Below, one piece after another: positions 1 to 64,000 of a stretch of DNA of 64,000 nt (positions are counted from its first letter, which is position 1; every line of letters begins with the position of its first letter). The position numbers and the translations under genes were made by a program. Origin of the DNA: a candidate division WOR-3 bacterium (GTDB lineage Bacteria; Hydrothermota; Hydrothermia; B15-G9); the NCBI GenBank assembly GCA_015489175.1, contig WGAI01000008.1, forward strand, positions 2,457-66,456, in the 5' to 3' direction. The notes under the pieces were generated by a model. It worked only from the letters and a program-made list of their open reading frames with translations, was not told the origin of the DNA and searched no databases.

Positions 1-2
1 TG

Positions 3-617
3 GCTGATTTCGGGTTGTCGTTCATCGCATTTTTCGGCATAGTCGTGGCAATTTTCGTAGGAGCAGAACTCATCCATCGGGAACTGGACAAAAGGACGAT
101 CTATGTTATCATCTCCAAACCCATCGAAAGAAGCGTGTTTGTATGGGGGAGATACCTTGGTCTCATAGGCGTGATCCTCATAAATTTCTTGATGATGGGC
201 GTCTTACTCTATCTGATGATTTACTTTTATGCCGGCTCAATAAATGCGCTTGTTATGATAGCCATTTACGGCTCACTGCTTGAAGCTGCTATGATAACAG
301 CGTTTGCTATCTTTTACTCGAGTTTCACATCGCCGTTCGTGGCGGCTTTCTCTGCATTTGGGACATACATAATCTGTGAATCGATCGACATAATCAGGGC
401 GTCTGCAGCAAAACAGTCGGGCATAATAAGATGGATCCTTAACCTTACCGCCACAGTGTTCCCCGACATGACAAGATTTAATCTCAAAACACCGGCGGTC
501 TATCTCGATTCCATACCAGTGCAAGACATACTCTTCATAACACTCTATGCAATAGGTTACATTTTGATTCTCATAGTGTTAACATCCTTCATCTTTGACA
601 AAAGGGAATTCAAATGA
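3..617 (+). CDS. ABC-2 type transporter permease, type IV pilus-associated (PilI-like); 5' partial
   Basis: The frame is open to the left edge (ADFGLSFI...). Motif ELDKRTIYVIISKPIERS..VWGRYLG is typical of ABC-2 permeases. Multi-TM; overlaps the next gene (ATGA-type coupling). Confidence 0.8.
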   Translation, partial: ADFGLSFIAFFGIVVAIFVGAELIHRELDKRTIYVIISKPIERSVFVWGRYLGLIGVILINFLMMGVLLYLMIYFYAGSINALVMIAIYGSLLEAAMITAFAIFYSSFTSPFVAAFSAFGTYIICESIDIIRASAAKQSGIIRWILNLTATVFPDMTRFNLKTPAVYLDSIPVQDILFITLYAIGYILILIVLTSFIFDKREFK

Positions 618-1516
618 AGCTAAAAATTCCCAAAAAAGTCCGAATTAAGTTTAGACTGAAAACATTAAGGAAGCATGATCTATTAAGGTTATTGCTCATC
701 GGAATTGGGCTCGTGTTTATCCTGCTTGGCAACAGAACCGTGAGGAGCGAAGTGGAAAAGCGAGAGAGGTTTTATTGGGTTCCGAAAGCTAATTACATCA
801 AAGCGGTGTCTCTCGAATACAAGAATGCTATATCCGACTTTTTCTGGATGAAAGTCACGCTTACATACGGTGACCGCAACTTTGACAAAAAAGCGACCAA
901 GAAAGATTGGGAATATCTGGCGAAATTGACTGATCTCGTCACCGATCTCGACCCTCGCTTCTTTATACCTTATATGTTTGCGGCTTCTGTGCTGTCATGG
1001 GAAGGCGGCATGCCAGAAGAGGCTGTAAGAATTTTGAAAAAGGGACTTAACGCTCGACGGGATGATTGGAGAATTCCGTTCTACATTGGGTTTAACTATT
1101 TCTATTTTCTCGGCGACTCGCTTCGTGCAAGCCAATACCTGATAAAGGCCTCCAGATTACCCGGTTCACCCAAATATCTGCCACTTCTCGCGACAAGGCT
1201 GAGGAGCCATGCGGGAGACATTAAAACCGCAATAAGATTCCTTCAAGGACTTCTCAACACAATTGAAAACGAACAGACGCGTGAGAAAATTATGAAAAGG
1301 TTGAAGGCATTAAAGGACATCGATTACTTGCAGACCGGCGTGAAAATATACCGAATAAAAACAGCAAAATATCCCCCAAGTTTGAGGGATGTTCTGGCTC
1401 TCGGAATAATTGACTCCATACCTCATGAGCCTTACGGCGGTTATTACACTTATGACCCTAAAACAGGCAAGGTATGGAGCAGTACTGACCTTGGTAAAAA
1501 AGTAAAGAAGGAGTGA
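614..1516 (+). CDS. Membrane-anchored TPR-like protein of pilus accessory loci, with a pseudopilin-G-like C-terminal motif
   Basis: N-terminal TM; LTDLVTDLDPRF / WRIPFYIGFNYFYFL helical repeats; C-terminal YPPSL..L..IP.EPYGGYY motif; lies between the ABC permease and the PilT-family gene. Confidence 0.65.
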   Translation: MKLKIPKKVRIKFRLKTLRKHDLLRLLLIGIGLVFILLGNRTVRSEVEKRERFYWVPKANYIKAVSLEYKNAISDFFWMKVTLTYGDRNFDKKATKKDWEYLAKLTDLVTDLDPRFFIPYMFAASVLSWEGGMPEEAVRILKKGLNARRDDWRIPFYIGFNYFYFLGDSLRASQYLIKASRLPGSPKYLPLLATRLRSHAGDIKTAIRFLQGLLNTIENEQTREKIMKRLKALKDIDYLQTGVKIYRIKTAKYPPSLRDVLALGIIDSIPHEPYGGYYTYDPKTGKVWSSTDLGKKVKKE

Positions 1517-2802
1517 AAACAATGGCTGTATCAATAGCTTATAGGATATTCAAAGCTGCAAAAGATAAGGGAGCATCGGACATCCACCTTAAAAGCGGCA
1601 CATACCCGTTTTTCAGAATAGAGGGACAACTGACGCGCTACGCCGAACATCCTGTTTTGACCGACGAGATGATGCGCGCGATAGCCAACGAACTCATGGA
1701 CGATAGGCACAGAAAAATCCTGCAACAGCGTCTATCCGTTGACCTCGCTTATGATCACCCCGACATAGGTCGATTCAGGGTTAACCTGTTTTACCAGATG
1801 AACAAGCTTGCGCTTGTGGCAAGGTTAATCCCCAAAAGCGTGAAGACGATAAGGGAGCTAAATCTGCCGCCCGTCATCGAGAAGCTCGCATTTGAGGAGA
1901 GGGGACTGATTCTCGTCACAGGAACTACGGGCAGCGGTAAATCGACAACACTCGCAGCAATGATCAACATGATCAATCGTGAGAAGTCTGCACGCATAAT
2001 CACGATCGAAGACCCGATAGAATATGTTTTCACCGATGAATTAAGCCTCATCTCTCAGCGTGAAATCGGATTTGACACCATATCGTTTGCTGCGGGCCTG
2101 CGCGACGCACTCCGTCAGGACCCCGAAATCATAATGGTAGGTGAGATGAGGGACATCGAGACCATGGAGACGGCGCTCACAGCAGCTGAGACGGGACACC
2201 TCGTGATGTCAACATTGCACACACTCGACGCAAAAGAGACTATAAACCGAATAATCAATGCTTTCCCCGGCGAAAAGCAGAACGAGATACGGGTTATGCT
2301 CGCATCCGTGTTGAAAGCCGCAATCGCCCAGCGTCTCATAATCTCAAAAACCGGAAAACGAATCCCTGCAGTCGAGATATTAGTCAACACGCCGCGCGTC
2401 AGGGAAATCATAGCAGATCCCAACAGGTTCTCGGAGTTGCACGCCGCAATAGAAGAAGGGTTCATACCTTATGGTATGCAGACTTTTGAGCAATCCCTGT
2501 TCTATCTTTGGAAGAGAGGGCTAATCGACGAGGAGATAGCTCTCGAACATGCCACACGGAAGGATGACCTCAAGTTGATAATCAGCGGAGTGCAATCCAG
2601 CCGCTACGAAAAGGTGTGGAAGCCGTTTGAAGACCTCGCTCTTAAAGAACTTAAAGAAGAACAGCAAAAGGAATCCGAACTTTCTCCCGAGACGACATTT
2701 TTCGGTGGGACACCATCTACAACTCAACCGACCAAGGAAGAAGAAACTAAAAAATCAAAGGATTTCGACATAGATGAGCTGCTCAATAGCCTCGGAGGAT
2801 GA
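1513..2802 (+). CDS. PilT/PilU family type IV pilus retraction ATPase
   Basis: ASDIHL, Walker A GTTGSGKSTT, Asp box TIEDPIE, ALRQDPEIIMVGEMRD, His box GHLVMSTLHT. The canonical PilT AIRNLIRE motif is absent. Confidence 0.92.
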   Translation: MKTMAVSIAYRIFKAAKDKGASDIHLKSGTYPFFRIEGQLTRYAEHPVLTDEMMRAIANELMDDRHRKILQQRLSVDLAYDHPDIGRFRVNLFYQMNKLALVARLIPKSVKTIRELNLPPVIEKLAFEERGLILVTGTTGSGKSTTLAAMINMINREKSARIITIEDPIEYVFTDELSLISQREIGFDTISFAAGLRDALRQDPEIIMVGEMRDIETMETALTAAETGHLVMSTLHTLDAKETINRIINAFPGEKQNEIRVMLASVLKAAIAQRLIISKTGKRIPAVEILVNTPRVREIIADPNRFSELHAAIEEGFIPYGMQTFEQSLFYLWKRGLIDEEIALEHATRKDDLKLIISGVQSSRYEKVWKPFEDLALKELKEEQQKESELSPETTFFGGTPSTTQPTKEEETKKSKDFDIDELLNSLGG

Positions 2803-3481
2803 TCTTACCCGGCGGTTTGCACTACCAATTCAGTATATCGTTCCGTTCACAAGCAGGAAGAATTCGGTTTTCCTCGTCAGGTATCACGGCAAGTTAGCTG
2901 TTTGCAAACATTTCAAATCGGTCGAGAGCGCCCAGAAGGAATGGACATTATTGTTCAGGCTGAAGTCAATCGGCATACCAGCACCTAATCCCATTACACT
3001 TTTCGGGAACTGGTCGATAAGGGAGTTCGTTGATGGGGTGCCTATATCCGATCTGATCGATATGGATTCGCACAACATAAGGTGGATAACACCTTTAGCA
3101 ATATGGCTTTATAGTTTCCATCGCTATGTCAACCTGAAACTTGGCGATGTAAACCTGAGGAATTTCATCTTTCAGGAGGAGAACCGCGCGATATACGCCA
3201 TCGACTTCGAAGATGTCAGTCAGGGTAACCCACTTGAGGATATAGGGGACCTGGTGGTGCATATCCTGACGCACAGGCCAGAATTCACAGACAATAAGTT
3301 CAGGATGGCAACAACACTAATCAAAAGTTACAGTGATATCGCAAAGATCAGCAGGAAGAGCATCATTAACGAGCTCTACGATGCGTTCTTAAGGGCAGCT
3401 GTAAGGAGGAGGAATCTGTCTATCCTCAACTTCTTTCATTTTGTTAAAAAAATTGACAGTCTTCTGGAACCTTCAATATAA
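2774..3481 (+). CDS. Protein-kinase-like (RIO/Kdo/APH-type) phosphotransferase; start uncertain
   Basis: AVCK (VAIK-like), EW..L..L, catalytic loop GDVNLRN, metal-binding IDFE, DIGDL. Confidence 0.7.
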   Translation: MSCSIASEDDLTRRFALPIQYIVPFTSRKNSVFLVRYHGKLAVCKHFKSVESAQKEWTLLFRLKSIGIPAPNPITLFGNWSIREFVDGVPISDLIDMDSHNIRWITPLAIWLYSFHRYVNLKLGDVNLRNFIFQEENRAIYAIDFEDVSQGNPLEDIGDLVVHILTHRPEFTDNKFRMATTLIKSYSDIAKISRKSIINELYDAFLRAAVRRRNLSILNFFHFVKKIDSLLEPSI

Positions 3482-3505
3482 TCCATACACCGAAAGGAGG
3501 TAGAG

Positions 3506-4489
3506 ATGCTAAACAAAATTTTGACTGTTGTTAACATTATACTTGCAGCTATTTTGGTTTACATACTCATACAGCCGAAAATACAGGCATCCAAAATCGT
3601 TGAGGCCAAGATCTACTATCGAGATGATGTCAGTGCTACCCCGCTGTATATCGCCGAGGCAAATGGCTATTTCGATTCTTTAAAAGTCAAAGTTACCGTC
3701 GAAGAAGTTGGCAAACCCGGCGAAGATGTTGAAAATGTGCTGAAAGGTATTGGCCAGCTTGCTTCCGGCACAGATTGGGGCATGTTTCTCTTTAAGGCAA
3801 AAGCGAGGCCAAGCGTATATAGAATTGTAACAAATGCGACTTCAACAATAAGCGTGCCATATACCGCCCTTCTCGCACCGCCCAAGTCGAAGATCAAAAA
3901 GCTTTCGGATCTTGTTGGCAAAAAAGTGGGCTATCTCCGCGGCACAAAATACGAATATCTGCTGAGATACGCATTAAAGTCGCAGGGAATAAACGACAGT
4001 CTGGTCGAATATACCCCCCTTATGATGTCCGAAATGAAGAATGTGTTTAACCCTGACAGCGCTCTTGTGGCAGTCGATGCAGTTCTCGCTGTCGAGCCAT
4101 ATCGCACCTTGCTCATAAAACAAGGAGCAAGAATCATAGAGGACGGCTTCCTCGAGAAATACACCGTAACGCCGTTCCCTGTTGGCGTAACCTACACATC
4201 TGTCACTAACTTGCAGCTTCGCAAGAATGCCACCCAGCGCGTTGTGAAGGCGATTAACATGGCAATCGACTTCATGAGAAAGCATCCGGATAGCGCTACA
4301 GCTATCGTCAAAACAAGACTCAATGTGCCTGATGAGGTCAGTCTGATGCTACCTACTTTCGAGAAATACAACGAGATCGACCCCGCTCAGCTGGACAGGT
4401 ATGTGGATGTGTTGAAGAAGGCCAATGTGCTCTTCGTGGACATCGAAACGGACTCCATGTTGATCTCACCGGAAGAAATAAAGAAATAG
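3506..4489 (+). CDS. ABC transporter substrate-binding protein, SsuA/NMT1/THI5 family
   Basis: PLYIAEANGYF..L.V.V, I..LSDLVGKKVG, AV.EPY, RVVKAI..AIDF motifs; N-terminal hydrophobic anchor; SD AGGAGG. Confidence 0.85.
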   Translation: MLNKILTVVNIILAAILVYILIQPKIQASKIVEAKIYYRDDVSATPLYIAEANGYFDSLKVKVTVEEVGKPGEDVENVLKGIGQLASGTDWGMFLFKAKARPSVYRIVTNATSTISVPYTALLAPPKSKIKKLSDLVGKKVGYLRGTKYEYLLRYALKSQGINDSLVEYTPLMMSEMKNVFNPDSALVAVDAVLAVEPYRTLLIKQGARIIEDGFLEKYTVTPFPVGVTYTSVTNLQLRKNATQRVVKAINMAIDFMRKHPDSATAIVKTRLNVPDEVSLMLPTFEKYNEIDPAQLDRYVDVLKKANVLFVDIETDSMLISPEEIKK

Positions 4490-4493
4490 TTGC

Positions 4494-5990
4494 GTGAAAA
4501 AAATTACATTCTGGCTGGTTTTTGCAGCGTTTGCGCTGCTTGAGCTTTCAATTTATCCGTTCAAGCTGCCGATTTTGGGGACAGTTGCATTTGTCCCCTT
4601 TTTCTTATTGATTGACCTGCGCAAAAAGTCGTTCCTGATGATTTACCTCATTGGGGTGCTGTTCTTCGCGGCAAATCTCTATTTCGTGGCATTCATCCAG
4701 ATCGCCGGTTATGAAAAGTTCGCATTGATATTAGGCTATATCCTGCTTGTCCTCTATGAATCCCTGTTTTACGGGCTCTGGGGATGGCTCTATTCCAGAT
4801 TTCACGACAAAAAACTCGCATGGTTGCTGGCGCCATCGATATGGGTTGTGCTTGAGTATGCGCGGAGTGTGACTGATCTCGGCTTCCCGTGGTTGAACCT
4901 GTGGATGACGACGGCAGGTGACCTGCCGATAGCTGGATTGGCGTCAGTAATAGGCCCTTACGGTGTGTCGTGGTTGCTGGTTTTTAACGGTTACATCGCA
5001 TACAAAGCCGTAAAGGAGAAAAGCAAGAAACTATTAGCCATTTTCCTTTCTGTGGTCGTGGCCCTACACATCATCGGGTATTTGTCCGTCAAGCTGCAAA
5101 ACAAAGGATTTAAACGCAAAGTTAGAGTAGCAGTTATCCAGCCGGACATCCTGCCCACAACAGTTTACAACCCGGCAGAATGGTGGCAGACGGTTAAGGC
5201 ATTCAACACCATTATGGACTCACTCGATAAGGACTCGTTCGACATAATCATACTATCGGAATCCGCATTTCCGGGATTTTACAGGCTGGGCCAGAAGGTG
5301 AAGCGGTATGTCCACGGCATAGTCAGAAGATACGACGCTTACATCCTTTTTGGCAGTGCAGAATACGACCCGGTCAACATAAAAATCTACAATTCTGCCT
5401 TCCTCGTGGATCCAAATGGTAAAATCGTTGGGTTTTACAGCAAGAACCATCTTGTTCCATTCGGAGAACATCTGCCATTTGAGGATAAGTTAAAGTTTCT
5501 GAGAAGAATAAATCTTGGCCAGAGCGACTACTCACCCGGAGGAAGTTTCAAACCGCTATCCTTCAACGGCGTCAAAATGGGGATCATGATCTGCTTCGAG
5601 TCCATGTTCCCTGAAATATCGAGGAGAGAAGCCAATCTTGGTGCAAACATGCTGGTCGTTATGACGAACGACGGGTGGTTCGGGAAAACAGTCGGTCCTG
5701 TGCTACACTACGAGCATGCCCGTTTCAGAGCGATAGAGACCGGAAGATACATTGTGAGATCCGCAAAAACAGGCATCTCGGCGATAATAGCGCCTGATGG
5801 CTCGACTGTAACGGAGTTGCCACTCTTCAAGGCTGGCTATTTCGTTAGCGATGTGCCGCTTCGTGACGGAAAAACCATCTACATGGTGTTAGGCGACCTC
5901 ATCGTATGGCTTTCTATCTTGATTGTAGCATCGGCCTTGGCATATTTCGCAATAATGAGGCGGAGAAAAAGGTCAGAACATCAGCTATAA
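4494..5990 (+). CDS. lnt: Apolipoprotein N-acyltransferase
   Basis: N-terminal TMs with GFPW; nitrilase-fold triad SES, YSKNHLVPFGE, ICFES; TNDGWFG; RAIETGRY.VRSAKTGIS. Confidence 0.95.
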   Translation: MKKITFWLVFAAFALLELSIYPFKLPILGTVAFVPFFLLIDLRKKSFLMIYLIGVLFFAANLYFVAFIQIAGYEKFALILGYILLVLYESLFYGLWGWLYSRFHDKKLAWLLAPSIWVVLEYARSVTDLGFPWLNLWMTTAGDLPIAGLASVIGPYGVSWLLVFNGYIAYKAVKEKSKKLLAIFLSVVVALHIIGYLSVKLQNKGFKRKVRVAVIQPDILPTTVYNPAEWWQTVKAFNTIMDSLDKDSFDIIILSESAFPGFYRLGQKVKRYVHGIVRRYDAYILFGSAEYDPVNIKIYNSAFLVDPNGKIVGFYSKNHLVPFGEHLPFEDKLKFLRRINLGQSDYSPGGSFKPLSFNGVKMGIMICFESMFPEISRREANLGANMLVVMTNDGWFGKTVGPVLHYEHARFRAIETGRYIVRSAKTGISAIIAPDGSTVTELPLFKAGYFVSDVPLRDGKTIYMVLGDLIVWLSILIVASALAYFAIMRRRKRSEHQL

Positions 5991-5991
5991 T
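5986..5991 (+). promoter_or_regulatory. -10 box (TATAAT) 7 nt upstream of the recN ATG; probable leaderless transcript
   Basis: TATAAT-acacgcc-ATG, with no SD. Confidence 0.5.
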
Positions 5992-5998
5992 ACACGCC

Positions 5999-7702
5999 AT
6001 GGCTATCCTTGAACTCAACATCCGTAACCTTGTCCTTGTTCGTGATGTTAGAATTGAATTTTCCAGAGGGTTGAACATCATAACTGGTGAGACCGGCACA
6101 GGTAAATCGTTGCTCATAAACGGATTAAGCATCCTCGTCGGCGAGAAAGCGTCGCGAGACCTGATCGGGCGAAATGGGAAATCGGCAGATGTCTCAGCGG
6201 TGTTTGAGGTGCCGTCTGAATTGATGCCAAAACTATCCGAAATGGGGTTTGAACCTGACGATGATGTCCTGATAATAAGGCGGGTGTTACGGCAGTCGGG
6301 GACAAGGAGTTACATAAACGGAGCACCTGTCACGAGGCAACAACTTCGAGCTGTAACTTCTATGTTGATCGATATCCACGGCCAGCACGGCCATCAGGTG
6401 CTGTTAGATGAAACGAGTCACATCCAGTTCCTGGACAGGTTCGGAAAGTTAGAGTCCATGGTCAAGGAGGTCGCACAGCGCTACCGCAGGTGGCAAAGCC
6501 TGTTAACCAGACTGCGTGAGGGAAAAGAGAGACTATCGCGTCTGCGCGAGATGCGTGATTTCATGGAGTATCAGCTTTCGGAGCTCGAAGAAGCCGATCT
6601 GAGAGAAGGCGAGGACGAGGAGATCAGCGAGAGGCTGAATGTGCTGACTAACATCGAAAAAATCCGTCAGGCGGTCGCCACAGCACTGAAACTTCTTTAT
6701 GAGGCCGAAGATTCTGCCCATTCAAAGGTAAGCCACGCCCTTGAGCTCATGAAAGACGCCTCGGGCTTCGACTCGAGACTGAAAGAATTCATTGAGCCGT
6801 TAACTAACTCGGAATCCGTGCTTTCGGACATAGGCAGCTCGCTGTCGGTTTACATGGAGGATTTATCTTACGATCCCGCTGAGATAGAAGCACTTAACGC
6901 AAGGCTTGCATTGATAAACAGGCTCAAATCTAAATACAAAACCGACCTGAAAGGCCTAATTCAGCTCAGAGAAAAACTGAGGAACGACATAAACGAGCTC
7001 GATCTGGGGGATTTCCGAATTGGGGAACTGGAACGACAGGTCGAAGAAGCGCGTGAAGAGTTTTATGAGCTTGCGCTCAAGCTATCGGCCAGGAGGCGCG
7101 AAATAGCGTCCATATTCAAAACAAAAGTTGAAGCGGAACTCGCCGAGCTCGGCATGGGCGATGCCCGTTTTGAGGTGGACATTCAGTCAGCGCAGCCATC
7201 CGAATCCGGCATTGACACCGTGCGGTTTGCTGTGTCCAGACCATCGGAATCTGGGATTGACACAATAAAATTCATGATAAGCACAGTGCCTGGAGAGGAA
7301 CCGCGCCCGTTGATGAGGATAGTATCAGGTGGTGAGCTTTCGCGAATCATGCTCGCCCTCAAGGTTGTCCTCGCCGAAATCGATGTCGTGCCAACGCTTG
7401 TTTTCGACGAGATCGATGTCGGCATAAGCGGTCGTATAGCCGAAGCGGTGGGAAGAAAGATGAAAAAAGTGGCAGCACACCGGCAGGTGATAGCCGTCAC
7501 ACACCTACCCCAAATAGCCGTGTTCGCCGACGCTCATTTCAAAGTCGAAAAGAAAAGGGCAGCTGATAGCCTTGAAACCACCGTTAAGTTTCTTGAGAAT
7601 AATGAGCGTGTAATGGAAATAGCAAGCATGTTGACTGGAGAGAAGATAACGGACGCATCGATCCAGCAAGCGCGGGAACTTTTAAAAATCGCAAAACTAT
7701 AA
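5999..7702 (+). CDS. recN: DNA repair protein RecN
   Basis: Walker A TGETGTGKS, IHGQH Q-loop, signature SGGELSR, Walker B FDEID.GISG, VTHLPQIA. The start is set at ATG 5999, not the track start 5906. Confidence 0.96.
   Translation: MAILELNIRNLVLVRDVRIEFSRGLNIITGETGTGKSLLINGLSILVGEKASRDLIGRNGKSADVSAVFEVPSELMPKLSEMGFEPDDDVLIIRRVLRQSGTRSYINGAPVTRQQLRAVTSMLIDIHGQHGHQVLLDETSHIQFLDRFGKLESMVKEVAQRYRRWQSLLTRLREGKERLSRLREMRDFMEYQLSELEEADLREGEDEEISERLNVLTNIEKIRQAVATALKLLYEAEDSAHSKVSHALELMKDASGFDSRLKEFIEPLTNSESVLSDIGSSLSVYMEDLSYDPAEIEALNARLALINRLKSKYKTDLKGLIQLREKLRNDINELDLGDFRIGELERQVEEAREEFYELALKLSARRREIASIFKTKVEAELAELGMGDARFEVDIQSAQPSESGIDTVRFAVSRPSESGIDTIKFMISTVPGEEPRPLMRIVSGGELSRIMLALKVVLAEIDVVPTLVFDEIDVGISGRIAEAVGRKMKKVAAHRQVIAVTHLPQIAVFADAHFKVEKKRAADSLETTVKFLENNERVMEIASMLTGEKITDASIQQARELLKIAKL
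7196..7285 (+). repeat. In-frame 45-nt (15 aa) tandem duplication inside recN
   Basis: PSESGIDTVRFAVSR followed by PSESGIDTIKFMIST; ccatccgaatccggcattgacac at 7196 vs ccatcggaatctgggattgacac at 7241. Confidence 0.85.
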
Positions 7703-7735
7703 TTTAAAAATCACGGTTTTAACAGGGAGGGAATC

Positions 7736-8092
7736 ATGAGAATCTTCATATTTGATGATGAACCGGACATACTCGAGGCATTGATAACATACATGTCGTG
7801 CAACGGTAACGAGTTGTATGGTTTCGTAGATTACAGGGAGGCGATAAAATTCGCCCGAGACAGCGAAAACAAAATAGATGTTGCCATAGTAGATGGCGCT
7901 ATCGACGGCTATATGGAGGTTGGCCTCGAACTTTCGTCCATAATAAGGAGCAAAAATCCTGATGCAAGGATAATCATTCTCACAGGTTTTTCAGAAATGA
8001 CAAACCGGGAAATGCTTGAAAAATATAAAGTCGAGCTTAAGGAGAAGCCATCCGGCGTTCTCGACATCGTAAATGAGTTCGGGTGTATATGA
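7736..8092 (+). CDS. Single-domain response regulator (receiver only)
   Basis: IFDDEP, AIVD phospho-Asp, ILTG, KP; overlaps the kinase gene. Confidence 0.88.
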   Translation: MRIFIFDDEPDILEALITYMSCNGNELYGFVDYREAIKFARDSENKIDVAIVDGAIDGYMEVGLELSSIIRSKNPDARIIILTGFSEMTNREMLEKYKVELKEKPSGVLDIVNEFGCI

Positions 8093-10770
8093 GAAGATAC
8101 CGTGACATTCTCAAAGAGTTTATAGAACAGGTTATCCACGACATCAAAAGGAGCGATGTGGCTCTCGGCTTGCTTTATCTGTCGTTCACCACATTGATCT
8201 TCCTGCTCCTTGTATTTCTCAAACCCCTTGCTCCCGTGTCAACCGCAATCAACCAGCTCATCGTTTATCACATAAAGGCTCCAGAAAACGCACCCCGCAT
8301 ACTGATAGTCAATCCCAATGACCATACAAACTCACAGTTCCTATCTGAGGTCGAACAAATAGCCAAAACTGGAGAAAAAACGGCGATTTTGATACCATTT
8401 CAATGGATCTTTTGGGAAAGGGCGGAAAAACCTAATTCATATAGACTTATAAGTTTTATAGACAGCATTAATAGGTCAAACGGAAAAGTTAAAATTTTTC
8501 TCATATCCCAGAGGAGAATAAACTATCGAATGGCCATAAGGGACACGATGCTTAAGCGTATATCGGAGTATATCTCTTTCTGGTCTGTCAGCTCCACCAG
8601 AAAGGCCATTTTTCCTTCCCCTATTAAACTTGATATTCCCGGTGAGTCGCCCCCTAATGTGCCGGTAGTTAAAAAAATTCGAGATTTTTTCGGTCCGAAA
8701 AGATCAGGTGGCAGCAAAAGGGGCAGAAGAGATGTTGTGAATGCGATCCCTATCAACCTATCCCCAATGCCATTCGAGCAAATTCCATCCCGTAAAATTT
8801 TATACTTGGATCAGATTGTGAAGTCGTATAAAAAAGAGGTGATCCTTATATGGGTTCCCGTAGATTTCGATCACATCATGGTAACAAGTGCTAAAAGGAC
8901 GCTTTCTTTCTCTCAAATACTTGCCCTGAGCATCTGGAACGAATTCGTCCCAATAAAGATGAAGCCATTTCCTCTCATGGCGGATATCATTGTGTTTTTC
9001 CTCATCGCTGTTCTGATTGCCGGGGTCAGGAAAAGAATTAACAATCTGTTTTTCGCTATTGTCATGATTGTCCTAACGATAGTGTCCCTCTATTTTTATG
9101 TCTCAAGGTATTTCTTCCCGGGAAAATACACACCTCGAATAATGGAAATCGGGTTAGCTATGTGGCTCGGCTATTTCTTTGTGTTCGCAGTCGAATCTCA
9201 CCTATTTGACCGAGCTATAGGCATTATCAAAAAATATGTTAAGGAATCGCGCACCTACATATATGTCGGAAGCAACTTTTCACCGGCATTTTACAGTTCT
9301 CTAAAACAGCTGATCCCCCCACTTGTCGCAATGGAGATTCGGACAGGATGGCCGTTCAAGCCCCATGTCAAAAGATACGGGATGAAAGATATCTCTCCCG
9401 AAAAGTTAAATTCATTGTTGCAATATTCCATCAAGAGGAAACTTGGCCTGTTTTATTCCACAAAAATTACTCTCTACTTTGAGAGTAATTTTCCCTTCAC
9501 CGACTATGAACTGAATTTTGTCGAGCGGATATGGAAAAAATCCGTTTTTATCCCTCCAATAGTTGAGTCCGTCTATTCGTGGGAAAAACTGGAGTCCTAC
9601 GGCACAAACATCTACAACGCTGACAATTACATAGAAGCGCTTGTCTATGAAAGCGTCGGATTTATATACCTGCTCGATGAAATGGAGAGCGGCGCTGCGA
9701 TATTCTGCTGCGCAGGCGTTCTGATTTATTGCAACACTAAGTTCTACGAAATACTTGGTAAAAACGAGCCTCCATCATCAGGCACGGTGATATTCGACCT
9801 CTTTGCAGACACCTTCATGGAACCATACATAAAACACATCAAAAATGTGCTGCTTATGAGACAATACACCACGGAAGACATCAAGACAATCGAGGATAGC
9901 AAAAACAAAAAGTTTTACAACATATTTTTTAGACCACTTGTCTCTCCCGAGAAAAGCAATGTAACCTTATACATGATGATACTTCAGGATGTCACGGTCA
10001 TATACCAGAAATACGAGACGGAAAAAGCATTTCGTGAAGACACTATCCACATGCTGGTCCACGAGCTCAGAAATGCACTAAGCACTACTCTATTAGACAT
10101 AAAACTGTTGCGTTCACGGCTGGGAAATGACGAGGAAATCATACAGAAAAGGCTCAAAGCTATGGAACTTTCTGTTAGATTGTTTGGAGAGCACATGGAA
10201 AAACTTAAGCACTATGCCGACTTAATGGGTAAGAAAGACATCTCCGTGGAATTGAAACATGTAAATCTTAAGGAGTTGATGAAAAAAATTTCTGAGATTA
10301 TCGATACTGTCTATCGAGGCAGAAAAGCTGAATGGACAAATTCAAAGCTTATCATAGATATACCGGATGATATGAATATAATCGTAGATGAACACCTGTT
10401 GAGTATAGTCCTCAAGAATTTGGTGGAGAACGGGTTAAAGTATAGCAATTCCAAGGTAATGGTAACGGCTGAGGACAAGGGGGAGATTGTCGAAATACGG
10501 GTGGAAGATGACGGGGAAGGCATCCCTCCTGATAAAATAAACCTGATTTGGGAAGCATTTCAGCGTATCCACACCAAGGGCAGCTCAAGCAAGGGCAGGA
10601 TTCCCGGCCTCGGACTTGGGCTGCATATCGTCCAAAGGATAATCTCATCCTACATGGAAGGCGCCTCAATCGAGGTAGGTAGAAGCGAGAAGCTCGGAGG
10701 CGCCAGCTTCATATTAAGACTTAAAAAGTGGCCTTTTCCTAACCGAAAACAACATCAAGGTAAAGCATGA
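8083..10770 (+). CDS. Membrane sensor histidine kinase (large extracytoplasmic region, PAS-like domain, HisKA, HATPase)
   Basis: H-box HELRNAL, N-box NLVENGLKY, G1 VEDDGEGIP, G2 GLGLGL. One N-terminal TM plus a 3-TM cluster, a CHASE2-like layout. Confidence 0.9.
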   Translation: MYMRRYRDILKEFIEQVIHDIKRSDVALGLLYLSFTTLIFLLLVFLKPLAPVSTAINQLIVYHIKAPENAPRILIVNPNDHTNSQFLSEVEQIAKTGEKTAILIPFQWIFWERAEKPNSYRLISFIDSINRSNGKVKIFLISQRRINYRMAIRDTMLKRISEYISFWSVSSTRKAIFPSPIKLDIPGESPPNVPVVKKIRDFFGPKRSGGSKRGRRDVVNAIPINLSPMPFEQIPSRKILYLDQIVKSYKKEVILIWVPVDFDHIMVTSAKRTLSFSQILALSIWNEFVPIKMKPFPLMADIIVFFLIAVLIAGVRKRINNLFFAIVMIVLTIVSLYFYVSRYFFPGKYTPRIMEIGLAMWLGYFFVFAVESHLFDRAIGIIKKYVKESRTYIYVGSNFSPAFYSSLKQLIPPLVAMEIRTGWPFKPHVKRYGMKDISPEKLNSLLQYSIKRKLGLFYSTKITLYFESNFPFTDYELNFVERIWKKSVFIPPIVESVYSWEKLESYGTNIYNADNYIEALVYESVGFIYLLDEMESGAAIFCCAGVLIYCNTKFYEILGKNEPPSSGTVIFDLFADTFMEPYIKHIKNVLLMRQYTTEDIKTIEDSKNKKFYNIFFRPLVSPEKSNVTLYMMILQDVTVIYQKYETEKAFREDTIHMLVHELRNALSTTLLDIKLLRSRLGNDEEIIQKRLKAMELSVRLFGEHMEKLKHYADLMGKKDISVELKHVNLKELMKKISEIIDTVYRGRKAEWTNSKLIIDIPDDMNIIVDEHLLSIVLKNLVENGLKYSNSKVMVTAEDKGEIVEIRVEDDGEGIPPDKINLIWEAFQRIHTKGSSSKGRIPGLGLGLHIVQRIISSYMEGASIEVGRSEKLGGASFILRLKKWPFPNRKQHQGKA

Positions 10771-11530
10771 CTATTATGCCGAGTATAGTTCCAAATGTGG
10801 CATAACGCTCATGTCCCTTCCTGTGAGTCTCAGGCACTATCTCATCGCTTATCACATACAGCATGGCCCCCGCCGCAAAACCCATAGCGTAAGGTATCAC
10901 CGGCCTGGCGATGCTCACGGCCCATGCGCCGAACATAGCAAGCGGTATCTCCACAAGACCTGATCTTATTCCGGTAAGAGCCGCATAAAAGCCCTTGCCC
11001 ATTCCGGCACTCACAGCCGAGAGCGAAACGGAGAATCCTTCGGGTATGTTCTGCAGACCAATGGCGATCATGAGCACTATGGCGTCCCGCATCATGTCTG
11101 AACCGAAGGCCACACCAACAGCAAGGCCTTCGGGCATATTGTGCAGCGTTATGGCTATGATGAAGAGCCACACAGCCCTAATTCTTTTGGTGCGTATCCC
11201 CTCAAAGCCGATTATCGTGTGCATGTGAGGTATCAGGTGATCCGCAACCTCCAAAAACACTGAACCGATAACTATGCCTATCAAAACGGGAACAACTCCC
11301 CCAAGCTCTATTCCGGGCATGATAAGGCTTGTGAAACTTGCAGAAAGCATGACCCCGGCCGCAAACCCAAGTGAGGCGTCCAAAAACTTGTTTGACGCCC
11401 TTCTTATGAAAATTACCAATATCGCACCGAGTGAGTTCAAAAGGGTGGTGAAAACCCCGCCCCAGAAACCGAGCCAGATGGGCTTTCCACCTGAAAGCTT
11501 AATGAACACATTGATAAGTGCATCAACCAT
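10739..11530 (-). CDS. ZIP family (ZupT/GufA) divalent metal transporter
   Basis: LGFAAGVML.ASF, PH.H loop, AITLHNMPEGLAVG, IGLQNIPEG, FAAGAMLYV..DE..PE. Confidence 0.93.
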   Translation of the reverse strand: MVDALINVFIKLSGGKPIWLGFWGGVFTTLLNSLGAILVIFIRRASNKFLDASLGFAAGVMLSASFTSLIMPGIELGGVVPVLIGIVIGSVFLEVADHLIPHMHTIIGFEGIRTKRIRAVWLFIIAITLHNMPEGLAVGVAFGSDMMRDAIVLMIAIGLQNIPEGFSVSLSAVSAGMGKGFYAALTGIRSGLVEIPLAMFGAWAVSIARPVIPYAMGFAAGAMLYVISDEIVPETHRKGHERYATFGTILGIIVMLYLDVVFG

Positions 11531-11606
11531 AACTACCTCCCTGTGCGAATTTCCCTTAGTGTGGTCTTAGTATATTGGATTTCGTGGTTGAAGCTGTCCA
11601 AGCAGG

Positions 11607-11636
11607 CAAAAGAGGGGCAGGGCGTCCCCTGCCCCT
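11607..11636 (-). terminator. Intrinsic terminator after nrdD
   Basis: 10-bp stem aggggcaggg/ccctgcccct, 4-nt loop, followed by a U-run on the minus strand. Confidence 0.75.
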
Positions 11637-11641
11637 GACTA

Positions 11642-14600
11642 TCAAAGGTTATCGAGTTTCAGGATGAGGCCGCCGAACGGTGCTTCGTCCTTCTCTTCCT
11701 CTTCTTCCTCATCGTCAACAATCAAATATGCCCCCTCCTGAAGCTGTTGAAGCTCCTCCATATCAAGCTCCATCACGCGACCGAACCGCTTGAGATCTTC
11801 CTCGCTGTGCGGATACGGGCATATCCAGTGCTCGCCGGGTATATAACCGTGTATAGGGCATACGGAGAATGTCGGTGTGAGGCTGAAATATGGGAGTCGA
11901 TAGTTGCTGACTATCTGGCGAACGAGGTCTCGCACGACACGCCAGTCATGAATCGCCTCGCCGATGAAAAGATGCACCACTGTGCCGCCCGTGAACTGAA
12001 TTTGAAGCTCATCTTGGTGCTCAAGTATCTCAAAGATGTCGTTCGTGTAATCGACGGGCACATGGACGGAGTTGGTGTAGTAGGGAGAAGTGACTGTGCC
12101 AGCTGTCTTTATGCCGGGATAATTCTCGAGATCCTTTTTCGCCAGCCTGTAGGACGCACCTTCGGCCGGCGTGGCCTCGAGGTTGTAAAGGTTGCCCGTT
12201 TCGGCCTGAAAGTCCGCTATCTTCTCCCTCATAAACTTCAGAACTTTAAGCGCAAACTCGCGCGCCTCAGGATGGATGATCGGCACACCTAAGAAATTGC
12301 GGGTCATTTCGTTCATGCCCACGAGCCCGATCGTCGAAAAGTGGTTGTTCCAGTATCGGCCAACCGCTTCCTTGATGCTCCTCAGGTAAAACTTGGAGTA
12401 GGGGTAAAGCCCTCGCTCCGTCAAGTCCTCAAGCACCTTGCGCTTGATCTCGAGCGATTTGTGTGCAAGATACATCCTGTCTTCCAGAATTTTGAAGAAT
12501 TCGTCCTCGTTGCTGGCCTCAAAGCCGATCCTCGGCAGGTTGATCGTCACGACGCCGATCGAGCCGGTGAGCGGTGCGGCACCGAAAAGTCCGCCGCCGC
12601 GCTTGCGCAGCTCTCGGTTGTCAAGCCTCAGGCGGCAGCACATGCTGCGCGCATCCTCAGGCCGCATGTCAGAATGGACAAAGTTGGCGAAGTAAGGGAC
12701 GCCGAACTTGGCCGTCATCTCCCACAACGGCTGTAGTTTGTCGTTGCTCCAGTCGAAATCTTTGGTTATGTTGTATGTCGGTATCGGAAATGTGAAAATT
12801 CGAGACTTAGCATCCCCCTCCATCATCACCTCAGCGAACGCCCTGTTGATCATGTCCATCTCTTCCTGAAACTCGTCGTATGTCTCCGGCATCTCCTTGC
12901 CACCGATGATGACATGCTTGCCCTTGTAGAGAGGCGAGACAGTGAGGTCAAGCGTTATGTTTGTAAATGGCGTGTTGTGGAAGAGAAGAAGGCCAGCTCC
13001 GCCTGCGAAATTCTCAGTCGGCGCATCGACGGATATATCGTATTCCCAATCATGTCCATACTCGTAATCCGTTATCCCGGTGACAGTGCTTCCAGAAAGG
13101 TCATTGCGGGCAAATTCAAGGTCCTCCTTGCCGTTCTCCGCGATCCAAAGCGTGTCGCCGTCAACCTTCACATTCAGCCCAAGCGAAACAGCTATGAGCG
13201 ACAGGCCGGTCAACAGGATTTCAGACGGGGAACTGACTTTGTCGCCAGCCACTTTGAAAATCGTATCGAGATAAGCCTTTCTCAGGTCTGAATTGAGGTC
13301 AAAGATGAAGTAAGGAACGCCTCTCTCCGCATCCCCTCCATCGACAAACTGAGCCAGAAGTCCCGCCAGCCCGCCCGAAATGATATACGAATCACCATCA
13401 ACGAGATAGCTTACATTCAAGCGCTTGAGGTCAGATTCGAGCTCAGCGGTATCATGGCCGACATGGATCTTAATTCCATCGCCGTGCGGCTTACCGGCAA
13501 CGGTCACCCATGCGGCCAGTTTAACGAACGCCTCAAGTTCATCGTTCTCCAGCACCGTCGCATCACCTTTCCAGCCCAACTCGCTAATGTCAAGAGAGGT
13601 CCTGTTTCCGAGTATCCCCTCGCCTATCGACCTGACGGCAAGCACATGGCTGTTTATCGTCAGTGCGTCTCGGTCGCTCACTTCAAGCTGAGAAGCAGAG
13701 ATCGGCTTCACCTCATGGTCGTTGAGATGGAACAGTGAGTGAGCGGGCGACACCCTCGCCTCACCTGAAGTCGTGGAAACCTTCTTAAATCGCCTGTGCG
13801 GCACCCTATGCTTCACGAAGGCCTTGATTTTCAGCCATTTGACATTGCCGTCCTTATCAAATCCAAGTGCTTCAAAGGATTCCGATGGCTCGACTGCAAG
13901 CGAATCCTCAGACGGGTTGCCGTAGCCATCGACATTCTTGATAACCCGCTCGCCATTAGCTGCGAATTGGCCGTCAACGAGTCGCCCGATCTTCTCGACC
14001 ATTACCCTGCCGTTTTTCCTGACTACAACGGGCATGTCGTAGTCCAGAGACTGGAAACCGACCCTCGTCGGCACATTGACATTGAAAAGGAACTCCTGAA
14101 TAGCCTGTTTGACCTCCCGATAGCCGAGCCCGTCGTATCTGATAAACGGGGCAAGCAAGGTGTCGAAGTTGCTGAACGCCTGAGCCCCTGCTGCCTCGCC
14201 CTGCAGGGTGTAGAAGAAGTTAACGATCTGGCCGAGCGCCACGCGAAAATGTTTGGCAGGTTTTGACTCGATTTTGCCTCTGACGCCGCCAAATCCCACT
14301 CTGAGGAGGTCTTCGAGGTCCCATCCGACACAGTAAACGCCCAGTATGCCGAGGTCGTGGATGTGGAAATCGCCGCTCTCATGTGCCTTTTTGATCTCAG
14401 GCGGATAAATTTTGTTAAGCCAATACCTTGCGACGACGGAAGAGGCAAGGTAGAAGTTCAGCCCCTGAAGCGAATATGTCATGTTTGAGTTCTCCGCTAC
14501 ACGCCAGTCCGAGCGCTCCACATACTCATCGACCAGTTTTATCCCGTCAACGAAGATCGACTCAAGTTCGCGCGCCTCAGCCCGTTTCTGGCGGTAGAGG

Positions 14601-14860
14601 ATGTAAGCTTTCGCGACTTTGGCGTGCCCTTCTTCGATCAGAATCTTCTCGACAATGTCCTGAATATCCTCAACAGAAGGAACCCGCCCCTTTGAATAAA
14701 ACTTTTCATCGACCATCCACTCAACCATACCGGCGAGACGCTCGGCTGTCTTGCGATCGCGCCCCTGCACCGAGCGCGCCGCCTTGAAGATGGCCGACGC
14801 AATCCGCTCCCTGTCAAAGGGGACGACTCGCCCATCCCGTTTGATCACAACTTTATCCAT
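11642..14860 (-). CDS. nrdD: Anaerobic (class III) ribonucleoside-triphosphate reductase with N-terminal ATP cone; intein-containing
   Basis: ATP cone VIKRDGRVVPFD..RI..AI; HIHDL; QGEAAGAQA; finger loop SMCCRL; TGSIGVVTINLPR; NLEATPAEG; CPIHGY..GEH..CP. Start ATG 14860 with SD AGGAGG. Confidence 0.95.
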   Translation of the reverse strand: MDKVVIKRDGRVVPFDRERIASAIFKAARSVQGRDRKTAERLAGMVEWMVDEKFYSKGRVPSVEDIQDIVEKILIEEGHAKVAKAYILYRQKRAEARELESIFVDGIKLVDEYVERSDWRVAENSNMTYSLQGLNFYLASSVVARYWLNKIYPPEIKKAHESGDFHIHDLGILGVYCVGWDLEDLLRVGFGGVRGKIESKPAKHFRVALGQIVNFFYTLQGEAAGAQAFSNFDTLLAPFIRYDGLGYREVKQAIQEFLFNVNVPTRVGFQSLDYDMPVVVRKNGRVMVEKIGRLVDGQFAANGERVIKNVDGYGNPSEDSLAVEPSESFEALGFDKDGNVKWLKIKAFVKHRVPHRRFKKVSTTSGEARVSPAHSLFHLNDHEVKPISASQLEVSDRDALTINSHVLAVRSIGEGILGNRTSLDISELGWKGDATVLENDELEAFVKLAAWVTVAGKPHGDGIKIHVGHDTAELESDLKRLNVSYLVDGDSYIISGGLAGLLAQFVDGGDAERGVPYFIFDLNSDLRKAYLDTIFKVAGDKVSSPSEILLTGLSLIAVSLGLNVKVDGDTLWIAENGKEDLEFARNDLSGSTVTGITDYEYGHDWEYDISVDAPTENFAGGAGLLLFHNTPFTNITLDLTVSPLYKGKHVIIGGKEMPETYDEFQEEMDMINRAFAEVMMEGDAKSRIFTFPIPTYNITKDFDWSNDKLQPLWEMTAKFGVPYFANFVHSDMRPEDARSMCCRLRLDNRELRKRGGGLFGAAPLTGSIGVVTINLPRIGFEASNEDEFFKILEDRMYLAHKSLEIKRKVLEDLTERGLYPYSKFYLRSIKEAVGRYWNNHFSTIGLVGMNEMTRNFLGVPIIHPEAREFALKVLKFMREKIADFQAETGNLYNLEATPAEGASYRLAKKDLENYPGIKTAGTVTSPYYTNSVHVPVDYTNDIFEILEHQDELQIQFTGGTVVHLFIGEAIHDWRVVRDLVRQIVSNYRLPYFSLTPTFSVCPIHGYIPGEHWICPYPHSEEDLKRFGRVMELDMEELQQLQEGAYLIVDDEEEEEEKDEAPFGGLILKLDNL
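12974..14050 (-). mobile_element. Intein (359 aa) in NrdD with degenerate LAGLIDADG endonuclease
   Basis: Interrupts the conserved RVGFQ|TPFTN. Begins SLDYD; block B SPAHSLF; block F YDISV..ENF; ends FHN followed by Thr(+1). Confidence 0.93.
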
Positions 14861-15309
14861 TGAAATTCGCCTCCTATTTTCATAAGTTTTGCCCGAAAAT
14901 GGAATCCGAGCTCTGGTTTGGGAAATTCTCAGCTTAATGCAAAAGGTGGCCATTATCCAGATTTACCAAAATAGGCCTTAAAGCCTTACTCACCAGTTTA
15001 ATAGCGACTAATTTGAAACTCAGCCGACGAAGACAGGGAATTCGTTTGTTGCTCAACAGGAAATGAGGATCGATGATATCCATGCCCTCCTGGATTTATG
15101 CGGCAAGTTCCATGCCTCAACTAATGTCGCAGCACGAACTCAAGTGTCACAAGAGGACGATAAATTTGTTTGAATTGAGAAAAAATCAAGTTAGAGCTCA
15201 TCGGCAACATTCCGGCAAGCCGCAGCCAATCCGAAAATTTTATGATGCATCGGGAAAGCCGTGATCAGAGAGGCAGGGAAACGGACTACCCGGCAGGGTT
15301 AGCGGTAAA

Positions 15310-15337
15310 AATGAAAGAGGGCGGCAGAGCCGCCCTC
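15310..15337 (-). terminator. Intrinsic terminator after mrp
   Basis: gagggcggc-aga-gccgccctc, a perfect 9-bp stem, followed by a U-rich tract on the minus strand. Confidence 0.75.
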
Positions 15338-15362
15338 GAAAAATTCCATTCGGTGCGATGGG

Positions 15363-16406
15363 TTAAATTCTGAGGTTATCGAGGCTCGGAGGAGTCTCTT
15401 TTGCAATTCTCTCGCATTCCTGAGCGACGGTCTCAGCAAGCTCAAGGTAAACTTTTGCCGATTCCGATTCCGGCATGGCCATTATAACCGGCATACCAAT
15501 GTCGCCGGCCTTCACGATCTCAGGCTCGATCGGAAGTTGTGCCAGCAATTTGACGCCCATCTCCTCCTCCAACTTCTTACCGCCGCCCTCTCCAAAGATG
15601 CGCGTGACATGGCCACACTTGGGGCAGCGGAAGTAACTCATGTTCTCCACGACGCCGATGACAGGTATGTTCATCTTCAGGAACATGTTGATGGCTTTCT
15701 TCACATCGGAGATCGCCACATCCTGAGGCGTGGTAACCGCTATGCCACCCCTCAGTTTCATGAGCTGTGAGGCGCTGATCTGTGGGTCGCCTGTGCCGGG
15801 CGGAAAGTCCACGATGAGAAAATCGAGCTCGCCCCAATGGACATCGAAGTAGAACTGCTCGTAGGTTTTGTGGACAAGCGGACCTCGCCAGATCACAGGC
15901 GTGTCCTCCTCGATCAAAAATCCGATGGAGAGCACTTTAATGCCGAACCTTTCGATCGGGATTATCTTCCCATCTTTGGCATAGAGCTGCGATTTTTCGA
16001 GGCCGAGCATCTTTGGAACCGAAGGCCCGTAGATGTCACCGTCCAACAGGCCAACTTTGTAGTTTTTGGCAGCGAGAGCAACCGCAAGGTTGACGGCGAC
16101 CGTGGATTTTCCAACTCCGCCCTTGCCGCTCGTTACAGCGATGATGTGCTTGATGTCAGGATGACGGCGCATGTTAACGCTTATGGGAGTCGTCGGCTTC
16201 TCTTCGATCTCGATCTCCTTGACGTCGGGCAGCTGTTTCAAAGCATCCTCAGCCTTCTTTTTGAGCTCCTCCATCTGATCAGCAGGCGCTGAAAGCTGAA
16301 ATTTAACCTTAACCCCATCTTCCCTCTTCTGCAGCAGCACGTTCCGCACATTTCTGAGGTCAATGACCTCCTTCAGTGCGGCGTAAACATCTTCAAGTTT
16401 CAGCAT
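15363..16406 (-). CDS. mrp: Mrp/NBP35 (ApbC) Fe-S cluster carrier ATPase
   Basis: SGKGGVGKST, GDIYGPS, WRGP, DFPPGTGD, VTTPQ, ENMSYF.CPKC. Confidence 0.95.
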   Translation of the reverse strand: MLKLEDVYAALKEVIDLRNVRNVLLQKREDGVKVKFQLSAPADQMEELKKKAEDALKQLPDVKEIEIEEKPTTPISVNMRRHPDIKHIIAVTSGKGGVGKSTVAVNLAVALAAKNYKVGLLDGDIYGPSVPKMLGLEKSQLYAKDGKIIPIERFGIKVLSIGFLIEEDTPVIWRGPLVHKTYEQFYFDVHWGELDFLIVDFPPGTGDPQISASQLMKLRGGIAVTTPQDVAISDVKKAINMFLKMNIPVIGVVENMSYFRCPKCGHVTRIFGEGGGKKLEEEMGVKLLAQLPIEPEIVKAGDIGMPVIMAMPESESAKVYLELAETVAQECERIAKETPPSLDNLRI

Positions 16407-16492
16407 CTCGTTTGTCCTCCTTGTAAAAGTGACTGAATAAGTTTCTTATTGCAGAGCTTGATTATATGGCCGAAATTTTCGGCCAGCAATGT

Positions 16493-17644
16493 TTAAGACT
16501 GTTTCTCAATTATGCTGGAAATACCCCCATTTTGCATGAGGTTAACCTTAATCATCTCCTTCAATTCGTCGATATTCCGACCCGTGCGTGCGGACACAAA
16601 CACATAGTTGTCGTATCGCTCCTGCATCCTGGAGATTACATTATCATCAAGCAGGAGATCCACCTTGTTAAACACACGGATAATAGGCTTTTCCGCACAT
16701 CCAAGCTGTTCGAGCGTCCTCTCGACGATCTCAATCCTTTCATCCAGACGCGTTGAGGTTATGTCGATGACATGGAGAAGCAGGTCAGCCTCCTCGACCA
16801 CAGCGAGAGTTGCATGGAACGAAGCGACGAGGTTGGGCGGCAGGTCTTCGATAAACCCGACGGTATCGGAAAGCACCACCGGCTTCGGAAGGCCATCCAT
16901 GTAAAGCGTTCGGGTGGTGGCGTCGAGTGTGGCGAACGGGCGATCTTCGACGAGCACGCCGGCATGGGTCAGCACATTCATGAGGGACGATTTCCCGGTG
17001 TTCGTATAGCCGACGAGAGTGACTTTGAAGATTTCGCGCCGCCTTTTCCTTTGAAGTGCTTTGCTTCGCTCAATTCTGCGGAGTTTGCTCTCAAGCCCTT
17101 TGATGCGCTGGAGGATGTGCTGCCTGTCGATCTCAAGCTGGGTCTGTCCCGGCCCCCTTGTGCCGATTCCAGCCCCAAGTCGGGACATCCATTTGCCGCT
17201 GCCTATGAGTTTTGACAGACGATAACGCAGCTGAGCGAGTTCGACCTGAATTTTCGCTTCCGCCGTCCGCGCATGCTGCGCGAAGATGTCCATTATCAAC
17301 TCGTTCCGTGTGACAACCTTGCATTTGAACATCTGCTCGAGGTTCCGAATTTGGGACGGAGAGAGGTCCATGTCGAAGATCACGAGGTCGAGTTTGTATT
17401 CCTCAACAATTCGGCGTATCTCCTGAGCTTTCCCTTTCCCGATGTAGTAGGAAGGATCCGGTTTTTCCCTGATCTGAAGCACTTTCTCGAAGACCTCTGC
17501 CCCGGCGGATTCCGCAAGGTGAGCCAGCTCTTCGAGGCGGTCGATTTCGCGCCACCTGTCACGGGACGAGCTTGCGACTCCGACTAAAAGCGCTTTCTCC
17601 CTCTTTTTCGCTTCTCCCTCAAGGTCTATGAGCTTCTTTTTCAT
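16493..17644 (-). CDS. hflX: GTPase HflX
   Basis: G.GKA.EI, IFAQHART.EAKIQVELAQL, GIGTRGPG.TQLE.DR, GYTNTGKSS, FATLD.TTR, DTVGFI, NKVD. Start at ATG 17644. Confidence 0.96.
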   Translation of the reverse strand: MKKKLIDLEGEAKKREKALLVGVASSSRDRWREIDRLEELAHLAESAGAEVFEKVLQIREKPDPSYYIGKGKAQEIRRIVEEYKLDLVIFDMDLSPSQIRNLEQMFKCKVVTRNELIMDIFAQHARTAEAKIQVELAQLRYRLSKLIGSGKWMSRLGAGIGTRGPGQTQLEIDRQHILQRIKGLESKLRRIERSKALQRKRRREIFKVTLVGYTNTGKSSLMNVLTHAGVLVEDRPFATLDATTRTLYMDGLPKPVVLSDTVGFIEDLPPNLVASFHATLAVVEEADLLLHVIDITSTRLDERIEIVERTLEQLGCAEKPIIRVFNKVDLLLDDNVISRMQERYDNYVFVSARTGRNIDELKEMIKVNLMQNGGISSIIEKQS

Positions 17645-17652
17645 AAACAGAT

Positions 17653-18984
17653 TTAGTGGCCGAGCGTAATCCTGGCTATGTTTGTGAAGGTATCGTTGTC
17701 CGTCCATTCGGCGCTTGGATCGGCATCGTGGATGGTCGGATCATCGGGTATCGAACTTACAGCCGATGAGTTATCTCCGCCAGCAATCCATGCTATCATA
17801 CCGAGCGAATCGCGAGCTCCGCCAAGCAAATTCCACGGGATAGCTATCTCAAGCGTCTGAAGTCCATGATCGGACGACCCAGTCCATGCATACTGGCCAT
17901 CAAAATTGGCAGGACTGCCCCAGCCGCCCTGATACGGTATGAAATTGGCCGCAGTGAAGGCATCTCCGTTCTCAGGCCACCAGAAATAGAGCTCATAATC
18001 GATGCCATAGCCCGAAAATCCGATGTGTCTGCCCCATCCGTCGGATGTGCCTTCGGAATAACCGCCATCCGCAACATCGAAACCAAATCCGTAGGCCAAT
18101 CCCCAGGAGGCCTCATTTCGCGTGGTTATTGCAACATATAGGTTGCTGGTGTCAGAAGATACGAAAAGCTGATACAAAGATGCGCCTTCGAGGCCGTTGA
18201 CGACGCCGGAATCCACAAGAGTCCAGTTCTCTTCATCGGAGATAACGCCATCGATCACTATCATGCCTTCGGGTATCTGAGCGAGCTCAACCGTCCCGAT
18301 CGATGTGGTATCATCCTCTGCAACAGTCACATCTGTTACGGTATCGGGGATATATCCGCCTGCGTTGATGACCACGCTGTAATTGCCAGCTTCGAGTCCC
18401 GCTGCGATGAAATCACCTGTCGTGCTGTCGGAAGTCACAGTTGTGACAGCGCTCCACGCGGTGTCATACACCGTCACGGTAGCTGTCGGGAAAGGAGGCT
18501 CCGAATCGTTCTCAAACTCGATATGCCCCGTGATGGCGCCGCCGGCCGCACCGATGTATGTGAACTGGTAAAACAGCGTCTGCTCGTTGAAATCAACCTT
18601 CCACAGCCCAGCCTGCGGTATGGTAGTCTCGATGTGGTCGCCAAGTCCGCCTGCGTTCGGATCGACATATCCATGAAGGCTGTCGTTTTTAATGGCACTT
18701 GTATCGCCGTATGCCAAGTTCCATTGTCCTTCTGGCACAAGTTTGTATTTGATTTTGCGGGCAGGCAGCCTGAGGACAAGCTCCCATTGCCAATCGCCGA
18801 CGAGATGCATGTCAGGAGCGGTGTTCAAATCCCAGGGCGTATCCTGAAAATCGCCAACCATCTGCAATCTATCCCAATTTGAGAGGAAAACCGAGCCAGG
18901 AGCGTTGAAATCAGGCCCTTTCACCTCTTTGCATGCTGTCACAAGTAGCACGGAGAACAAAAATAAAGCGATCTTTCTCATCAT
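17653..18984 (-). CDS. Multidomain lipoprotein: SusE/SusF- or CBM48-like starch-binding domain, carboxypeptidase-regulatory-like domain, DOMON/CBM9-like C-terminal domain
   Basis: Lipobox LVTA-C; VGDF..W....M....W...L.L.....KYK...W...YG; GAITG...ATVTV...TGDF...GL..GNY.V...GY; IVIDG..W..LY...D..NLYVAI. Trp/Asp-rich; no catalytic glycoside-hydrolase motif seen. Confidence 0.65.
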   Translation of the reverse strand: MMRKIALFLFSVLLVTACKEVKGPDFNAPGSVFLSNWDRLQMVGDFQDTPWDLNTAPDMHLVGDWQWELVLRLPARKIKYKLVPEGQWNLAYGDTSAIKNDSLHGYVDPNAGGLGDHIETTIPQAGLWKVDFNEQTLFYQFTYIGAAGGAITGHIEFENDSEPPFPTATVTVYDTAWSAVTTVTSDSTTGDFIAAGLEAGNYSVVINAGGYIPDTVTDVTVAEDDTTSIGTVELAQIPEGMIVIDGVISDEENWTLVDSGVVNGLEGASLYQLFVSSDTSNLYVAITTRNEASWGLAYGFGFDVADGGYSEGTSDGWGRHIGFSGYGIDYELYFWWPENGDAFTAANFIPYQGGWGSPANFDGQYAWTGSSDHGLQTLEIAIPWNLLGGARDSLGMIAWIAGGDNSSAVSSIPDDPTIHDADPSAEWTDNDTFTNIARITLGH

Positions 18985-19102
18985 CTCCTCAAATTACCTC
19001 CGTTTGTTTTGGGTTAGGATATTGCAGCTTATAGGGTTCCGTCAACGACGACCGCCTCTGCCGTCTTGAAAGTTTCCCAACTCGTCCCGCCATCAGACGG
19101 TC

Positions 19103-19729
19103 TCAAATCAATCCGAGCCACGAGTGAAGCAAGAAGTAAATTCTTCCAATCAAGAGACTTACACGAGCCATTATCGTGTATCCGAACGAGGCGCCAAATG
19201 CCACCATTATGAAAACTATGCCTATTTTTGCGGCGGCGCCGAATTTCCCTTTTATTGGCTTCGAGAAGTAGAAGTATGTTATTGTGAAAACGGTTCCGAA
19301 CACCAGGAACCAGTTGTTGACTGTCGTGGCAAGGCCACCGCTAACCCAGAGCGGCAGGAAAGTGCCTTTCAGCTGTGGCACAAGGTAACCGTTCAGCATT
19401 CCGAGGATGCCGAGCCCGGCGCCCATGCCAACCGCGAACGCTATTGCCCATCTCGAAAGCCATCTTATCTGTGGGATGAAACGGGTCAGCATAAGTATGG
19501 ACAAAATCAGCGGCACGATGACGGCCAGAATGTTACCGCTCGCTATGGGATCCCAGAGTTTGGGCTTCACATCGAAAAACCACAGGTTGAGGAATGCAAA
19601 GGCGGCGGACGACCCCACGAACACGCTTTCAGCGAACTTGTAAAACGGGTTGTCCTTGTAAAGAAAACTGAAGATTGCAAGGGTGAAGAACGCAGCCACC
19701 CAGACCCAGATCGATGTGCTCAGATGCAT
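19103..19729 (-). CDS. Module B subunit 4: uncharacterised polytopic membrane protein
   Basis: About 6 TMs; TLAIFSFLYKDNP.Y..AE..FVG and GASFG.T.MAR.SLLIGR shared with 23564..24277. Confidence 0.85.
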   Translation of the reverse strand: MHLSTSIWVWVAAFFTLAIFSFLYKDNPFYKFAESVFVGSSAAFAFLNLWFFDVKPKLWDPIASGNILAVIVPLILSILMLTRFIPQIRWLSRWAIAFAVGMGAGLGILGMLNGYLVPQLKGTFLPLWVSGGLATTVNNWFLVFGTVFTITYFYFSKPIKGKFGAAAKIGIVFIMVAFGASFGYTIMARVSLLIGRIYFLLHSWLGLI

Positions 19730-19730
19730 T

Positions 19731-20558
19731 TCATGACCTCCTTTTCCTCTGAGTGGCGATGTAGCCGATGTTGCCGAGTATGATGAAGGCTATGATCAGG
19801 AAGTGGACAAACGCTTGCGTGGTCATACCGTAGGTAGCTGTGCCCTTGTGATGGACGAGGTTTTCGTAATCAGCGGCGGCACGCAGCCCGCCGAGCACCG
19901 CTATGATCTGACCAGCCTGCTTGTAGGGGTAAAGGTCAGGTGCAACCACGGCGGTCGAACCGAGTATTATTCTGGCACCGTATCGCGCATTGGCGAATTG
20001 CGCCCACATATCGCCCACACTGCCGGCCTCAAAACCTATGATAACGCCGATGTCATCGTAGTTCTTAATTCCATGCATCACAGGCATGTCTTTGAGTGGG
20101 CGGTTCTTGTAATCTACATTGTCGAATGTCTTGGGGATGTCCTTCCCCATACTTATCATTACGGCCTGGAGCCCCGGACGGTAGCCAAGCACGACATAAT
20201 CAACGCCATACTTCTTTCCATACTCACTGGCCACCTCTTCGACAGCCTTCTGGGCAAGTGGAACACCGAGCGCCCAGTGCGACATCACCAGAACCCTCAT
20301 GTTCCTGCTGAATAACTGTCTTAGGATAGCAACAAGCATGGGCTGAAGCTCAGGCATCGATGAGGCATCGTAGTCGGCCGAAATTATCACGGCACTGCCT
20401 TCCGGAAGAGAATTTATGAAGTCATAAGCTTCAACGACATCAGAAGTCGGCTTCATGGGAATCTCCACTTTGAAAAGGAACGGCACGGTGGCCACGATGA
20501 AAAGTATCAGGTAAATGATCCTGCGATCTATTTTCGACATGCTTTCAAAGATATTCAT
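19731..20558 (-). CDS. Module B subunit 3: TM - alpha/beta domain - TM protein
   Basis: YDFI...PGS....Y..SSMPEL.PM, DYV.LGY..G, GQI...GL.AAADYE shared with 24279..25169. Confidence 0.85.
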   Translation of the reverse strand: MNIFESMSKIDRRIIYLILFIVATVPFLFKVEIPMKPTSDVVEAYDFINSLPEGSAVIISADYDASSMPELQPMLVAILRQLFSRNMRVLVMSHWALGVPLAQKAVEEVASEYGKKYGVDYVVLGYRPGLQAVMISMGKDIPKTFDNVDYKNRPLKDMPVMHGIKNYDDIGVIIGFEAGSVGDMWAQFANARYGARIILGSTAVVAPDLYPYKQAGQIIAVLGGLRAAADYENLVHHKGTATYGMTTQAFVHFLIIAFIILGNIGYIATQRKRRS

Positions 20559-20568
20559 GGCTGCCTCC

Positions 20569-21354
20569 TTAGCTCATGTAACTCCGCTCTATGCCGAGGA
20601 TGATGCGCAGTGAAACAGCTATCCCTCCGAGAGCGAGCCCGAGCATTATCCCCCTCTTAGCTGCCATCTGAGGTATGTCCATGATCCAGTCCGTTGCCGC
20701 CGACAGATTGCCGTAGAGAAATTTTGTGAGGGGCACAGCTATGACCACCATCAAAATCAGCATGAGGAGGTAACCCACGCGCGTTGATGCTGATGTCGTC
20801 GCCTTTATCTCGAGTAACAGAACCCATGCGACAAGCAGAACCGCTATCCACAGGACGGGGATAAGCGCTGCATTTCCGAGAGGCACGCGTCCGAGCATGA
20901 TTATTGACGCCGTGATAAGCAGCAATGTGGCGTTAAGGCTCCTCGCCCTGAATGCGCGATAAGCGGCACTGGCTATGAAAAACGACAGAATTGCGAACAT
21001 CGTCGCCTGCAACGGCACATAGATGTAGAGGTAGAAGTAGTTGCGGAATGTGGAATTGGTCGAGAAGATGTGGCCTGTCCGCACCCCCGAAACGATGCCC
21101 CAGACCAGCGTCACCACGAAACTCAGGATAACCGTAAGAGCAAACGGCCAATCCTTGCCTTTCCTGCGAATTTTGTCCCAGTTGTAAAGGAGCAGACTGT
21201 CTATGCCGAGGATAAATGTGAACCCTGAAACTATGATATACCAGGAATTTAGTGTTTCCTCCATCTTGTTGAAAGGCGGGTGCGGGACAAAAAGGCTTAT
21301 CACTATCAATGTTCCAGCCAGAAAGCTTATGAGAAGCGGTATCTCTCTTTTCAT
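20569..21354 (-). CDS. Module B subunit 2: uncharacterised polytopic membrane protein
   Basis: VPL.ATMF..L.F...SAAYRAFRAR...ATLLL and W.M..P..A.KRGI..G shared with 25166..25783. Start at ATG 21354, overlapping the subunit 1 stop (ATGA). Confidence 0.85.
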   Translation of the reverse strand: MKREIPLLISFLAGTLIVISLFVPHPPFNKMEETLNSWYIIVSGFTFILGIDSLLLYNWDKIRRKGKDWPFALTVILSFVVTLVWGIVSGVRTGHIFSTNSTFRNYFYLYIYVPLQATMFAILSFFIASAAYRAFRARSLNATLLLITASIIMLGRVPLGNAALIPVLWIAVLLVAWVLLLEIKATTSASTRVGYLLMLILMVVIAVPLTKFLYGNLSAATDWIMDIPQMAAKRGIMLGLALGGIAVSLRIILGIERSYMS

Positions 21355-22490
21355 TGGGCACCTCCCGCGAAGAAGGTCTTGATTAACGACCACGACTTAT
21401 TGCCTGTGACGCCTGCAACTGTCTCCAGCACGGCGCCCACGAGTATCAAACCGATGAATATGATCTTCATCCAGTCCTCAGCCTTGATCGTTGCGAGGGA
21501 ATTGGGATCTCTGGATAGGTATGCGCTTGCAGCATACATCTCCTCACCTATCAGGGTGTAGTCGGTCGCTGCAATGAGGAACGGCAGCTGGGTGACAGAC
21601 GATGTGCCGGCAATCTGGATTGCACCTATCGAGTGCCCTGTCTCTGCGATTATCAGGGATTCCGCATAGAATGCGCCCTGAAGGAATATCGCACCGGGTT
21701 TCTGTCTCATGATGATGCCGTCTATGCCTGCGGCATAACCAAACTGGTCGTTTGTGAGGAAATAGACATTTTTTTCGTTGTAAAGGTCGGGTCTGCCTGC
21801 TTCAAGATACCCCTGTTTCACGGTCTCCTGTGCAGCGGCCATGACGACAGGGTCAAAGCATGGCACGATTATATCCGATTCGTATTCAGCGGCTTTCATC
21901 GCAACACGCTTGAGGATAGCAAGGCCGGCGAGCGTGGCTATGTCGGAAACCGTGCCAAGTCCGAGCACAAAAAGGAGCGGCCTGCCCATCTCGGTGGCTC
22001 TTCCGACTGCATCATCGACGGCCTGAAGTCCAGCTATCGGTCTAATGGTCAGCCTCTCGCCTCTTCGCGCCTTCTTGAGGTAGTAGATGAGCAAAGCACC
22101 ATAAAGCAAAAGGATTATCAACGCCGCAATACGGCCTTTGTGAAGCCATTGTGCCCTGGGAACCACCGGCGGAGATATTGCCGAGTCTATGTAATCGCCA
22201 TCTTTGAACCAGACACGGATGAAATACCTGTAAGGATGCCCATTTTTAAGGTCAGTATCCATGTATCGCCTTGCAGTGGGCTTGAGTTCCTCCACGACAA
22301 CGGGGGCTGTGCCCGGTCTATCGATTCGCATGATTTGAATGTAGCTAATCTGTGATAGGTCAGCATCTTTCCTGTAATCCCATTTAAGAATAATCTGGCC
22401 GCCCTCGTCGTTGGGGTTGTCCATAACCTTGAGGTCAACGATCGGAGAGGGCCTGACAGAAAAGATGACCATCAAAACAAAACTTATCAT
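21351..22490 (-). CDS. Module B subunit 1: signal peptide, FN3-like domain, TM, DUF6754-like domain, TM
   Basis: D.PNDEGG.I.LKW and Y.DTDL.NG..Y.Y.I (FN3-like); IRPIAGL.AVD.AVGRATEMGRP; AES...AETG; IGEEMYAASAYL. SD AGGAGG 6 nt before ATG 22490. Confidence 0.85.
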   Translation of the reverse strand: MISFVLMVIFSVRPSPIVDLKVMDNPNDEGGQIILKWDYRKDADLSQISYIQIMRIDRPGTAPVVVEELKPTARRYMDTDLKNGHPYRYFIRVWFKDGDYIDSAISPPVVPRAQWLHKGRIAALIILLLYGALLIYYLKKARRGERLTIRPIAGLQAVDDAVGRATEMGRPLLFVLGLGTVSDIATLAGLAILKRVAMKAAEYESDIIVPCFDPVVMAAAQETVKQGYLEAGRPDLYNEKNVYFLTNDQFGYAAGIDGIIMRQKPGAIFLQGAFYAESLIIAETGHSIGAIQIAGTSSVTQLPFLIAATDYTLIGEEMYAASAYLSRDPNSLATIKAEDWMKIIFIGLILVGAVLETVAGVTGNKSWSLIKTFFAGGAQ

Positions 22491-22537
22491 CAAAGACCTC
22501 CTTTTGACCGATTTTTGGCTAATACCGGCTCGAACGA

Positions 22538-23452
22538 TCAATCAACCTTAGGGAAAACAGACAGGTGCAGCAACCGGTTATGTGAGTCGGTCAGCCCGGT
22601 AGCAACCAACTCCTCACCTATGTATCTTAAATCACTACCATCGACCGCTCCATTAAAAACCTCAAACTCGGCCGACATGATGTGAGTCATGATCTTTTCG
22701 AGATCCTCTTTGCCCACAAGTGATGTCTGTTTTGACGAGAGCTCAATCGCGTCGAGAGCGAACCCTCGAACAAGCTTGTCCTTAAATTTTCTCATAAGCT
22801 CGTTGGAGCTGAAGATGTCAACAGAGAGGAATTCACCGCCTGCAAATGCCGCTATCCCAATAACATCATCGGTTATGTCTATCTCTTCGACATACCTCTC
22901 TATTTCATCTTTCAAAGCGACAAAAGCGTCGTGGAGCGAGCGTGTAGGTGACTCGAGCCTCATAGACGAGAGCTTATGGGAAACCGAGCTCCAGACCACT
23001 TTCTGGTTAGAATAGAACCTGCCGGTGATTTTAACGGAATGGGTAACAGAGGAAGCAAGCGTAGCCCTGAGCCTCGGATGAACTGATATCCCGGATGGAG
23101 CAAATATCCTGCTGCCTGACCACCTCCACTCCTCAATACAACTCACGGGCACGGCCGCCCTTTTTGACGACTCAAACCAGATAGCCGTGTTGAAAACCCT
23201 GTTCTGAAGTGCCCCCACAATTGCCTCGCCATCGAGTATGAACATCGGCTCATTTCCCCGGTAGTCGATTATAGCGGAACTGACACTCCCTGAATCGATG
23301 ATCTCACCCAGGTTATTCGCCAGCATATCATCGATGGTCAAAGCTGATAGCTTATCAGAAGGGCCTTTGAGCGGATATATGAGCAAATTCCTTGCCCAAA
23401 ATGGCTCCCCTATCTCTATATCCACCATTTCTTTAATTCTCACATTTCCCAT
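22538..23452 (-). CDS. ARPP-1 / DUF6569-like protein
   Basis: NL.IYPL, FILDGE.IVGA.QNRV.NT, VPVSC.E..RW, Q..VW..V, S.T.SL.D, D.F...L..GFALDA. Confidence 0.78.
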   Translation of the reverse strand: MGNVRIKEMVDIEIGEPFWARNLLIYPLKGPSDKLSALTIDDMLANNLGEIIDSGSVSSAIIDYRGNEPMFILDGEAIVGALQNRVFNTAIWFESSKRAAVPVSCIEEWRWSGSRIFAPSGISVHPRLRATLASSVTHSVKITGRFYSNQKVVWSSVSHKLSSMRLESPTRSLHDAFVALKDEIERYVEEIDITDDVIGIAAFAGGEFLSVDIFSSNELMRKFKDKLVRGFALDAIELSSKQTSLVGKEDLEKIMTHIMSAEFEVFNGAVDGSDLRYIGEELVATGLTDSHNRLLHLSVFPKVD

Positions 23453-23501
23453 ATCTCACACCTCACAAATGGATTTGTTAATCGATAATAAAACAAAGCA
23501 C

Positions 23502-23534
23502 AAAAAAAATAAAGGGCCCGTTTCCAGGCCCTTT
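23502..23534 (-). terminator. Intrinsic terminator after module A
   Basis: aaagggcc/ggcccttt 8-bp stem followed by an 8-U tract on the minus strand. Confidence 0.8.
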
Positions 23535-23563
23535 TATTGCGATGTTACAGATGGTCTAAAGCA

Positions 23564-24277
23564 TCAATAAGAAACTATGTGAAGCCACTTAAGCAGGAAC
23601 ATCAACCTTCCTATGAGCAGAGAATAACGCGCCATCACAGTGGAGCCGAAGGAGGCTCCAAATCCGATCATCAGCACTATGATGCCAAATCTGGCGAATT
23701 TTCCGTATGCGCCCTTGTGCTCCTTTGAGAAGAAGAAATATGCCAGCACAGCGAGCACCGACACGAAGATGATGATAGCGCTTATGAATACCACTGTGAG
23801 GCTCCACTCGTATTGCTTCGATAGCTCAGCATATCCCTGCCAGTTCGGTGAATGAAGTATCGTGTCCCACATCTGCTCAAGGATACTTGCCTGAAATGCA
23901 CGCGGTATGGCCATTCCAGAGCCAAGTCCCAACAGGAACGCAAACGGCAGCCTTATCAGGTATGAATACTTAGGCGTGATGACCGAAAGGTAAAGCAGGG
24001 CGAATATAGTCGGAATTATATACCACCAGTTTATCGGAAGAAGCTCACCACCGAGAAGATGCAGCCGCTGCATGATCGGGATTATAAAAGGATCCATCAG
24101 ATTGGGCTTCATTGCAAGGAAGTAGGTCATTGCAAACCCGTATCCTGCCGATAGACCAACAAAAAGGTATTCGGCAAGACGATAAACTGGGTTCTCTTTA
24201 TAAAGGAACGAAAAAATGGCGAGCGTTAGAAACGCCGCCAGTGTTTCCCAGCTGAAAAGCCAGTGAAGGATGCCCAT
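23564..24277 (-). CDS. Module A subunit 4: uncharacterised polytopic membrane protein
   Basis: Paralog of 19103..19729 (TLAIFSFLYKENP..., GASFGSTVMARYSLLIGR). Confidence 0.85.
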   Translation of the reverse strand: MGILHWLFSWETLAAFLTLAIFSFLYKENPVYRLAEYLFVGLSAGYGFAMTYFLAMKPNLMDPFIIPIMQRLHLLGGELLPINWWYIIPTIFALLYLSVITPKYSYLIRLPFAFLLGLGSGMAIPRAFQASILEQMWDTILHSPNWQGYAELSKQYEWSLTVVFISAIIIFVSVLAVLAYFFFSKEHKGAYGKFARFGIIVLMIGFGASFGSTVMARYSLLIGRLMFLLKWLHIVSY

Positions 24278-24278
24278 T

Positions 24279-25169
24279 TTATCTCCTCCTTCTCTGCTGC
24301 TTGCGAATCATGAAAAATGCGAGGTTACCTACTATCACCATGAGTATGAGGTAAAGCTGAGCCCATGTAACGGCTGTGATACCGACTGTCGCGTAAGGTG
24401 GCGGTGTGTAATGAAGTTCCTTTTCCATGAGTTTGGCCACGGCGGCCTCGTAGTCAGCGGCGGCTTTCATACCGTTCAGCAAACCAACAAGCTGGCCTGT
24501 CCTGATGTATTGCTGGTAATCAGCGCCCATGACTGCCGTAATGCCGATCGCTATCTTCTGGTTGAACTGCTGATACGCGTAGGTTATCCATGTAGCACCT
24601 GAACCACTTGCGCTGAAGTCGATTACGAGATCGATGTCGTCATAATTGTGTATCCTTGCCGTCAGCGGCATCGTTTCCTCATCGCTTGTTGAGTGTCCGA
24701 AGTAGTCCACCGGAAATGTCTCGTGGAAATCACCCCCGATACCGCGTATAACCATGGCGTAACCGGTTTTATAGCCCAGATATACATAATCCTTGCCGTA
24801 TTGTAACGGGTGACCTGCCTCCTGGAATTCCTTTGCAACGCTGTTGAAGACATCAAGTCCAAGTCCCGTTCCTTCGATGTTGAGCGACATTCCTATGACT
24901 TTAACACCCCTCAAAAGTGCATGCCTCATGACAGCTTTGGCCATGGGATGCAGCTCTGGCATGGAGCTCGGCCCATAGGTGAAGTTCATCAGCAACACGG
25001 AGCCGGGCTTCATGTGGTCGATGTAGTCGTAAACAAGACGGGTCTCAAGTCCCATCTTCGGATGCGCTTTGATCTTAAGCACTATCGGCAGAATCATAAC
25101 GATCAGGAGGCCGAGATAGATCCAGAACCTTGGAAGTTTCGATAACTTTTCCCAGAAGCTCATGGTCAT
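24279..25169 (-). CDS. Module A subunit 3: TM - alpha/beta domain - TM protein
   Basis: Paralog of 19731..20558 (SSMPELHPM, DYVYLGYKTG, GQLVGLLNGMKAAADYE). Confidence 0.85.
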   Translation of the reverse strand: MTMSFWEKLSKLPRFWIYLGLLIVMILPIVLKIKAHPKMGLETRLVYDYIDHMKPGSVLLMNFTYGPSSMPELHPMAKAVMRHALLRGVKVIGMSLNIEGTGLGLDVFNSVAKEFQEAGHPLQYGKDYVYLGYKTGYAMVIRGIGGDFHETFPVDYFGHSTSDEETMPLTARIHNYDDIDLVIDFSASGSGATWITYAYQQFNQKIAIGITAVMGADYQQYIRTGQLVGLLNGMKAAADYEAAVAKLMEKELHYTPPPYATVGITAVTWAQLYLILMVIVGNLAFFMIRKQQRRRR

Positions 25170-25783
25170 CCTCCCATCCAGTTTCTTTCAATACCGAGTA
25201 TGATCTTCACGGATGTGGCAATCATACCAAGTCCGACCCCGATCGTGATACCGCGTTTCTGAGCCAGATTAGGCACATTCATGATCCATTCCTGAAGGTC
25301 GCGGAGCCATGTCTGGGAATCACCTATCGTCGAAATCCCGAGAATGACGAGTATAGCTGTGAGCAATAGCAGTGTAGCTTCCACATTTCTCGCACGGAAT
25401 GCACGATAAGCAGCTGATGTAACATAGAAACCGAGCAGTGAGAACATCGTCGCGTCAAGCGGAACCTGCACATTGATAAATATCTTCTGGAACACACTGT
25501 CAGGTCCTGTGCCATTTATGAGGCCAAGAAGGGCCATTCCGAACAGACTTATCAACGCCACAAGATTGTAAACAACTTCTTTGCCCCTCTTGATGTTGGT
25601 TATGTATCTGCGGATGAGTGAAGTAATAGCAAGGAATATAGCGAACGAGCCTATGGCTATCGACCACTGGCTCAATGTGTTTTCCAGCGCTTGAGCTGAT
25701 GGATGGGGTATGAAATACAGAGAAGCACCGATCACCCCCATCACGAACACGAGAATCATCGGCAATGTTCGAGAGAAAAACAT
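25166..25783 (-). CDS. Module A subunit 2: uncharacterised polytopic membrane protein
   Basis: Paralog of 20569..21354 (VPLDATMFSLLGFYVTSAAYRAFRARNVEATLLL). Confidence 0.85.
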   Translation of the reverse strand: MFFSRTLPMILVFVMGVIGASLYFIPHPSAQALENTLSQWSIAIGSFAIFLAITSLIRRYITNIKRGKEVVYNLVALISLFGMALLGLINGTGPDSVFQKIFINVQVPLDATMFSLLGFYVTSAAYRAFRARNVEATLLLLTAILVILGISTIGDSQTWLRDLQEWIMNVPNLAQKRGITIGVGLGMIATSVKIILGIERNWMGG

Positions 25784-25794
25784 GTCATATCCTC

Positions 25795-26913
25795 CTACTT
25801 TCCAACGACATAAGGTTTAATAGCATCGACTTTTGCACTGAGCGAAGGGACGAAAGCGGCGATCGTCAAGAGCAGCAGGAATCCCACAAGCACAGCCTTC
25901 ATGACATCCTGTCCCTTTATCGTGGCCGTAAGCCTCGGATCTTTTGCGAGGTAAGCACCAGCAGCGTAAAGCTCTTCACCCATCAGGGTGTAGTCACAAG
26001 CAGTTACAAAGAACGGCAGCTGAGATATGGCATCGGTGCCAGCGATCTGGATGGCGCCTGTCGCGGCTCCGGTCTCTGCAAGAATCAATGACTCTGCGAA
26101 GAAGTAGCCCATGAAGAAGTTGGTAGCCGTCTTTTCACGAACCATTATTCCGGATACGCCTGCGGCATAAGCGAACTGCCTCTGAGTCAGGAAGAATACA
26201 TCCTCACTTTTGAACAGATCTGGCCTGCCCGCTGCGGTGTAAGCATCCTTAACCACCTCACGCGCAACCGTGTAAACGATAGGATCGTAAACAGGAACGA
26301 TGATCCTTGTCTCATAAGCTGCCACTTTTTTCGTGATGTAAGCGAGGATGTTGAGCGCTGCGATAGTCGAAACATCGGTCACACCGAGCAGTCCGGTAGA
26401 GTATAGGATTGGCCGTCCCATCTCGGTGGCACGCCCAATGGCATTATCCACTTCCGCAAGCCCGGCTATAGGCCTCAAATATAACTCCTGGCCCTTCTGA
26501 GCTTTCGACATATAGGAAAGCAGGATTGCAATGTAGAAGATCGCGAGGAGGAGCAGGAACAGCTTTTTCTTGTTGAAAAGCGACGCCTTTGGTATAACGC
26601 TGTTGGAGACAGTTTGAGTTACGAACTTACCGGTCTTAGTGTTGACCAACACATAGTATCTAACGGGCATGGTATCAGACAATTCCCGATCACCAAGTCT
26701 TATAACGGTGTCCTTCACCTCACCTACATAAATGTCTTTCTTGACACCGTTATCCTCAATCCTGGTGATCCGCATAATGTCACCGATAAGTGAATTATCC
26801 AGTTTGACAATAATCTGCGTTCTGCCCCCCCCGTCGTCAGGCACATCGCGAGCCTTGACGGAGAGTTTGCTATTGGCCCCTGTCAGAAGGAGCAGTAATA
26901 CAAGCTTCACCAT
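25795..26913 (-). CDS. Module A subunit 1: signal peptide, FN3-like domain, TM, DUF6754-like domain, TM
   Basis: ARDVPDDGGG; LRPIAGL.EVDNAIGRATEMGRP; AESLILAETG; MGEELYAAGAYL. Paralog of 21351..22490. Confidence 0.85.
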   Translation of the reverse strand: MVKLVLLLLLTGANSKLSVKARDVPDDGGGRTQIIVKLDNSLIGDIMRITRIEDNGVKKDIYVGEVKDTVIRLGDRELSDTMPVRYYVLVNTKTGKFVTQTVSNSVIPKASLFNKKKLFLLLLAIFYIAILLSYMSKAQKGQELYLRPIAGLAEVDNAIGRATEMGRPILYSTGLLGVTDVSTIAALNILAYITKKVAAYETRIIVPVYDPIVYTVAREVVKDAYTAAGRPDLFKSEDVFFLTQRQFAYAAGVSGIMVREKTATNFFMGYFFAESLILAETGAATGAIQIAGTDAISQLPFFVTACDYTLMGEELYAAGAYLAKDPRLTATIKGQDVMKAVLVGFLLLLTIAAFVPSLSAKVDAIKPYVVGK

Positions 26914-26945
26914 AGCTTAAGCTCCTTGTTTTTTCTTTAAATTAA

Positions 26946-26973
26946 CAAAAAAACCGCCCCAGCAAGCGGCGTT
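26946..26973 (-). terminator. Probable intrinsic terminator after the EF-G paralog/lipoprotein pair
   Basis: Minus strand gccgc-ttgctggg-gcggt followed by a long U-run. Confidence 0.6.
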
Positions 26974-26986
26974 ACAGTCGAAAAGG

Positions 26987-27403
26987 TCAATACACAGCTC
27001 TGACGACAGCTTGGGGAGTTATGATTCTGCCGCTCTTGCCGTCAAATTCGTAATCTATCACGACCTCCACGGTGTCATTAGGCTGCAATTGAAGATTGTA
27101 GATGTGCAGCTCGTTGGCGCTCGTGATCTCCCATTTGGCAAGGGAATCCTCAACTTCCGTCCCGTTGATAACAAAACTAATGCCCCTGAGCCGAACCTTG
27201 TTCAGCATATCTTCAGGGGCATTTGAAAGGTCAAAAGAAATCAGAATGTGACCTTTCCGAGCAGATAGAGTGTCGAAGGTGGGCATGAGGTTAACCCACG
27301 CCTCGACACTCTGTATATTCGCTTTTTTCCCGTTAAAGCATGACACGGCAGTTAGAACAACAACCAATATTGCAATCCCAATGGCTCTAAGCCTGAACCT
27401 CAC
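26987..27403 (-). CDS. Hypothetical lipoprotein
   Basis: Signal peptide with lipobox TAVS-C; start overlaps the stop of the EF-G paralog. Confidence 0.7.
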   Translation of the reverse strand: MRFRLRAIGIAILVVVLTAVSCFNGKKANIQSVEAWVNLMPTFDTLSARKGHILISFDLSNAPEDMLNKVRLRGISFVINGTEVEDSLAKWEITSANELHIYNLQLQPNDTVEVVIDYEFDGKSGRIITPQAVVRAVY

Positions 27404-29442
27404 TTCTCCTCCTCGTCTCTCTTCGTAAGTTCCTCAACGATTTTCTGAGCGATTTCACGAGGCACCTCATCATAATGAGAGAACCTCATTGTAAATACGC
27501 CTCTACCCTTTGTTATTGAACGCAATGTCGAGGAATATTTGTAAAGCTCTGCGAGCGGCACATGGGCCTTGATCTTCTGCATCTTGCCCGCCGCTTCCAT
27601 GCCAAGTATCCTGCCCCTTCTTGCGTTCAGGTCTCCGATCACATCTCCCATGTATTCGTCGGGCACAACAACCTCAACTTCATAGACAGGCTCCAGAAGG
27701 TATGGATCAGCCTTTCCCTCCGCATCTTTGAATGCGAGCGAACCGGCGACCTCAAATGCGAAGTTGGACGAATCCACCGGATGGTATTTTCCGTCGTAGA
27801 GTATCACTTTCACATCGACGACTTTCGCGCCAAGCACTCCCTTTTCCATCGCCTTCTTGACACCAAGTTCAACCGAGGGGATGTAGCTCTTGGGAATGGC
27901 GCCACCGAAGATCTGGTCTTCGAACTCAAATCCTCCGCCGCGTGGCAGAGGCTCGATCTTTATGTAACACACGCCATACTGACCTCTACCGCCTGTCTGC
28001 TTGACAAACCTGCCCATCCCCTGAGACGGCTTACGGATCGTCTCGCGGTAAGGGATTTTAGGCTTAGCCGTATCTACCGAGACATTGAACTTATCGCGCA
28101 ACTTGGAGATTATCACATCAAGGTGCTGTTCACCGAGCCCGTATATCAGCGTTTGATGTAGCTCTGTATCGTATTTGAACACAAATGTCGGGTCCTCATC
28201 GTGTAGTTTTGCAAGTCCTTCTGATACCTTTTCTTCATCCTCACGCGATTTGGGTATTATGGCAACCGATGTCAGCGGCTCAGGGAACTCAATCCCTTCA
28301 AGCACAACAGGGAAATCTTTGGATGTGAGTGTATGCCCGGTCTTGGTCTCCTTAAGTTTAACGAGCGCGCCAATCATGCCCGCAATGAGCCCATCCGTCT
28401 CTTTGCGCTCACGCCCGCGAATAAGATATATCTGATTGACCTTTTCAGTCCTGCCGAGATTGGCGTTCAAAACCTCTGTGCCGGGCTCAAGTTTTCCAGA
28501 GAACATGCGGATGAAATAGAGCTCGCCAACATGAAGCTCTGAGAATGTCTTGAACACGAAGGCGACCATTGAGCTGTCGGGATCGGCAATGATCTCGACC
28601 TCTTCATCGCCTTTTTTGCCAATTTCAGGCCTGAGATCGGCAGGCGATGCACCGAATTCGGCTATGAAATTGAGGAGTTCCTCAACACCGATGAGGTCTT
28701 TGGCCTCTCCGAACAGGACAGGGATGATGTTTCCACTCACTATGCCCTGACGGAGTGTTGAATTAAATTCCTCCTTCGAGATCTCTTCGCCCTCGAAGTA
28801 TTTTTCCATCAGCTCCTCCGAGAGCTCGATGACCGACTCCTTGAGTTCCTCCATCCGTGCCTCTGCTTCATCCCTGAGCTCGTCGGGAAGTTCGGAGGGA
28901 TCGCCGTTCAAAAGGTCAAAAACGCCCTTGAAATCAGGGCCTGAACCTATCGGAATCTGGAACGGGACAACTTCGTTCCCAAAAGTTTCTTTGAGTTCAC
29001 TCACCACCTGATCGAGATTTATGTCAGGCGTCTTACATTTGTTGATGAAGATTATGCGAGGCAAGCTCCTCTTGTTTGCTGCCTCCCAGTATTTCTCTGT
29101 CCCCACCTCGACGCCTGAAGCTGCATCGACGACCACTACCGCGTTATCGACCACACGAAGCGCGGCATAGACCTCGCCTGCGAAATCCAGATACCCGGGA
29201 GTATCAACCATGTTCATCCATTTTTTGTTCCACTCGAAATAGCTAACTGCGAGGTTGATGGATACTTTTCTGCGCTGTTCTTCGGACGAGAAATCCAGCA
29301 TCGAATTGCCCTGATCCACGCTGCCGAGCCTGTTTGTGACCCCAGCCTTATAGAGAAGTGCCTCACCGAGAGATGTTTTTCCGGCTCCGCCATGTCCTAT
29401 AAATGCGAAATTCCTAATTTTATCAACACTAAGCCCCTTCAA
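27400..29442 (-). CDS. fusA: Elongation factor G paralog (EF-G II-like G domain, intact domain IV)
   Basis: GHGGAGKTSLGEALL, switch I RKVSI, DTPGYLDF, NKCK; domain IV FVKQTGGRGQYG, GGAIPKSYIPSV, DGKYHPVDSS; domain V VPLAELYKY...LRS.T.GRG. TTG start with SD AGGAGG. Confidence 0.92.
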   Translation of the reverse strand: MKGLSVDKIRNFAFIGHGGAGKTSLGEALLYKAGVTNRLGSVDQGNSMLDFSSEEQRRKVSINLAVSYFEWNKKWMNMVDTPGYLDFAGEVYAALRVVDNAVVVVDAASGVEVGTEKYWEAANKRSLPRIIFINKCKTPDINLDQVVSELKETFGNEVVPFQIPIGSGPDFKGVFDLLNGDPSELPDELRDEAEARMEELKESVIELSEELMEKYFEGEEISKEEFNSTLRQGIVSGNIIPVLFGEAKDLIGVEELLNFIAEFGASPADLRPEIGKKGDEEVEIIADPDSSMVAFVFKTFSELHVGELYFIRMFSGKLEPGTEVLNANLGRTEKVNQIYLIRGRERKETDGLIAGMIGALVKLKETKTGHTLTSKDFPVVLEGIEFPEPLTSVAIIPKSREDEEKVSEGLAKLHDEDPTFVFKYDTELHQTLIYGLGEQHLDVIISKLRDKFNVSVDTAKPKIPYRETIRKPSQGMGRFVKQTGGRGQYGVCYIKIEPLPRGGGFEFEDQIFGGAIPKSYIPSVELGVKKAMEKGVLGAKVVDVKVILYDGKYHPVDSSNFAFEVAGSLAFKDAEGKADPYLLEPVYEVEVVVPDEYMGDVIGDLNARRGRILGMEAAGKMQKIKAHVPLAELYKYSSTLRSITKGRGVFTMRFSHYDEVPREIAQKIVEELTKRDEEEK

Positions 29443-29500
29443 GACAGTTCCTCCTTTTCTAAATTCAATTTATTCAAGTTTCTTTGCGGAAGATTGCAAC

Positions 29501-29530
29501 ATTATAAGGAAATTACTGGAAATGTGTCAA
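29501..29530 (-). promoter_or_regulatory. Consensus sigma70 promoter of the EF-G paralog
   Basis: Minus strand TTGACA-18 nt-TATAAT. Confidence 0.8.
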
Positions 29531-29582
29531 GCAGTCGGGTGCATTTATCTCCGTGGAATTCAACAAATTAGGAAAGTTTGAA

Positions 29583-29664
29583 TGCGAGGGGCGGGACTTG
29601 AACCCGCACGGGAATCCCCACCAGATCCTAAATCTGGCGCGTCTGCCTGTTCCGCCACCCTCGC
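29583..29664 (-). tRNA. tRNA-Leu(TAG)
   Basis: GCGAGGG acceptor stem, anticodon arm CCAGA-TT TAG GA-TCTGG, long variable arm, GGTTCAAGTCC T-arm; CCA not encoded. Confidence 0.95.
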
Positions 29665-29684
29665 AGAGAGGGGATAAAAAGAAA

Positions 29685-29757
29685 TGGAGCCGGTGGGATT
29701 CGAACCCACGACCCTCAGACTGCCAGCCTGATGCTCTCCCAGCTGAGCTACGGCCCC
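29685..29757 (-). tRNA. tRNA-Ala(GGC)
   Basis: GGGGCCG/CGGCTCC acceptor stem with G3:U70, anticodon GGC, TTCGAAT T-loop; CCA not encoded. Confidence 0.95.
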
Positions 29758-29773
29758 AAAATTTGCGAGGCAT

Positions 29774-29802
29774 ATTTTAATTGCTAAATCCGTTTTTTGC
29801 AA
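29774..29802 (-). promoter_or_regulatory. sigma70 promoter of the tRNA pair
   Basis: Minus strand TTGCAA-17 nt-TAAAAT just upstream of tRNA-Ala. Confidence 0.65.
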
Positions 29803-30077
29803 TAGGGCAAATTATATCCTCGTAATGGTTTTGAGATAAATGGGATAGCACATAGACAATGAAAGTCGAAAATGGATAAGCCACTTTTTACAGGCAGGAA
29901 TTTTTATACTTCACAAAAGTCCAAAGCGAAGTTTTAATGAACGCAATATAAGTGGACAGTTTGCCCGTCTTTGGGTAAATTTGCAGGTGCCCCCCAACAC
30001 ATTACGCAACTTCAGGTGCAAACGGAACTCATAACCCCGAAGTGGGCTCTAAGGAGATGTCAAAAGGAGGTAGTCAG

Positions 30078-30521
30078 ATGTTCAACATAAGCACAATTCT
30101 CATAGCATTTGTCATCGGAGGTCGTGGGCTTGCAGCCCCACCCGTAATCGAAGAGCTTGGGTTGAGCGACGCTCAGGTGCAAAAAATCCAGCAGATACAC
30201 ACGAAGTATCAGGAGCAGCGCATTGACCTGAGGTCACAGATAGCCAAGAAAAGGCTCCAACTGAGAACGCTCTGGATGGACAAAAATCCGGACATGAACA
30301 AGATCGAAAAACTCGTCAACGAGATCGGAAATCTGAGAACTCAACTGATGCTGGTCGGTACGAGGGAGCGCAATGAGATAAGGAATGTCCTCACTGATGA
30401 GCAGTTCGAGAAATGGCAGAAAATCAGATGGACCATGCGTAGGCCACCAATGCCTGACGGCATGAGGAGATACGGAGCTCCTTCGGGCGATATGCACAGA
30501 AGGGCACATCGTAGGTGGTAA
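30078..30521 (+). CDS. Spy/CpxP family periplasmic protein
   Basis: Signal-like N-terminus; LGLSDAQ..KI and VLTDEQ (LTXXQ-like) motifs; SD AAGGAGG before ATG 30078. Confidence 0.8.
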   Translation: MFNISTILIAFVIGGRGLAAPPVIEELGLSDAQVQKIQQIHTKYQEQRIDLRSQIAKKRLQLRTLWMDKNPDMNKIEKLVNEIGNLRTQLMLVGTRERNEIRNVLTDEQFEKWQKIRWTMRRPPMPDGMRRYGAPSGDMHRRAHRRW

Positions 30522-30530
30522 TAAAAGGAA

Positions 30531-30555
30531 GTGCGGCGGCCTTCGGCCGCCGCAC
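30531..30555. terminator. Hairpin between convergent genes (probable bidirectional terminator)
   Basis: gtgcggcggc-cttcg-gccgccgcac, a perfect stem with a cUUCGg-type loop. Confidence 0.75.
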
Positions 30556-30583
30556 ACATAACCATCCATCTATTGTGCTTCCC

Positions 30584-32083
30584 TTACTCCATGTCCTCCC
30601 ATGTATCAATCTGAGCCTTCTGGAGCTTCCCTGAGAAGTCGATGTAAACGGTCTTCCACTCAGTGAAGATCTCGTAAACCGTCCAGCCGCCCTCACGGTG
30701 GCCGTTGCCGGTCGATTTCACGCCGCCGAACGGCAGATGACACTCGGCTCCGATGGTCGGTGCGTTGACATAGGTAATTCCAGCCTCAAGCTCATTGATG
30801 GCACGCATAGCCTCACGCAGATCTCTGGTGTAAATGGATGACGAAAGTCCGTATTTCACGCCGTTTGCGACCTCGAACGCCTCATCAAGCGATTTCACCT
30901 TGATGACGGACACAACAGGCCCAAAGATCTCTTCCTGGGCGATCCTCATGTCAGGTTTAACACCCTCGAAGATGGTAGGCTCGAAGAACCAGCCTTTGGC
31001 ATACTCACCATCGGTGAGCCTGTGGCCACCAAGCGTCAGGTGAGCGCCTTCCTCCTGCCCGATCCTCACATACATCTCGATCTTGCGGAGCTGTGCCTCG
31101 TTGATTACGGGGCCAACCTCAACGCTCTCGTCCAGTCCGTTTCCGATCTTAAGCCCTTTGGCCCTTTCGATGAACCTGTGCATGAACTCATCGTAGATGT
31201 CCTCGTGGATGATGAGCCTTGATGTCGCCGTGCACCTCTGGCCAGTGGTGCCGAAAGCCCCCCAGAGTGCACCATCGACAGCGAGATCAACATCAGCCGA
31301 AGGCATGACTATCTGCGGGTTCTTGCCGCCGAGCTCAAGAGATACCTTCTTGAGATGCTTACCGGCTACTTCTGCGATCCTCGAACCGATCTCTATCGAA
31401 CCCGTGAAAGCGACAACCCCGATGTCGGGATGGTTGAGTATCGCCTCGCCGACTTCGGCGCCTGTGCCAGTGACAATGTTGAGCACTCCCGGAGGCAGAC
31501 CAGCTTCCTCAAAAATCTTGACGAACTCGACTGCGCAGGCTGGTGTGTCCGTAGCAGGCTTGAACACGACCGTGTTTCCGGCAAGCAGGGCAGGGAAAAT
31601 CTTCCATGCAGGTATCGCAATCGGGAAGTTCCACGGCGTTATCAGTCCGGCTATCCCAACAGGCAGCCTGAATGTAAGCGCCAGCTTATCGGGCAGCTCA
31701 CTCGGTGCATTCTGGCTGAACAGACGCCTGCCCTCGCCAAATGCATAAAACCCGGTGTCGATGCCTTCCTGAACATCGCCGCGCGTCTCCTTGAGCACCT
31801 TACCCATCTCTCTCGTCATCAGGCGCGCAAGCTCCTCCTTCCGCTCGACAAGGATCTCGGTAGCCCTGCGCAGGATTTCGCCACGCTTGGGTGCCGGTAT
31901 CTTCTTCCACTTCGGGAACGCCTTTTTTGCAGCTTCGACAGCCTCAGCGACATCCTCTTTCGTGGACTTCGGGAAGGTGCCGATCACTTCCTCCCAGTTA
32001 GCAGGATTGCGGCTCTCAAATCTCTTGCCGCTTTTCGACTCCACCCATTTGCCGCCTATGTAATTTTTGTATTCCCTTGACAT
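30584..32083 (-). CDS. NAD(P)-dependent aldehyde dehydrogenase
   Basis: ITPWNFP, GNTVVFKPA, FTGS, catalytic LELGGKNP and GQRCTA, EEIFGPV, PFGGVKSTG. Confidence 0.95.
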   Translation of the reverse strand: MSREYKNYIGGKWVESKSGKRFESRNPANWEEVIGTFPKSTKEDVAEAVEAAKKAFPKWKKIPAPKRGEILRRATEILVERKEELARLMTREMGKVLKETRGDVQEGIDTGFYAFGEGRRLFSQNAPSELPDKLALTFRLPVGIAGLITPWNFPIAIPAWKIFPALLAGNTVVFKPATDTPACAVEFVKIFEEAGLPPGVLNIVTGTGAEVGEAILNHPDIGVVAFTGSIEIGSRIAEVAGKHLKKVSLELGGKNPQIVMPSADVDLAVDGALWGAFGTTGQRCTATSRLIIHEDIYDEFMHRFIERAKGLKIGNGLDESVEVGPVINEAQLRKIEMYVRIGQEEGAHLTLGGHRLTDGEYAKGWFFEPTIFEGVKPDMRIAQEEIFGPVVSVIKVKSLDEAFEVANGVKYGLSSSIYTRDLREAMRAINELEAGITYVNAPTIGAECHLPFGGVKSTGNGHREGGWTVYEIFTEWKTVYIDFSGKLQKAQIDTWEDME

Positions 32084-32109
32084 CTCAGTTCCTCCTCATT
32101 TTGTTGGCC

Positions 32110-32379
32110 CTATGAAGCCTTCTTCAAAATCTCAATGCTCGTGACAAGTGCCCAAACCCATGCACCAAGAACCAGAAGATAGCCTATCAATATGATGGAC
32201 AACACAATTCCAACCACATACAGGACAAGCTGATAGATACCGGTTTGCTTGTATTCAGGGCCAGCTATAAGGGTGCCAACTCCAGGGATAACAAGGTTTA
32301 AAATCAGAATGCCAACAGCCAGGCCGCTTGATATACCATCTCTCCTCTCAACATCCCCACCATTTGCAGGTTCATTCAT
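32110..32379 (-). CDS. Small hypothetical membrane protein
   Basis: Hydrophobic, NLVIPGVGTLIAG motif; SD GGAGG; in operon with the two-component pair. Confidence 0.7.
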   Translation of the reverse strand: MNEPANGGDVERRDGISSGLAVGILILNLVIPGVGTLIAGPEYKQTGIYQLVLYVVGIVLSIILIGYLLVLGAWVWALVTSIEILKKAS

Positions 32380-32408
32380 AGGCTCATAACCTCCCTTTAA
32401 AGTTTGAT

Positions 32409-32789
32409 TTATCTGTATTTTTTGTTAAGCAATTTCTTTATCTGCATCTTAAGTTCCGATAAATCAGGTGATTTCACCACATAGGCATCTGCAAGCCACG
32501 ATGTGAAATCATCCTGATAAGACGAATATGCGGAACAGATTATCACGGGTATCTTGCGCTTCTCTTTGACAAGTTGTTGCAGGGTCTGGAGCCCGGATTC
32601 GCCTTTCATCTTTATGTCAAGCACGATAATATCGATATCCGGGTTCATCTCAACGATTTTTCTCCCTTCCTCTCCACTCTCGGCGAGAAGCACATCGTAG
32701 CCCTCTTTCTTGAACACAGTCTCATAAAGAAGCCTTATATTGGGATCATCATCGACAAACAGAATTTTGTTTTTTCTCTCCTCAGCCAT
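32409..32789 (-). CDS. Single-domain response regulator
   Basis: VDDDP, VLDIKM, SAY, YVVKS; overlaps the kinase stop. Confidence 0.92.
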   Translation of the reverse strand: MAEERKNKILFVDDDPNIRLLYETVFKKEGYDVLLAESGEEGRKIVEMNPDIDIIVLDIKMKGESGLQTLQQLVKEKRKIPVIICSAYSSYQDDFTSWLADAYVVKSPDLSELKMQIKKLLNKKYR

Positions 32790-34407
32790 TTTTATCTTCG
32801 CCTCCTTCCAATGGTAATTTTATAACAAAAGTTGCACCTTTGCCCTGTTCAGACGAGAACTCGATCCTTCCGCCATGAGCGTCCACAATCTTTTTGCAGC
32901 TCGGGAGGCCGAGCCCCGTCCCATCCTTTTTCGTCGTAAAAAATTCTTCAAAAATCCTATCCTTGACCTCCTCCTTCACACCCGCACCTGTGTCGGACAC
33001 GATTATCTCAACATAGGGCGGTGTCCATCTGGTTTTCAAAGTCAGCGTTCCGCCGCGCGGCATCGCTTCAATGGCGTTGTTTATGAGGTTGTCAATGCAG
33101 TTCTCAATCTGCACCAGATCCACAAATATGTGAGGCAAATTCGGGTCAATTTCCCATTTGATTCGCGTATTCGGCGGCAGAATTGCCCTCAGCTCATCTA
33201 TCTTTTTCTTGATTAGAGCATTGAGGTCCCACCAATCCTTTTCAAGGGAGAATTTTTCACGCAGTGCTTTGAGCGTCGAGTTCAACATCTGGGATAGCCT
33301 GTCTGCTTCTTCCTTGATCGCCTTGAGATGGCTATACATCGGATGGCTCTCGTCGATCGAATCGAGCATAAAATTCGCCAATCCGCCGATGACGGTGACC
33401 GGATTTTTGAAATCATGGGCGATTTGATGTAGGATCTCTCCGACCGCCAACATCTTCTCCATTCTCGTTATGGTCTCATGGTAATCTTTAAGTGCAACAT
33501 TCAACTTCTTGAGCTCATGGATGTTACGCTGAAGCTCCTCGTAGTAGATGGCTCGCTCTATCGCGATCGACCCCTGATAGGTCAAAACCTCAAGGAATTC
33601 GAGCTTACCTTTATCTATGGGCCGATTTGTGATGATGTTATCGGCGATCACAAGACCGACAGGTTTATCCCGCGATGTCAGCGGTGAAATGGCATATTCC
33701 GAGGAGCCTATGACCTCACCTATCTCCTTAAGCATCCCCTTTTGCGGATTTTTTATCCTCCTCGCCCTGTTGGACATCACTATGTTCCAGATGACCTCAT
33801 CGTGGAGAGGGACGATGAGCCGTTCGAGTATGTCAGAAAATTTCTCCCGTTCCTTCTCGAAAAGATTATCGGAGAACCTTGAGATCAGATCCTGAAGCGA
33901 GTTGTCTCCCAGTTCACTCCAGATTTTGGCCGCTTCCTCAGGCGTTCTTGGGCCAAGGGCAAAGAAACCGGTAAATACATCGCGCTCCTGATCATAAAGA
34001 AGGAGAAACGCCCTGTTGAAGGACGCTCCCTCCTTGCATGTTATGGCCACAAGCAGGATGTAAGCGACATTGGGCAGGCTTCGACCAGACTGAAGGGCTG
34101 CCAACACCTCGTGATACACCTCAAATCGGCTTGTGTGGAGGGTGATGAACTGGTGCATCCGCTCATATTCGCGGTTTCTGGCAGCAAGCTCGTCCAGCGC
34201 TATCCTCAGAATGTCAAGAATTTCGTTGTTCTCATCCAGATCGAGCTTTGAGATGTCATCGTAAAACTTCTTGCACTCAATACATCTGCGCCTCAGCCTT
34301 CTCTCTCGGTCACGAAGCAAATCCTCTTCTTCGGGAAGTATGAAAGGACATTCGCCGGGATCGAGAACTTCTTTTAGCCAGCAAAAATCGTCGTTGATGG
34401 TCGGCAT
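32782..34407 (-). CDS. Cytoplasmic GAF-sensor histidine kinase with N-terminal Cys motif
   Basis: GAF (FNRAFLLL.D...GLVIADN), H-box IAHDFKNP, NLINNAIEAM, SDTGAG, FFTTK.GTGLGL; no TM. Confidence 0.92.
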   Translation of the reverse strand: MPTINDDFCWLKEVLDPGECPFILPEEEDLLRDRERRLRRRCIECKKFYDDISKLDLDENNEILDILRIALDELAARNREYERMHQFITLHTSRFEVYHEVLAALQSGRSLPNVAYILLVAITCKEGASFNRAFLLLYDQERDVFTGFFALGPRTPEEAAKIWSELGDNSLQDLISRFSDNLFEKEREKFSDILERLIVPLHDEVIWNIVMSNRARRIKNPQKGMLKEIGEVIGSSEYAISPLTSRDKPVGLVIADNIITNRPIDKGKLEFLEVLTYQGSIAIERAIYYEELQRNIHELKKLNVALKDYHETITRMEKMLAVGEILHQIAHDFKNPVTVIGGLANFMLDSIDESHPMYSHLKAIKEEADRLSQMLNSTLKALREKFSLEKDWWDLNALIKKKIDELRAILPPNTRIKWEIDPNLPHIFVDLVQIENCIDNLINNAIEAMPRGGTLTLKTRWTPPYVEIIVSDTGAGVKEEVKDRIFEEFFTTKKDGTGLGLPSCKKIVDAHGGRIEFSSEQGKGATFVIKLPLEGGEDKNG

Positions 34408-34416
34408 TTGCGTTTT

Positions 34417-34446
34417 ATCTTAAGTTCAGATTGGAGGGGTTGTCAA
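34417..34446 (-). promoter_or_regulatory. sigma70 promoter of the kinase operon (near-leaderless)
   Basis: Minus strand TTGACA-18 nt-TAAGAT, 9 nt before the ATG; no SD. Confidence 0.6.
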
Positions 34447-34474
34447 GGAAACTAATTCTTCGCGAAACCACTAC

Positions 34475-34653
34475 AAAAAGCGGCATTCAGCCGCACCGAC
34501 TCAAGGGAACCCCATCTTCGGCTCAAATTTCTGTCCTTCTTGCCACCTCGAACTATCAGCCCGTAACTTTGCTCTACGGAGCACCAATCCGTGAGGGACA
34601 GCGCCGCAAAATCGAGGTCAGGTTATGCTCTCCGCCCAATCCCCTGTCGTTCC
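34475..34653 (-). ncRNA. ssrS: Probable 6S RNA
   Basis: About 180 nt with its own promoter (TTGAAA-18-TAAAGT, 34657..34686) and terminator (gcggc/gccgc + U5, 34475..34494). Folds by eye as one long rod: GGAAC/GUUCC closing stem, asymmetric central bubble, ACCUCGA/UCGAGGU stem, ACGGA/UCCGU apical stem. Confidence 0.55.
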
Positions 34654-34723
34654 TCGACTTTAGCCATCAAAGTCGCTAATTTTCAAGTTGTTTCGAGGTG
34701 CCATCGCCTGTAAAATCATTGCC

Positions 34724-36478
34724 ATGCTAAGGACACATACTTGTGGCGAATTGAGAAAAAAACATGTTGGTTCGGAAGTTAGGTTGTGCGGTTGGATCCG
34801 CCGTCTGCGCGACATCGGTGGAGTGATATTTATCGATCTCAGAGACAGATACGGCAGAACTCAGATAGTGATCGAATCCGGAGCGGATTTTTTTGATGAA
34901 GTGAAATCGCTATCCTCGCAGGATGTGGTCTGCGTCGAAGGCGTCGTTCGCGCAAGGCCAGATGACATGATCAATCCCGAGATGGAAACCGGAGAGATCG
35001 AGGTCGTTGCAACGAAAGTCGAGTTACTCAACGAGTCAAAAACTCCTCCATTCGTCATCGAGGACAATATCAATGTTCAGGAAGAAACGCGCCTCAGATA
35101 CAGGTTTCTTGACCTCAGGCGTCCGATAATGCAGAAGAACATCATCCTGAAACATCGTGCCATGCAATCAGTGCGCAACTTCCTGTCGCAAAACGATTTC
35201 ATCGAGATAGAAACGCCATTCCTCACGAAAAGCACGCCCGAGGGTGCGCGCGACTTCCTCGTGCCGTCCAGAATACACAGGGGCAAGTTCTACGCACTGC
35301 CTCAATCTCCGCAGCTTTACAAACAGATTTTGATGGTTTCCGGCTTCGATCGGTATTTCCAGATAGTCAGATGCTTTCGAGACGAGGACTTGAGAGCTGA
35401 CCGTCAACCGGAATTCACCCAGATCGACCTTGAGATGAGCTTCGTCTCTCAGGACGATGTCATACAGCTGACCGAGTTGATGATGGCGGCCATGTTCAGG
35501 GACACGCTTGGCATCGAGCTCAAGACGCCGTTCATGAGGATGGACTATTTCGATGCCATGCGCCGATTTGGAATTGACAAGCCCGACCTGAGATACGGGA
35601 TGGAACTACTTGACCTCACGGATTATTTCAAAGGCACGGAACACAGAATCGTGGCATCGGCACTCGAGAAAGGGGACCGAGCGATCGCACTGCCTGTGAG
35701 CGCTGACCTGTCAAGAAAGGAGATAGACAGCCTGACGGAGTTTGTTAAGTCGGAAGGTGCGGGCGGCATGCTCTGGTTCAAATTCAAAGGCGGCAAAACG
35801 AGTGGCCAGCTCAGCAAGTTCGTCCCTGCCTCGATGCTGAAAGAATTAAAGCCAGATGACCCAAGCACATACCTGATACTGCTCGGCCCGGACATCGAAG
35901 TACATTCCATTGCGGGCAAACTCAGGGTCGAGGTAGCAAATCGCCTGAAATTGACCGAAAACATGCCCAACGAATGGCGTTTTCTGTGGGTGGTCGATTT
36001 CCCGTTGTTTGAGTGGAATCCCGACGAAAACAGGATCGAGCCAGCCCACCACATGTTCACGGCTCCCCACGAGGAAGACATCGACAAACTCGAAATTGAC
36101 CCGCTTTCGGTCAGGGCAACACACTATGACCTTGTGCTCAACGGGGTTGAGCTTGGCTCAGGCTCCATAAGGATTCACAACAGGAAGCTCCAGGAACGAA
36201 TTATGAAAATCATCGGATTTTCTGAGGAAGAGGCACAGAAGCGGTTCGGATTTCTGCTTGAAGCGCTCGAATACGGTGCACCGCCGCACGGCGGTATAGC
36301 GCTCGGATTCGACAGGATAGTCGCAATGATGGCTGGCGTGAGCTCTATACGAGATGTGATTGCGTTCCCGAAGACAACAGCTGCTCAGGCCCTGTTCGAA
36401 GGTGCGCCCGATAGGGTCGCTGAGGAGCAGCTGAAAGAACTCCACATAAAGGTGATTTACGATGAAGAAGAAAATTAA
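34724..36478 (+). CDS. aspS: Aspartate--tRNA ligase
   Basis: RTHTCGEL, FIDLRDRYG, RLRYRFLDLR, LPQSPQLYKQ, FRDEDLRADRQPEFTQ, GAPPHGGIALGFDR. Start at ATG 34724. Confidence 0.97.
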   Translation: MLRTHTCGELRKKHVGSEVRLCGWIRRLRDIGGVIFIDLRDRYGRTQIVIESGADFFDEVKSLSSQDVVCVEGVVRARPDDMINPEMETGEIEVVATKVELLNESKTPPFVIEDNINVQEETRLRYRFLDLRRPIMQKNIILKHRAMQSVRNFLSQNDFIEIETPFLTKSTPEGARDFLVPSRIHRGKFYALPQSPQLYKQILMVSGFDRYFQIVRCFRDEDLRADRQPEFTQIDLEMSFVSQDDVIQLTELMMAAMFRDTLGIELKTPFMRMDYFDAMRRFGIDKPDLRYGMELLDLTDYFKGTEHRIVASALEKGDRAIALPVSADLSRKEIDSLTEFVKSEGAGGMLWFKFKGGKTSGQLSKFVPASMLKELKPDDPSTYLILLGPDIEVHSIAGKLRVEVANRLKLTENMPNEWRFLWVVDFPLFEWNPDENRIEPAHHMFTAPHEEDIDKLEIDPLSVRATHYDLVLNGVELGSGSIRIHNRKLQERIMKIIGFSEEEAQKRFGFLLEALEYGAPPHGGIALGFDRIVAMMAGVSSIRDVIAFPKTTAAQALFEGAPDRVAEEQLKELHIKVIYDEEEN

Positions 36479-37427
36479 AAAGGGGAACGGGCAGGATGCC
36501 CCTGTTCAGAATAAAAAGAGCAAAAAAGAGGAAGAACGGAAGGATAGGCGGCAGGATAAGGGATTTACCAACGGGTTTACCTTGATGTTCATCCCGACGA
36601 GAGGTGACATCAAGCAGTTCTTCATATCACAGACAACCGCGCGCATAATCATCGGAATGCTTGTCGTGCTGGTGATTTCGGCGGTTGCCGCCGTAGCCAC
36701 ATACTCAAGGCTCGTGATGACGGCATCCAGAGTCTTCATGCTTCAGGAAGAGAACCGCAAACTCAGAGAGGAAGTCAGCACAATAGATAGCATCAAATCG
36801 GAGCTCGTGTATCTTCAACAGTTTCGCGAGCAGGTGTTGAGGATGATGGGGGCCGACTCGGCCACCATCGAGAGGCTGCGCAAGATGACCTACAACGAAC
36901 TCGTTCAGCTCTATCCTGAAATGGGATCACCCATCACGATGGCAGAAGGCGGTGGTGAACCGGATACCGCTCAGAATGAAGTTAGCACTCCCGACATCAA
37001 CAACATGCCAGCACCTCGACCTTCTCATCCCAGATCGACAGGGCTTTCAACCACAATCCCTAACGGATTGCCCGTCATGACTAAGATCTACCGCATCTCG
37101 CTTGGATTTAAAGGGCCACATACAGGCATTGACATAGCAACGAGATACAACACGCCGGTCATAGCGACGGCGGACGGTATCGTCGAGGATGTCAGCGAGG
37201 ACTCCGTTTACGGAAAACATGTGCTTCTGAAACACAAAAACGGCTACGAGACGCTCTACGCACACATGAGCAGCGTCAGGGTGACCAAGGGCGAACGGGT
37301 CAGGAAGGGGCAAATTCTTGGCTTCGTGGGCATGACCGGACACACAACCGGCCCGCATGTCCACTACGAGGTCAGGCTTAAAGGCATTCCCGTAAATCCT
37401 GCACCTTACCTGAAGGTCGGAGGTTAA
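36462..37427 (+). CDS. M23 family metallopeptidase (TM + coiled coil)
   Basis: HTGID, V.ATADG, YAHM, G.TG.TTGPHVHYEV. Confidence 0.92.
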   Translation: MKKKIKKGNGQDAPVQNKKSKKEEERKDRRQDKGFTNGFTLMFIPTRGDIKQFFISQTTARIIIGMLVVLVISAVAAVATYSRLVMTASRVFMLQEENRKLREEVSTIDSIKSELVYLQQFREQVLRMMGADSATIERLRKMTYNELVQLYPEMGSPITMAEGGGEPDTAQNEVSTPDINNMPAPRPSHPRSTGLSTTIPNGLPVMTKIYRISLGFKGPHTGIDIATRYNTPVIATADGIVEDVSEDSVYGKHVLLKHKNGYETLYAHMSSVRVTKGERVRKGQILGFVGMTGHTTGPHVHYEVRLKGIPVNPAPYLKVGG

Positions 37428-37428
37428 T

Positions 37429-39201
37429 ATGTCGTTGATTTCAATTGTGTTGATGGCAGTCGTGTCGGCATCGCCGGATAGCGGCAGGTCGCAGGTGATA
37501 TCGCCCGACTCAATCTATCACACCCTGCTCGGCACATACCTGCAATACATGGGCGAAAGCGACAGCGCACTCCATTTCCTTCAGAGCGTCGGCGCAACAA
37601 AGTTGACTCTGGAACTCTTGCTATCCAACAACATGCCCGACAGCGCAATAAAGATCGCTCGCAGAGCACTTTCGGAAAAACCTGACCGTGATGTCTGGAT
37701 CTACTTGATACAGGCGTATTTTCTCAAGAACGAGATCGATACGGTGCGCATTGAGTTGGATAAACTCATGCAGTTTGCGCCGAACGACCCCGTCGTCAAG
37801 GCGTTCGCCGGACGCGTTTATGCCAACATCGGCGAGCCCGAAAAGGCCATCGAGCTGCTGGAAGAAGCCGTCAAACAGATGCCAGACTCGACCTCCCTCC
37901 TGCGTGCGCTCGGCCTGTCATTTCTCCTCGCAAACGAACCTGATTCGGCGATTTTCTACCTCGAGAAATACGATTCCACGACCACATCCGGTTCCGATCC
38001 AGAGCTTTTGATCGCCCTGGCATCAGCTTACGAGAAAAAAGGCGATTTCCAGAAGGCGACGCAGCTTTACGAGTATTACATGAACATGGTCGGCATAGCG
38101 GACCTTACCACGGCTATGCATCTCGCCAATTTATACAAACTTACGGGCAAGTGCGACAAAGCCATCCAGATGGCGGAGGAGCTCACAAAGACATTCATGC
38201 TTGACCCGAAACTCTATTCAATTCTCGCTACATGTTACGACCAGACTGGCAACCTGCCAAAAGCGTTGAGAAGCGCCGTAACAGCCGTTTATCTCGATCC
38301 GAAAAATGCAAAAGCGCACTACACACTTGCACGGATAGCATACGAGATCGGAAACACCGACATGGCGCTGAAAGAGACCAAACTGGCAGTGAAATACGAC
38401 AAACATAACGAGGATTACAGGCTGCTTGAGGCCATGATTTACCTGCTCAAAGAGAAGCCAAAGAAGGCCTGTCGGATAGCCAAAAAGCTCAAAAACAACG
38501 CCCGCGCGGCATGGGTGTGCTACTATATCAACCTGAATTACAGGAATGACACGCTCGAAGCGCTCGATTGGATCGAAAAGGCATACAGGCTATCGCCAGA
38601 AATGAGTTACGGCGTGACTTATGCTCTTCTGCTGGACGATGTAGGACAGAGAGAAAGGGCGGACACCTTGCTTGAAGAGCTCATAAAGCAGTTTCCGGAT
38701 TCCGCATCGGTTTGGGTCGCTTACGCCAGACACAACTACGACACCGATGTTGTGGCAGCAGATTCCGCTTACAGAAAGGCGGCGGCCATCGACAGCGGCA
38801 ACCCGGTCATACTGAACAACTGGGCTTATATGCTGGCGAAACATAACTCACGCATCGAGGAGGCGGACTCGCTCATCGACCTTGCACTCGCAAAGGATTC
38901 CACATCTCACTATTTCCTCGACACAAAGGCGTGGGTGCTTTACCGAAAAGGCGAATACAAGGAGGCCGCCAGATTTGAGGAGATGGCGCTCCAGAAGAAT
39001 CCGGATGATGCGGAATACAACGAGCACATGGGGTTCATCCTTCAGGCGCTGGGCAAGAACGGAGAGGCCATAAAATACTTCGAGAAGGCGCTCAAGCTCG
39101 ACTCATCGAGGAAATACCTGCGCAAAATAATCGAGCAACTCAAAAAATCTGCGGGACCCGATGATAGTGATCGGGATAACGGGGATACCGGGAAGCGGTA
39201 A
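37429..39201 (+). CDS. Exported tetratricopeptide repeat protein
   Basis: Signal peptide; many TPRs; C-terminal LNNWAY...DT.AW..Y..G signature. Confidence 0.88.
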   Translation: MSLISIVLMAVVSASPDSGRSQVISPDSIYHTLLGTYLQYMGESDSALHFLQSVGATKLTLELLLSNNMPDSAIKIARRALSEKPDRDVWIYLIQAYFLKNEIDTVRIELDKLMQFAPNDPVVKAFAGRVYANIGEPEKAIELLEEAVKQMPDSTSLLRALGLSFLLANEPDSAIFYLEKYDSTTTSGSDPELLIALASAYEKKGDFQKATQLYEYYMNMVGIADLTTAMHLANLYKLTGKCDKAIQMAEELTKTFMLDPKLYSILATCYDQTGNLPKALRSAVTAVYLDPKNAKAHYTLARIAYEIGNTDMALKETKLAVKYDKHNEDYRLLEAMIYLLKEKPKKACRIAKKLKNNARAAWVCYYINLNYRNDTLEALDWIEKAYRLSPEMSYGVTYALLLDDVGQRERADTLLEELIKQFPDSASVWVAYARHNYDTDVVAADSAYRKAAAIDSGNPVILNNWAYMLAKHNSRIEEADSLIDLALAKDSTSHYFLDTKAWVLYRKGEYKEAARFEEMALQKNPDDAEYNEHMGFILQALGKNGEAIKYFEKALKLDSSRKYLRKIIEQLKKSAGPDDSDRDNGDTGKR

Positions 39202-39748
39202 ATCCACCGTCGCATCTCTCCTTGTCCCGTCCAGAAACATCGTCGATATGGACAGGTTGGGGAAGACGGCGACGGTCATGTCGAGACACGACATCGAGGC
39301 GACATTCGGTAAGGGGTTCTTCGACAGGGATGGCAACCTGATCCCGCGCAAACTCGGCCATTTCATATTCGTCAAGCATCCGGAGCTCATTCCGAAATTC
39401 AACTCTATCGTCCATCCAAAATTGAAAGACCTTGTAATTGAGGCAGTTCAACGGAAATCGGGCGATGAGATCGTTGTCGTTGACGGCGCCCTTCTGTTCG
39501 AGCTCGGCCTCGACAGCCTCTGTGACAAAATCGTAGCGGTGAAAGCGCCTCTGGAGGAGGCGATGCGCAGGTTTGTCGCCCGCACGGATTACCCTGAAAG
39601 TGCGTTCTGGAATATGCTGCAACATCAGCTGCCTCAGGAGGAAAAAGTGAGACGAGCCAATTTTGTGATTTACAACGATTCCGATGCGGAAAATCTCAAG
39701 CAACAGGTAGAAAACCTCCGCAAAATATTAGTTCTGCCCTCCAATTGA
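39161..39748 (+). CDS. coaE: Dephospho-CoA kinase
   Basis: IGITGIPGSGKST, D.D, VHP, DGALLFE, Q..K...A.FVI.N. Confidence 0.92.
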   Translation: MIVIGITGIPGSGKSTVASLLVPSRNIVDMDRLGKTATVMSRHDIEATFGKGFFDRDGNLIPRKLGHFIFVKHPELIPKFNSIVHPKLKDLVIEAVQRKSGDEIVVVDGALLFELGLDSLCDKIVAVKAPLEEAMRRFVARTDYPESAFWNMLQHQLPQEEKVRRANFVIYNDSDAENLKQQVENLRKILVLPSN

Positions 39749-39750
39749 AA

Positions 39751-39779
39751 AGAGGGGAGCTAAACGCCCCCCTCTCCTT
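39751..39779. terminator. Hairpin between convergent coaE and fhs
   Basis: Imperfect purine/pyrimidine stem agaggggagc...gccccctctc with T-runs on both flanks. Confidence 0.5.
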
Positions 39780-39802
39780 TTCCGTGGTAATTGCAATTTT
39801 TA

Positions 39803-41473
39803 TCAGAACAAGCCCGTTATGACGCCATTCTCATCGATGTCAACATTGACAGCAGCTGGCACTTTCGGCAGGCCCGGCATGGTCATGATGTCGCCGGTGA
39901 CGGGAATCACGAACCTCGCGCCAGCAGAAAACCTGACCTCACGCACATTTATGCGGAAGTTGCGCGGGCGTCCCAATTTCTTCGGATCATCGGAGATCGA
40001 ATACTGGGTCTTGGCCATGCAGATGAATGCATCTCTGTAACCGAGGTCTTCGAGCTTCTTGAGTGTCCTTTTGGCTTTCGGTGAGAAATCGACGCCTTCC
40101 GCACCGTAAACCTCGACCGCTATCTTGGTTATCTTCTCTTCCAGAGGGTCATCAATAGCATAGGTTGGTTTCAGTTCAGCATTGCTATTTTCAACGGTTT
40201 CAAGGACTTTGCGGGCGAGTTCGATGCCTCCTTCGCCGCCTTTCGCCCAGACCTCTGAGAGCGCCCACGGCACACCCAGCGAATCGAGTTTGTCGCCGAT
40301 GGCTTTGATCTCGGCCTCCGTATCGGTCGGGAACCTGTTGAGTGCCACGACCGGAGGTATGCCCCATTTCCTGACATTCTCGATGTGTTTCTCAAGGTTT
40401 TCAAAGCCCTTGAGCGCGGCCTCAACATTCTCGGCGTCAAGGTTTTTCTTGGAAACTCCGCCGTGGAATTTCATCGCGCGAATGGATGCTACGATGACAG
40501 CCGCTTTCGGCGTCCAGTTCCCAAGTCTGGAGACGATGTTGATGAACTTCTCGGCTCCGAGGTCAGCACCAAAGCCCGCTTCTGTGATGACGATGTCGGC
40601 CAATTTCCTTGCTATCCTTGTGGCGAGTATGGAGTTCGTGCCATGTGCGATGTTGCCGAACGGGCCGGTGTGGATGAACGCAGGCGTGTTTTCGATGGTC
40701 TGCACGAGGTTGGGTTTGATCGCGTCGCGCAGAAGTGCGGCCATAGCGCCGTTTGCTTTGAGCTGGCGTGCATAAACCGGCTCCCGCTTCATGTTGTATC
40801 CGACGATTATGTTGCCGAGCCTCTCTTTGAGATCGACATAGTTCAGGGACAAGGCCAGAATTGCCATGATCTCGCTTGCAGGCGTGATGTCAAATCCGTC
40901 CTGACGCGGGAAACCGTTTGGCTTGCCGCCAAGCGCAACGACGATGTCCCTGAGTGCGCGGTCGTTCATGTCTATTGTGCGGCGCCATGTGATCTGCCTT
41001 AGGTCGAGGCCAAGCTCATTGCCCTGATGTATGTGGTTGTCGATCATGGCCGACAACAGGTTGTGGGCGGACGAAACTGCGTGGAAATCACCTGTGAAGT
41101 GGAGGTTGATGTCCTCCATAGGCAGCACCTGCGAGTAGCCGCCTCCTGCAGCTCCACCTTTCACTCCAAAAACCGGGCCAAGCGAAGGCTCACGGAGGGT
41201 CACGATCGCCTTTTTGCCGATACGGTTGAGAGCCTGAACCAGACCTATCGAGGTCGTAGTTTTGCCCTCTCCAGCAGGTGTCGGGTTCATTGCCGTGACA
41301 AGGACAAGCGGCGCATCCTCCTTGTCCGCAAGCCTGTTCAGTATGGAGAGAGACACCTTGGCTTTGTATTTGCCATAAAGCTCCAGCTCATCCTCAAGAA
41401 TGCCAGCCTTTGCAGCTATCTCAGTTATTGGCAACAATTTTGCTTCATGGGCGATCTCAATATCGGTCTTCAT
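39803..41473 (-). CDS. fhs: Formate--tetrahydrofolate ligase
   Basis: [67 protein letters not shown]. Start at ATG 41473. Confidence 0.97.
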
Positions 41474-41540
41474 GAGCTCCTCCTTTAAATTTTGGTTTCG
41501 CAAATTATAACGGGTTCAGAATCTTAGAATCAAAACCATT

Positions 41541-42992
41541 TCACCCGACAATCATCTTGCGATACAATTCGATGTATTTCTTCGCAGATGCATTCCACGA
41601 GAAATCCAACTTCATGCCGCGCTCAACAATAGTCCGCCATTCGCTGCGTCTGGCATAGGTAGAAATCGCGCGCTTTATCGCATCAAGCAGGGCAGCACCT
41701 TCATATTGCTCGAACACGAAGCCATAGCCCTCGTCGGGGTTCTCTGTGTAATCCACAATCGTGTCCGCAAGCCCGCCCGTCTTTCTGACCACAGGGATGG
41801 AGCCGTATCTCAAAGCTATCATCTGACCGAGTCCGCACGGTTCATATCTGGACGGCATGAGGAACATGTCCGAAGCGGCGTAAATCTTACGCGCAAGCAC
41901 TGGATCAAAGCCTATGGTGACAGCGAACTTGTCGGGATACCTTCTGGCTATATCGACAAACATGTCCTGATAAGCCTTATCGCCCGAACCGAGAACGACG
42001 AACTGAAGCTCAAGGTCAGCGATGTCGTCGAGCACATCTTTGATAATGTCAAATCCTTTCTGCGCCGCCATCCTCGAAACTATGCCGATAAGCGGCACAT
42101 CGGGCTTGTAAGGCAGCTTCTGCTCTTCCAGAAGCCGCTTTTTATTCTCGCTTTTTCCCTCCTCGAAGTCCTCGACCGAGTAATTGGCAAATATATGCTG
42201 ATCTGTTGCGGGATTCCACGCCTCATAATCAATTCCGTTCAGGATGCCGTATAGGTCGGCCGAGCGCTTTCTCAAAATTCCTTCAAGGCCGTAACCGTAT
42301 TCGGGCGTCTGTATCTCTTTTGCGTATGTCGGGCTCACCGTGTTTATTGCGTCGGAATAGACAATGCCGCCCTTCAGGTAATTGACATTTCCGTAAAATT
42401 CGAGCGCTTCCATGTGGAACACGCTCCACGGCAGGCCTATCTGAGGCAGCACCCACGAGCCAAAAACCCCCTGATACGCAATGTTATGGATGGTCAAAAG
42501 CACTTTCGTGTTCGACAATGACCCATCATCGGAATAAACCTCTTTCAAATAGACCGGCACAAGCGATGTCTGCCAATCGTTGATGTGGATAACATCTGGT
42601 ATGAAACCTAAAGGCTTCAACATCTCTATTATCGCCTTTGAGAAGAACGCAAATCTGAGCCAGTTATCCTCGTAATCGCCCTCAGGTGTGCCATAGAGGT
42701 TGTCCCGGTCGAAGAACTCACGCTCGTCGATGAAATAGACGGGCATCGAGTCGTAATCCGCAACATCGACATAACCGACCCGCCTCTTTCCGGCCATCTC
42801 GAACTCCAGCTGGACGCCTGTGGAGCTCAGGTTAAATCTGCACCTGTCAATTTTTCTGGTGTAAAGCGGCATTGCGAGCCTGACATCCACGCCAAGCTTT
42901 TTCAATGCCCTCGGCAGACTGCCAGCCACATCAGCAAGGCCACCGGTCTTTGCAAATGGGTAAATTTCCGACGATACGAGCAACACCTTCAT
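41541..42992 (-). CDS. glgA: Glycogen synthase (GT5)
   Basis: KTGGLADV, H.NDWQT, TIHNIAYQG, NGID, QKGFD, PSRYEPCGL.QM. Confidence 0.96.
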   Translation of the reverse strand: MKVLLVSSEIYPFAKTGGLADVAGSLPRALKKLGVDVRLAMPLYTRKIDRCRFNLSSTGVQLEFEMAGKRRVGYVDVADYDSMPVYFIDEREFFDRDNLYGTPEGDYEDNWLRFAFFSKAIIEMLKPLGFIPDVIHINDWQTSLVPVYLKEVYSDDGSLSNTKVLLTIHNIAYQGVFGSWVLPQIGLPWSVFHMEALEFYGNVNYLKGGIVYSDAINTVSPTYAKEIQTPEYGYGLEGILRKRSADLYGILNGIDYEAWNPATDQHIFANYSVEDFEEGKSENKKRLLEEQKLPYKPDVPLIGIVSRMAAQKGFDIIKDVLDDIADLELQFVVLGSGDKAYQDMFVDIARRYPDKFAVTIGFDPVLARKIYAASDMFLMPSRYEPCGLGQMIALRYGSIPVVRKTGGLADTIVDYTENPDEGYGFVFEQYEGAALLDAIKRAISTYARRSEWRTIVERGMKLDFSWNASAKKYIELYRKMIVG

Positions 42993-43594
42993 TCATCTTT
43001 CTCCTTTTTGAAGTGGTAAACAATTGTAAACCATCTTGTGGCCGCCGAACTTGAGAAACGGGCGTTCATCGCCGAGCTCAACGCCGATGACTCGAACAGG
43101 ATGTTACTGCTCTCCCTGACCTTCGCCTCGATTACGGAGCCATCAGACCCAACATGCACATCGACAATAACTTTACCACTATCTATGCCGTAGGAATCCG
43201 CCTTTTCGGGGAAGACTGGAGGCGGTATCCAGTTGTCCATGTCCGAGACCGGTATCGAAATGGGGAACCAGACCTCGACGGGATTTCCGGCCGAGTCGCG
43301 GGCTGGCTCAAATTCCATACCCTTTATCGACGCCATGATCGCCTCCTTGAGCTCAGGGTCAAGCGTATCCCTGAACCTTGCCGCAATCGCATGGCCTGTT
43401 GTATCCACCAGCACATTGACGACAACCACGGTGTTTATGGTCTTGAGCTTTGAATCATTCGGAAAGGCTGGCTCCACAAACTTCACCAATTTCGGCTTTT
43501 TGTCCACGCCTGTTAAAGGATACGGACGGGTCGGCCCGTCTATTGGAAAAATAAATTGACCAATAACCAAAATAGCAATCGGCATTGTAATCAT
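42989..43594 (-). CDS. TonB C-terminal domain protein with two TonB_C-like repeats
   Basis: P.L......P.FP...V.V.VLVD..G and P.FP.......V.V.V.V..DG.V..A.V..S repeats; coupled to glgA. Confidence 0.7.
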   Translation of the reverse strand: MITMPIAILVIGQFIFPIDGPTRPYPLTGVDKKPKLVKFVEPAFPNDSKLKTINTVVVVNVLVDTTGHAIAARFRDTLDPELKEAIMASIKGMEFEPARDSAGNPVEVWFPISIPVSDMDNWIPPPVFPEKADSYGIDSGKVIVDVHVGSDGSVIEAKVRESSNILFESSALSSAMNARFSSSAATRWFTIVYHFKKEKDE

Positions 43595-43626
43595 CCTTTC
43601 CACCTCCTAACGAGCTGTTTAATGGA

Positions 43627-44523
43627 TTATCTCAGAACAGGTAAAGCTCTTTTGTGTATCTTTATCCTGACCTCATTGACAGGTTTGGGAGAAACTTCCC
43701 CATCGAGATGGTAGAAAACTGGTCTGTCCGAAACGATCTCAATGTCATGAGGTGTTTGAAAGTAAATCACTTCCGGTTCGTTCAGGTGGGCGCCTTTGAG
43801 CACGAGCCACATCTTTTTCAGGAAAACATGGGGTTTAACCCGCTTTATCAGATCAACATCGATGATGCCATCATCAATTTGAGCATGAGGAAACAGATGG
43901 AATCCTCCCCCAACGAACTGACCGCACCCCACGCCGCACACATGAAAATGGTCCGAAATGACCTTATCGCCCGTCTTGAGGGTAAGTAGAGGCGGGACAA
44001 ACGAAAAAAAGCTTTTGATCACGCCAACTATGTAAAGGAGATCACCTCTTAAAAGCGGGATTTTCCTGATAACGCTCGCGACATGTGCATCAAATCCCAT
44101 GCCAAATCCGTTGAAAACCGGACGACTCTGTATCCCATCCTCAACCATGCAAACATCCACCCACTCGACACGGTGTTTTTCAAGGACAGAATCGATGACC
44201 TTTTTCCAATCCCGATCTTCGTCGTGAACGGCTTTGGAGTAATCGTTCCCCGTCCCAAACGGTATGACAAACAAGGGTTTGTCCGACCCAAACAGTCCCC
44301 ATGCGACCTCGTTAAGGGTGCCATCGCCACCAGCAGCCATCACAGCGTAGATGTCGTCCCTATCCGCGAGCTTGCGCGCAAGTTCCTTTCCGTGACCAGG
44401 TCTCTGCGTAAGATGGACCTCCACTTCAACACCTCTGGATATCAGGTGTTCCTTGAGGTCAGGCAACCTTTTATAGGCAGAACCTCGTCCTGCGACCGGA
44501 TTGAGAATGATGCCGATTTTCAC
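43627..44523 (-). CDS. Diacylglycerol/lipid kinase family protein (YegS/BmrU)
   Basis: NPVAGRG, GGDGTLNE, P.GTGNDY, G.GFDA, FGGG, DGE. Confidence 0.92.
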   Translation of the reverse strand: MKIGIILNPVAGRGSAYKRLPDLKEHLISRGVEVEVHLTQRPGHGKELARKLADRDDIYAVMAAGGDGTLNEVAWGLFGSDKPLFVIPFGTGNDYSKAVHDEDRDWKKVIDSVLEKHRVEWVDVCMVEDGIQSRPVFNGFGMGFDAHVASVIRKIPLLRGDLLYIVGVIKSFFSFVPPLLTLKTGDKVISDHFHVCGVGCGQFVGGGFHLFPHAQIDDGIIDVDLIKRVKPHVFLKKMWLVLKGAHLNEPEVIYFQTPHDIEIVSDRPVFYHLDGEVSPKPVNEVRIKIHKRALPVLR

Positions 44524-44531
44524 AATTCAGT

Positions 44532-44560
44532 ATAATAAAAGCACTCCCCATAGAGGTCAA
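44532..44560 (-). promoter_or_regulatory. sigma70 promoter of the lipid kinase-tonB-glgA operon (near-leaderless)
   Basis: Minus strand TTGACC-17 nt-TATTAT, 8 nt before the GTG start. Confidence 0.55.
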
Positions 44561-44600
44561 CAAAATGACTGAGGCCGCATGAAACTCTCCGCTTAACGGA

Positions 44601-45476
44601 TTACTTCTTCTGAATCAGGATACCCGCAAGAATCAATAGCAGGCCAACGACCGTGGTTGTAAGTATCGTCTCCCCAAGTATAAAATGTATGAAAATCAAG
44701 GATATAAACGGGGAAAGGTAAATCAGGTTGGCGATCGGCGCCTGATTTTCCGCAAGCTCCAGCGCTTTCAGCCACACGAAAAAGGTAGCTCCCATCTCAA
44801 AAATGCCGATGTAAACGCTCCCTAACACTCCCGATAGAGGCACCTTCAGAGGAGATGAGAACGCAAACGCCACCCCTGTCACGAACAGCGAGCCGGCAAG
44901 GAAGTTCATGAAAAGCTTTAAGTCAGACAGCCTTTTATCCCTTAGATTCAGAACCCAGTAAGTTGCCCATAAAAAGGCACTCCCTATGGCCAGCAACACC
45001 CCAACGGTTGAAAATTTGTGCCCTTTGGGATGGAGCGCATCCGAAATCACGATGACGCCCAAAAAGCTGACAGCAAGGGCAAACATAACTCTCAATGTAA
45101 TCGGTTCCCTGAGGAAAATCGCGCTCAAAACCACCAGCGCAATCGGCCATGTGTAATTCAGCGGTTGCGCAATCTGGGCGGGCAAAAGGGAATAGGCTCT
45201 GAACAGAACCAGATAATACAAAAACGGGTTGATAAGTCCCATCACGATCGAACGCCACATCCAATCTGTTCTGGGCTTCTGAAGAAGCCTCCAGCTATCG
45301 GACAGCCACACCATCAGCATGAGGTAAAAAGTAGATGTCCAGCTCGCGTAGAAAAGCATGTCGATGAAGTTCAAATATCTGAGAGTGAGTTTGAACGCAG
45401 TAGCCACAGTTGACCACAACACAACCGCCAGCAGCGCAAAGAGATAAGCTTTCCGCTGATTTTTCGATGACGGCAT
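44601..45476 (-). CDS. DMT/EamA family transporter
   Basis: 10 TMs in two repeats; LWSTVATAFKL, GLINPFLYY..LF.AY, YLSPFIS. Confidence 0.9.
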   Translation of the reverse strand: MPSSKNQRKAYLFALLAVVLWSTVATAFKLTLRYLNFIDMLFYASWTSTFYLMLMVWLSDSWRLLQKPRTDWMWRSIVMGLINPFLYYLVLFRAYSLLPAQIAQPLNYTWPIALVVLSAIFLREPITLRVMFALAVSFLGVIVISDALHPKGHKFSTVGVLLAIGSAFLWATYWVLNLRDKRLSDLKLFMNFLAGSLFVTGVAFAFSSPLKVPLSGVLGSVYIGIFEMGATFFVWLKALELAENQAPIANLIYLSPFISLIFIHFILGETILTTTVVGLLLILAGILIQKK

Positions 45477-46129
45477 TACCTGACGATCTCTATCTTCTCG
45501 ATGACATCCCCTTGCCTGAGCTGATCAACCACCTCCATGCCCTTAATAACCTGTCCAAACACGCAATAATTCCCGTCGAGGTGCGGCGCATCCTTGAGCA
45601 CGATGTAAAATTGAGAGCTCGCCGAATTGGGATCCTGAGCGCGCGCCATCCCCACCGCTCCCCTTATGTGATGCAGGTCAGGATCAATCTCAAGCGGGAT
45701 GGTGTATCCGGCGCCGCCCATGCCGTTTCTGAGCGGATCGCCCCCCTGAATAACGAAATTCGGGACATACCTGTGAAATCTCAGACTGTCATAGAATCCA
45801 AGCTCCGCCAGCTTTATGAAATTCTTAACAGTGTTGGGGACCTTATCGCCGTAAAGCTGGATGACAAACTTCCCTTTGTTGGTGTAAACGATCGCCTTTT
45901 CGTCACCTGTGACGGGGAAATCGAAATCTTTGAATTTTGACGCTATTTTAATCCTTTTGGACGGGGGATCTGAGGGAGCAATTAGCCTGTTGAGCCCTTT
46001 TATTTTCAGCGGCGTGTAACCGTATTGGTTCGGTTTCTCTTTCGGCGCAGGCGGATTTTTTCCCCCAGAATGGCAGCTTCCTGTGAATAGAAAAGCACTG
46101 ATGACACCAACGACGATGATATTCCTCAT
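45476..46129 (-). CDS. Cyclophilin-type peptidyl-prolyl isomerase (lipoprotein)
   Basis: Lipobox TGS-C; P.TV.NF..L, FYD.L.FHR.V.NFVIQGGDP, GMARA.DP.SA.SQFYI, LDG.Y.VFG.V. Confidence 0.93.
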   Translation of the reverse strand: MRNIIVVGVISAFLFTGSCHSGGKNPPAPKEKPNQYGYTPLKIKGLNRLIAPSDPPSKRIKIASKFKDFDFPVTGDEKAIVYTNKGKFVIQLYGDKVPNTVKNFIKLAELGFYDSLRFHRYVPNFVIQGGDPLRNGMGGAGYTIPLEIDPDLHHIRGAVGMARAQDPNSASSQFYIVLKDAPHLDGNYCVFGQVIKGMEVVDQLRQGDVIEKIEIVR

Positions 46130-46917
46130 CCTTCACCTCCAGCTTTTTGTTCCTTATGCCTGCTCACGCAGGCGTAAGCGTTGTGGTTGTGGATACTTTC
46201 AAAACTTGTCACGGAAACGCGATACCATGTGACGCGCGGATTGGCCTCAAGCCTGAGAGCGGCCTCTCGCGCTACATCTTCAACAAATCGCGGCGTGTCA
46301 TAAGCCAGCTCAGTGACATACTTCTCATCTTCCCTTTTCAACAGGGAGTAAAGCGGCGAGCTCGCAGAAGCCTCCGCTATCTCCACAAGGTCCTCTATCC
46401 AGATGATCCCGGACATCCTGACCTCAATCTTAACATTGGCGCGCTGGTTATGAGCACCTCGGTCTGAAATCTCCTTTGAGCACGGGCAAAGCGTGTGGAC
46501 AGGGGTGTTAACTTCAAGGATGAAGTCAAAGCCGTTGTTCTGGGTGGCTGAGAATTTGCAGATGTAGCTCATGTAGCTCGGAATGCCAGAAACAGGAGCG
46601 TTCTTTTCGAGGAAATAAGGGAATTCCATTTCTATGTGGGCCGTCTCGGCGTCGAGCACCTTTTTGAGCTTGTTGAGCATAGCTTTGAGGTTGCGATAGC
46701 TTATGTCGTGGCGGAATTCGTTCAGAACCTCGACAAACCTGCTCATGTGTGTGCCCCTGAAATCGTGCGGCAGGTTGACCTGCATGGAGATCTTTGCGAC
46801 GGTGTGCTGGTAGCCGCCCTTTTTCTGCATGACCTTTATCGGATAGGTTAGCCCTTCAACACCGACAAGGTCAAGTGGTATGTTCCTGTAATCCCTTTCG
46901 CTCTGGACATCTCTCAT
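46126..46917 (-). CDS. folE2: GTP cyclohydrolase IB (FolE2)
   Basis: DVQ, RGTHMSRF, LCPCSKEIS..GAHNQR, LLKREDEK.VTE, FVED..R, ESIHNHNA. Start at ATG 46917. Confidence 0.95.
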   Translation of the reverse strand: MRDVQSERDYRNIPLDLVGVEGLTYPIKVMQKKGGYQHTVAKISMQVNLPHDFRGTHMSRFVEVLNEFRHDISYRNLKAMLNKLKKVLDAETAHIEMEFPYFLEKNAPVSGIPSYMSYICKFSATQNNGFDFILEVNTPVHTLCPCSKEISDRGAHNQRANVKIEVRMSGIIWIEDLVEIAEASASSPLYSLLKREDEKYVTELAYDTPRFVEDVAREAALRLEANPRVTWYRVSVTSFESIHNHNAYACVSRHKEQKAGGEG

Positions 46918-46967
46918 AGAGCGTGAATTATAACACAAAAAGAGAGCATTAAGGTGAACAAAAGTGG

Positions 46968-46993
46968 GAAAAGGGCGGGATAAATCCCACCCT
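46968..46993 (-). terminator. Probable terminator after the lipoprotein gene
   Basis: Minus strand agggtgggat/atcccgccct stem (one G-U pair) followed by U residues. Confidence 0.55.
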
Positions 46994-47004
46994 AAAATGA
47001 TGGA

Positions 47005-47694
47005 TTATTTAGATGGAACCATGGTTACTGAAATGTTATCGCTAAAGGAGAAAAAGAAAGCGGATCCTGCCGCAAAGCCATCCAGAGAGTTAACACTGTA
47101 TGTCTGAACCCACACATTTACAGTGCCTTCGTGGTTAAGATTGTCGGCCGTTATTACATATAGCCTTGCACTATCGGGAAGTGAAATCTCCTCATAGTAA
47201 CCATCATTGTATCCGTATGATAGAGAAAGAGAATCACCTGTCTCTCCCTGAACATCCCATGTAACCTCCACATCGTTTCCAAGCGGCAACTGAGCTTCAT
47301 CCATAGGAGATGTGATATCAAGTCTCTCAGTGGCTGGTGTGCTGATGGATACCGAAAAATCGCCTCTATCTGACTTCACCTCAAGGTCATAAAGGGTGGA
47401 CGGAGAATAGCCGATAACATCCATATATCCACCAGAATAACTATTGTAGCCCAGTGTATCACCGTTCAGGATAACCACTGCATCTGTTATCAGTGAATCG
47501 TTCTCGCTGCCATCCCTGAGTTCGACCCATGCAATAGCAGTCGATGTTTTGTAATTGTCCATCACATTTACGCCGCCACGAACGAAAACACCGCTGTCAC
47601 TGCCATCATCACCTGAGCCGGGCAGATTTATTTTGTCACATCCGGTAACAAGAGCGAGCACAATAGCTACCAGAAACATGTATTTTTTAAGCAT
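47005..47694 (-). CDS. Hypothetical beta-rich lipoprotein (Ig/FN3-like)
   Basis: Lipobox VTG-C; ITDAVVILNG, Y.LEV, I.SP....V.W; SD AGGAGG. Confidence 0.7.
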   Translation of the reverse strand: MLKKYMFLVAIVLALVTGCDKINLPGSGDDGSDSGVFVRGGVNVMDNYKTSTAIAWVELRDGSENDSLITDAVVILNGDTLGYNSYSGGYMDVIGYSPSTLYDLEVKSDRGDFSVSISTPATERLDITSPMDEAQLPLGNDVEVTWDVQGETGDSLSLSYGYNDGYYEEISLPDSARLYVITADNLNHEGTVNVWVQTYSVNSLDGFAAGSAFFFSFSDNISVTMVPSK

Positions 47695-47787
47695 AAAAGC
47701 CTCCTGTTATGACACTAAGGTCATAGGTTTGTTGTATTCGTATTTGATACGATTTATTAGAAAGGGCGGATATTTCGAGGAAGCGTG

Positions 47788-48585
47788 CTAAAAATTGAGG
47801 AAATATCGTTCCAATTGTGGCTTAGCGTCTTCCAGAACCGATAGAATAATCGGCCCGTCTTTTGTGATCGCGATCGTATGCTCGTAATGGGCTGAAAGAG
47901 AGCGATCAGCTGAAACAACCGTCCAGCCATCTTTTTTTGTGTAAACTCGCCATGTGCCTACATTAACCATCGGCTCGATGGCGATCGTCATGCCGTGCTT
48001 GAGGCGAGGCCCGTGCCAATTCGGGTCAAAATAGTTCGGGACCGATGGGTCTTCGTGCAACTTAATCCCAACCCCGTGACCAGCAAGCGCCCTGACGGCG
48101 TAAAACCCATAATTCTTGATAACATTTTCAACTGCTAACGAAATATCACTTACATGGTTTCCAACTCTTGCGGCCTCAATTCCAGCGTAGAGGGACTCGA
48201 ATGTGGCCTTCATCAAACGGCGGGCGGTTTCGCTCACATCGCCGATAGCGTAAGTTCGAGCGGCATCACCTATGTAACCACCAATAGTAACGCCTACATC
48301 CACTTTTAGCAAATCGCCCTTCCTTATCTTCTTGCGTTTTTTAGGGATACCGTGCACAACCTCCTCGTTTATGGATATGCATGCAGCGGCAGGAAAGCCC
48401 TGATAGCCAAGGAAAGTGGGGATCCCTCCCCTCCTCCTGATGTATCTGTCGATGATCTCGTTGAGCTCATAGGTGGACATGCCGGGAGATACATTCTCTG
48501 GAACAACGACATCAAGGACTTCCGCAACAATTCGAGAGGCTTTCTCAATTCCTTTGATGTCACTATCTGTCTTAATGATTATCAT
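47788..48585 (-). CDS. map: Methionine aminopeptidase type I
   Basis: CISINEEVVHGIP, KVDVG, GDAART, GHGVG..LHEDP, AIEPM, AHYEHT. Confidence 0.97.
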   Translation of the reverse strand: MIIIKTDSDIKGIEKASRIVAEVLDVVVPENVSPGMSTYELNEIIDRYIRRRGGIPTFLGYQGFPAAACISINEEVVHGIPKKRKKIRKGDLLKVDVGVTIGGYIGDAARTYAIGDVSETARRLMKATFESLYAGIEAARVGNHVSDISLAVENVIKNYGFYAVRALAGHGVGIKLHEDPSVPNYFDPNWHGPRLKHGMTIAIEPMVNVGTWRVYTKKDGWTVVSADRSLSAHYEHTIAITKDGPIILSVLEDAKPQLERYFLNF

Positions 48586-48611
48586 TATCCGCCTCTCAAC
48601 GGGGTAATTAT

Positions 48612-49259
48612 CTACAGGCCAAGCACTTCCACAATTCGGCCGGTGATTTCCTCGATGCTGCCAACGCCATTTACCGTAAACAACTTGCCCTTTTTCCGAT
48701 AGTAGCCAACAAGCGGTTCCGTATCACGCCGATACACCTCAAGGCGCCGTTTTATGGTCTCAGGCTTATCGTCATCGCGCTGGATTAGTTTGGTGCCACA
48801 ATTATCGCATATCTCGTCGTTTTTGGGTGGACTGTAAATCATGTTATAGACAGCGCCACACTTCGGGCACACGCGGCGGGCAGACAGCCGCCTGATTATC
48901 TCCTCATCCGGAACATCAATCAAAACAGCCCCAAGCAATTCAATTTTCGTGCGGTTTAAAAGGTCGTCAAAGGCCTCTGCCTGGGGCAGGGTCCTTGGGA
49001 AGCCGTCCATTATCACCGAGCGGTCGTCCTCTTTAAGGACTTCCTCGATCAGGCCGATCATCACATCATCGGGCACCAGTTCGCCTTTGTCCATGTATGA
49101 CTTCGCCAATTTTCCCAATTCAGTGCCCTTTCGGACGGCTTCCCTCAGAATATCGCCGGTTGAGATGTGTCTGTAACCATATTTTTTCGCCAGAAGTTTG
49201 GCCTGTGTGCCTTTGCCCCCACCAGGAGGGCCGAGAAATATAACTGCTATCCTCTCCAT
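48612..49259 (-). CDS. adk: Adenylate kinase (Zn-lid type)
   Basis: GPPGGGKGTQ, ISTGD.LR, DGFPRT, CPKC...CDNC lid, QRDDD. Confidence 0.97.
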   Translation of the reverse strand: MERIAVIFLGPPGGGKGTQAKLLAKKYGYRHISTGDILREAVRKGTELGKLAKSYMDKGELVPDDVMIGLIEEVLKEDDRSVIMDGFPRTLPQAEAFDDLLNRTKIELLGAVLIDVPDEEIIRRLSARRVCPKCGAVYNMIYSPPKNDEICDNCGTKLIQRDDDKPETIKRRLEVYRRDTEPLVGYYRKKGKLFTVNGVGSIEEITGRIVEVLGL

Positions 49260-50560
49260 CCTCTGATCCTGCCCTTCTTCAAAAATCCTTCATACTGTCT
49301 CATGACAAGATGGGCCTCAACCTGCTGCATAAGCTCAAGTGCGACACCAACGATGATCAGCAGCCTCGTGCCGCCGAAATAGAACGGCACATGCGCCCAT
49401 TTCATGAGATAATACGGAAGGATCGCTATGATGGCGAAAAAGATGGCGCCCGGAAGGAGCACCCTCGCCATTATCCTGTCTATGTATTCGGCAGTCTGAT
49501 TGCCCGGCCTTATGCCCGGAATAAACCCGGAATAACGCTGAAGGTTGTCCGCTATCTCCTTCGGATTCATAACAACCGCCGTGTAGAAGTATGCGAAGAA
49601 TATAATAAGTCCCGCATAGGTCAAATCGTAAAGCAGATGGCCGGGAGAAAAATACCTGTTAAAAGCATCAGCCCATCCTGCCGATGTGAAGCTCGATATC
49701 GTTGCCGGGAATGTCAAAAGGGACTGAGCAAAAATTATCGGTATAACTCCAGCCGTGTTGACCGTTATGGGCAGATAGGTGGACTGGCCGCCGTAGATCT
49801 TCCGTCCTACAACCCTTTTGGCATACTGGATGGGAATACGGCGCTGAGACTCGGTCACAGCGACCACCGCCGCAGTAGCTACAAGTATGATAACAATAAC
49901 AAGGAAGAATGTCAGTGGACTGATCGCTCCGCTCTTGAGCAGGTTGATCGTCTGCATGAACTCGTTGGGCACGGAGTCGAGCGTCCCGGCAAAAATTATG
50001 ACCGATATGCCGTTGCCAATTCCGAACTGGGTTATCTGCTCACCGAGCCACATCAGGAAAATACTACCTGCAACAAGACTTATAACCGTGAGGAAGAAGA
50101 AGCCGAAGCCGGGGTTGGGAACGACCCTCATTCCGCTCGGACTGGTCAATCCTGACAGGAATATCGCGACACCTGACGCCTGAATGGCAGCAATGACGAC
50201 CGTGAGATAACGGGAATATTGCTCGATCTTCCTCCTGCCGTGTTCGCCTTCACGGTGCAATCTTTCGAGAGCTGGCACAGTCGAAGTCAGGAGCTGCATG
50301 ATAATCGAAGATGAGATGTAGGGCATAATTCCGACACCGAAGATAGCAGCGCGTGAAAGGGCACCGCCAACAAACATGTCGTAAAGCCCGAAGGCGGTGC
50401 CTCTCATCTGCTGGAAGAATTCCATCAGCGCCTTTCCGTTCACGCCCGGAAGAGGTATATGAGTTCCAAGTCGATAGACGGCTATGATAAGGAATGTGAA
50501 CAGTATCTTCTTTTTCAAATCTTCAATTTTCAGGATAGAGCCAACATTCTGGAGCATCAT
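49247..50560 (-). CDS. secY: Preprotein translocase subunit SecY
   Basis: [59 protein letters not shown]. Confidence 0.98.
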
Positions 50561-51009
50561 TTGGATGTAACCTCCACGGTTCCACCAGCTGCCTGAATAA
50601 GCTCGACAGCCTTTTTAGAAGCCGCATCCACTTTCACGGTTAGCTTCTTGGTTATGTTCCCCTTTCCGAGCAACTTCACGGGCTGATTTAACTTTTTAAT
50701 AAGTCCCGCTTTCCTGAGAGCTTCTTTGTCCACGACGGTATCTGCATCGAATTTCTCTTCAAGCTGCCCAACATTCACCACCTGATAGACGACTTTGAAG
50801 ATATTTGTAAATCCCCGTTTCGGGAGACGGCGGTAAAGGGGGAGCTGGCCGCCCTCAAAATATCTCGGTTTCGCTCCGCCGGAACGGGACTTCTGTCCTT
50901 TGTGTCCCCTGCCAGCAGTCTTGCCGAGACCGGAACCGGGGCCGCGCCCGACCCTTTTCCTCTTCTTTACAGCCCCCGGGTTTGGTCCAATGTTGGAAAG
51001 ATCAAACAT
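50557..51009 (-). CDS. rplO: 50S ribosomal protein L15
   Basis: RVGRG.GSG.GKT.GRGHKGQ.SR, FEGGQ.PL.RR.PK.GF. Confidence 0.97.
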
Positions 51010-51233
51010 TATTCGCCCTCCTGTGCAAGCTGTTCTTCATCAATTTCCTGAACATCCACCATGTAATAGACGACATTTATCATCCCGCGTATCTGAGGCG
51101 TATCCTCGTGGATAACGGTATGACCAATTCTCTTGAGACCGAGCGCCTCAATGGTCCTCTTCGCCTTCTTGTTCTTACCGATCTTACTCCTCGTCTGCGT
51201 TATCTTCAGATATTTCTTGCCTGCCACGGCCAT
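51009..51233 (-). CDS. rpmD: 50S ribosomal protein L30
   Basis: LKIT..RS.IG....T..ALGL.RIG.TV..DTP..RGMI; position in operon. Confidence 0.93.
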
Positions 51234-51744
51234 ACCTCCTTAAAACTGCGGAAAGCGGCAATCCTCTGCGTTTTGCCACTTTTTGAGGGTCTTTAAGCCT
51301 CATAAGGCCATCCATGGTGGCCTTCAAAAGGTTGACGGGGTTGTTGGAGCCGAGCGATTTCGTGAGTGCATTCTCGTAACCCGCGGCCTCAAGTATCGCA
51401 CGCACTGCCTGTGAAGCGATAATTCCTGTTCCTGGTGCTGCCGGTTTGAGCAGAACTCTTGAAGCGCCCATCTTGCCGACGATCTCGTGTGGCAGCGTGC
51501 CGTTGATGATGGTGACCTTAACCATGTTTTTGCGGGCCTGTGCAGTGGCTTTTCTGATGGCATCCGGCGTCTCGCTCGCCTTACCGTGACCGATACCGAC
51601 GCGCCCTTTGCCGTCGCCCACGACCACCCAGACTGAAAGCCTGAACCTGCGGCCACCTTTGGTTACCTTGGTGACCCTACTGATATTCACGACCGTCTCA
51701 ATCAGGTCGCTAACGCCCTCGTTTCTTCTTCCTGGATTCATCAT
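51184..51744 (-). CDS. rpsE: 30S ribosomal protein S5
   Basis: [37 protein letters not shown]. Confidence 0.97.
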
Positions 51745-51759
51745 ATCAGTCTCCTCCGA

Positions 51760-52137
51760 TTAGAACTTAAGGCCCGCTTCACGGGCTGCATCGGCAAGCG
51801 CTTTAACTCTGCCGTGATACTTGTAGCCGGATTTATCAAAAGCAACCTTTTCGACGCCAAGCTTTTTGGCCCGTTCGGCTATCAATTTGCCGACCAGTTT
51901 GGCCTTTTCGATCTTGCCTTTCGCCTTTGCAACTTCGTCTCTGATCTCTGGCGAGAGTGTGGATGCACCGGTAAGCGTTCTGGAAGGTCCGATCGGCGGA
52001 TCAATGACTATCTGCGCATAGATGTGCTTCAGGCTTTTGTAAACCGTAAGTCTCGGCCGCTCAGGTGTTCCGTTGACCTTTTTGCGGACCCTCAAGTGTC
52101 TTCTTTTGCGTTTCTCAACTTTTTTCTTTCTGTCCAT
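51760..52137 (-). CDS. rplR: 50S ribosomal protein L18
   Basis: [37 protein letters not shown]. Confidence 0.97.
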
Positions 52138-52156
52138 GTGTGTTTTCCTCCTTGCG

Positions 52157-52738
52157 TTACGCCTTCACGCCGGCCTTACCAGCCTTGTAAAGGATGCGCT
52201 CGCCAGCGTAGCGAAGTCCCTTGCCCTTGTAAGGATCTGGAGGTCTAACTCTGCGGATCTCAGCTGCAACCTGTCCCACTCTCTGCTTATCAATTCCGCT
52301 GACGATTATGTCGAACTGTTTTTCCTCGTTCTTGCCACCGTAGATACCGCGTGGCGCTGATTTCACTTCGATTTTGACATCATCAGGTATCGGATACACC
52401 ACATCGTGAGAATAGCCGACCTTGAGCACCAGGTTTTTGCCATCAATGCTGGCTTTGTAACCGGAGCCATACAGTTCAACGACCTTGGTAAACCCTTTGG
52501 TAACGCCCTCGATCATGTTCGCTATTATCTGCCTCGTTGTTCCGTGCAAAGCCCTGTGAAATTTCCTGTCAGATGGGCGTTTAACGGTAACAAAACCATC
52601 AGACACCTCAATGATCATGTCCTTGTGATGCGCAAATTCGAGCTGCCCCTTGGGGCCTTTAACTCTGATGACGCCATTTTCGTATTTAACCTCAACTCCC
52701 TGAGGGATTGGAATCGGTTTTTTGCCTATTCTTGACAT
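52157..52738 (-). CDS. rplF: 50S ribosomal protein L6
   Basis: MSRIGK.P, V.GPKG.L, HGT.R, GYSH, DKQ.VGQ.AA.IR..R.P.PYKGKG.RY. Confidence 0.97.
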
Positions 52739-52756
52739 TTCGATACACCTCCCTGC

Positions 52757-53155
52757 CTACACGACATAAAGCAGGTATTCTCCGCCGACGCCGAGCCTTC
52801 TTGCTTCACGGTCAGTGATCAGGCCTTTAGAAGATGAAATAATCGCTACGCCTATGCCATTTGCGACCCAGGGTATCTCTTTCTTGCTGACATAGATTCT
52901 TCTGCCGGGTTTGGAAACCTTCTGGATGTCCGTTATGAGCGGGTTACCCTCATCGTCATACTTGAGGAAGACGATTATCTTCTGCTTAACACCTTCGCCC
53001 TCAACCTTGTATCCTTCAATGTATCCTTCCTTCTTGAGGATCTTAAGGATTTCAATCTTGAGGTTCGACTTAGGCACCACCTCAACGGTTTCCTTATGTG
53101 CCCTAACAGCATTTCTGATTCTGGTAATCATATCGGCAATTGGATCAGTCATCAT
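52757..53155 (-). CDS. rpsH: 30S ribosomal protein S8
   Basis: TDPIADM.TRIRNA, SKPGRRIY, G.AI.S.SKG..D..AR..G.GGE. Confidence 0.97.
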   Translation of the reverse strand: MMTDPIADMITRIRNAVRAHKETVEVVPKSNLKIEILKILKKEGYIEGYKVEGEGVKQKIIVFLKYDDEGNPLITDIQKVSKPGRRIYVSKKEIPWVANGIGVAIISSSKGLITDREARRLGVGGEYLLYVV

Positions 53156-53168
53156 GGTTCAACACCTC

Positions 53169-53351
53169 CTACCAGCTTGCCTTTTTGACACCCGGCAATT
53201 CGCCCTTAAGTGCCAGTTCTCTGAAGCAAATCCTGCACAGGCCGAATCTGCGGATGTAGCCTCTGGGTCTGCCGCAACGCTTACAACGATTGCGCTCCCT
53301 GATTTTAAATTTCGGCGGATGCTTTGGATAAAGTTTTGCTTTCCTTGCCAT
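53169..53351 (-). CDS. rpsN: 30S ribosomal protein S14, zinc-binding type Z
   Basis: RCKRCGRPR...[11 protein letters not shown]...GELPGV.KASW; start at ATG 53351. Confidence 0.96.
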
Positions 53352-53358
53352 GCTTTTT

Positions 53359-53901
53359 CTACCTCCTCTCGAACGGGAAGCCGAACTCCTCAAGGAGCCT
53401 CATGGCCTCCTCGTCGGTCTCGGCAGTAGTGACAATGTTTATGTCCATGCCAAAAGATTTTTTAATCTTATCTATCTCGATTTCCGGGAAAATAGCATGC
53501 TCCGAAACGCCGAAATTGTAGTTACCTCTGCCGTCGAAAGAATTGCGAGGCAGGCCTCTGAAGTCGCGGACGCGCGGAAGTGCGAAGTTTATCAACCTAT
53601 CGAGGAAATCGTGCGCCCTTCTGCCACGAAGCGTGACCTTCAGGCCGATCGGCATTCCCTTACGGAGATGGAATCCGGCCACAGATTTGCGAGCGCGCCT
53701 GAGAACCGGTTTCTGACCTGTGATCATAGCAAGGTCTTCGGAGATCACATCGAGCACTTTGGGGTCCTGAATTGCGTCGCCTGTTGTAACATTTATCACG
53801 ATCTTCTCTATGCGCGGCACCTGCATGATGTTCTTGTAGCCAAGCTCTTTCATGAGTTTCGGCCGAATCCTCTCACGATATTCTTTAAGCAGTCTTGACA
53901 T
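53359..53901 (-). CDS. rplE: 50S ribosomal protein L5
   Basis: [46 protein letters not shown]. Confidence 0.97.
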
Positions 53902-54217
53902 CGCTGATCACTCCTCCACATTTTTTGCAGACCCGCAGCTTGTCGCCTGTCTCTGTAACCTTAAAAGCAACACGGGTCGGCTCGCCGCAGTTCGGGCAGA
54001 TAAGCATCACATTTGACACATGGATTGGAGCCGCCATCTCGATAATGCCGGATGGCTGGGTCTGACTCCTCGCCCTCATGTGCCGCTTCACGATGTTAAC
54101 GCCTTCCACAATCACGCGGTTAACCTTCGGTAGGACCTTGGTGACCTTGCCGGTTTTGCCCCTGTCTTTTCCGCTTATGACGAGCACAAGATCGCCTTTC
54201 CTGATTTTAGCTGCCAT
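53885..54217 (-). CDS. rplX: 50S ribosomal protein L24
   Basis: KIRKGD.V.VISGKD.GK.G, VEGVN, PIH.SNV. Confidence 0.97.
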
Positions 54218-54586
54218 TTAAACCACCTCCGGTGCAAGCGACACAATTTTCATGAATTTTTTATCCCTGAGCTCTCTCGCCACCGGTCCGAAAACGCGCG
54301 TTCCTCTGGGCTCGTTCCTCTCGTCAATTATCACAGCTGCGTTGTCGTCGAACTTGATGTAAGTTCCATCCTTGCGGCGAATTTCCTTTTTTGTCCTTAC
54401 AACCACTGCCCTGACGACATCGCCCCTCTTTATGCTTGCGCCGGGCGTGGCCTCTTTAACGCTGGCGACGACGATGTCGCCCACGCGCGCATATTTGCGC
54501 TTAAATCCGCCCATTATGTGGATGATCATGATCTCCTGGGCGCCAGTGTTGTCAGCCACTTTAAGCCTCGAATAATCCTGAACCAT
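54218..54586 (-). CDS. rplN: 50S ribosomal protein L14
   Basis: [38 protein letters not shown]. Confidence 0.98.
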
Positions 54587-54589
54587 ATC

Positions 54590-54868
54590 TTATTCCTCCT
54601 CAAGTCTCTTCGCGCGCCTGAGGATCTCGACGATCCTCCACCTCTTCATCTTGGAGAGAGGTCTGGTTTCCACGATGCGGACAAGATCGCCCTCTCTGGC
54701 CTCGTTGTTCTCGTCATGGGCGTAGAATTTCTTTCTGCGACGCACATACTTCTTGTATTTCGGATGCTGCATCAATCTATCAACCACGACGACACGGGTC
54801 TTATCCATTTTGTCGGATACCACAACGCCCACGCGCTCTTTCCTGTGAGCTCTCTTGCTCTCACTCAT
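54590..54868 (-). CDS. rpsQ: 30S ribosomal protein S17
   Basis: [31 protein letters not shown]. Confidence 0.97.
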
Positions 54869-55065
54869 GATTCAGCCTCCAATTCCCTTTCCCTCAAAAT
54901 GGTAAGAATCCTCGCAATGTCCTTTTTAACAAGCTTAAACTGGTGAGGATTCCCCAATTTATTTTGGGCTTTAGCAAGTCTGAGCTGGAAAAGCTCATCC
55001 TTAAGCTCTCTAAGTTTGACCATAAGTTCCTCGTTCGTCATCTCGCGCAGCTCTCTCGCTTTCAT
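54865..55065 (-). CDS. rpmC: 50S ribosomal protein L29
   Basis: MKA.ELR...EL...[17 protein letters not shown]. Confidence 0.96.
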
Positions 55066-55481
55066 ACTCCGCCCTCCTTGACCGACACGAATCTCGTCTT
55101 TATCGGGAGTTTGAAGGATGCACGCCTGAACGCCTCTCTCGCCGCTTCTTCCGGCACGCCAGCCAGCTCGAAGATTATCCTTCCGGGCTTAACGACAGCG
55201 ACCCAGTGATCGACATTCCCTTTTCCTTTTCCCATACGGGTTTCAGCGGGCTTTTTGGTAACGGGCTTGTCCGGGAAAATGCGTATCCAGAGTTTACCGC
55301 CCTTCTTGAGATACCTTGTTATGGTCATACGGGCGGCCTCAATCTGGTTGGCGGTTATCCACGCCGACTCCACGGCCTTAAGCCCGTATTCGCCAAAAGC
55401 CACATAATGGCCTGCCGTGGCCTTTCCTTTTCTGCGTCCTCTGTGCTGCTTGCGATATTTAGTCCTTTTGGGCATCAACAT
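55062..55481 (-). CDS. rplP: 50S ribosomal protein L16
   Basis: [37 protein letters not shown]. Confidence 0.98.
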
Positions 55482-55484
55482 GGC

Positions 55485-64000: not shown

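Follow-up and report, generated by a model that had tools for sequence, protein, structure and literature searches.

The window analysed here is a stretch of 64,000 nucleotides of DNA from a candidate division WOR-3 bacterium (GCA_015489175.1 WGAI01000008.1:2457-66456). It carries two sets of four genes, designated cassettes A and B, both on the minus strand and in one and the same order, as an earlier note on this DNA had described; all eight ORFs were found to be present. The features are as follows.

26953..26970, minus strand: terminator-like hairpin 5′ of A1 (match to consensus only)
25795..26913, minus strand: A1, subunit 1 of cassette A (ORF, 372 aa; PF20539, E 1.5e-105)
25166..25783, minus strand: A2, subunit 2 of cassette A (ORF, 205 aa)
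24279..25169, minus strand: A3, subunit 3 of cassette A (ORF, 296 aa)
23564..24277, minus strand: A4, subunit 4 of cassette A (ORF, 237 aa)
23511..23534, minus strand: intrinsic terminator closing cassette A (10-bp stem with 6 GC pairs, then a T-run)
21351..22490, minus strand: B1, subunit 1 of cassette B (379 aa from the ATG at 22490; PF20539, E 1.4e-109)
20569..21354, minus strand: B2, long-type subunit 2 of cassette B (261 aa, about 8 TM helices)
19731..20558, minus strand: B3, subunit 3 of cassette B (ORF, 275 aa)
19103..19729, minus strand: B4, subunit 4 of cassette B (ORF, 208 aa)

The tight spacing reported before was also seen, the coordinates giving junctions that range from a 4-nt overlap (A2/A3 and B1/B2) through 1-nt gaps (A3/A4 and B3/B4) to gaps of 10 nt (B2/B3) and 11 nt (A1/A2). 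A Shine-Dalgarno sequence, AAAGGAGG, is located just 5′ of the B1 ATG at 22490, and this start is therefore favoured over that of a longer ORF beginning with TTG. The terminator 3′ of A4 was rated strong, in agreement with the previous statement that module A has a terminator of its own, and the hairpin upstream of A1 suggests that cassette A may constitute its own transcription unit. The gene between the cassettes (22538-23452), which had been overlooked, encodes an ARPP-1 domain protein (Pfam). Cassette B is followed by a gene for a CarboxypepD_reg protein (Pfam) with an N-terminus that is lipoprotein-like by eye.

A1, as seen from hydropathy, the Pfam match and structure prediction, consists of a signal peptide, an FN3-like ectodomain, a TM helix at about residues 118-136, a cytoplasmic Rossmann-like DUF6754 domain and a C-terminal TM helix at about residues 337-355. 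The proposed resemblance of subunit 1 to DUF6754 was borne out by full-length matches to PF20539 of 352 bits for A1, 366 bits for B1 and 350 bits for a third copy, with a gathering score of 27 bits. AF2 structure prediction, which covered subunit 1 only, gave a pLDDT of 93.7 and a pTM of 0.87 for A1 residues 105-372 with 100 sequences. The FN3-like nature of the head, also claimed previously, is upheld by a PDB profile match to 3mpc ('Fn3-like protein', E 9e-4), by a seven-strand beta-sandwich in an AF2 model and by FN3 matches in Foldseek. A Foldseek search with the DUF6754 domain, in which about 30 residues are invariant and many of these polar (R, E, D, Q, T), returned no informative relative: the best E was 1.6e-3, and the matches were generic Rossmann folds with TM-scores of 0.33 or lower, among them the ligand-binding Rossmann domains RCK, SIS and eIF2B. 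A2 is polytopic, with 5 hydropathy peaks and about 6 TM helices by inspection, and contains the conserved motifs AAYRAFRAR and GIER; compared with it, B2 has an insertion of about 55 aa corresponding to two extra TM helices, which C2, from the third copy, also lacks. A3 has an N-terminal TM helix, a putatively periplasmic central domain of about 230 aa, a C-terminal TM helix and an Arg-rich cytoplasmic tail (RKQQRRRR), from which its orientation was deduced by the positive-inside rule. A4 is likewise polytopic, with probably about 6 TM helices (4 hydropathy peaks in A4 and 6-7 in B4 and C4) and the motifs FSFLYK.NP and GFGASFG.T.MAR. Subunits 2-4 matched nothing in Pfam, NCBIfam or the PDB sequences, and searches with the PADLOC defence-system models gave no match for A1-A4, the ARPP-1 gene or two flanking genes.

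A third cassette (C), which had escaped the earlier note, is located on another contig (C26) of the same genome, so that the two specificity variants proposed before would have to be three. BLASTP between cassettes A and B showed protein identities of 45% for subunit 1 (E 3e-110), 29% for subunit 2 (E 4e-36), 35% for subunit 3 (E 4e-52) and 39% for subunit 4 (E 1e-44), somewhat lower than the half estimated by eye. At the DNA level only two short stretches can still be aligned, 246 nt at 68% and 71 nt at 72% identity, both in the subunit-1 core; the strong divergence reported before is thus real, and the cassettes are not an assembly repeat. In the subunit-1 tree, A and C are sister copies and B is a deep, separate subtype, with B1 clustering with WOR-3 orthologues (L015, L023 and L053) and not with A1. 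Furthermore, exactly one full-length B-type subunit 2 orthologue was found in each of the 43 sampled genomes of the class (43/43). The tree and this constant presence agree with an old, retained duplication; A and B are, however, not local tandem duplicates of each other, given that the sister of A lies elsewhere. Among the three paralogues, the DUF6754 core is the best-conserved part (52-67% identity) and the FN3 head the least conserved region (26-31%), as the previous comparison of the heads had indicated.

The order 1-2-3-4 on one strand was found for 78 of the 102 subunit-1 genes present in 80 loci from about 15 candidate phyla, the median gap being 3.5 nt; most of the other genes are cut off by contig ends (about 16), and about 7 are solo. 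Cassettes A, B and C all conform to this order, strand and tight spacing. These neighbourhoods sustain the earlier view of a dedicated four-subunit membrane unit. The FN3-rich ectodomains vary greatly in size, reaching about 690 aa in Cloacimonadota.

Inspection of the loci from other phyla revealed that in 14 of the 80 a MutL-family ATPase gene (PF13941, E 1e-124), followed by a gene for a barrel-sandwich-hybrid partner of about 375 aa, lies directly 5′ of the cassette on the same strand, with a median gap between partner and cassette of about 50 nt. The titled records among these fused loci are from Armatimonadota, Eisenbacteria, Scalindua and Zipacnadia, some of the other labels being doubtful. 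The same order of ATPase, partner and cassette occurs within the phylum in WOR-3 families f15 and f16, and in one genome (G005, contig C127) the pair is followed by three consecutive cassettes. Flanking families other than the ATPase set each recur in a few related loci at most. The genome under study encodes one homologue of the ATPase (58% identity) and one of the partner (57% identity), on contigs C29 and C70; this link, to genes encoded elsewhere in the genome, had been overlooked. The pair is not directly 5′ of any cassette here, the components being on different contigs, and cassettes and pair are non-adjacent throughout the class; as they are unlinked, co-regulation is not evident in this genome. 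The partner, a protein of 373 aa, has a barrel-sandwich-hybrid domain at its N-terminus and, by eye only, a stretch resembling KOW/SH3 in its C-terminal part. Identity of the ATPase across the phylum is 68-84%; the protein has about 160 additional aa at its C-terminus, and its phosphate-1, phosphate-2 and adenosine motifs, as known from the ASKHA literature, are intact. The system, whose partner genes are on contigs C29, C70, C20 and C61 of this genome, may further include up to two small membrane proteins.

The phyletic distribution was surveyed in 151 genomes of the phylum. DUF6754 was found in 141 of them, and the partner and the ATPase in 138 each; about 138 of the 141 cassette carriers have all three families. 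In genus g26 none of the three is present in any of the 10 genomes, a joint loss that is a single evolutionary event in one genus; the other absences are few and scattered and fall in fragmented MAGs. The ATPase pair was never found without a cassette among the 151 genomes. There are 1-6 cassettes per genome, mostly 2-3, and essentially one copy each of the ATPase and the partner. A minimal set is defined by families f8 and f10, in which a single B-type cassette and no other accompanies the ATPase pair.

These data bear directly on the reading of the earlier note, in which the cassette is a secondary transporter: its four subunits would suffice for transport driven by an ion gradient, and the ATPase pair would be a separate entity that is merely nearby in some genomes. 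The non-adjacency of cassettes and pair in this genome and the whole class agrees with it, as do the presence of several paralogues per genome, which is typical of transporters, and the failure of Pfam and NCBIfam to recognise any nucleotide-binding motif in the cassette proteins. However, the near-complete co-occurrence of the three families, their joint loss in g26, the fact that neither set occurs without the other in any genome, fragmented MAGs aside, and the 14 loci of several other phyla in which they form a single operon all argue against a stand-alone transporter, and subunits 2 and 4 match no known secondary-transporter family (Pfam/NCBIfam, PDB sequence profiles). This reading is thus doubtful, and we regard it as very unlikely. 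In view of the 14 fused loci and the co-occurrence and co-loss across 151 genomes, coupling of the cassette to ATP is more likely than coupling to an ion gradient.

The genomic surroundings allow for an envelope-biogenesis machine, which would act in the flipping, export or presentation of a surface polymer such as a lipid-linked glycan or a glycoprotein. By coordinates, in seven families of the class and at least 19 of its genomes, the partner gene is directly 3′ of a gene for a TMEM260-like GT-C protein O-mannosyltransferase (PF11028, E 2.5e-34) on the same strand, and in this genome, the one inspected for this point, a phosphomannomutase-family gene lies just 5′ of the mannosyltransferase gene. 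Genes for a type IV pilin-like protein and a GT9 protein come after cassette C, an M23 peptidase gene is upstream in Cloacimonadota loci, and the lipoprotein-like CarboxypepD_reg protein after cassette B and the highly variable FN3-rich ectodomains point in the same direction. TMEM260-like genes are, however, present in 150 of the 151 genomes, including every g26 genome without the system, and therefore do not co-vary with it. Adjacency inside one class may simply be inherited synteny, and flanking families outside the ATPase set are shared by no more than a few related loci. An envelope function of this kind is accordingly considered unlikely.

The identity of the ATPase raises another alternative, a membrane-anchored sensor, scaffold or enzyme that translocates nothing and has the GlmL-like ATPase as its chaperone or reactivase. 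GlmL is thought to act as a chaperone or reactivase of glutamate mutase, and the nearest named relatives of the system ATPase are GlmL and the Or-4 ornithine-degradation protein, although it scores under the equivalog cut-offs of both. The invariant polar residues of the DUF6754 domain could equally mark an active site, and its weak Foldseek matches include ligand-binding domains. On the other side, Pfam and NCBIfam detected no catalytic or signalling output domain in any cassette subunit, the family alignments showed no conserved cofactor-binding Cys or His motifs, and a polytopic core of about 12 TM helices with a domain on each membrane face is more typical of translocation machinery, which makes this alternative rather improbable. 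Met_asp_mut_E was not matched in this genome, which thus lacks a glutamate mutase E subunit, so that the ATPase does not act as the helper of a mutase here.

A divergent redox-driven ion pump of the Rnf/Nqr type was also considered, the subunit sizes and gene set being loosely like those of nqrA-E and rnfCDGEA and the partner weakly matching RnfC_N (E 3.5e-5) and NQRA_N (E 4.9e-3), both under the gathering scores. The comparison of the subunits with Rnf/Nqr was negative: none of about 90 family members matched Pfam Rnf-Nqr, RnfD/NqrB or FMN_bind, NCBIfam likewise gave no match, and hhalign of subunits 2 and 4 against 16 RnfA/E sequences yielded probabilities of 0.4% and 4.6%. There are neither invariant cysteines nor a flavinylation motif, and a canonical RnfA/RnfE gene pair (PF02508) is already present on contig C36. 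Such a pump is effectively refuted at the sequence level, and its likelihood is minimal.

Taken together, the analysis establishes the genes, their paralogy and order, the DUF6754 fold and the connection with the ATPase pair in operons and in phyletic distribution. The cassettes are probably several specialised membrane modules of an undescribed larger system that share one cytoplasmic ATPase. Each cassette (A, B and C) would form a four-subunit inner-membrane complex with roughly 16-18 TM helices. In this complex, subunit 1 would contribute an exported FN3 head and, between two TM helices, the cytoplasmic Rossmann-like DUF6754 domain; the polytopic core would be made up of subunits 2 and 4; and subunit 3, anchored by a TM helix at either end, would expose its alpha/beta domain of about 230 aa on the outer face. 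The cytoplasmic part would be the single-copy GlmL/MutL-type ASKHA (actin-fold) ATPase with its 373-aa partner, for which the conserved DUF6754 domain may serve as the docking or transduction site. Driven by ATP hydrolysis, the subunit 2/4 core could then pass through a cycle of conformations by which something is moved into the cytoplasmic membrane or across it. Specificity may be set by the divergent parts on the outside, the FN3 head and the subunit-3 domain; because these parts diverge and the ATPase pair is shared, the three modules would represent three specificities served by one energiser.

The four-gene complex is near-universal in an uncultured phylum and matches no studied system, and since the ATPase pair travels with it, it has the look of an ATP-driven membrane machine not described so far. 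GlmL-type proteins are, however, thought to be chaperones or reactivases and not motors, and for this reason the ATPase might assemble or repair the complex instead of powering it. The further step, to a new class of primary active membrane machine that has an ASKHA (actin/Hsp70-fold) ATPase as its engine and a modular design like that of PTS or ECF systems, is offered as a tentative idea with less than an even chance. If true, the machine would be ASKHA-driven and not of the ABC, P-type, AAA+ or rotary kind, would have several specificity modules per energiser, and would belong to the core functions of WOR-3 and of 15 or more other phyla, most of them uncultured.

Among known families, Pfam DUF6754 (PF20539) is matched over the full model by all three subunit 1 proteins (E 1e-105 to 1e-110). 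The Pfam entry catalogues the domain only and records no function, partner subunits or ATPase link; no mention of DUF6754 or PF20539 was found in the literature library searched, and in public records its proteins are often named 'fibronectin type III domain-containing protein'. The system ATPase belongs to the same Pfam family and has the same ASKHA fold as GlmL/MutL of coenzyme-B12 glutamate mutase (PF13941; NF040745, NF040744, TIGR01319). It differs from GlmL (NF040745) in that its 231 bits fall short of the equivalog cut-off of 475, and its conserved neighbours are membrane proteins and not a mutase. Rnf and Na+-NQR resemble the system in their composition, with one soluble subunit of the barrel-sandwich-hybrid type, a pair of 6-TM subunits of about 200 aa, a bitopic subunit whose domain faces outwards to the periplasm and one larger membrane subunit, but the cassette system shows no detectable homology to them and no redox cofactor motifs. 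Pfam and NCBIfam profile searches with the cassette proteins gave no ABC/ECF, TRAP, TTT or PTS family match (DctQ/DctM, TctA/B, EII), consistent with the earlier note, which had seen no ABC, TRAP or PTS motif. The likeness to the group-II ECF systems and the PTS is accordingly one of analogy, with no kinship in sequence or domains, as the cassette has no ABC ATPase, EcfT, EI, HPr or EII domain (Pfam, NCBIfam), but the proposed logic is the same: one conserved, single-copy cytoplasmic energiser, such as EI/HPr with its many EII, serves several diverged membrane modules encoded elsewhere.

The four-gene cassette that occurs twice on the minus strand of the window (cassettes A and B, with subunits A1–A4 and B1–B4) very probably encodes one membrane complex that is functionally tied to an ATPase pair encoded outside the window, namely a MutL/GlmL-type ASKHA ATPase and a partner with a barrel-sandwich hybrid. 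All eight open reading frames assigned to the two cassettes by an earlier note were recovered where it had placed them, and the junctions inside each cassette were as tight as it had described (a 4-nt overlap or a gap of 1–11 nt). The Shine-Dalgarno sequence AAAGGAGG lies immediately 5′ of the B1 start codon (ATG at 22490). BLASTP comparison of A with B gave identities of 45% for subunit 1 (E 3e-110), 29% for subunit 2 (E 4e-36), 35% for subunit 3 (E 4e-52) and 39% for subunit 4 (E 1e-44), and a ~55-residue insertion in B2 forms two additional hydrophobic helices. The results also showed that the alignable DNA of the two cassettes is reduced to two short stretches of 246 nt (68%) and 71 nt (72%), bearing out the view that the copies are an old duplication and not an assembly repeat. 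GC and GC3 of both cassettes are similar to those of adjacent genes. The terminator proposed for cassette A was found as a strong one 3′ of A4 (23511–23534), and a weaker hairpin is present 5′ of A1. In addition, a 138-aa open reading frame with a hydrophobic N-terminal segment (26987–27403, minus strand) overlaps the stop codon of an upstream EF-G paralogue; it had no match in Pfam or PADLOC and is followed by a terminator-like hairpin immediately ahead of A1. One further gene lies between the cassettes:

22538–23452, minus strand: ARPP-1 domain gene (PF20208, E 7e-63)

This gene is located past the cassette A terminator and just 47 nt upstream of B1, suggesting from its position that it is probably cotranscribed with cassette B. 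It gave no PADLOC match, and the partner genes implied by the family name were not found nearby. A defence system, considered because of this gene, was rejected, as PADLOC was blank and the system is a near-universal core trait.

Extending the search to all 77 contigs of the assembly (2.06 Mb) revealed a third complete cassette, with the same gene order:

Contig C26, 23098–26350, minus strand: cassette C (locus L105)

Thus, the two copies reported from the window are real and the genome total is three. Cassette C is 42–51% identical to A and 30–43% identical to B. A type IV pilin-like gene with an N_methyl motif (E 1.4e-9) lies downstream of it, as does a GT9 heptosyltransferase-like gene. Phylogenetic analysis of the DUF6754 domain of subunit 1 (PF20539) placed A1 and C1 as sisters and B1 with WOR-3 orthologues whose subunit 2 is long; in Zixibacteria arrays, copies cluster by array position across genomes. 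With B2 as query, each of the 43 genomes sampled from the class proved to have exactly one full-length long-type subunit 2; B is thus the core type across the class, with A and C as extra copies. The long type was found also in families f8 and f10, which hold only one cassette. A and B therefore did not arise by local tandem duplication: the sister of A1 is C1, and B is a separate, class-wide type.

The likeness of subunit 1 to DUF6754 was confirmed by Pfam, and an exported FN3-like domain forms its N-terminal part. Scanned singly or as ~30 members per family, subunits 2, 3 and 4 matched nothing in Pfam or NCBIfam, and profile searches of PDB sequences were also negative; A2–A4 gave nothing in PADLOC. 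Hydropathy analysis showed two transmembrane helices each in subunits 1 and 3, five peaks (~6 helices) in A2 and C2, eight in B2, and four to seven (~6 helices) in subunit 4. Homology between subunits 1 and 3 (hhalign probability 0.7%) and between subunits 2 and 4 (1.6%) was rejected, no relation being detectable. The AF2 model of full-length A1, built on a shallow alignment of 11 sequences, was of low quality (pLDDT 67) and matched only FN3/Ig structures in Foldseek. Modelling of A1 residues 105–372 with 100 sequences (pLDDT 93.7, pTM 0.87) gave a transmembrane helix, a six-stranded alpha/beta Rossmann-like domain and two C-terminal helices. Foldseek comparison of this model with the PDB found nothing below E 1e-3 and no informative neighbour, only generic Rossmann domains with TM-scores of at most 0.33. 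From the signal peptide and FN3 head, the DUF6754 domain is presumably cytoplasmic, and the Arg-rich tail of subunit 3 suggests that its central domain lies outside. Among the three paralogues, conservation is highest in the cytoplasmic DUF6754 core (52–67%) and, as the earlier note had stated, lowest in the FN3 heads (26–31%).

Clustering of A1 homologues at 90% identity leaves more than 8000 clusters. At least 593 loci were confirmed by scanning species-representative genomes, and the best 80 of them were examined; these came from WOR-3, Cloacimonadota, Latescibacterota, Zixibacteria, Stahlbacteria, Edwardsbacteria, Aegiribacteria, Armatimonadota, Eisenbacteria, Coatesbacteria, Scalindua, Ignavibacteria, CSSED10-310 and others, and all carriers seen were metagenome-assembled genomes. 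Gene order at these 80 loci was surveyed with HMMs built from the three paralogues. The result showed that the order 1-2-3-4 is conserved at 78 of the 102 subunit-1 genes; of the remainder, ~16 were cut by contig ends and ~7 were solo. Arrays of two or three tandem cassettes were common. Five of the solo genes belong to a 1-2-3-4-1′ pattern in Cloacimonadota, with an additional subunit-1 gene after the cassette, suggesting exchangeable heads on one core. In six Cloacimonadota loci (L014, L030, L051, L052, L074 and L079) subunit 1 is ~950 aa long, with an ectodomain of ~690 aa that had no Pfam match.

Clustering of the flanking open reading frames showed that in 14 of these best 80 loci (of at least 593) four same-strand genes directly precede the cassette:

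Gene 1: small membrane protein
Gene 2: second small protein
Gene 3: MutL/GlmL-family ASKHA ATPase, ~600 aa (PF13941, E 1e-124)
Gene 4: ~375-aa protein with a barrel-sandwich-hybrid domain

The genome studied here has exactly one homologue of each, spread over four other contigs; compared with queries from loci L040 and L042, its ATPase (C29:11771–13663) is 58% and its partner (C70:23832–24953) 57% identical. The score of the ATPase is well under the GlmL equivalog cut-off, and a glutamate mutase E subunit was not found in this genome. A biotin/lipoyl carrier or phospho-histidine relay in the partner was not supported, as the hairpin lacks an invariant Lys and no His is invariant in 14 sequences. 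The phyletic pattern was determined in 151 genomes of the phylum, the same set for all three families:

Occurrence of the three families
DUF6754: 141 of 151 genomes (78 of 79 genera), 1–6 copies per genome
Barrel-sandwich partner: 138 of 151 genomes, essentially one copy
MutL/GlmL-type ATPase: 138 of 151 genomes, essentially one copy

All three families are missing from 10 of 10 genomes of genus g26 (family f19), other absences being scattered over fragmented assemblies, and among the 151 genomes the ATPase pair never occurs in the absence of a cassette. The ATPase is 68–84% identical across the phylum. This conservation, together with presence in 78 of 79 genera and the retention of 1–6 copies in genomes of only 1.2–3.9 Mb, points to a central role of the system in carrier cells. 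Some WOR-3 genomes have a second, divergent ATPase and partner pair (for example, G004 contig C40, G034 C48, G049 C4 and G054 C14), with identities of 42–49% and 29–39%, respectively; in G004 this pair adjoins a further DUF6754 gene, so a paralogous complete system may exist.

One of the small proteins is single-copy in 121 of the 151 genomes and was not detected in those g26 genomes that were listed or in families f8 and f10. The small two-helix protein (145 aa, C61:8968–9405 in this genome) is present in genomes that also carry short-type cassettes and had no detectable homologue in the 15 sampled f8 and f10 genomes whose only cassette is of the B type. In f8 and f10, the additional pair of helices in the long subunit 2 may replace it, or the protein may have diverged beyond detection. 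A B-type cassette plus the ATPase pair constitutes the minimal set.

Seven families of the class include genomes, at least 19 in total, in which the partner gene is directly downstream of a TMEM260-like GT-C mannosyltransferase gene, as in this genome:

Contig C70, 23832–29352, minus strand: partner gene, preceded by a 986-aa TMEM260-like GT-C O-mannosyltransferase with TPR repeats (locus L104)

A phosphomannomutase-family gene lies immediately upstream of the mannosyltransferase gene. Because the transferase is universal in this phylum and persists in genus g26, which lost the system, the arrangement is only a weak hint of functional coupling. Together with the pilin-like and GT9 genes after cassette C, it hints weakly at the envelope. 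Glycine-cleavage genes near some loci were set aside, being too few and in loci too closely related. An Rnf/Nqr relationship was rejected at the sequence level; a canonical RnfA/RnfE gene pair (PF02508) is present on contig C36 (26499–27670, minus strand), and PF02508 occurs in only 12 of the 31 closest relatives.

The components matched no studied system beyond generic folds, and the system was not mentioned in the literature searched (DUF6754, PF20539; PF13941 and GlmL with membrane complexes). There is one cytoplasmic pair, which is strongly constrained, and there are several membrane modules, which have diverged; their inner face is conserved and their outer parts vary. This pattern suggests a shared-energiser design, in which one ATPase pair would serve several membrane modules, by analogy with group-II ECF transporters or with the PTS and its EI/HPr. 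The system of this genome is fully dispersed, six separate loci encoding the three membrane modules and the single ATPase pair, and the retention of every part despite dispersal argues for the same design. Given this pattern, an ATP-coupled machine is more likely than the secondary transporter proposed in the earlier note; the complex may also have a role other than transport, and the ATPase may be a chaperone or reactivase. If ATP-driven, the system would be a new type of engine for membrane bioenergetics and transport.

Follow-up and report, generated by a model that had tools for sequence, protein, structure and literature searches.

Two hairpin-anchored subunits of the DUF6754 membrane cassette share an architecture and are predicted to be oppositely oriented, with no detectable sequence homology

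RnfA and RnfE, like NqrD and NqrE (PF02508), are two subunits of one membrane complex that are encoded in one operon and oppositely oriented. They are plainly homologous six-TM proteins, and it is their membrane parts that are inverted. MacB/FtsX-type and GldG-type proteins carry a globular extracytoplasmic domain between TM helices and stand next to polytopic partners. Here we analyse a membrane protein cassette, defined by the domain of unknown function DUF6754, that invites comparison with both. A search of the literature for DUF6754 / PF20539, and for GlmL together with ASKHA and membrane, returned no mention of the family and no studied member.

The DNA analysed (the window) is a stretch of 64,000 nt from a candidate division WOR-3 bacterium (GCA_015489175.1, contig WGAI01000008.1); all positions below are window coordinates. 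A sequence-only reading had proposed that subunits 1 and 3 of the cassette (s1 and s3) are distant homologues inserted in opposite orientations, that the complex is pseudo-symmetric across the membrane, and that subunits 2 and 4 (s2 and s4) may form a second such pair. We examined architecture, membrane orientation, sequence homology, gene order and the link to a GlmL-type ATPase with computational tools.

Results

The genome contains three cassettes, two of which (A and B) lie in the window in the order s1-s2-s3-s4 on the minus strand (Table 1). Both s1 proteins are full-length members of PF20539 (DUF6754), with E 1.4e-109 and 365.6 bits for s1B and E 1e-105 and 352.4 bits for s1A (cut-off 27), and this was the sole family matched when all eight subunits of cassettes A and B were scanned against Pfam and NCBIfam. 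The paralogues of the two cassettes are 46% (s1A/s1B) and 34% (s3A/s3B) identical. The s1B ATG at 22490, which is also the right-hand end of the region that the sequence-only reading dealt with, has AAGGAGG 7 nt upstream; because of this strong Shine-Dalgarno (SD) sequence it was preferred over a longer TTG start at 22541. s2B probably starts at the ATG at 21354, which overlaps the stop codon of s1B (ATGA), the s3B ATG at 20558 is preceded by the SD AAGGAGG, and the SD of s4B sits within the RKRRS codons of s3B.

Table 1. Features of cassettes A and B in window coordinates.
Feature	Coordinates	Strand	Length or residues	Description
s1B	21351..22490	-	379 aa	Subunit 1 of cassette B; leader, FN3 head, TM1, cytoplasmic (predicted) DUF6754 alpha/beta domain, TM2
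s1B FN3 head	22155..22448	-	residues ~15-112	Predicted outside the cell membrane
s1B TM1	22065..22139	-	residues ~118-142	Hydropathy 2.2 and AlphaFold2 helix 118-142; followed by KKARRGER
s1B DUF6754 core	21507..22058	-	residues ~145-328	(beta-alpha)6, predicted cytoplasmic
s1B TM2	21405..21506	-	residues ~329-362	AlphaFold2 helix 329-362, hydropathy 2.48; continuous with helix aG
s2B	20569..21354	-		Subunit 2; polytopic membrane protein
s3B	19731..20558	-	275 aa	Subunit 3; TM1, outward-facing (predicted) (beta-alpha)6 domain, TM2 with basic tail
s3B Rossmann-like domain	19845..20459	-	residues ~34-238	Predicted outward-facing
s4B	19103..19729	-	208 aa	Subunit 4; polytopic membrane protein
ARPP-1 domain protein	22538..23452	-		Between cassettes A and B; PF20208, E 7e-63
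Cassette A	23564..26913	-		s1A 25795-26913, s2A 25166-25783, s3A 24279-25169, s4A 23564-24277

Cassette A is bounded by terminators, at 26953-26970 before it and at 23511-23534 after it. Since the latter lies upstream of the gene for an ARPP-1 domain protein, and none precedes s1B, the ARPP-1 gene is probably co-transcribed with cassette B. There is no ARPP-1 gene between tandem cassettes at other loci, and the protein is not a conserved component of the cassette system.

The cassette itself is widespread. It was found in 107 of 121 genomes of this phylum, usually in two to five copies, and also in Nitrospira, anammox Planctomycetes, Armatimonadota, Ignavibacteria, Zixibacteria and others; the order s1-s2-s3-s4 was kept in all 21 loci compared, from about ten phyla. 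Nitrospira moscoviensis is a carrier that has been cultured. Operon structure and co-occurrence link the cassette to a GlmL/MutL-type (PF13941) actin-fold ATPase of the ASKHA class and to a 373-aa partner protein, X. In many phyla GlmL-X-s1-s2-s3-s4 forms a single operon, and among 51 loci X was adjacent in 31 and GlmL in 25. PF13941 was present in 27 of 27 DUF6754-positive genomes of the phylum. One genus lacks DUF6754, and all nine of its genomes that were tested were without PF13941 as well. The number of cassettes per genome ranges from one to five; there is usually one GlmL. The present genome matches the cassettes found elsewhere in gene order and in the link to GlmL and X, but here the ATPase (contig C29, 11771-13663), X (contig C70, 23832-24953) and the three cassettes are spread over four contigs.

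Hydropathy and AlphaFold2 agree that s1 and s3 are each built as a TM helix, an alpha/beta domain of ~190-200 aa and a second TM helix, as had been described from the sequence. The models (pLDDT 84 for s1B; pLDDT 94, pTM 0.89 for s3B) have an identical order of 13 elements, aA-b1-aB-b2-aC-b3-aD-b4-aE-b5-aF-b6-aG, followed by TM2. In s1B these are H153-167, E172-175, H184-202, E207-211, H214-230, E242-244, H247-263, E267-271, H275-284, E289-294, H299-308, E311-314 and H315-326, and in s3B H39-50, E56-62, H68-84, E88-93, H98-112, E121-126, H131-144, E172-177, H181-193, E197-201, H206-214, E220-223 and H224-234. Element lengths are similar, and in both domains aG leads almost directly into TM2. 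In s1 a Gly-rich loop follows b1.

The N-terminal head of s1, suspected earlier to be FN3-like, is indeed FN3: the s1 profile matched titin FN3 (E 2.7e-7), and FN3 domains only, among PDB sequences, and Foldseek returned FN3 domains (4o00, TMt 0.77-0.78, rmsd 3.2). The hydrophobic leader ahead of the head also fits the orientation of s1 given below. Because the head took all Foldseek matches of s1, against both the PDB and viral models, these assign the DUF6754 domain to no fold class. For s3, to which 348 relatives were found, neither a Pfam family (PF20539 included) nor, with the family profile, any solved structure in the PDB was matched by sequence. Foldseek against the PDB gave weak generic Rossmann-like matches only (best E 1.8e-3), among them MTH777 (PDB 1kjn; probability 1.00, TMt 0.59), a three-layer alpha/beta sandwich, as well as shikimate and lactate dehydrogenases and SRP GTPases. 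The s1 and s3 domains each share with such folds six alternating beta-alpha units, but they sit between two TM helices, and for s3 the query-normalised TM-scores do not exceed 0.36 and the cofactor motif is absent.

Orientation was assessed by counting Lys and Arg residues flanking the TM helices in 58 s1 and 91 s3 family members. At TM1 of s1 the mean K+R count was 4.17 after the helix versus 1.62 before it, and 53 of 58 sequences had the excess on the side of the domain; at TM2 the domain side was the richer in 41 of 58. The bias of s3 was opposite, with the excess on the terminal side at both TM1 (2.87 versus 1.74; 71 of 91) and TM2 (3.86 versus 1.63; 77 of 91). By the positive-inside rule the alpha/beta domain of s1 is thus predicted to be cytoplasmic and that of s3 external, with both s3 termini inside, which upholds across the families the earlier placement of the two domains on opposite sides of the membrane. 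The basic strings on which that placement was based are present in the translations: KKARRGER and KAQKGQE after TM1 of s1, SKIDRR and SKLPR before TM1 of s3, and the tails QRKRRS and RKQQRRRR after the last TM of s3.

Homology between s1 and s3, however, could not be detected by any sequence-based test. BLASTP of s1 against s3 gave E 0.23 and 1.1 in the two cassettes. The hhalign probability was 1.3% with tool-built alignments (the sole match being one generic TM helix, 21 columns), 0.8% with 58 and 91 sequences taken from 80 loci, and 0.27% with the domains alone (local, global and greedy modes); in the second of these set-ups every one of the six subunit pairs was at chance level. In hmmsearch, real sequences scored the same as decoys made by reversal or shuffling. 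Profile scores between beta-alpha units, set out in an 8 x 8 matrix, showed no in-register diagonal (31% of unit permutations did as well): b5-aF scored 8.6 and b6-aG 14.6 against 9.0 +/- 3.0 for out-of-register pairs, and b6-aG of s3 scored higher, 17.1, with b1-aB of s1. As a positive control, hhalign gave a probability of 99.2% (E 7e-20) for RnfA and RnfE, with only 10 and 12 sequences from this genome and its relatives.

Some likeness was nevertheless seen. Greedy hhalign produced a co-linear alignment of 162 columns, with a P-value of 0.22, in which the best local core paired b2-aC with b2-aC in register, and alignment of secondary-structure strings gave z = 4.1 above block-order shuffles, a null that any regular (beta-alpha)6 domain would beat. 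A conserved G-T follows b5 in both domains, and both carry G..AA..Y in aG. The C-terminal patterns that had been read as parallel are present in the translations; their parallelism is no better than chance.

The two domains also differ in conservation, which weakens the proposal of a pseudo-symmetric complex. In the cytoplasmic domain of s1, 60 positions are invariant and the mean pairwise identity is 64%; for the outer domain of s3 the values are 13 and 49%. Among the three paralogues identity is 53-67% in the cytoplasmic domain, 38-45% in the s3 domain and 27-33% in the FN3 head, which is the least conserved part of s1 (30% across loci). In both the s1 and the s3 domain, conserved residues gather at the C-terminal strand ends.

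The suggested second inverted pair did not emerge either: BLASTP of s2 against s4 was at chance level, and hhalign gave 0.5%, with no profile similarity. A C-terminal motif common to s2 and s4 (KRGI..G....R..L.IG.R) was not significant (hhalign 0.7%). Neither protein matched Pfam, Rnf-Nqr (PF02508) included, at E up to 1, and as candidate relatives of RnfA/E they were rejected after hhalign against the RnfA/E alignment (s2 0.1%; s4 4.9%, over 13 columns); none of the four subunits resembled RnfA/E. A true Rnf operon is present in this genome on another contig. Weak matches of X to RnfC_N and NqrA_N were put down to the common barrel-sandwich hybrid fold and rejected as a link to Rnf/Nqr.

Discussion

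The locus resembles RnfA/RnfE in that a single operon encodes two subunits of a membrane complex that are (as predicted) oppositely oriented. The resemblance stops there: s1 and s3 reach at most 1.3% in the test in which RnfA and RnfE reach 99.2%, they have two TM helices each and thus present no membrane-embedded inverted units that form a pathway, and the part that would be inverted is a soluble domain. Having no detectable homology, s1 and s3 do not form an inverted-topology duplicate pair of the RnfA/RnfE kind. From MacB/FtsX-type and GldG-type proteins the cassette differs in having no sequence or family match to them, and in an associated ATPase of the actin/sugar-kinase fold, with no ABC ATPase.

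We consider it probable that s1 and s3 are different hairpin-anchored subunits of a conserved cassette, generically alike and without detectable homology, that work as follows. In this working model, where docking, specificity and transport are steps that we infer, the core in the membrane would consist of the polytopic s2 and s4. The GlmL-type ATPase and its 373-aa partner may dock on, or be coupled through, the highly conserved s1 domain, while the faster-evolving s3 domain, which would face the substrate, and the FN3 head may set the outside specificity of each paralogous cassette. One shared energising module could then serve several membrane cassettes. The cassette as a whole would most likely be a transport-type machine.

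The proposed mirror-image duplication of s1 and s3 is unproven. In favour of an origin in which a single TM-alpha/beta-TM ancestor was duplicated and the copies were fixed in opposite orientations, with the complex pseudo-symmetric and the similarity since eroded beyond detection, are the identical order and similar lengths of their elements, their opposite K/R bias, and the constant sharing of one operon by their genes; a co-linear greedy alignment is also how an eroded duplication would appear, albeit at a P-value of 0.22, and the secondary-structure z-score of 4.1 points the same way. That z-score, however, is measured against a null that any regular (beta-alpha)6 domain can beat, every statistical test for homology came out at chance level where a true inverted pair in the same genomes scores 99.2%, and the very unequal conservation (60 versus 13 invariant columns) and the additional FN3 head of s1 also speak against such an origin. 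Known inverted pairs, moreover, invert their membrane-embedded part and not a 200-aa soluble domain that has to fold in two compartments. We therefore regard this origin as unlikely. A fold common to both domains from ancient times is possible, but the likeness is more likely the generic one of doubly wound alpha/beta domains. Less probable again is the full form of the idea, that the Rossmann-like domains are ancient duplicates on opposite faces of a trans-membrane pseudo-symmetric machine driven by the actin-fold ATPase; if true, it would mean inverted duplication of soluble domains instead of membrane helices, in a new class of transport-type complex.

That the topology prediction is wrong, so that the two alpha/beta domains share one side (the cytoplasm, for example) and there is no trans-membrane arrangement, seems very improbable. 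The prediction is drawn from the positive-inside rule and domain logic alone, the K/R difference around s3 TM1 is modest (2.87 versus 1.74), and the s1B leader read from the ATG lacks a basic n-region; but the bias is consistent for each of the four TM helices and holds in 70-90% of family members, s3 TM2 is followed by a strongly basic tail (3.86 versus 1.63), and FN3 heads are usual in exported parts. An envelope-assembly or signalling scaffold, in which the Rossmann-like domains are independent enzyme or ligand-sensing modules on each side of the membrane, is a further reading that we think improbable. It would account for the conserved residues at the C-terminal strand ends, where folds of this kind usually bind ligands, and for the Gly-rich loop after b1 of s1, and relatives of GlmL are generally considered enzyme reactivases and not transport ATPases. 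No enzyme family was matched, however, in the Pfam, NCBIfam or profile-versus-PDB searches, and both the ratio of one to five cassettes to usually one GlmL and the faster divergence seen in the outward parts agree better with specificity modules that can be exchanged.

The lack of a demonstrable duplication halts a tempting analogy with Rnf/Nqr or with alternating-access transporters. The DUF6754 system as a whole matches no described machine, and its newness lies there, not in the idea of an inverted pair. For experiments, the anatomy offers one Rossmann-like domain per side of the membrane (as predicted), conserved in the cytoplasm and variable outside, and hints at where the ATPase would dock and which domain would meet the substrate. 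The relevance of the cassette follows from its being widespread in this phylum and beyond and linked to an actin-fold ATPase.

Results

The feature under study consists of two minus-strand genes, s1B and s3B, plus the gene between them, and belongs to copy B of the four-gene (s1-s4, for subunits 1-4) DUF6754 membrane cassette. The ATG of s1B has AAGGAGG 7 nt upstream, and a strong Shine-Dalgarno (SD) sequence also precedes s3B. The genes of cassette B are tightly coupled: s1 and s2 share an ATGA overlap, and the SD of s4B (AAGGAGG) is written within the codons of the RKRRS tail of s3B. Since a basic tail is kept throughout the s3 family (mean 3.9 K+R), the tail of s3B is more than a ribosome-binding-site artefact. 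The s1 and s3 proteins of the paralogous cassette A are 46% and 34% identical to those of cassette B. Between the cassettes, abutting s1B, is a gene for an ARPP-1 domain protein; there is a strong terminator downstream of cassette A but none ahead of s1B, so this gene and cassette B probably form one transcript. Tandem cassettes of other genomes have no ARPP-1-type insert. Two predicted lipoprotein genes flank the cassettes of the window.

Features of the DUF6754 cassettes and linked genes in the window and on other contigs (C) of the same genome
Feature	Location	Strand	Remarks
Predicted lipoprotein	17653-18984	-	443 aa; CarboxypepD_reg domain, E 2e-10
Cassette B, s1B-s2B-s3B-s4B	19103-22490	-	
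SD of s4B	19729-19745	-	
s3B (subunit 3)	19731-20558	-	275 aa
s1B (subunit 1)	21351-22490	-	379 aa; ATG start at 22490
ARPP-1 domain gene	22538-23452	-	PF20208, E 7e-63
Strong terminator	23511-23534	-	after cassette A
Cassette A	23564-26913		
Terminator	26953-26970		after 138-aa lipoprotein gene
Predicted lipoprotein	26987-27403	-	138 aa; no family
Third complete cassette	C26 23098-26350		
GlmL/MutL-type ASKHA protein	C29 11771-13663		630 aa; only GlmL-like gene of the genome
Partner X	C70 23832-24953		373 aa; single copy in the genome
Rnf operon	C36 25607-29185	-	RnfB, RnfA, RnfE, RnfG-like

The sequence-only reading described s1 and s3 as looking like distant homologues inserted in opposite orientations. 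The strings it quoted are all present in the translations, hydropathy places a segment of about 200 aa between two transmembrane helices (TMs) in both proteins, and the FN3 identity of the s1 head is borne out by matches to titin FN3 (E 2.7e-7) and, with Foldseek, to 4o00 (TMt 0.77). AlphaFold2 models built with family alignments, both judged confident (s1, pLDDT 84.4; s3, pLDDT 94.2 and pTM 0.89), have the same order of elements between the TMs, aA-b1-aB-b2-aC-b3-aD-b4-aE-b5-aF-b6-aG, followed by a long helix turning into TM2. Element lengths are alike, the sole large difference being a 27-residue excursion ahead of b4 in s3. Global alignment of the DSSP strings scores 196 (self-scores 286 and 308; z = 4.1, with 0/120 element-order shuffles reaching 196); any regular six-unit beta-alpha domain would beat this null, and the match between the models shows a common architecture class, not kinship. 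Foldseek returned solely FN3 matches for full-length s1 in both libraries, and for s3 weak generic Rossmann-like matches only (best E 1.8e-3), among them 1kjn to the domain with TMt 0.59. When conservation is read against the models, the conserved residues of both domains lie at the C-terminal strand ends, where folds of this type usually bind a ligand or interact.

The predicted orientation was examined through K+R counts in the 15-residue flanks on both sides of each TM; the sequences, 58 of s1 and 91 of s3, came from about ten phyla. Means before and after were 1.62 and 4.17 for s1 TM1 (more after in 53/58), 1.91 and 1.05 for s1 TM2 (more before in 41/58), 2.87 and 1.74 for s3 TM1 (more before in 71/91), and 1.63 and 3.86 for s3 TM2 (more after in 77/91). 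By the positive-inside rule this bias predicts a cytoplasmic s1 domain, consistent with an exported FN3 head ahead of TM1, and an external s3 domain with both s3 termini inside, in agreement with the proposal that the two domains lie on opposite sides of the membrane. One s3 homologue (P0102; cassette locus L082, 10001-11239) has 412 aa, about 135 residues beyond the usual length (75% query coverage, 39% identity); its extra region could help to locate the s3 domain outside the cell.

Homology of s1 and s3 found no support in any sequence test. BLASTP gave E 0.23 and 1.1; hhalign gave a probability of 1.3% with 39- and 38-sequence alignments, matching only a 21-column TM helix, 0.8% with 58 and 91 sequences from 80 loci, and 0.27% (P = 0.22) for the soluble domains alone. 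Under the domain HMMs, the partner's real sequences had no scoring advantage over reversed or shuffled decoys. When every s1 beta-alpha unit was profile-scored against every s3 unit, the in-register diagonal (mean 9.4) was not above the out-of-register scores (9.0 +/- 3.0), and 31% of unit permutations scored at least as high. The supposedly parallel C-terminal patterns dissolved in the same scoring: b5-aF and b6-aG gave 8.6 and 14.6, whereas s3 b6-aG scored 17.1 with the out-of-register s1 b1-aB, which marks its Ala/Gly-rich helix as simply promiscuous. For calibration, profiles of RnfA and RnfE, the true inverted pair to which s1/s3 had been likened, matched plainly (99.2%, E 7e-20) with just 10 and 12 sequences from this genome and relatives. 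No resemblance to RnfA/E was seen in s1, s2, s3 or s4, and s2 and s4, suggested as a second pair, are unrelated by profile (0.5%).

An ancient common origin of the two domains would fit the co-linear 162-column alignment produced by greedy hhalign, which tracks the secondary-structure map and has b2-aC paired with b2-aC as its best local core, and the G-T after b5 and G..AA..Y in aG that both domains retain; we consider it unlikely. Homology falls short of the benchmark that a true inverted pair sets, and the model of a complex pseudo-symmetric across the membrane is left unsupported along with it. The two domains are also not equivalent: the s1 domain has 60 invariant columns and the s3 domain 13, and mean pairwise identity over 38 loci is 64% for the s1 domain, 49% for the s3 domain and 30% for the FN3 head (53-67%, 38-45% and 27-33% among the genome's three paralogues).

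The s1 protein is a full-length DUF6754 member (PF20539, E 1e-109); s2, s3 and s4 have no family match in Pfam or NCBIfam, and a literature search found DUF6754 mentioned in no paper. The order s1-s2-s3-s4 held in 21/21 loci, from WOR-3, TA06, Nitrospira, Ignavibacteria, Armatimonadota, Brocadiia/Scalindua, Zixibacteria, Latescibacteria, Poribacteria and Stahlbacteria. Of 51 loci at least 9 kb long, 31 have partner X immediately ahead of s1 and 25 have an adjacent GlmL/MutL protein of about 600 aa; GlmL-X-s1-s2-s3-s4 recurs as one operon in Nitrospira, Armatimonadota, Brocadiia, Poribacteria and TA06. In this genome, the third cassette, GlmL and partner X are on separate contigs. DUF6754 occurs in 107/121 genomes of the phylum, usually in 2-5 copies. 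The single genus without it (g22, including G011, G025 and G047; 0/14 genomes) has PF13941, the GlmL family, in 0/9 genomes tested, against 27/27 DUF6754-positive ones, a clean pattern of joint loss.

Partner X weakly matches RnfC_N (E 3.5e-5, slightly below the cut-off), NqrA_N (E 0.005) and Biotin_lipoyl, which we read as a generic barrel-sandwich hybrid fold. A genuine Rnf operon, whose RnfG-like gene has two FMN-bind-like repeats, is present in the genome, so the cassette is not a replacement for Rnf. In Nitrospira-type operons a Memo-like gene of about 420 aa directly follows s4 (L030, L035, L036 and 19 other loci, at about 7600-9000) and a 124-aa gene precedes GlmL (L035 585-956); L082 has a Memo/AMMECR1 pair about 4 kb downstream of its cassette.

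Discussion

The anatomical part of this picture can be given with good confidence: the common architecture of s1 and s3 is confirmed, as is their opposite orientation at the level of prediction. As to mechanism, a single cytoplasmic ATPase module may serve several paralogous membrane cassettes, in which s2 and s4 would make up the core in the membrane, coupling to GlmL and partner X would fall to the s1 domain, and the s3 domain and FN3 head would meet a ligand outside. The shared ATPase module, near-invariant cytoplasmic domain and fast-evolving outward parts point weakly to a transport-type machine as the most likely role; envelope assembly or sensing is a live rival to transport. The interest lies not in the inverted-pair idea but in this widespread DUF6754 system, which matches no studied one.

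Follow-up and report, generated by a model that had tools for sequence, protein, structure and literature searches.

An EFG II-type elongation factor with an altered G domain as the likely principal translocase of a candidate division WOR-3 bacterium

Results

Genes and signals at the P0001 locus

The window analysed here, a stretch of 64,000 nucleotides of contig WGAI01000008.1 from a candidate division WOR-3 bacterium, contains two genes for elongation factor G (EF-G), and no other EF-G gene was found in the genome, which is 95.6% complete. One of them, P0001, is of the EFG II type and lies at an orphan locus; the other, P0002, sits within the str operon (Table 1). All five EF-G domains were found in the P0001 product by Pfam. 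The original prediction had listed the motifs GHGGAGKT, RKVSI, DTPGY, KQTGGRGQYG, GGAIP..YIP and YHPVDSS, and each of them is present in the 680-aa ORF. The P-loop reads GHGGAGKTS (aa 16-24), switch I reads RKVSI (aa 58-62), and in DTPGY (aa 80-84) Tyr replaces the catalytic His. Domain IV carries KQTGGRGQYG as loop 1 (aa 481-490), GGAIPKSYIP, and YHPVDSS (aa 553-559).

The G domain had been described as divergent, which is correct but incomplete, as two further losses were overlooked. The G4 motif NKxD is NKCK in P0001, so that the guanine-specificity Asp is gone and Lys137 stands in its place, and the G5 motif GSA is GEA, with loss of the Ser to Glu246. The P-loop (G1), the switch I Ser/Thr and DxPG (G3) are kept. 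Among the P0001-type sequences (class A) that cover these positions the G4 Asp was found in none of 26 and the G5 Ser in none of 27, and the switch I position is Ser or Thr. Loss of both residues extends through the EFG II type of the whole phylum, with two exceptions for the Asp. Class A orthologues show little or no variation in the tip loops: KQ[TS]GG[RH]GQYG and [YF]HxVDSS are kept by the orthologues of P0001 in every phylum genome examined.

Table 1. Features of the window discussed in the text (positions are those of the window).
Feature	Position	Strand	Basis
Terminator-like hairpin with T-run, end of the two-gene unit (P0001 and 138-aa ORF)	26953..26970	(-)	
138-aa ORF, lipoprotein-like N-terminus, overlaps P0001 stop by 4 nt	26987..27403	(-)	
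P0001, EFG II type EF-G paralog, 680 aa, TTG start	27400..29442	(-)	ORF and translation
P0001 domain IV, aa 461-580, tip loops KQTGGRGQYG and YHPVDSS intact	27703..28062	(-)	Pfam EFG_IV
P0001 G domain with G' insert, aa 8-262	28657..29421	(-)	Pfam GTP_EFTU; residues mapped on T. thermophilus EF-G
Shine-Dalgarno AAGGAGG, 7 nt before P0001 TTG	29450..29456	(-)	Read from sequence; conserved in orthologues
Sigma-70-type promoter TTGACA-N18-TATAAT	29501..29530	(-)	12/12 positions match
tRNA-Leu(TAG), directly upstream of P0001	29582..29665	(-)	ARAGORN and Rfam
tRNA-Ala(GGC), upstream of P0001	29684..29758	(-)	ARAGORN and Rfam
tuf, flanks P0002	59675-60886		
P0002, str-operon EF-G, 695 aa	60911..62998	(-)	
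rpsG, flanks P0002	63170-63637		

The promoter and the strong Shine-Dalgarno sequence named in the prediction were confirmed, as was the position of P0001 just downstream of two tRNA genes on the same strand. Perfect TTGACA-18-TATAAT sites occur 13 times in the genome, while about 0.8 would be expected from its composition, and five of the 12 other sites drive tRNA genes or rpsT. The perfect promoter and AAGGAGG recur upstream of P0001 orthologues in three families in which the flanks are unrelated. The TTG of P0001 is a weaker start codon. An Rfam scan of the leader region returned the two tRNAs and nothing else, and the 138-aa ORF matched no Pfam family. Both the upstream tRNAs and this ORF were considered as functional partners of P0001 and rejected, since they are confined to the genus of the window. 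The proposed check of codon adaptation placed P0001 at the 86th-87th percentile of codon usage and P0002 at the 54th-69th; the value for P0001 is good, yet lower than those of ribosomal proteins.

Assignment of P0001 to EFG II

Diagnostic residues were mapped by phmmer alignment and the published residue table (PMC3150367). At the type I positions of EFG II (Margus 2011; 19 Gly, 28 Leu, 64 Ser, 316 Thr, 360 Gly and 379 Lys/Arg in T. thermophilus EF-G1 numbering) P0001 has all six residues, namely G16, L25, S61, T299, G343 and K362. Of the seven type II positions (224 D, 258 V, 272 L, 498 K, 499 K, 543 E and 633 G) five agree, with Ser found at 224 and Val at 498. The RKVSI sequence corresponds to the relaxation of RGITI to xxxSx that is a criterion of EFG II. 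In a quick mixture-model tree with SH-aLRT support only, from which spdEFG and T. thermophilus EF-G-2 references were left out, class A was monophyletic (support 100) and sister to an EFG II of Calditrichota (98), and a branch of length 0.52 (support 100) separated EFG I and classes B and C (the str-operon type and a third, canonical copy described below) from class A and EFG II. Clade placement together with the six type I residues thus identifies P0001 as a true member of EFG II.

A scan of genome contigs with P0001 gave only distant EFG II and EFG I sequences of other phyla (42-47% identity), which served as outgroups and as a norm for EFG II. All 70 external EFG II sequences that we checked combine an intact domain IV with DxPG[YF]. 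The original prediction had treated an intact domain IV in an EF-G with a divergent G domain as an anomaly; it is the norm of EFG II. P0001 also resembles published EFG II members (PMC3150367; structural type T. thermophilus EF-G-2, PDB 1WDT/2DY1) in the location of its gene outside the str operon. In that paper NKxD at G4 and gSAx at G5 are described as conserved, and they are kept in nearly all of the 70 sequences, unlike in P0001 and its phylum. The lost residues are a deviation inside EFG II and do not exclude membership.

P0001 matched NF009381 (PRK12740.1-5, 'elongation factor G' subfamily) over its full length with 874 bits (cut-off 583) and barely passed the canonical EF-G equivalog TIGR00484 (664 bits, cut-off 659.4). 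The features of canonical EFG I, i.e. the catalytic His, RGITI and a location in the str operon, are all absent. Scores lay below cut-off for the Bacteroides-type NF058620 (603 against 1000 bits), so that P0001 is not a member of that family, and for the EF-G2 equivalog NF009377 (612 against 890). A ribosomal protection protein of the Tet(M)/Tet(O) kind was rejected at 347 bits (cut-off 775). Also rejected was spdEFG1, which is defined by a KDG insertion in switch I and a canonical G domain and occurs in spirochaetes, planctomycetes and deltaproteobacteria: alignment to T. thermophilus EF-G revealed no such three-residue insertion, and the G domain of P0001 is of the EFG II type. Of the two T. 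thermophilus proteins, EF-G gave P0001 a higher score (616 bits) than EF-G-2 did (441 bits). Judged by the 70 external EFG II sequences, EF-G-2 (1WDT) presumably has Tyr at the position of the catalytic His as well.

The str-operon EF-G

P0002 has a canonical G domain with AHIDAGKTT, RGITI, DTPGH and NKLD. The tip loops of its domain IV are replaced: loop 1 reads KVIGGTTHKGF, in which both glycines are retained, and YG-TEITP is found where YHxVDSS is expected, with loss of the His and DSS and a deletion of one residue. Its Pfam EFG_IV score was 46 bits, against 140 bits for P0001 (aa 461-578). Both tip loops are gone from the str-operon type (class B) across the whole taxonomic class, and the sequences in their place vary freely among P0002 orthologues.

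The original prediction had regarded this gene as decayed, which was not borne out. With a dN/dS of 0.094 and a conserved domain IV motif of its own, xxTP[LI], P0002 is by sequence a specialised paralog maintained across the class. Orthology of P0002 with spdEFG2/mtEFG2 was rejected: for its domain IV a match was found to EFG I (67 bits) and none to mtEFG2 at E <= 0.001, and the protein nests inside the phylum's own EFG I clade. A gene for the ribosome recycling factor (RRF) is present in the genome.

A domain IV with its own motif, i.e. not merely eroded, and without specific similarity to the recycling factor mtEFG2 could be explained if P0002 had taken up a new role on the ribosome other than recycling, for example in rescue, hibernation or quality control, with P0001 both translocating and recycling. 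EF-G2 of M. smegmatis is an example of an EF-G paralog with a regulatory role (bioRxiv 10.64898/2026.05.25.727771). We consider this explanation improbable. Recycling in E. coli depends on the hydrolysis of GTP, an activity that is probably missing from P0001; in all of the known splits (Borrelia, mitochondria, Pseudomonas) the factor that goes with RRF is GTPase-competent and has an altered tip (PMC8203779, PMC3832671); and the gene neighbourhood offers no pointer to another role.

EF-G genes in the genome, class and phylum

A third, canonical EF-G elsewhere in the genome had been left open by the original prediction. None was found beyond P0001 and P0002 in the genome (95.6% complete, 77 contigs), and such a copy was likewise absent from a congener (G001, 95% complete), an order relative (G004, 97%) and all members of four further families, including genomes of three and four contigs that are 99-100% complete. 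Twelve relatives from six families, each at least 95% complete and again including a 3-contig and a 4-contig genome, have only classes A and B. A third canonical copy (class C), located outside the str operon, is present in about 13 of 30 relatives of the class. Its placement differed between trees: it was sister to class B in the mixture-model tree and outside the native clade in a larger LG+G4 tree.

Given the 77 contigs and the frequency of class C among relatives, a canonical EF-G could lie in the unassembled 4% of the genome, in which case P0001 would be an ordinary accessory EFG II. This is very unlikely in view of the same absence in the congener, the order relative and the near-closed genomes, and since presence or absence of the third copy is uniform within families. 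P0001 is the only plausible candidate for the principal translocase in this genome.

Among phylum genomes at least 90% complete, 60 of 61 have at least one EF-G with an intact tip, and in at least 26 of the 61 the EFG II type is the only one. The exception (G071, 210 contigs) has no tip-bearing EF-G that we could find; its congener has one. In the native EFG I of the phylum the tip was lost at least seven times on the tree, with the starred branches forcing at least five losses. Such repeated loss fits a relaxed constraint resulting from translocation by another factor.

Selection on the two genes

Comparison with the congener gave a dN/dS of 0.025 for P0001, about one quarter of the P0002 value, and amino-acid identities of 97.9% and 89.7%, respectively. 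P0001 was the more conserved protein in 12 of 13 comparisons, and at the level of the order the identities were 0.75 and 0.51. A control with Bacillota gave the opposite order (EFG I 0.70-0.75, EFG II 0.49-0.55). The usual pattern of constraint on EFG I and EFG II is therefore reversed in this pair: the rate of evolution is lower in P0001 than in its partner of the EFG I type, and that partner is an incomplete EFG I. Class A was more conserved than class B in 11 of 15 family pairs from lineages without the canonical copy and in 3 of 10 from lineages with it. Where the canonical third copy is present it is the most conserved of the three, so that a preference for the EFG II type as translocase does not hold for all lineages.

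These data bear on whether P0002, for all the change in its tip, could still carry out everyday translocation and also recycle, with P0001 as an accessory or stress factor like EFG II of Mycobacterium or EF-G2 of Bacteroides. The canonical GTPase of P0002, its location between rpsG and tuf, the two loop 1 glycines and purifying selection (dN/dS 0.094) would all suit such a role. We nevertheless regard it as unlikely, though less so than the other alternatives. Mutants of E. coli EF-G in the domain IV tip have translocation rates lower by two to three orders of magnitude, and in P0002 loop 2 has lost the His and DSS and is one residue shorter. Its loops vary freely, whereas the contacts that working translocases make with the decoding centre are invariant; tip loss occurred at least 5-7 times while another tip-bearing EF-G is found in 60 of 61 genomes; and P0001 is four times more constrained, with stronger promoter and codon signals. 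On the other hand, published members of EFG II are non-essential or condition-specific (PMC3150367, PMC4342817, bioRxiv 10.64898/2026.05.25.727771).

Discussion

Gene content, sequence motifs, phylogenetic placement, selection and the conservation of the promoter are results of this analysis, whereas the jobs of the two factors and the nucleotide chemistry are inferred. In our best reading P0001 is probably the principal translocase of the genome and P0002 handles recycling. The intact tip of P0001 (loop 1 GGRGQYG, loop 2 HPVDSS) would reach into the decoding centre and serve there as a pawl that moves the tRNA-mRNA complex. P0002, whose GTPase is canonical but which has no tip, would be left with RRF-dependent splitting of ribosomes, although it may have a residual role as a translocase, considering its place in the str operon, the loop 1 glycines and the purifying selection. 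Apart from the premise of decay, every computational check made here favours the original suggestion, in which P0001 complements the EF-G of the str operon and is possibly the main translocase.

The proposed split would be of the same kind as in Borrelia EF-G1/EF-G2, mitochondrial EF-G1/EF-G2 and P. aeruginosa EF-G1B/EF-G1A. In B. burgdorferi EF-G1/EF-G2, spdEFG1/spdEFG2 and EF-G1mt/EF-G2mt two EF-Gs stand in for one, and the recycling-type partner keeps its GTPase and has an altered loop 1 (PMC8203779, PMC3150367); EF-G2mt and Borrelia EF-G2, which only recycle, are distinguished by changes in loop 1 (PMC8203779). However, both members of these pairs are EFG I derivatives with canonical G domains, whereas in the present pair the putative translocase belongs to EFG II, with a G domain that is degenerate and has no KDG insert, and its partner belongs to the native EFG I clade with a domain IV unlike that of mtEFG2. 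In P. aeruginosa the str-operon copy is a poor translocase linked to RRF and the orphan copy is the active one: EF-G1A was 75-fold weaker than EF-G1B in poly(Phe) synthesis (PMC3832671). Those two proteins differ from the present pair in that both are EFG I, 84% identical and GTPase-active.

Since P0001 has neither the catalytic His nor the G4 Asp and G5 Ser, translocation would probably proceed with slow or no GTP hydrolysis and with nucleotide binding that is weak or relaxed, as reported for EF-G2 of Bacteroides thetaiotaomicron (Han et al. 2023, EMBO J; PDB 7UVP/8DMF); loss of the G4 and G5 residues means that P0001, if it is the translocase, may work with little or no hydrolysis. The Bacteroides EF-G2, as described in PMC12172202 and bioRxiv 10.64898/2026.05.25.727771, is an EF-G paralog that has no GTPase and sustains slow translocation, and in these accounts it is a starvation-induced extra beside a full EF-G, which is absent here. 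EF-G2 of M. smegmatis (PDB 9K0Z/9K10) is likewise of the EFG II type with minimal ribosome-dependent GTPase, but it is dispensable, does not recycle ribosomes, and acts under stress beside a complete EF-G1; a His-to-Tyr change in that EF-G1 nearly abolished its GTPase (bioRxiv 10.64898/2026.05.25.727771). The H91A mutant of E. coli EF-G translocates about 30-fold more slowly and remains stuck on the ribosome (PMC4718068), which implies that a GTPase-poor sole translocase needs another route of turnover.

EFG II is capable of translocation (PMC4342817; also Connell 2007, as cited in PMC3150367). Published surveys nevertheless consider EFG I indispensable, with EFG II always accompanying it and unlikely to have translocation as its main function (PMC3150367, PMC4342817), and a 2025 study left open whether species with only the EF-G2 form exist (PMC12172202). 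P0001 and its relatives would be a natural counter-example to the view of EFG II as accessory: within a single phylum, at least 26 of the 61 genomes of good quality have no tip-bearing EF-G other than the EFG II type, the G domain of which is more degenerate than usual. More tentatively, the EFG II factor could be the normal translocase of the phylum, and the sole one in many lineages. In that case free-living bacteria would carry out translocation in their routine protein synthesis while hydrolysing little or no GTP, perhaps with relaxed nucleotide specificity, hydrolysis being kept only in the tip-less, ribosome-splitting EF-G. Two questions become testable: the role of EFG II, and whether a cell can live with a translocase of little or no GTP hydrolysis. 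Proteomics and biochemistry are feasible, as a WOR-3 isolate (strain sy37) is now in culture (PMC12285271).

The EFG II-type gene and its expression signals

Reading of the translation bore out all of the motifs ascribed to P0001, the orphan EF-G paralog under study, in the original prediction: GHGGAGKTS, RKVSI, DTPGY, KQTGGRGQYG, GGAIPKSYIP and YHPVDSS. All five EF-G domains were matched in Pfam, with an EFG_IV score of 140 bits vs 46 bits for P0002, the EF-G of the str operon. The predicted promoter, the strong SD sequence (AAGGAGG, 7 nt 5′ of the start codon) and the tRNA neighbours (tRNA-Ala(GGC) and tRNA-Leu(TAG), just upstream on the same strand) were likewise found. The 138-aa ORF downstream has no Pfam family match, an N-terminus resembling a signal peptide or lipoprotein leader (…LTAVSC) and a terminator-like hairpin 3′ of it. 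Both the tRNA neighbours and the placement of this ORF downstream of EF-G are confined to the window's genus.

Coordinates of the features and loci discussed
Feature	Location	Strand	Remarks
P0001, EFG II-type EF-G	window 27400-29442	(-)	TTG start, 680 aa
P0001 promoter, TTGACA-18-TATAAT	window 29530-29501		12/12 positions matched
138-aa ORF	window 26987-27403	(-)	overlaps P0001 stop codon by 4 nt
DUF6754 membrane protein	window 25795-26913	(-)	352 bits; directly downstream
P0002, str-operon EF-G	window 60911-62998		between rpsG and tuf
rpsG-P0002 spacer	window 62999-63169		about 170 nt
Second EF-Tu-like ORF	G000:C72:12347-12754		422 aa
Perfect-promoter sites	contigs C6, C8, C12, C19, C29, C33, C37, C40, C59, C67, C70		two sites on C37
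Type C (canonical) EF-G, L023-L035	G005, G007, G009, G010, G012, G017, G018, G022-G024, G028, G029		
Split type C EF-G, L037	G016:C107		two ORFs
EFG II type, L017	G008:C70		in-frame TAA
EFG I type, L175	G031:C10:20321-22339		1075-aa open frame

Perfect TTGACA-N16-18-TATAAT sites number 13 in the genome, vs about 0.8 expected from composition. Their targets include tRNA genes four times (Gly, Leu, Ser, Asn-Arg), rpsT with tRNA-Val once and P0001 once. No convincing ORF lies downstream of the sites on C19 and C67, which may drive unannotated RNAs. In three families a perfect promoter and AAGGAGG are found 5′ of the P0001 orthologue, the upstream flanks being otherwise unrelated. By codon usage P0001 ranks in the 86th-87th percentile genome-wide and P0002 in the 54th-69th; codon bias is weak overall and ribosomal proteins outscore P0001. 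The TTG start speaks mildly against high expression.

Subfamily assignment and G-domain losses

P0001 is a member of the known subfamily EFG II. The paper defining the subfamily gives six positions with different conserved residues in EFG I and EFG II (PMC3150367); alignment to T. thermophilus EF-G showed the EFG II residue in P0001 at all six (G16, L25, S61, T299, G343 and K362). Of the seven positions conserved specifically in EFG II, P0001 agrees at five, and its diagnostic-residue pattern is common to 28 orthologues. In a maximum-likelihood tree the P0001 orthologues form one clade (support 100) placed among external EFG II proteins and adjoining a Calditrichota EFG II, and a long branch (support 100) splits EFG I-type proteins from this clade. 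Both this tree and that of the EFG I-type copies were quick searches with SH-aLRT support only, neither with named spdEFG representatives or the EF-G-2 of T. thermophilus among its sequences. The original prediction had contrasted the divergent G domain of P0001 with its intact domain IV. This contrast did not hold: the combination is the EFG II norm, because all 70 external EFG II proteins show DxPG[YF] together with intact domain IV loops.

Nearly all of these 70 proteins keep N[KQ]xD (G4) and GSA (G5), for which P0001 has NKCK and GEA. Among its orthologues the G4 Asp was present in none of the 26 sequences covering the position and the G5 Ser in none of 27. The loss is phylum-wide with two exceptions, for Asp. 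P0001 still has the P-loop, the switch I Ser/Thr and DxPG.

EF-G inventory of the genome and class

The G domain of P0002 is canonical. Its tip (domain IV loops 1 and 2) reads KVIGGTTHKGF and YG-TEITP, vs KQTGGRGQYG and YHxVDSS of working translocases. The spacer between rpsG and P0002 is unusually long and has no Rfam family match. A genome-wide search for other EF-G copies (PF03764, TIGR00484), proposed originally as a check, recovered only P0001 and P0002, and no third, canonical EF-G was found in the 95.6%-complete assembly. RRF is present in one copy. The TIGR00484 search also matched a second EF-Tu-like ORF.

A survey of thirty relatives of the same class, from 11 families, revealed three EF-G types: A (P0001 orthologues), B (the tip-less str-operon type) and C (a third, canonical EF-G). 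Type A was found in nearly all of them, the misses being 77-86%-complete assemblies. Type B was also found in nearly all, and the tip was absent from every full-length copy recovered (25 relatives). The fully canonical type C is present in about 13 of the 30, consistently within families. Its genes are placed away from the str operon, the contexts being of three unrelated kinds; it was not found in 12 genomes of at least 95% completeness, two of them assembled in 3 and 4 contigs. It is highly improbable that the unassembled remainder of the genome studied here contains a canonical EF-G. The P0001-orthologue tree and the EFG I-type tree disagree on the branching of type C, which could have been acquired horizontally or be an ancient paralog. 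Two type C copies are present in G009. Pseudogenisation or an error of assembly could each account for L037 (type C, split) and for L017 (EFG II type with an in-frame stop).

Tip loss across the phylum

The phylum survey covered 61 genomes at least 90% complete, from 23 families, with motifs read in 60 fetched genes; related genomes in these surveys are not independent samples. Nearly every genome has the EFG II type, with intact tip loops in each copy examined. The copy with the canonical G domain has an intact tip in some families and is tip-less in five others (f16, f17, f18, f19 and f29), in the window's whole class and in single genomes within f15 and f20. On the tree of EFG I-type copies, type B nests within the phylum's own clade and the tip-less state requires at least seven changes, at least five of them forced by well-supported branches. 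At least one tip-bearing EF-G is present in 60 of the 61 genomes; the remaining one is a 210-contig assembly, and the EFG II type is present in its congener. At least 26 genomes have no tip-bearing EF-G other than the EFG II type. Recurrent tip loss in EFG I would be expected if the EFG II type already bears the translocation load of the phylum. At L175, in another family, the long open frame containing the EFG I-type gene may represent an extended or fused EF-G.

Conservation and a probable division of labour

Comparison with a congener gave a dN/dS of 0.025 and 97.9% amino-acid identity for P0001, and 0.094 and 89.7% for P0002. P0001 showed higher conservation than P0002 in all but one of 13 comparisons with relatives (for example, 0.75 vs 0.51 at order level). 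Five Bacillota genomes with both subfamilies, used as a control, showed the usual order (EFG I 0.70-0.75, EFG II 0.49-0.55). In Ruminococcus / Acutalibacteraceae (L148, L151, L153, L154 and L156) matches to the canonical EF-G extend over about 2.5-2.76 kb vs the usual 2.05 kb or so, which points to some 150-240 aa inserted in fusA, perhaps an intein or added domain.

From these sequence comparisons we infer that P0001 probably performs translocation and P0002 recycling. P0001 would provide the domain IV pawl, and P0002 with RRF would carry out GTP-driven ribosome splitting. Such a split has precedents in the EF-G pairs of Borrelia and mitochondria, whose recycling factor has an altered loop 1 (PMC8203779), and in P. 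aeruginosa, where the orphan EF-G1B outperforms the str-operon copy EF-G1A 75-fold in poly(Phe) synthesis (PMC3832671). That P0002 still translocates and P0001 is accessory would agree with the canonical GTPase of P0002, its place in the operon and published work on EFG II; however, the tip of P0002 is lost and freely varying, tip losses are repeated and constraint is reversed between the two proteins, and we consider this unlikely. It is more doubtful still that P0001 performs both functions and P0002 has taken on a new one.

With one genome per family, family pairs both without a canonical copy gave identities of 0.558 for A and 0.516 for B (A > B in 11/15), and pairs both with one gave 0.499 and 0.543 (A > B in 3/10); since the pairs are not independent, this contrast is only suggestive. 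In genomes with all three types C is the most conserved (0.64, vs 0.58 for B and 0.55 for A); preference for the EFG II type as translocase therefore does not hold in all lineages.

The EFG II subfamily and the idea of split EF-G function are already known, and we found no paper linking WOR-3/Hydrothermota with EF-G. Three features are new: EFG II is paired, in a genome without a complete EF-G, with a tip-less protein derived from the native EFG I of the lineage; the G4 Asp and G5 Ser have been lost as well; and the scale is that of a whole phylum with repeated tip loss.

GTP hydrolysis and turnover

A sole translocase of the P0001 kind would need hydrolysis-free turnover. Loss of the G4 Asp could weaken nucleotide binding and in this way allow P0001 to turn over without hydrolysis. 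The chemistry makes the proposed assignment difficult: a His-to-Tyr substitution nearly abolished the GTPase activity of M. smegmatis EF-G1 (bioRxiv 10.64898/2026.05.25.727771), and E. coli EF-G H91A translocated about 30-fold more slowly and was not released from the ribosome (PMC4718068). Slow translocation without GTPase activity has been reported for Bacteroides EF-G2, in work cited in PMC12172202; T. thermophilus EF-G-2 reportedly hydrolyses GTP (Connell 2007, as cited in PMC3150367).
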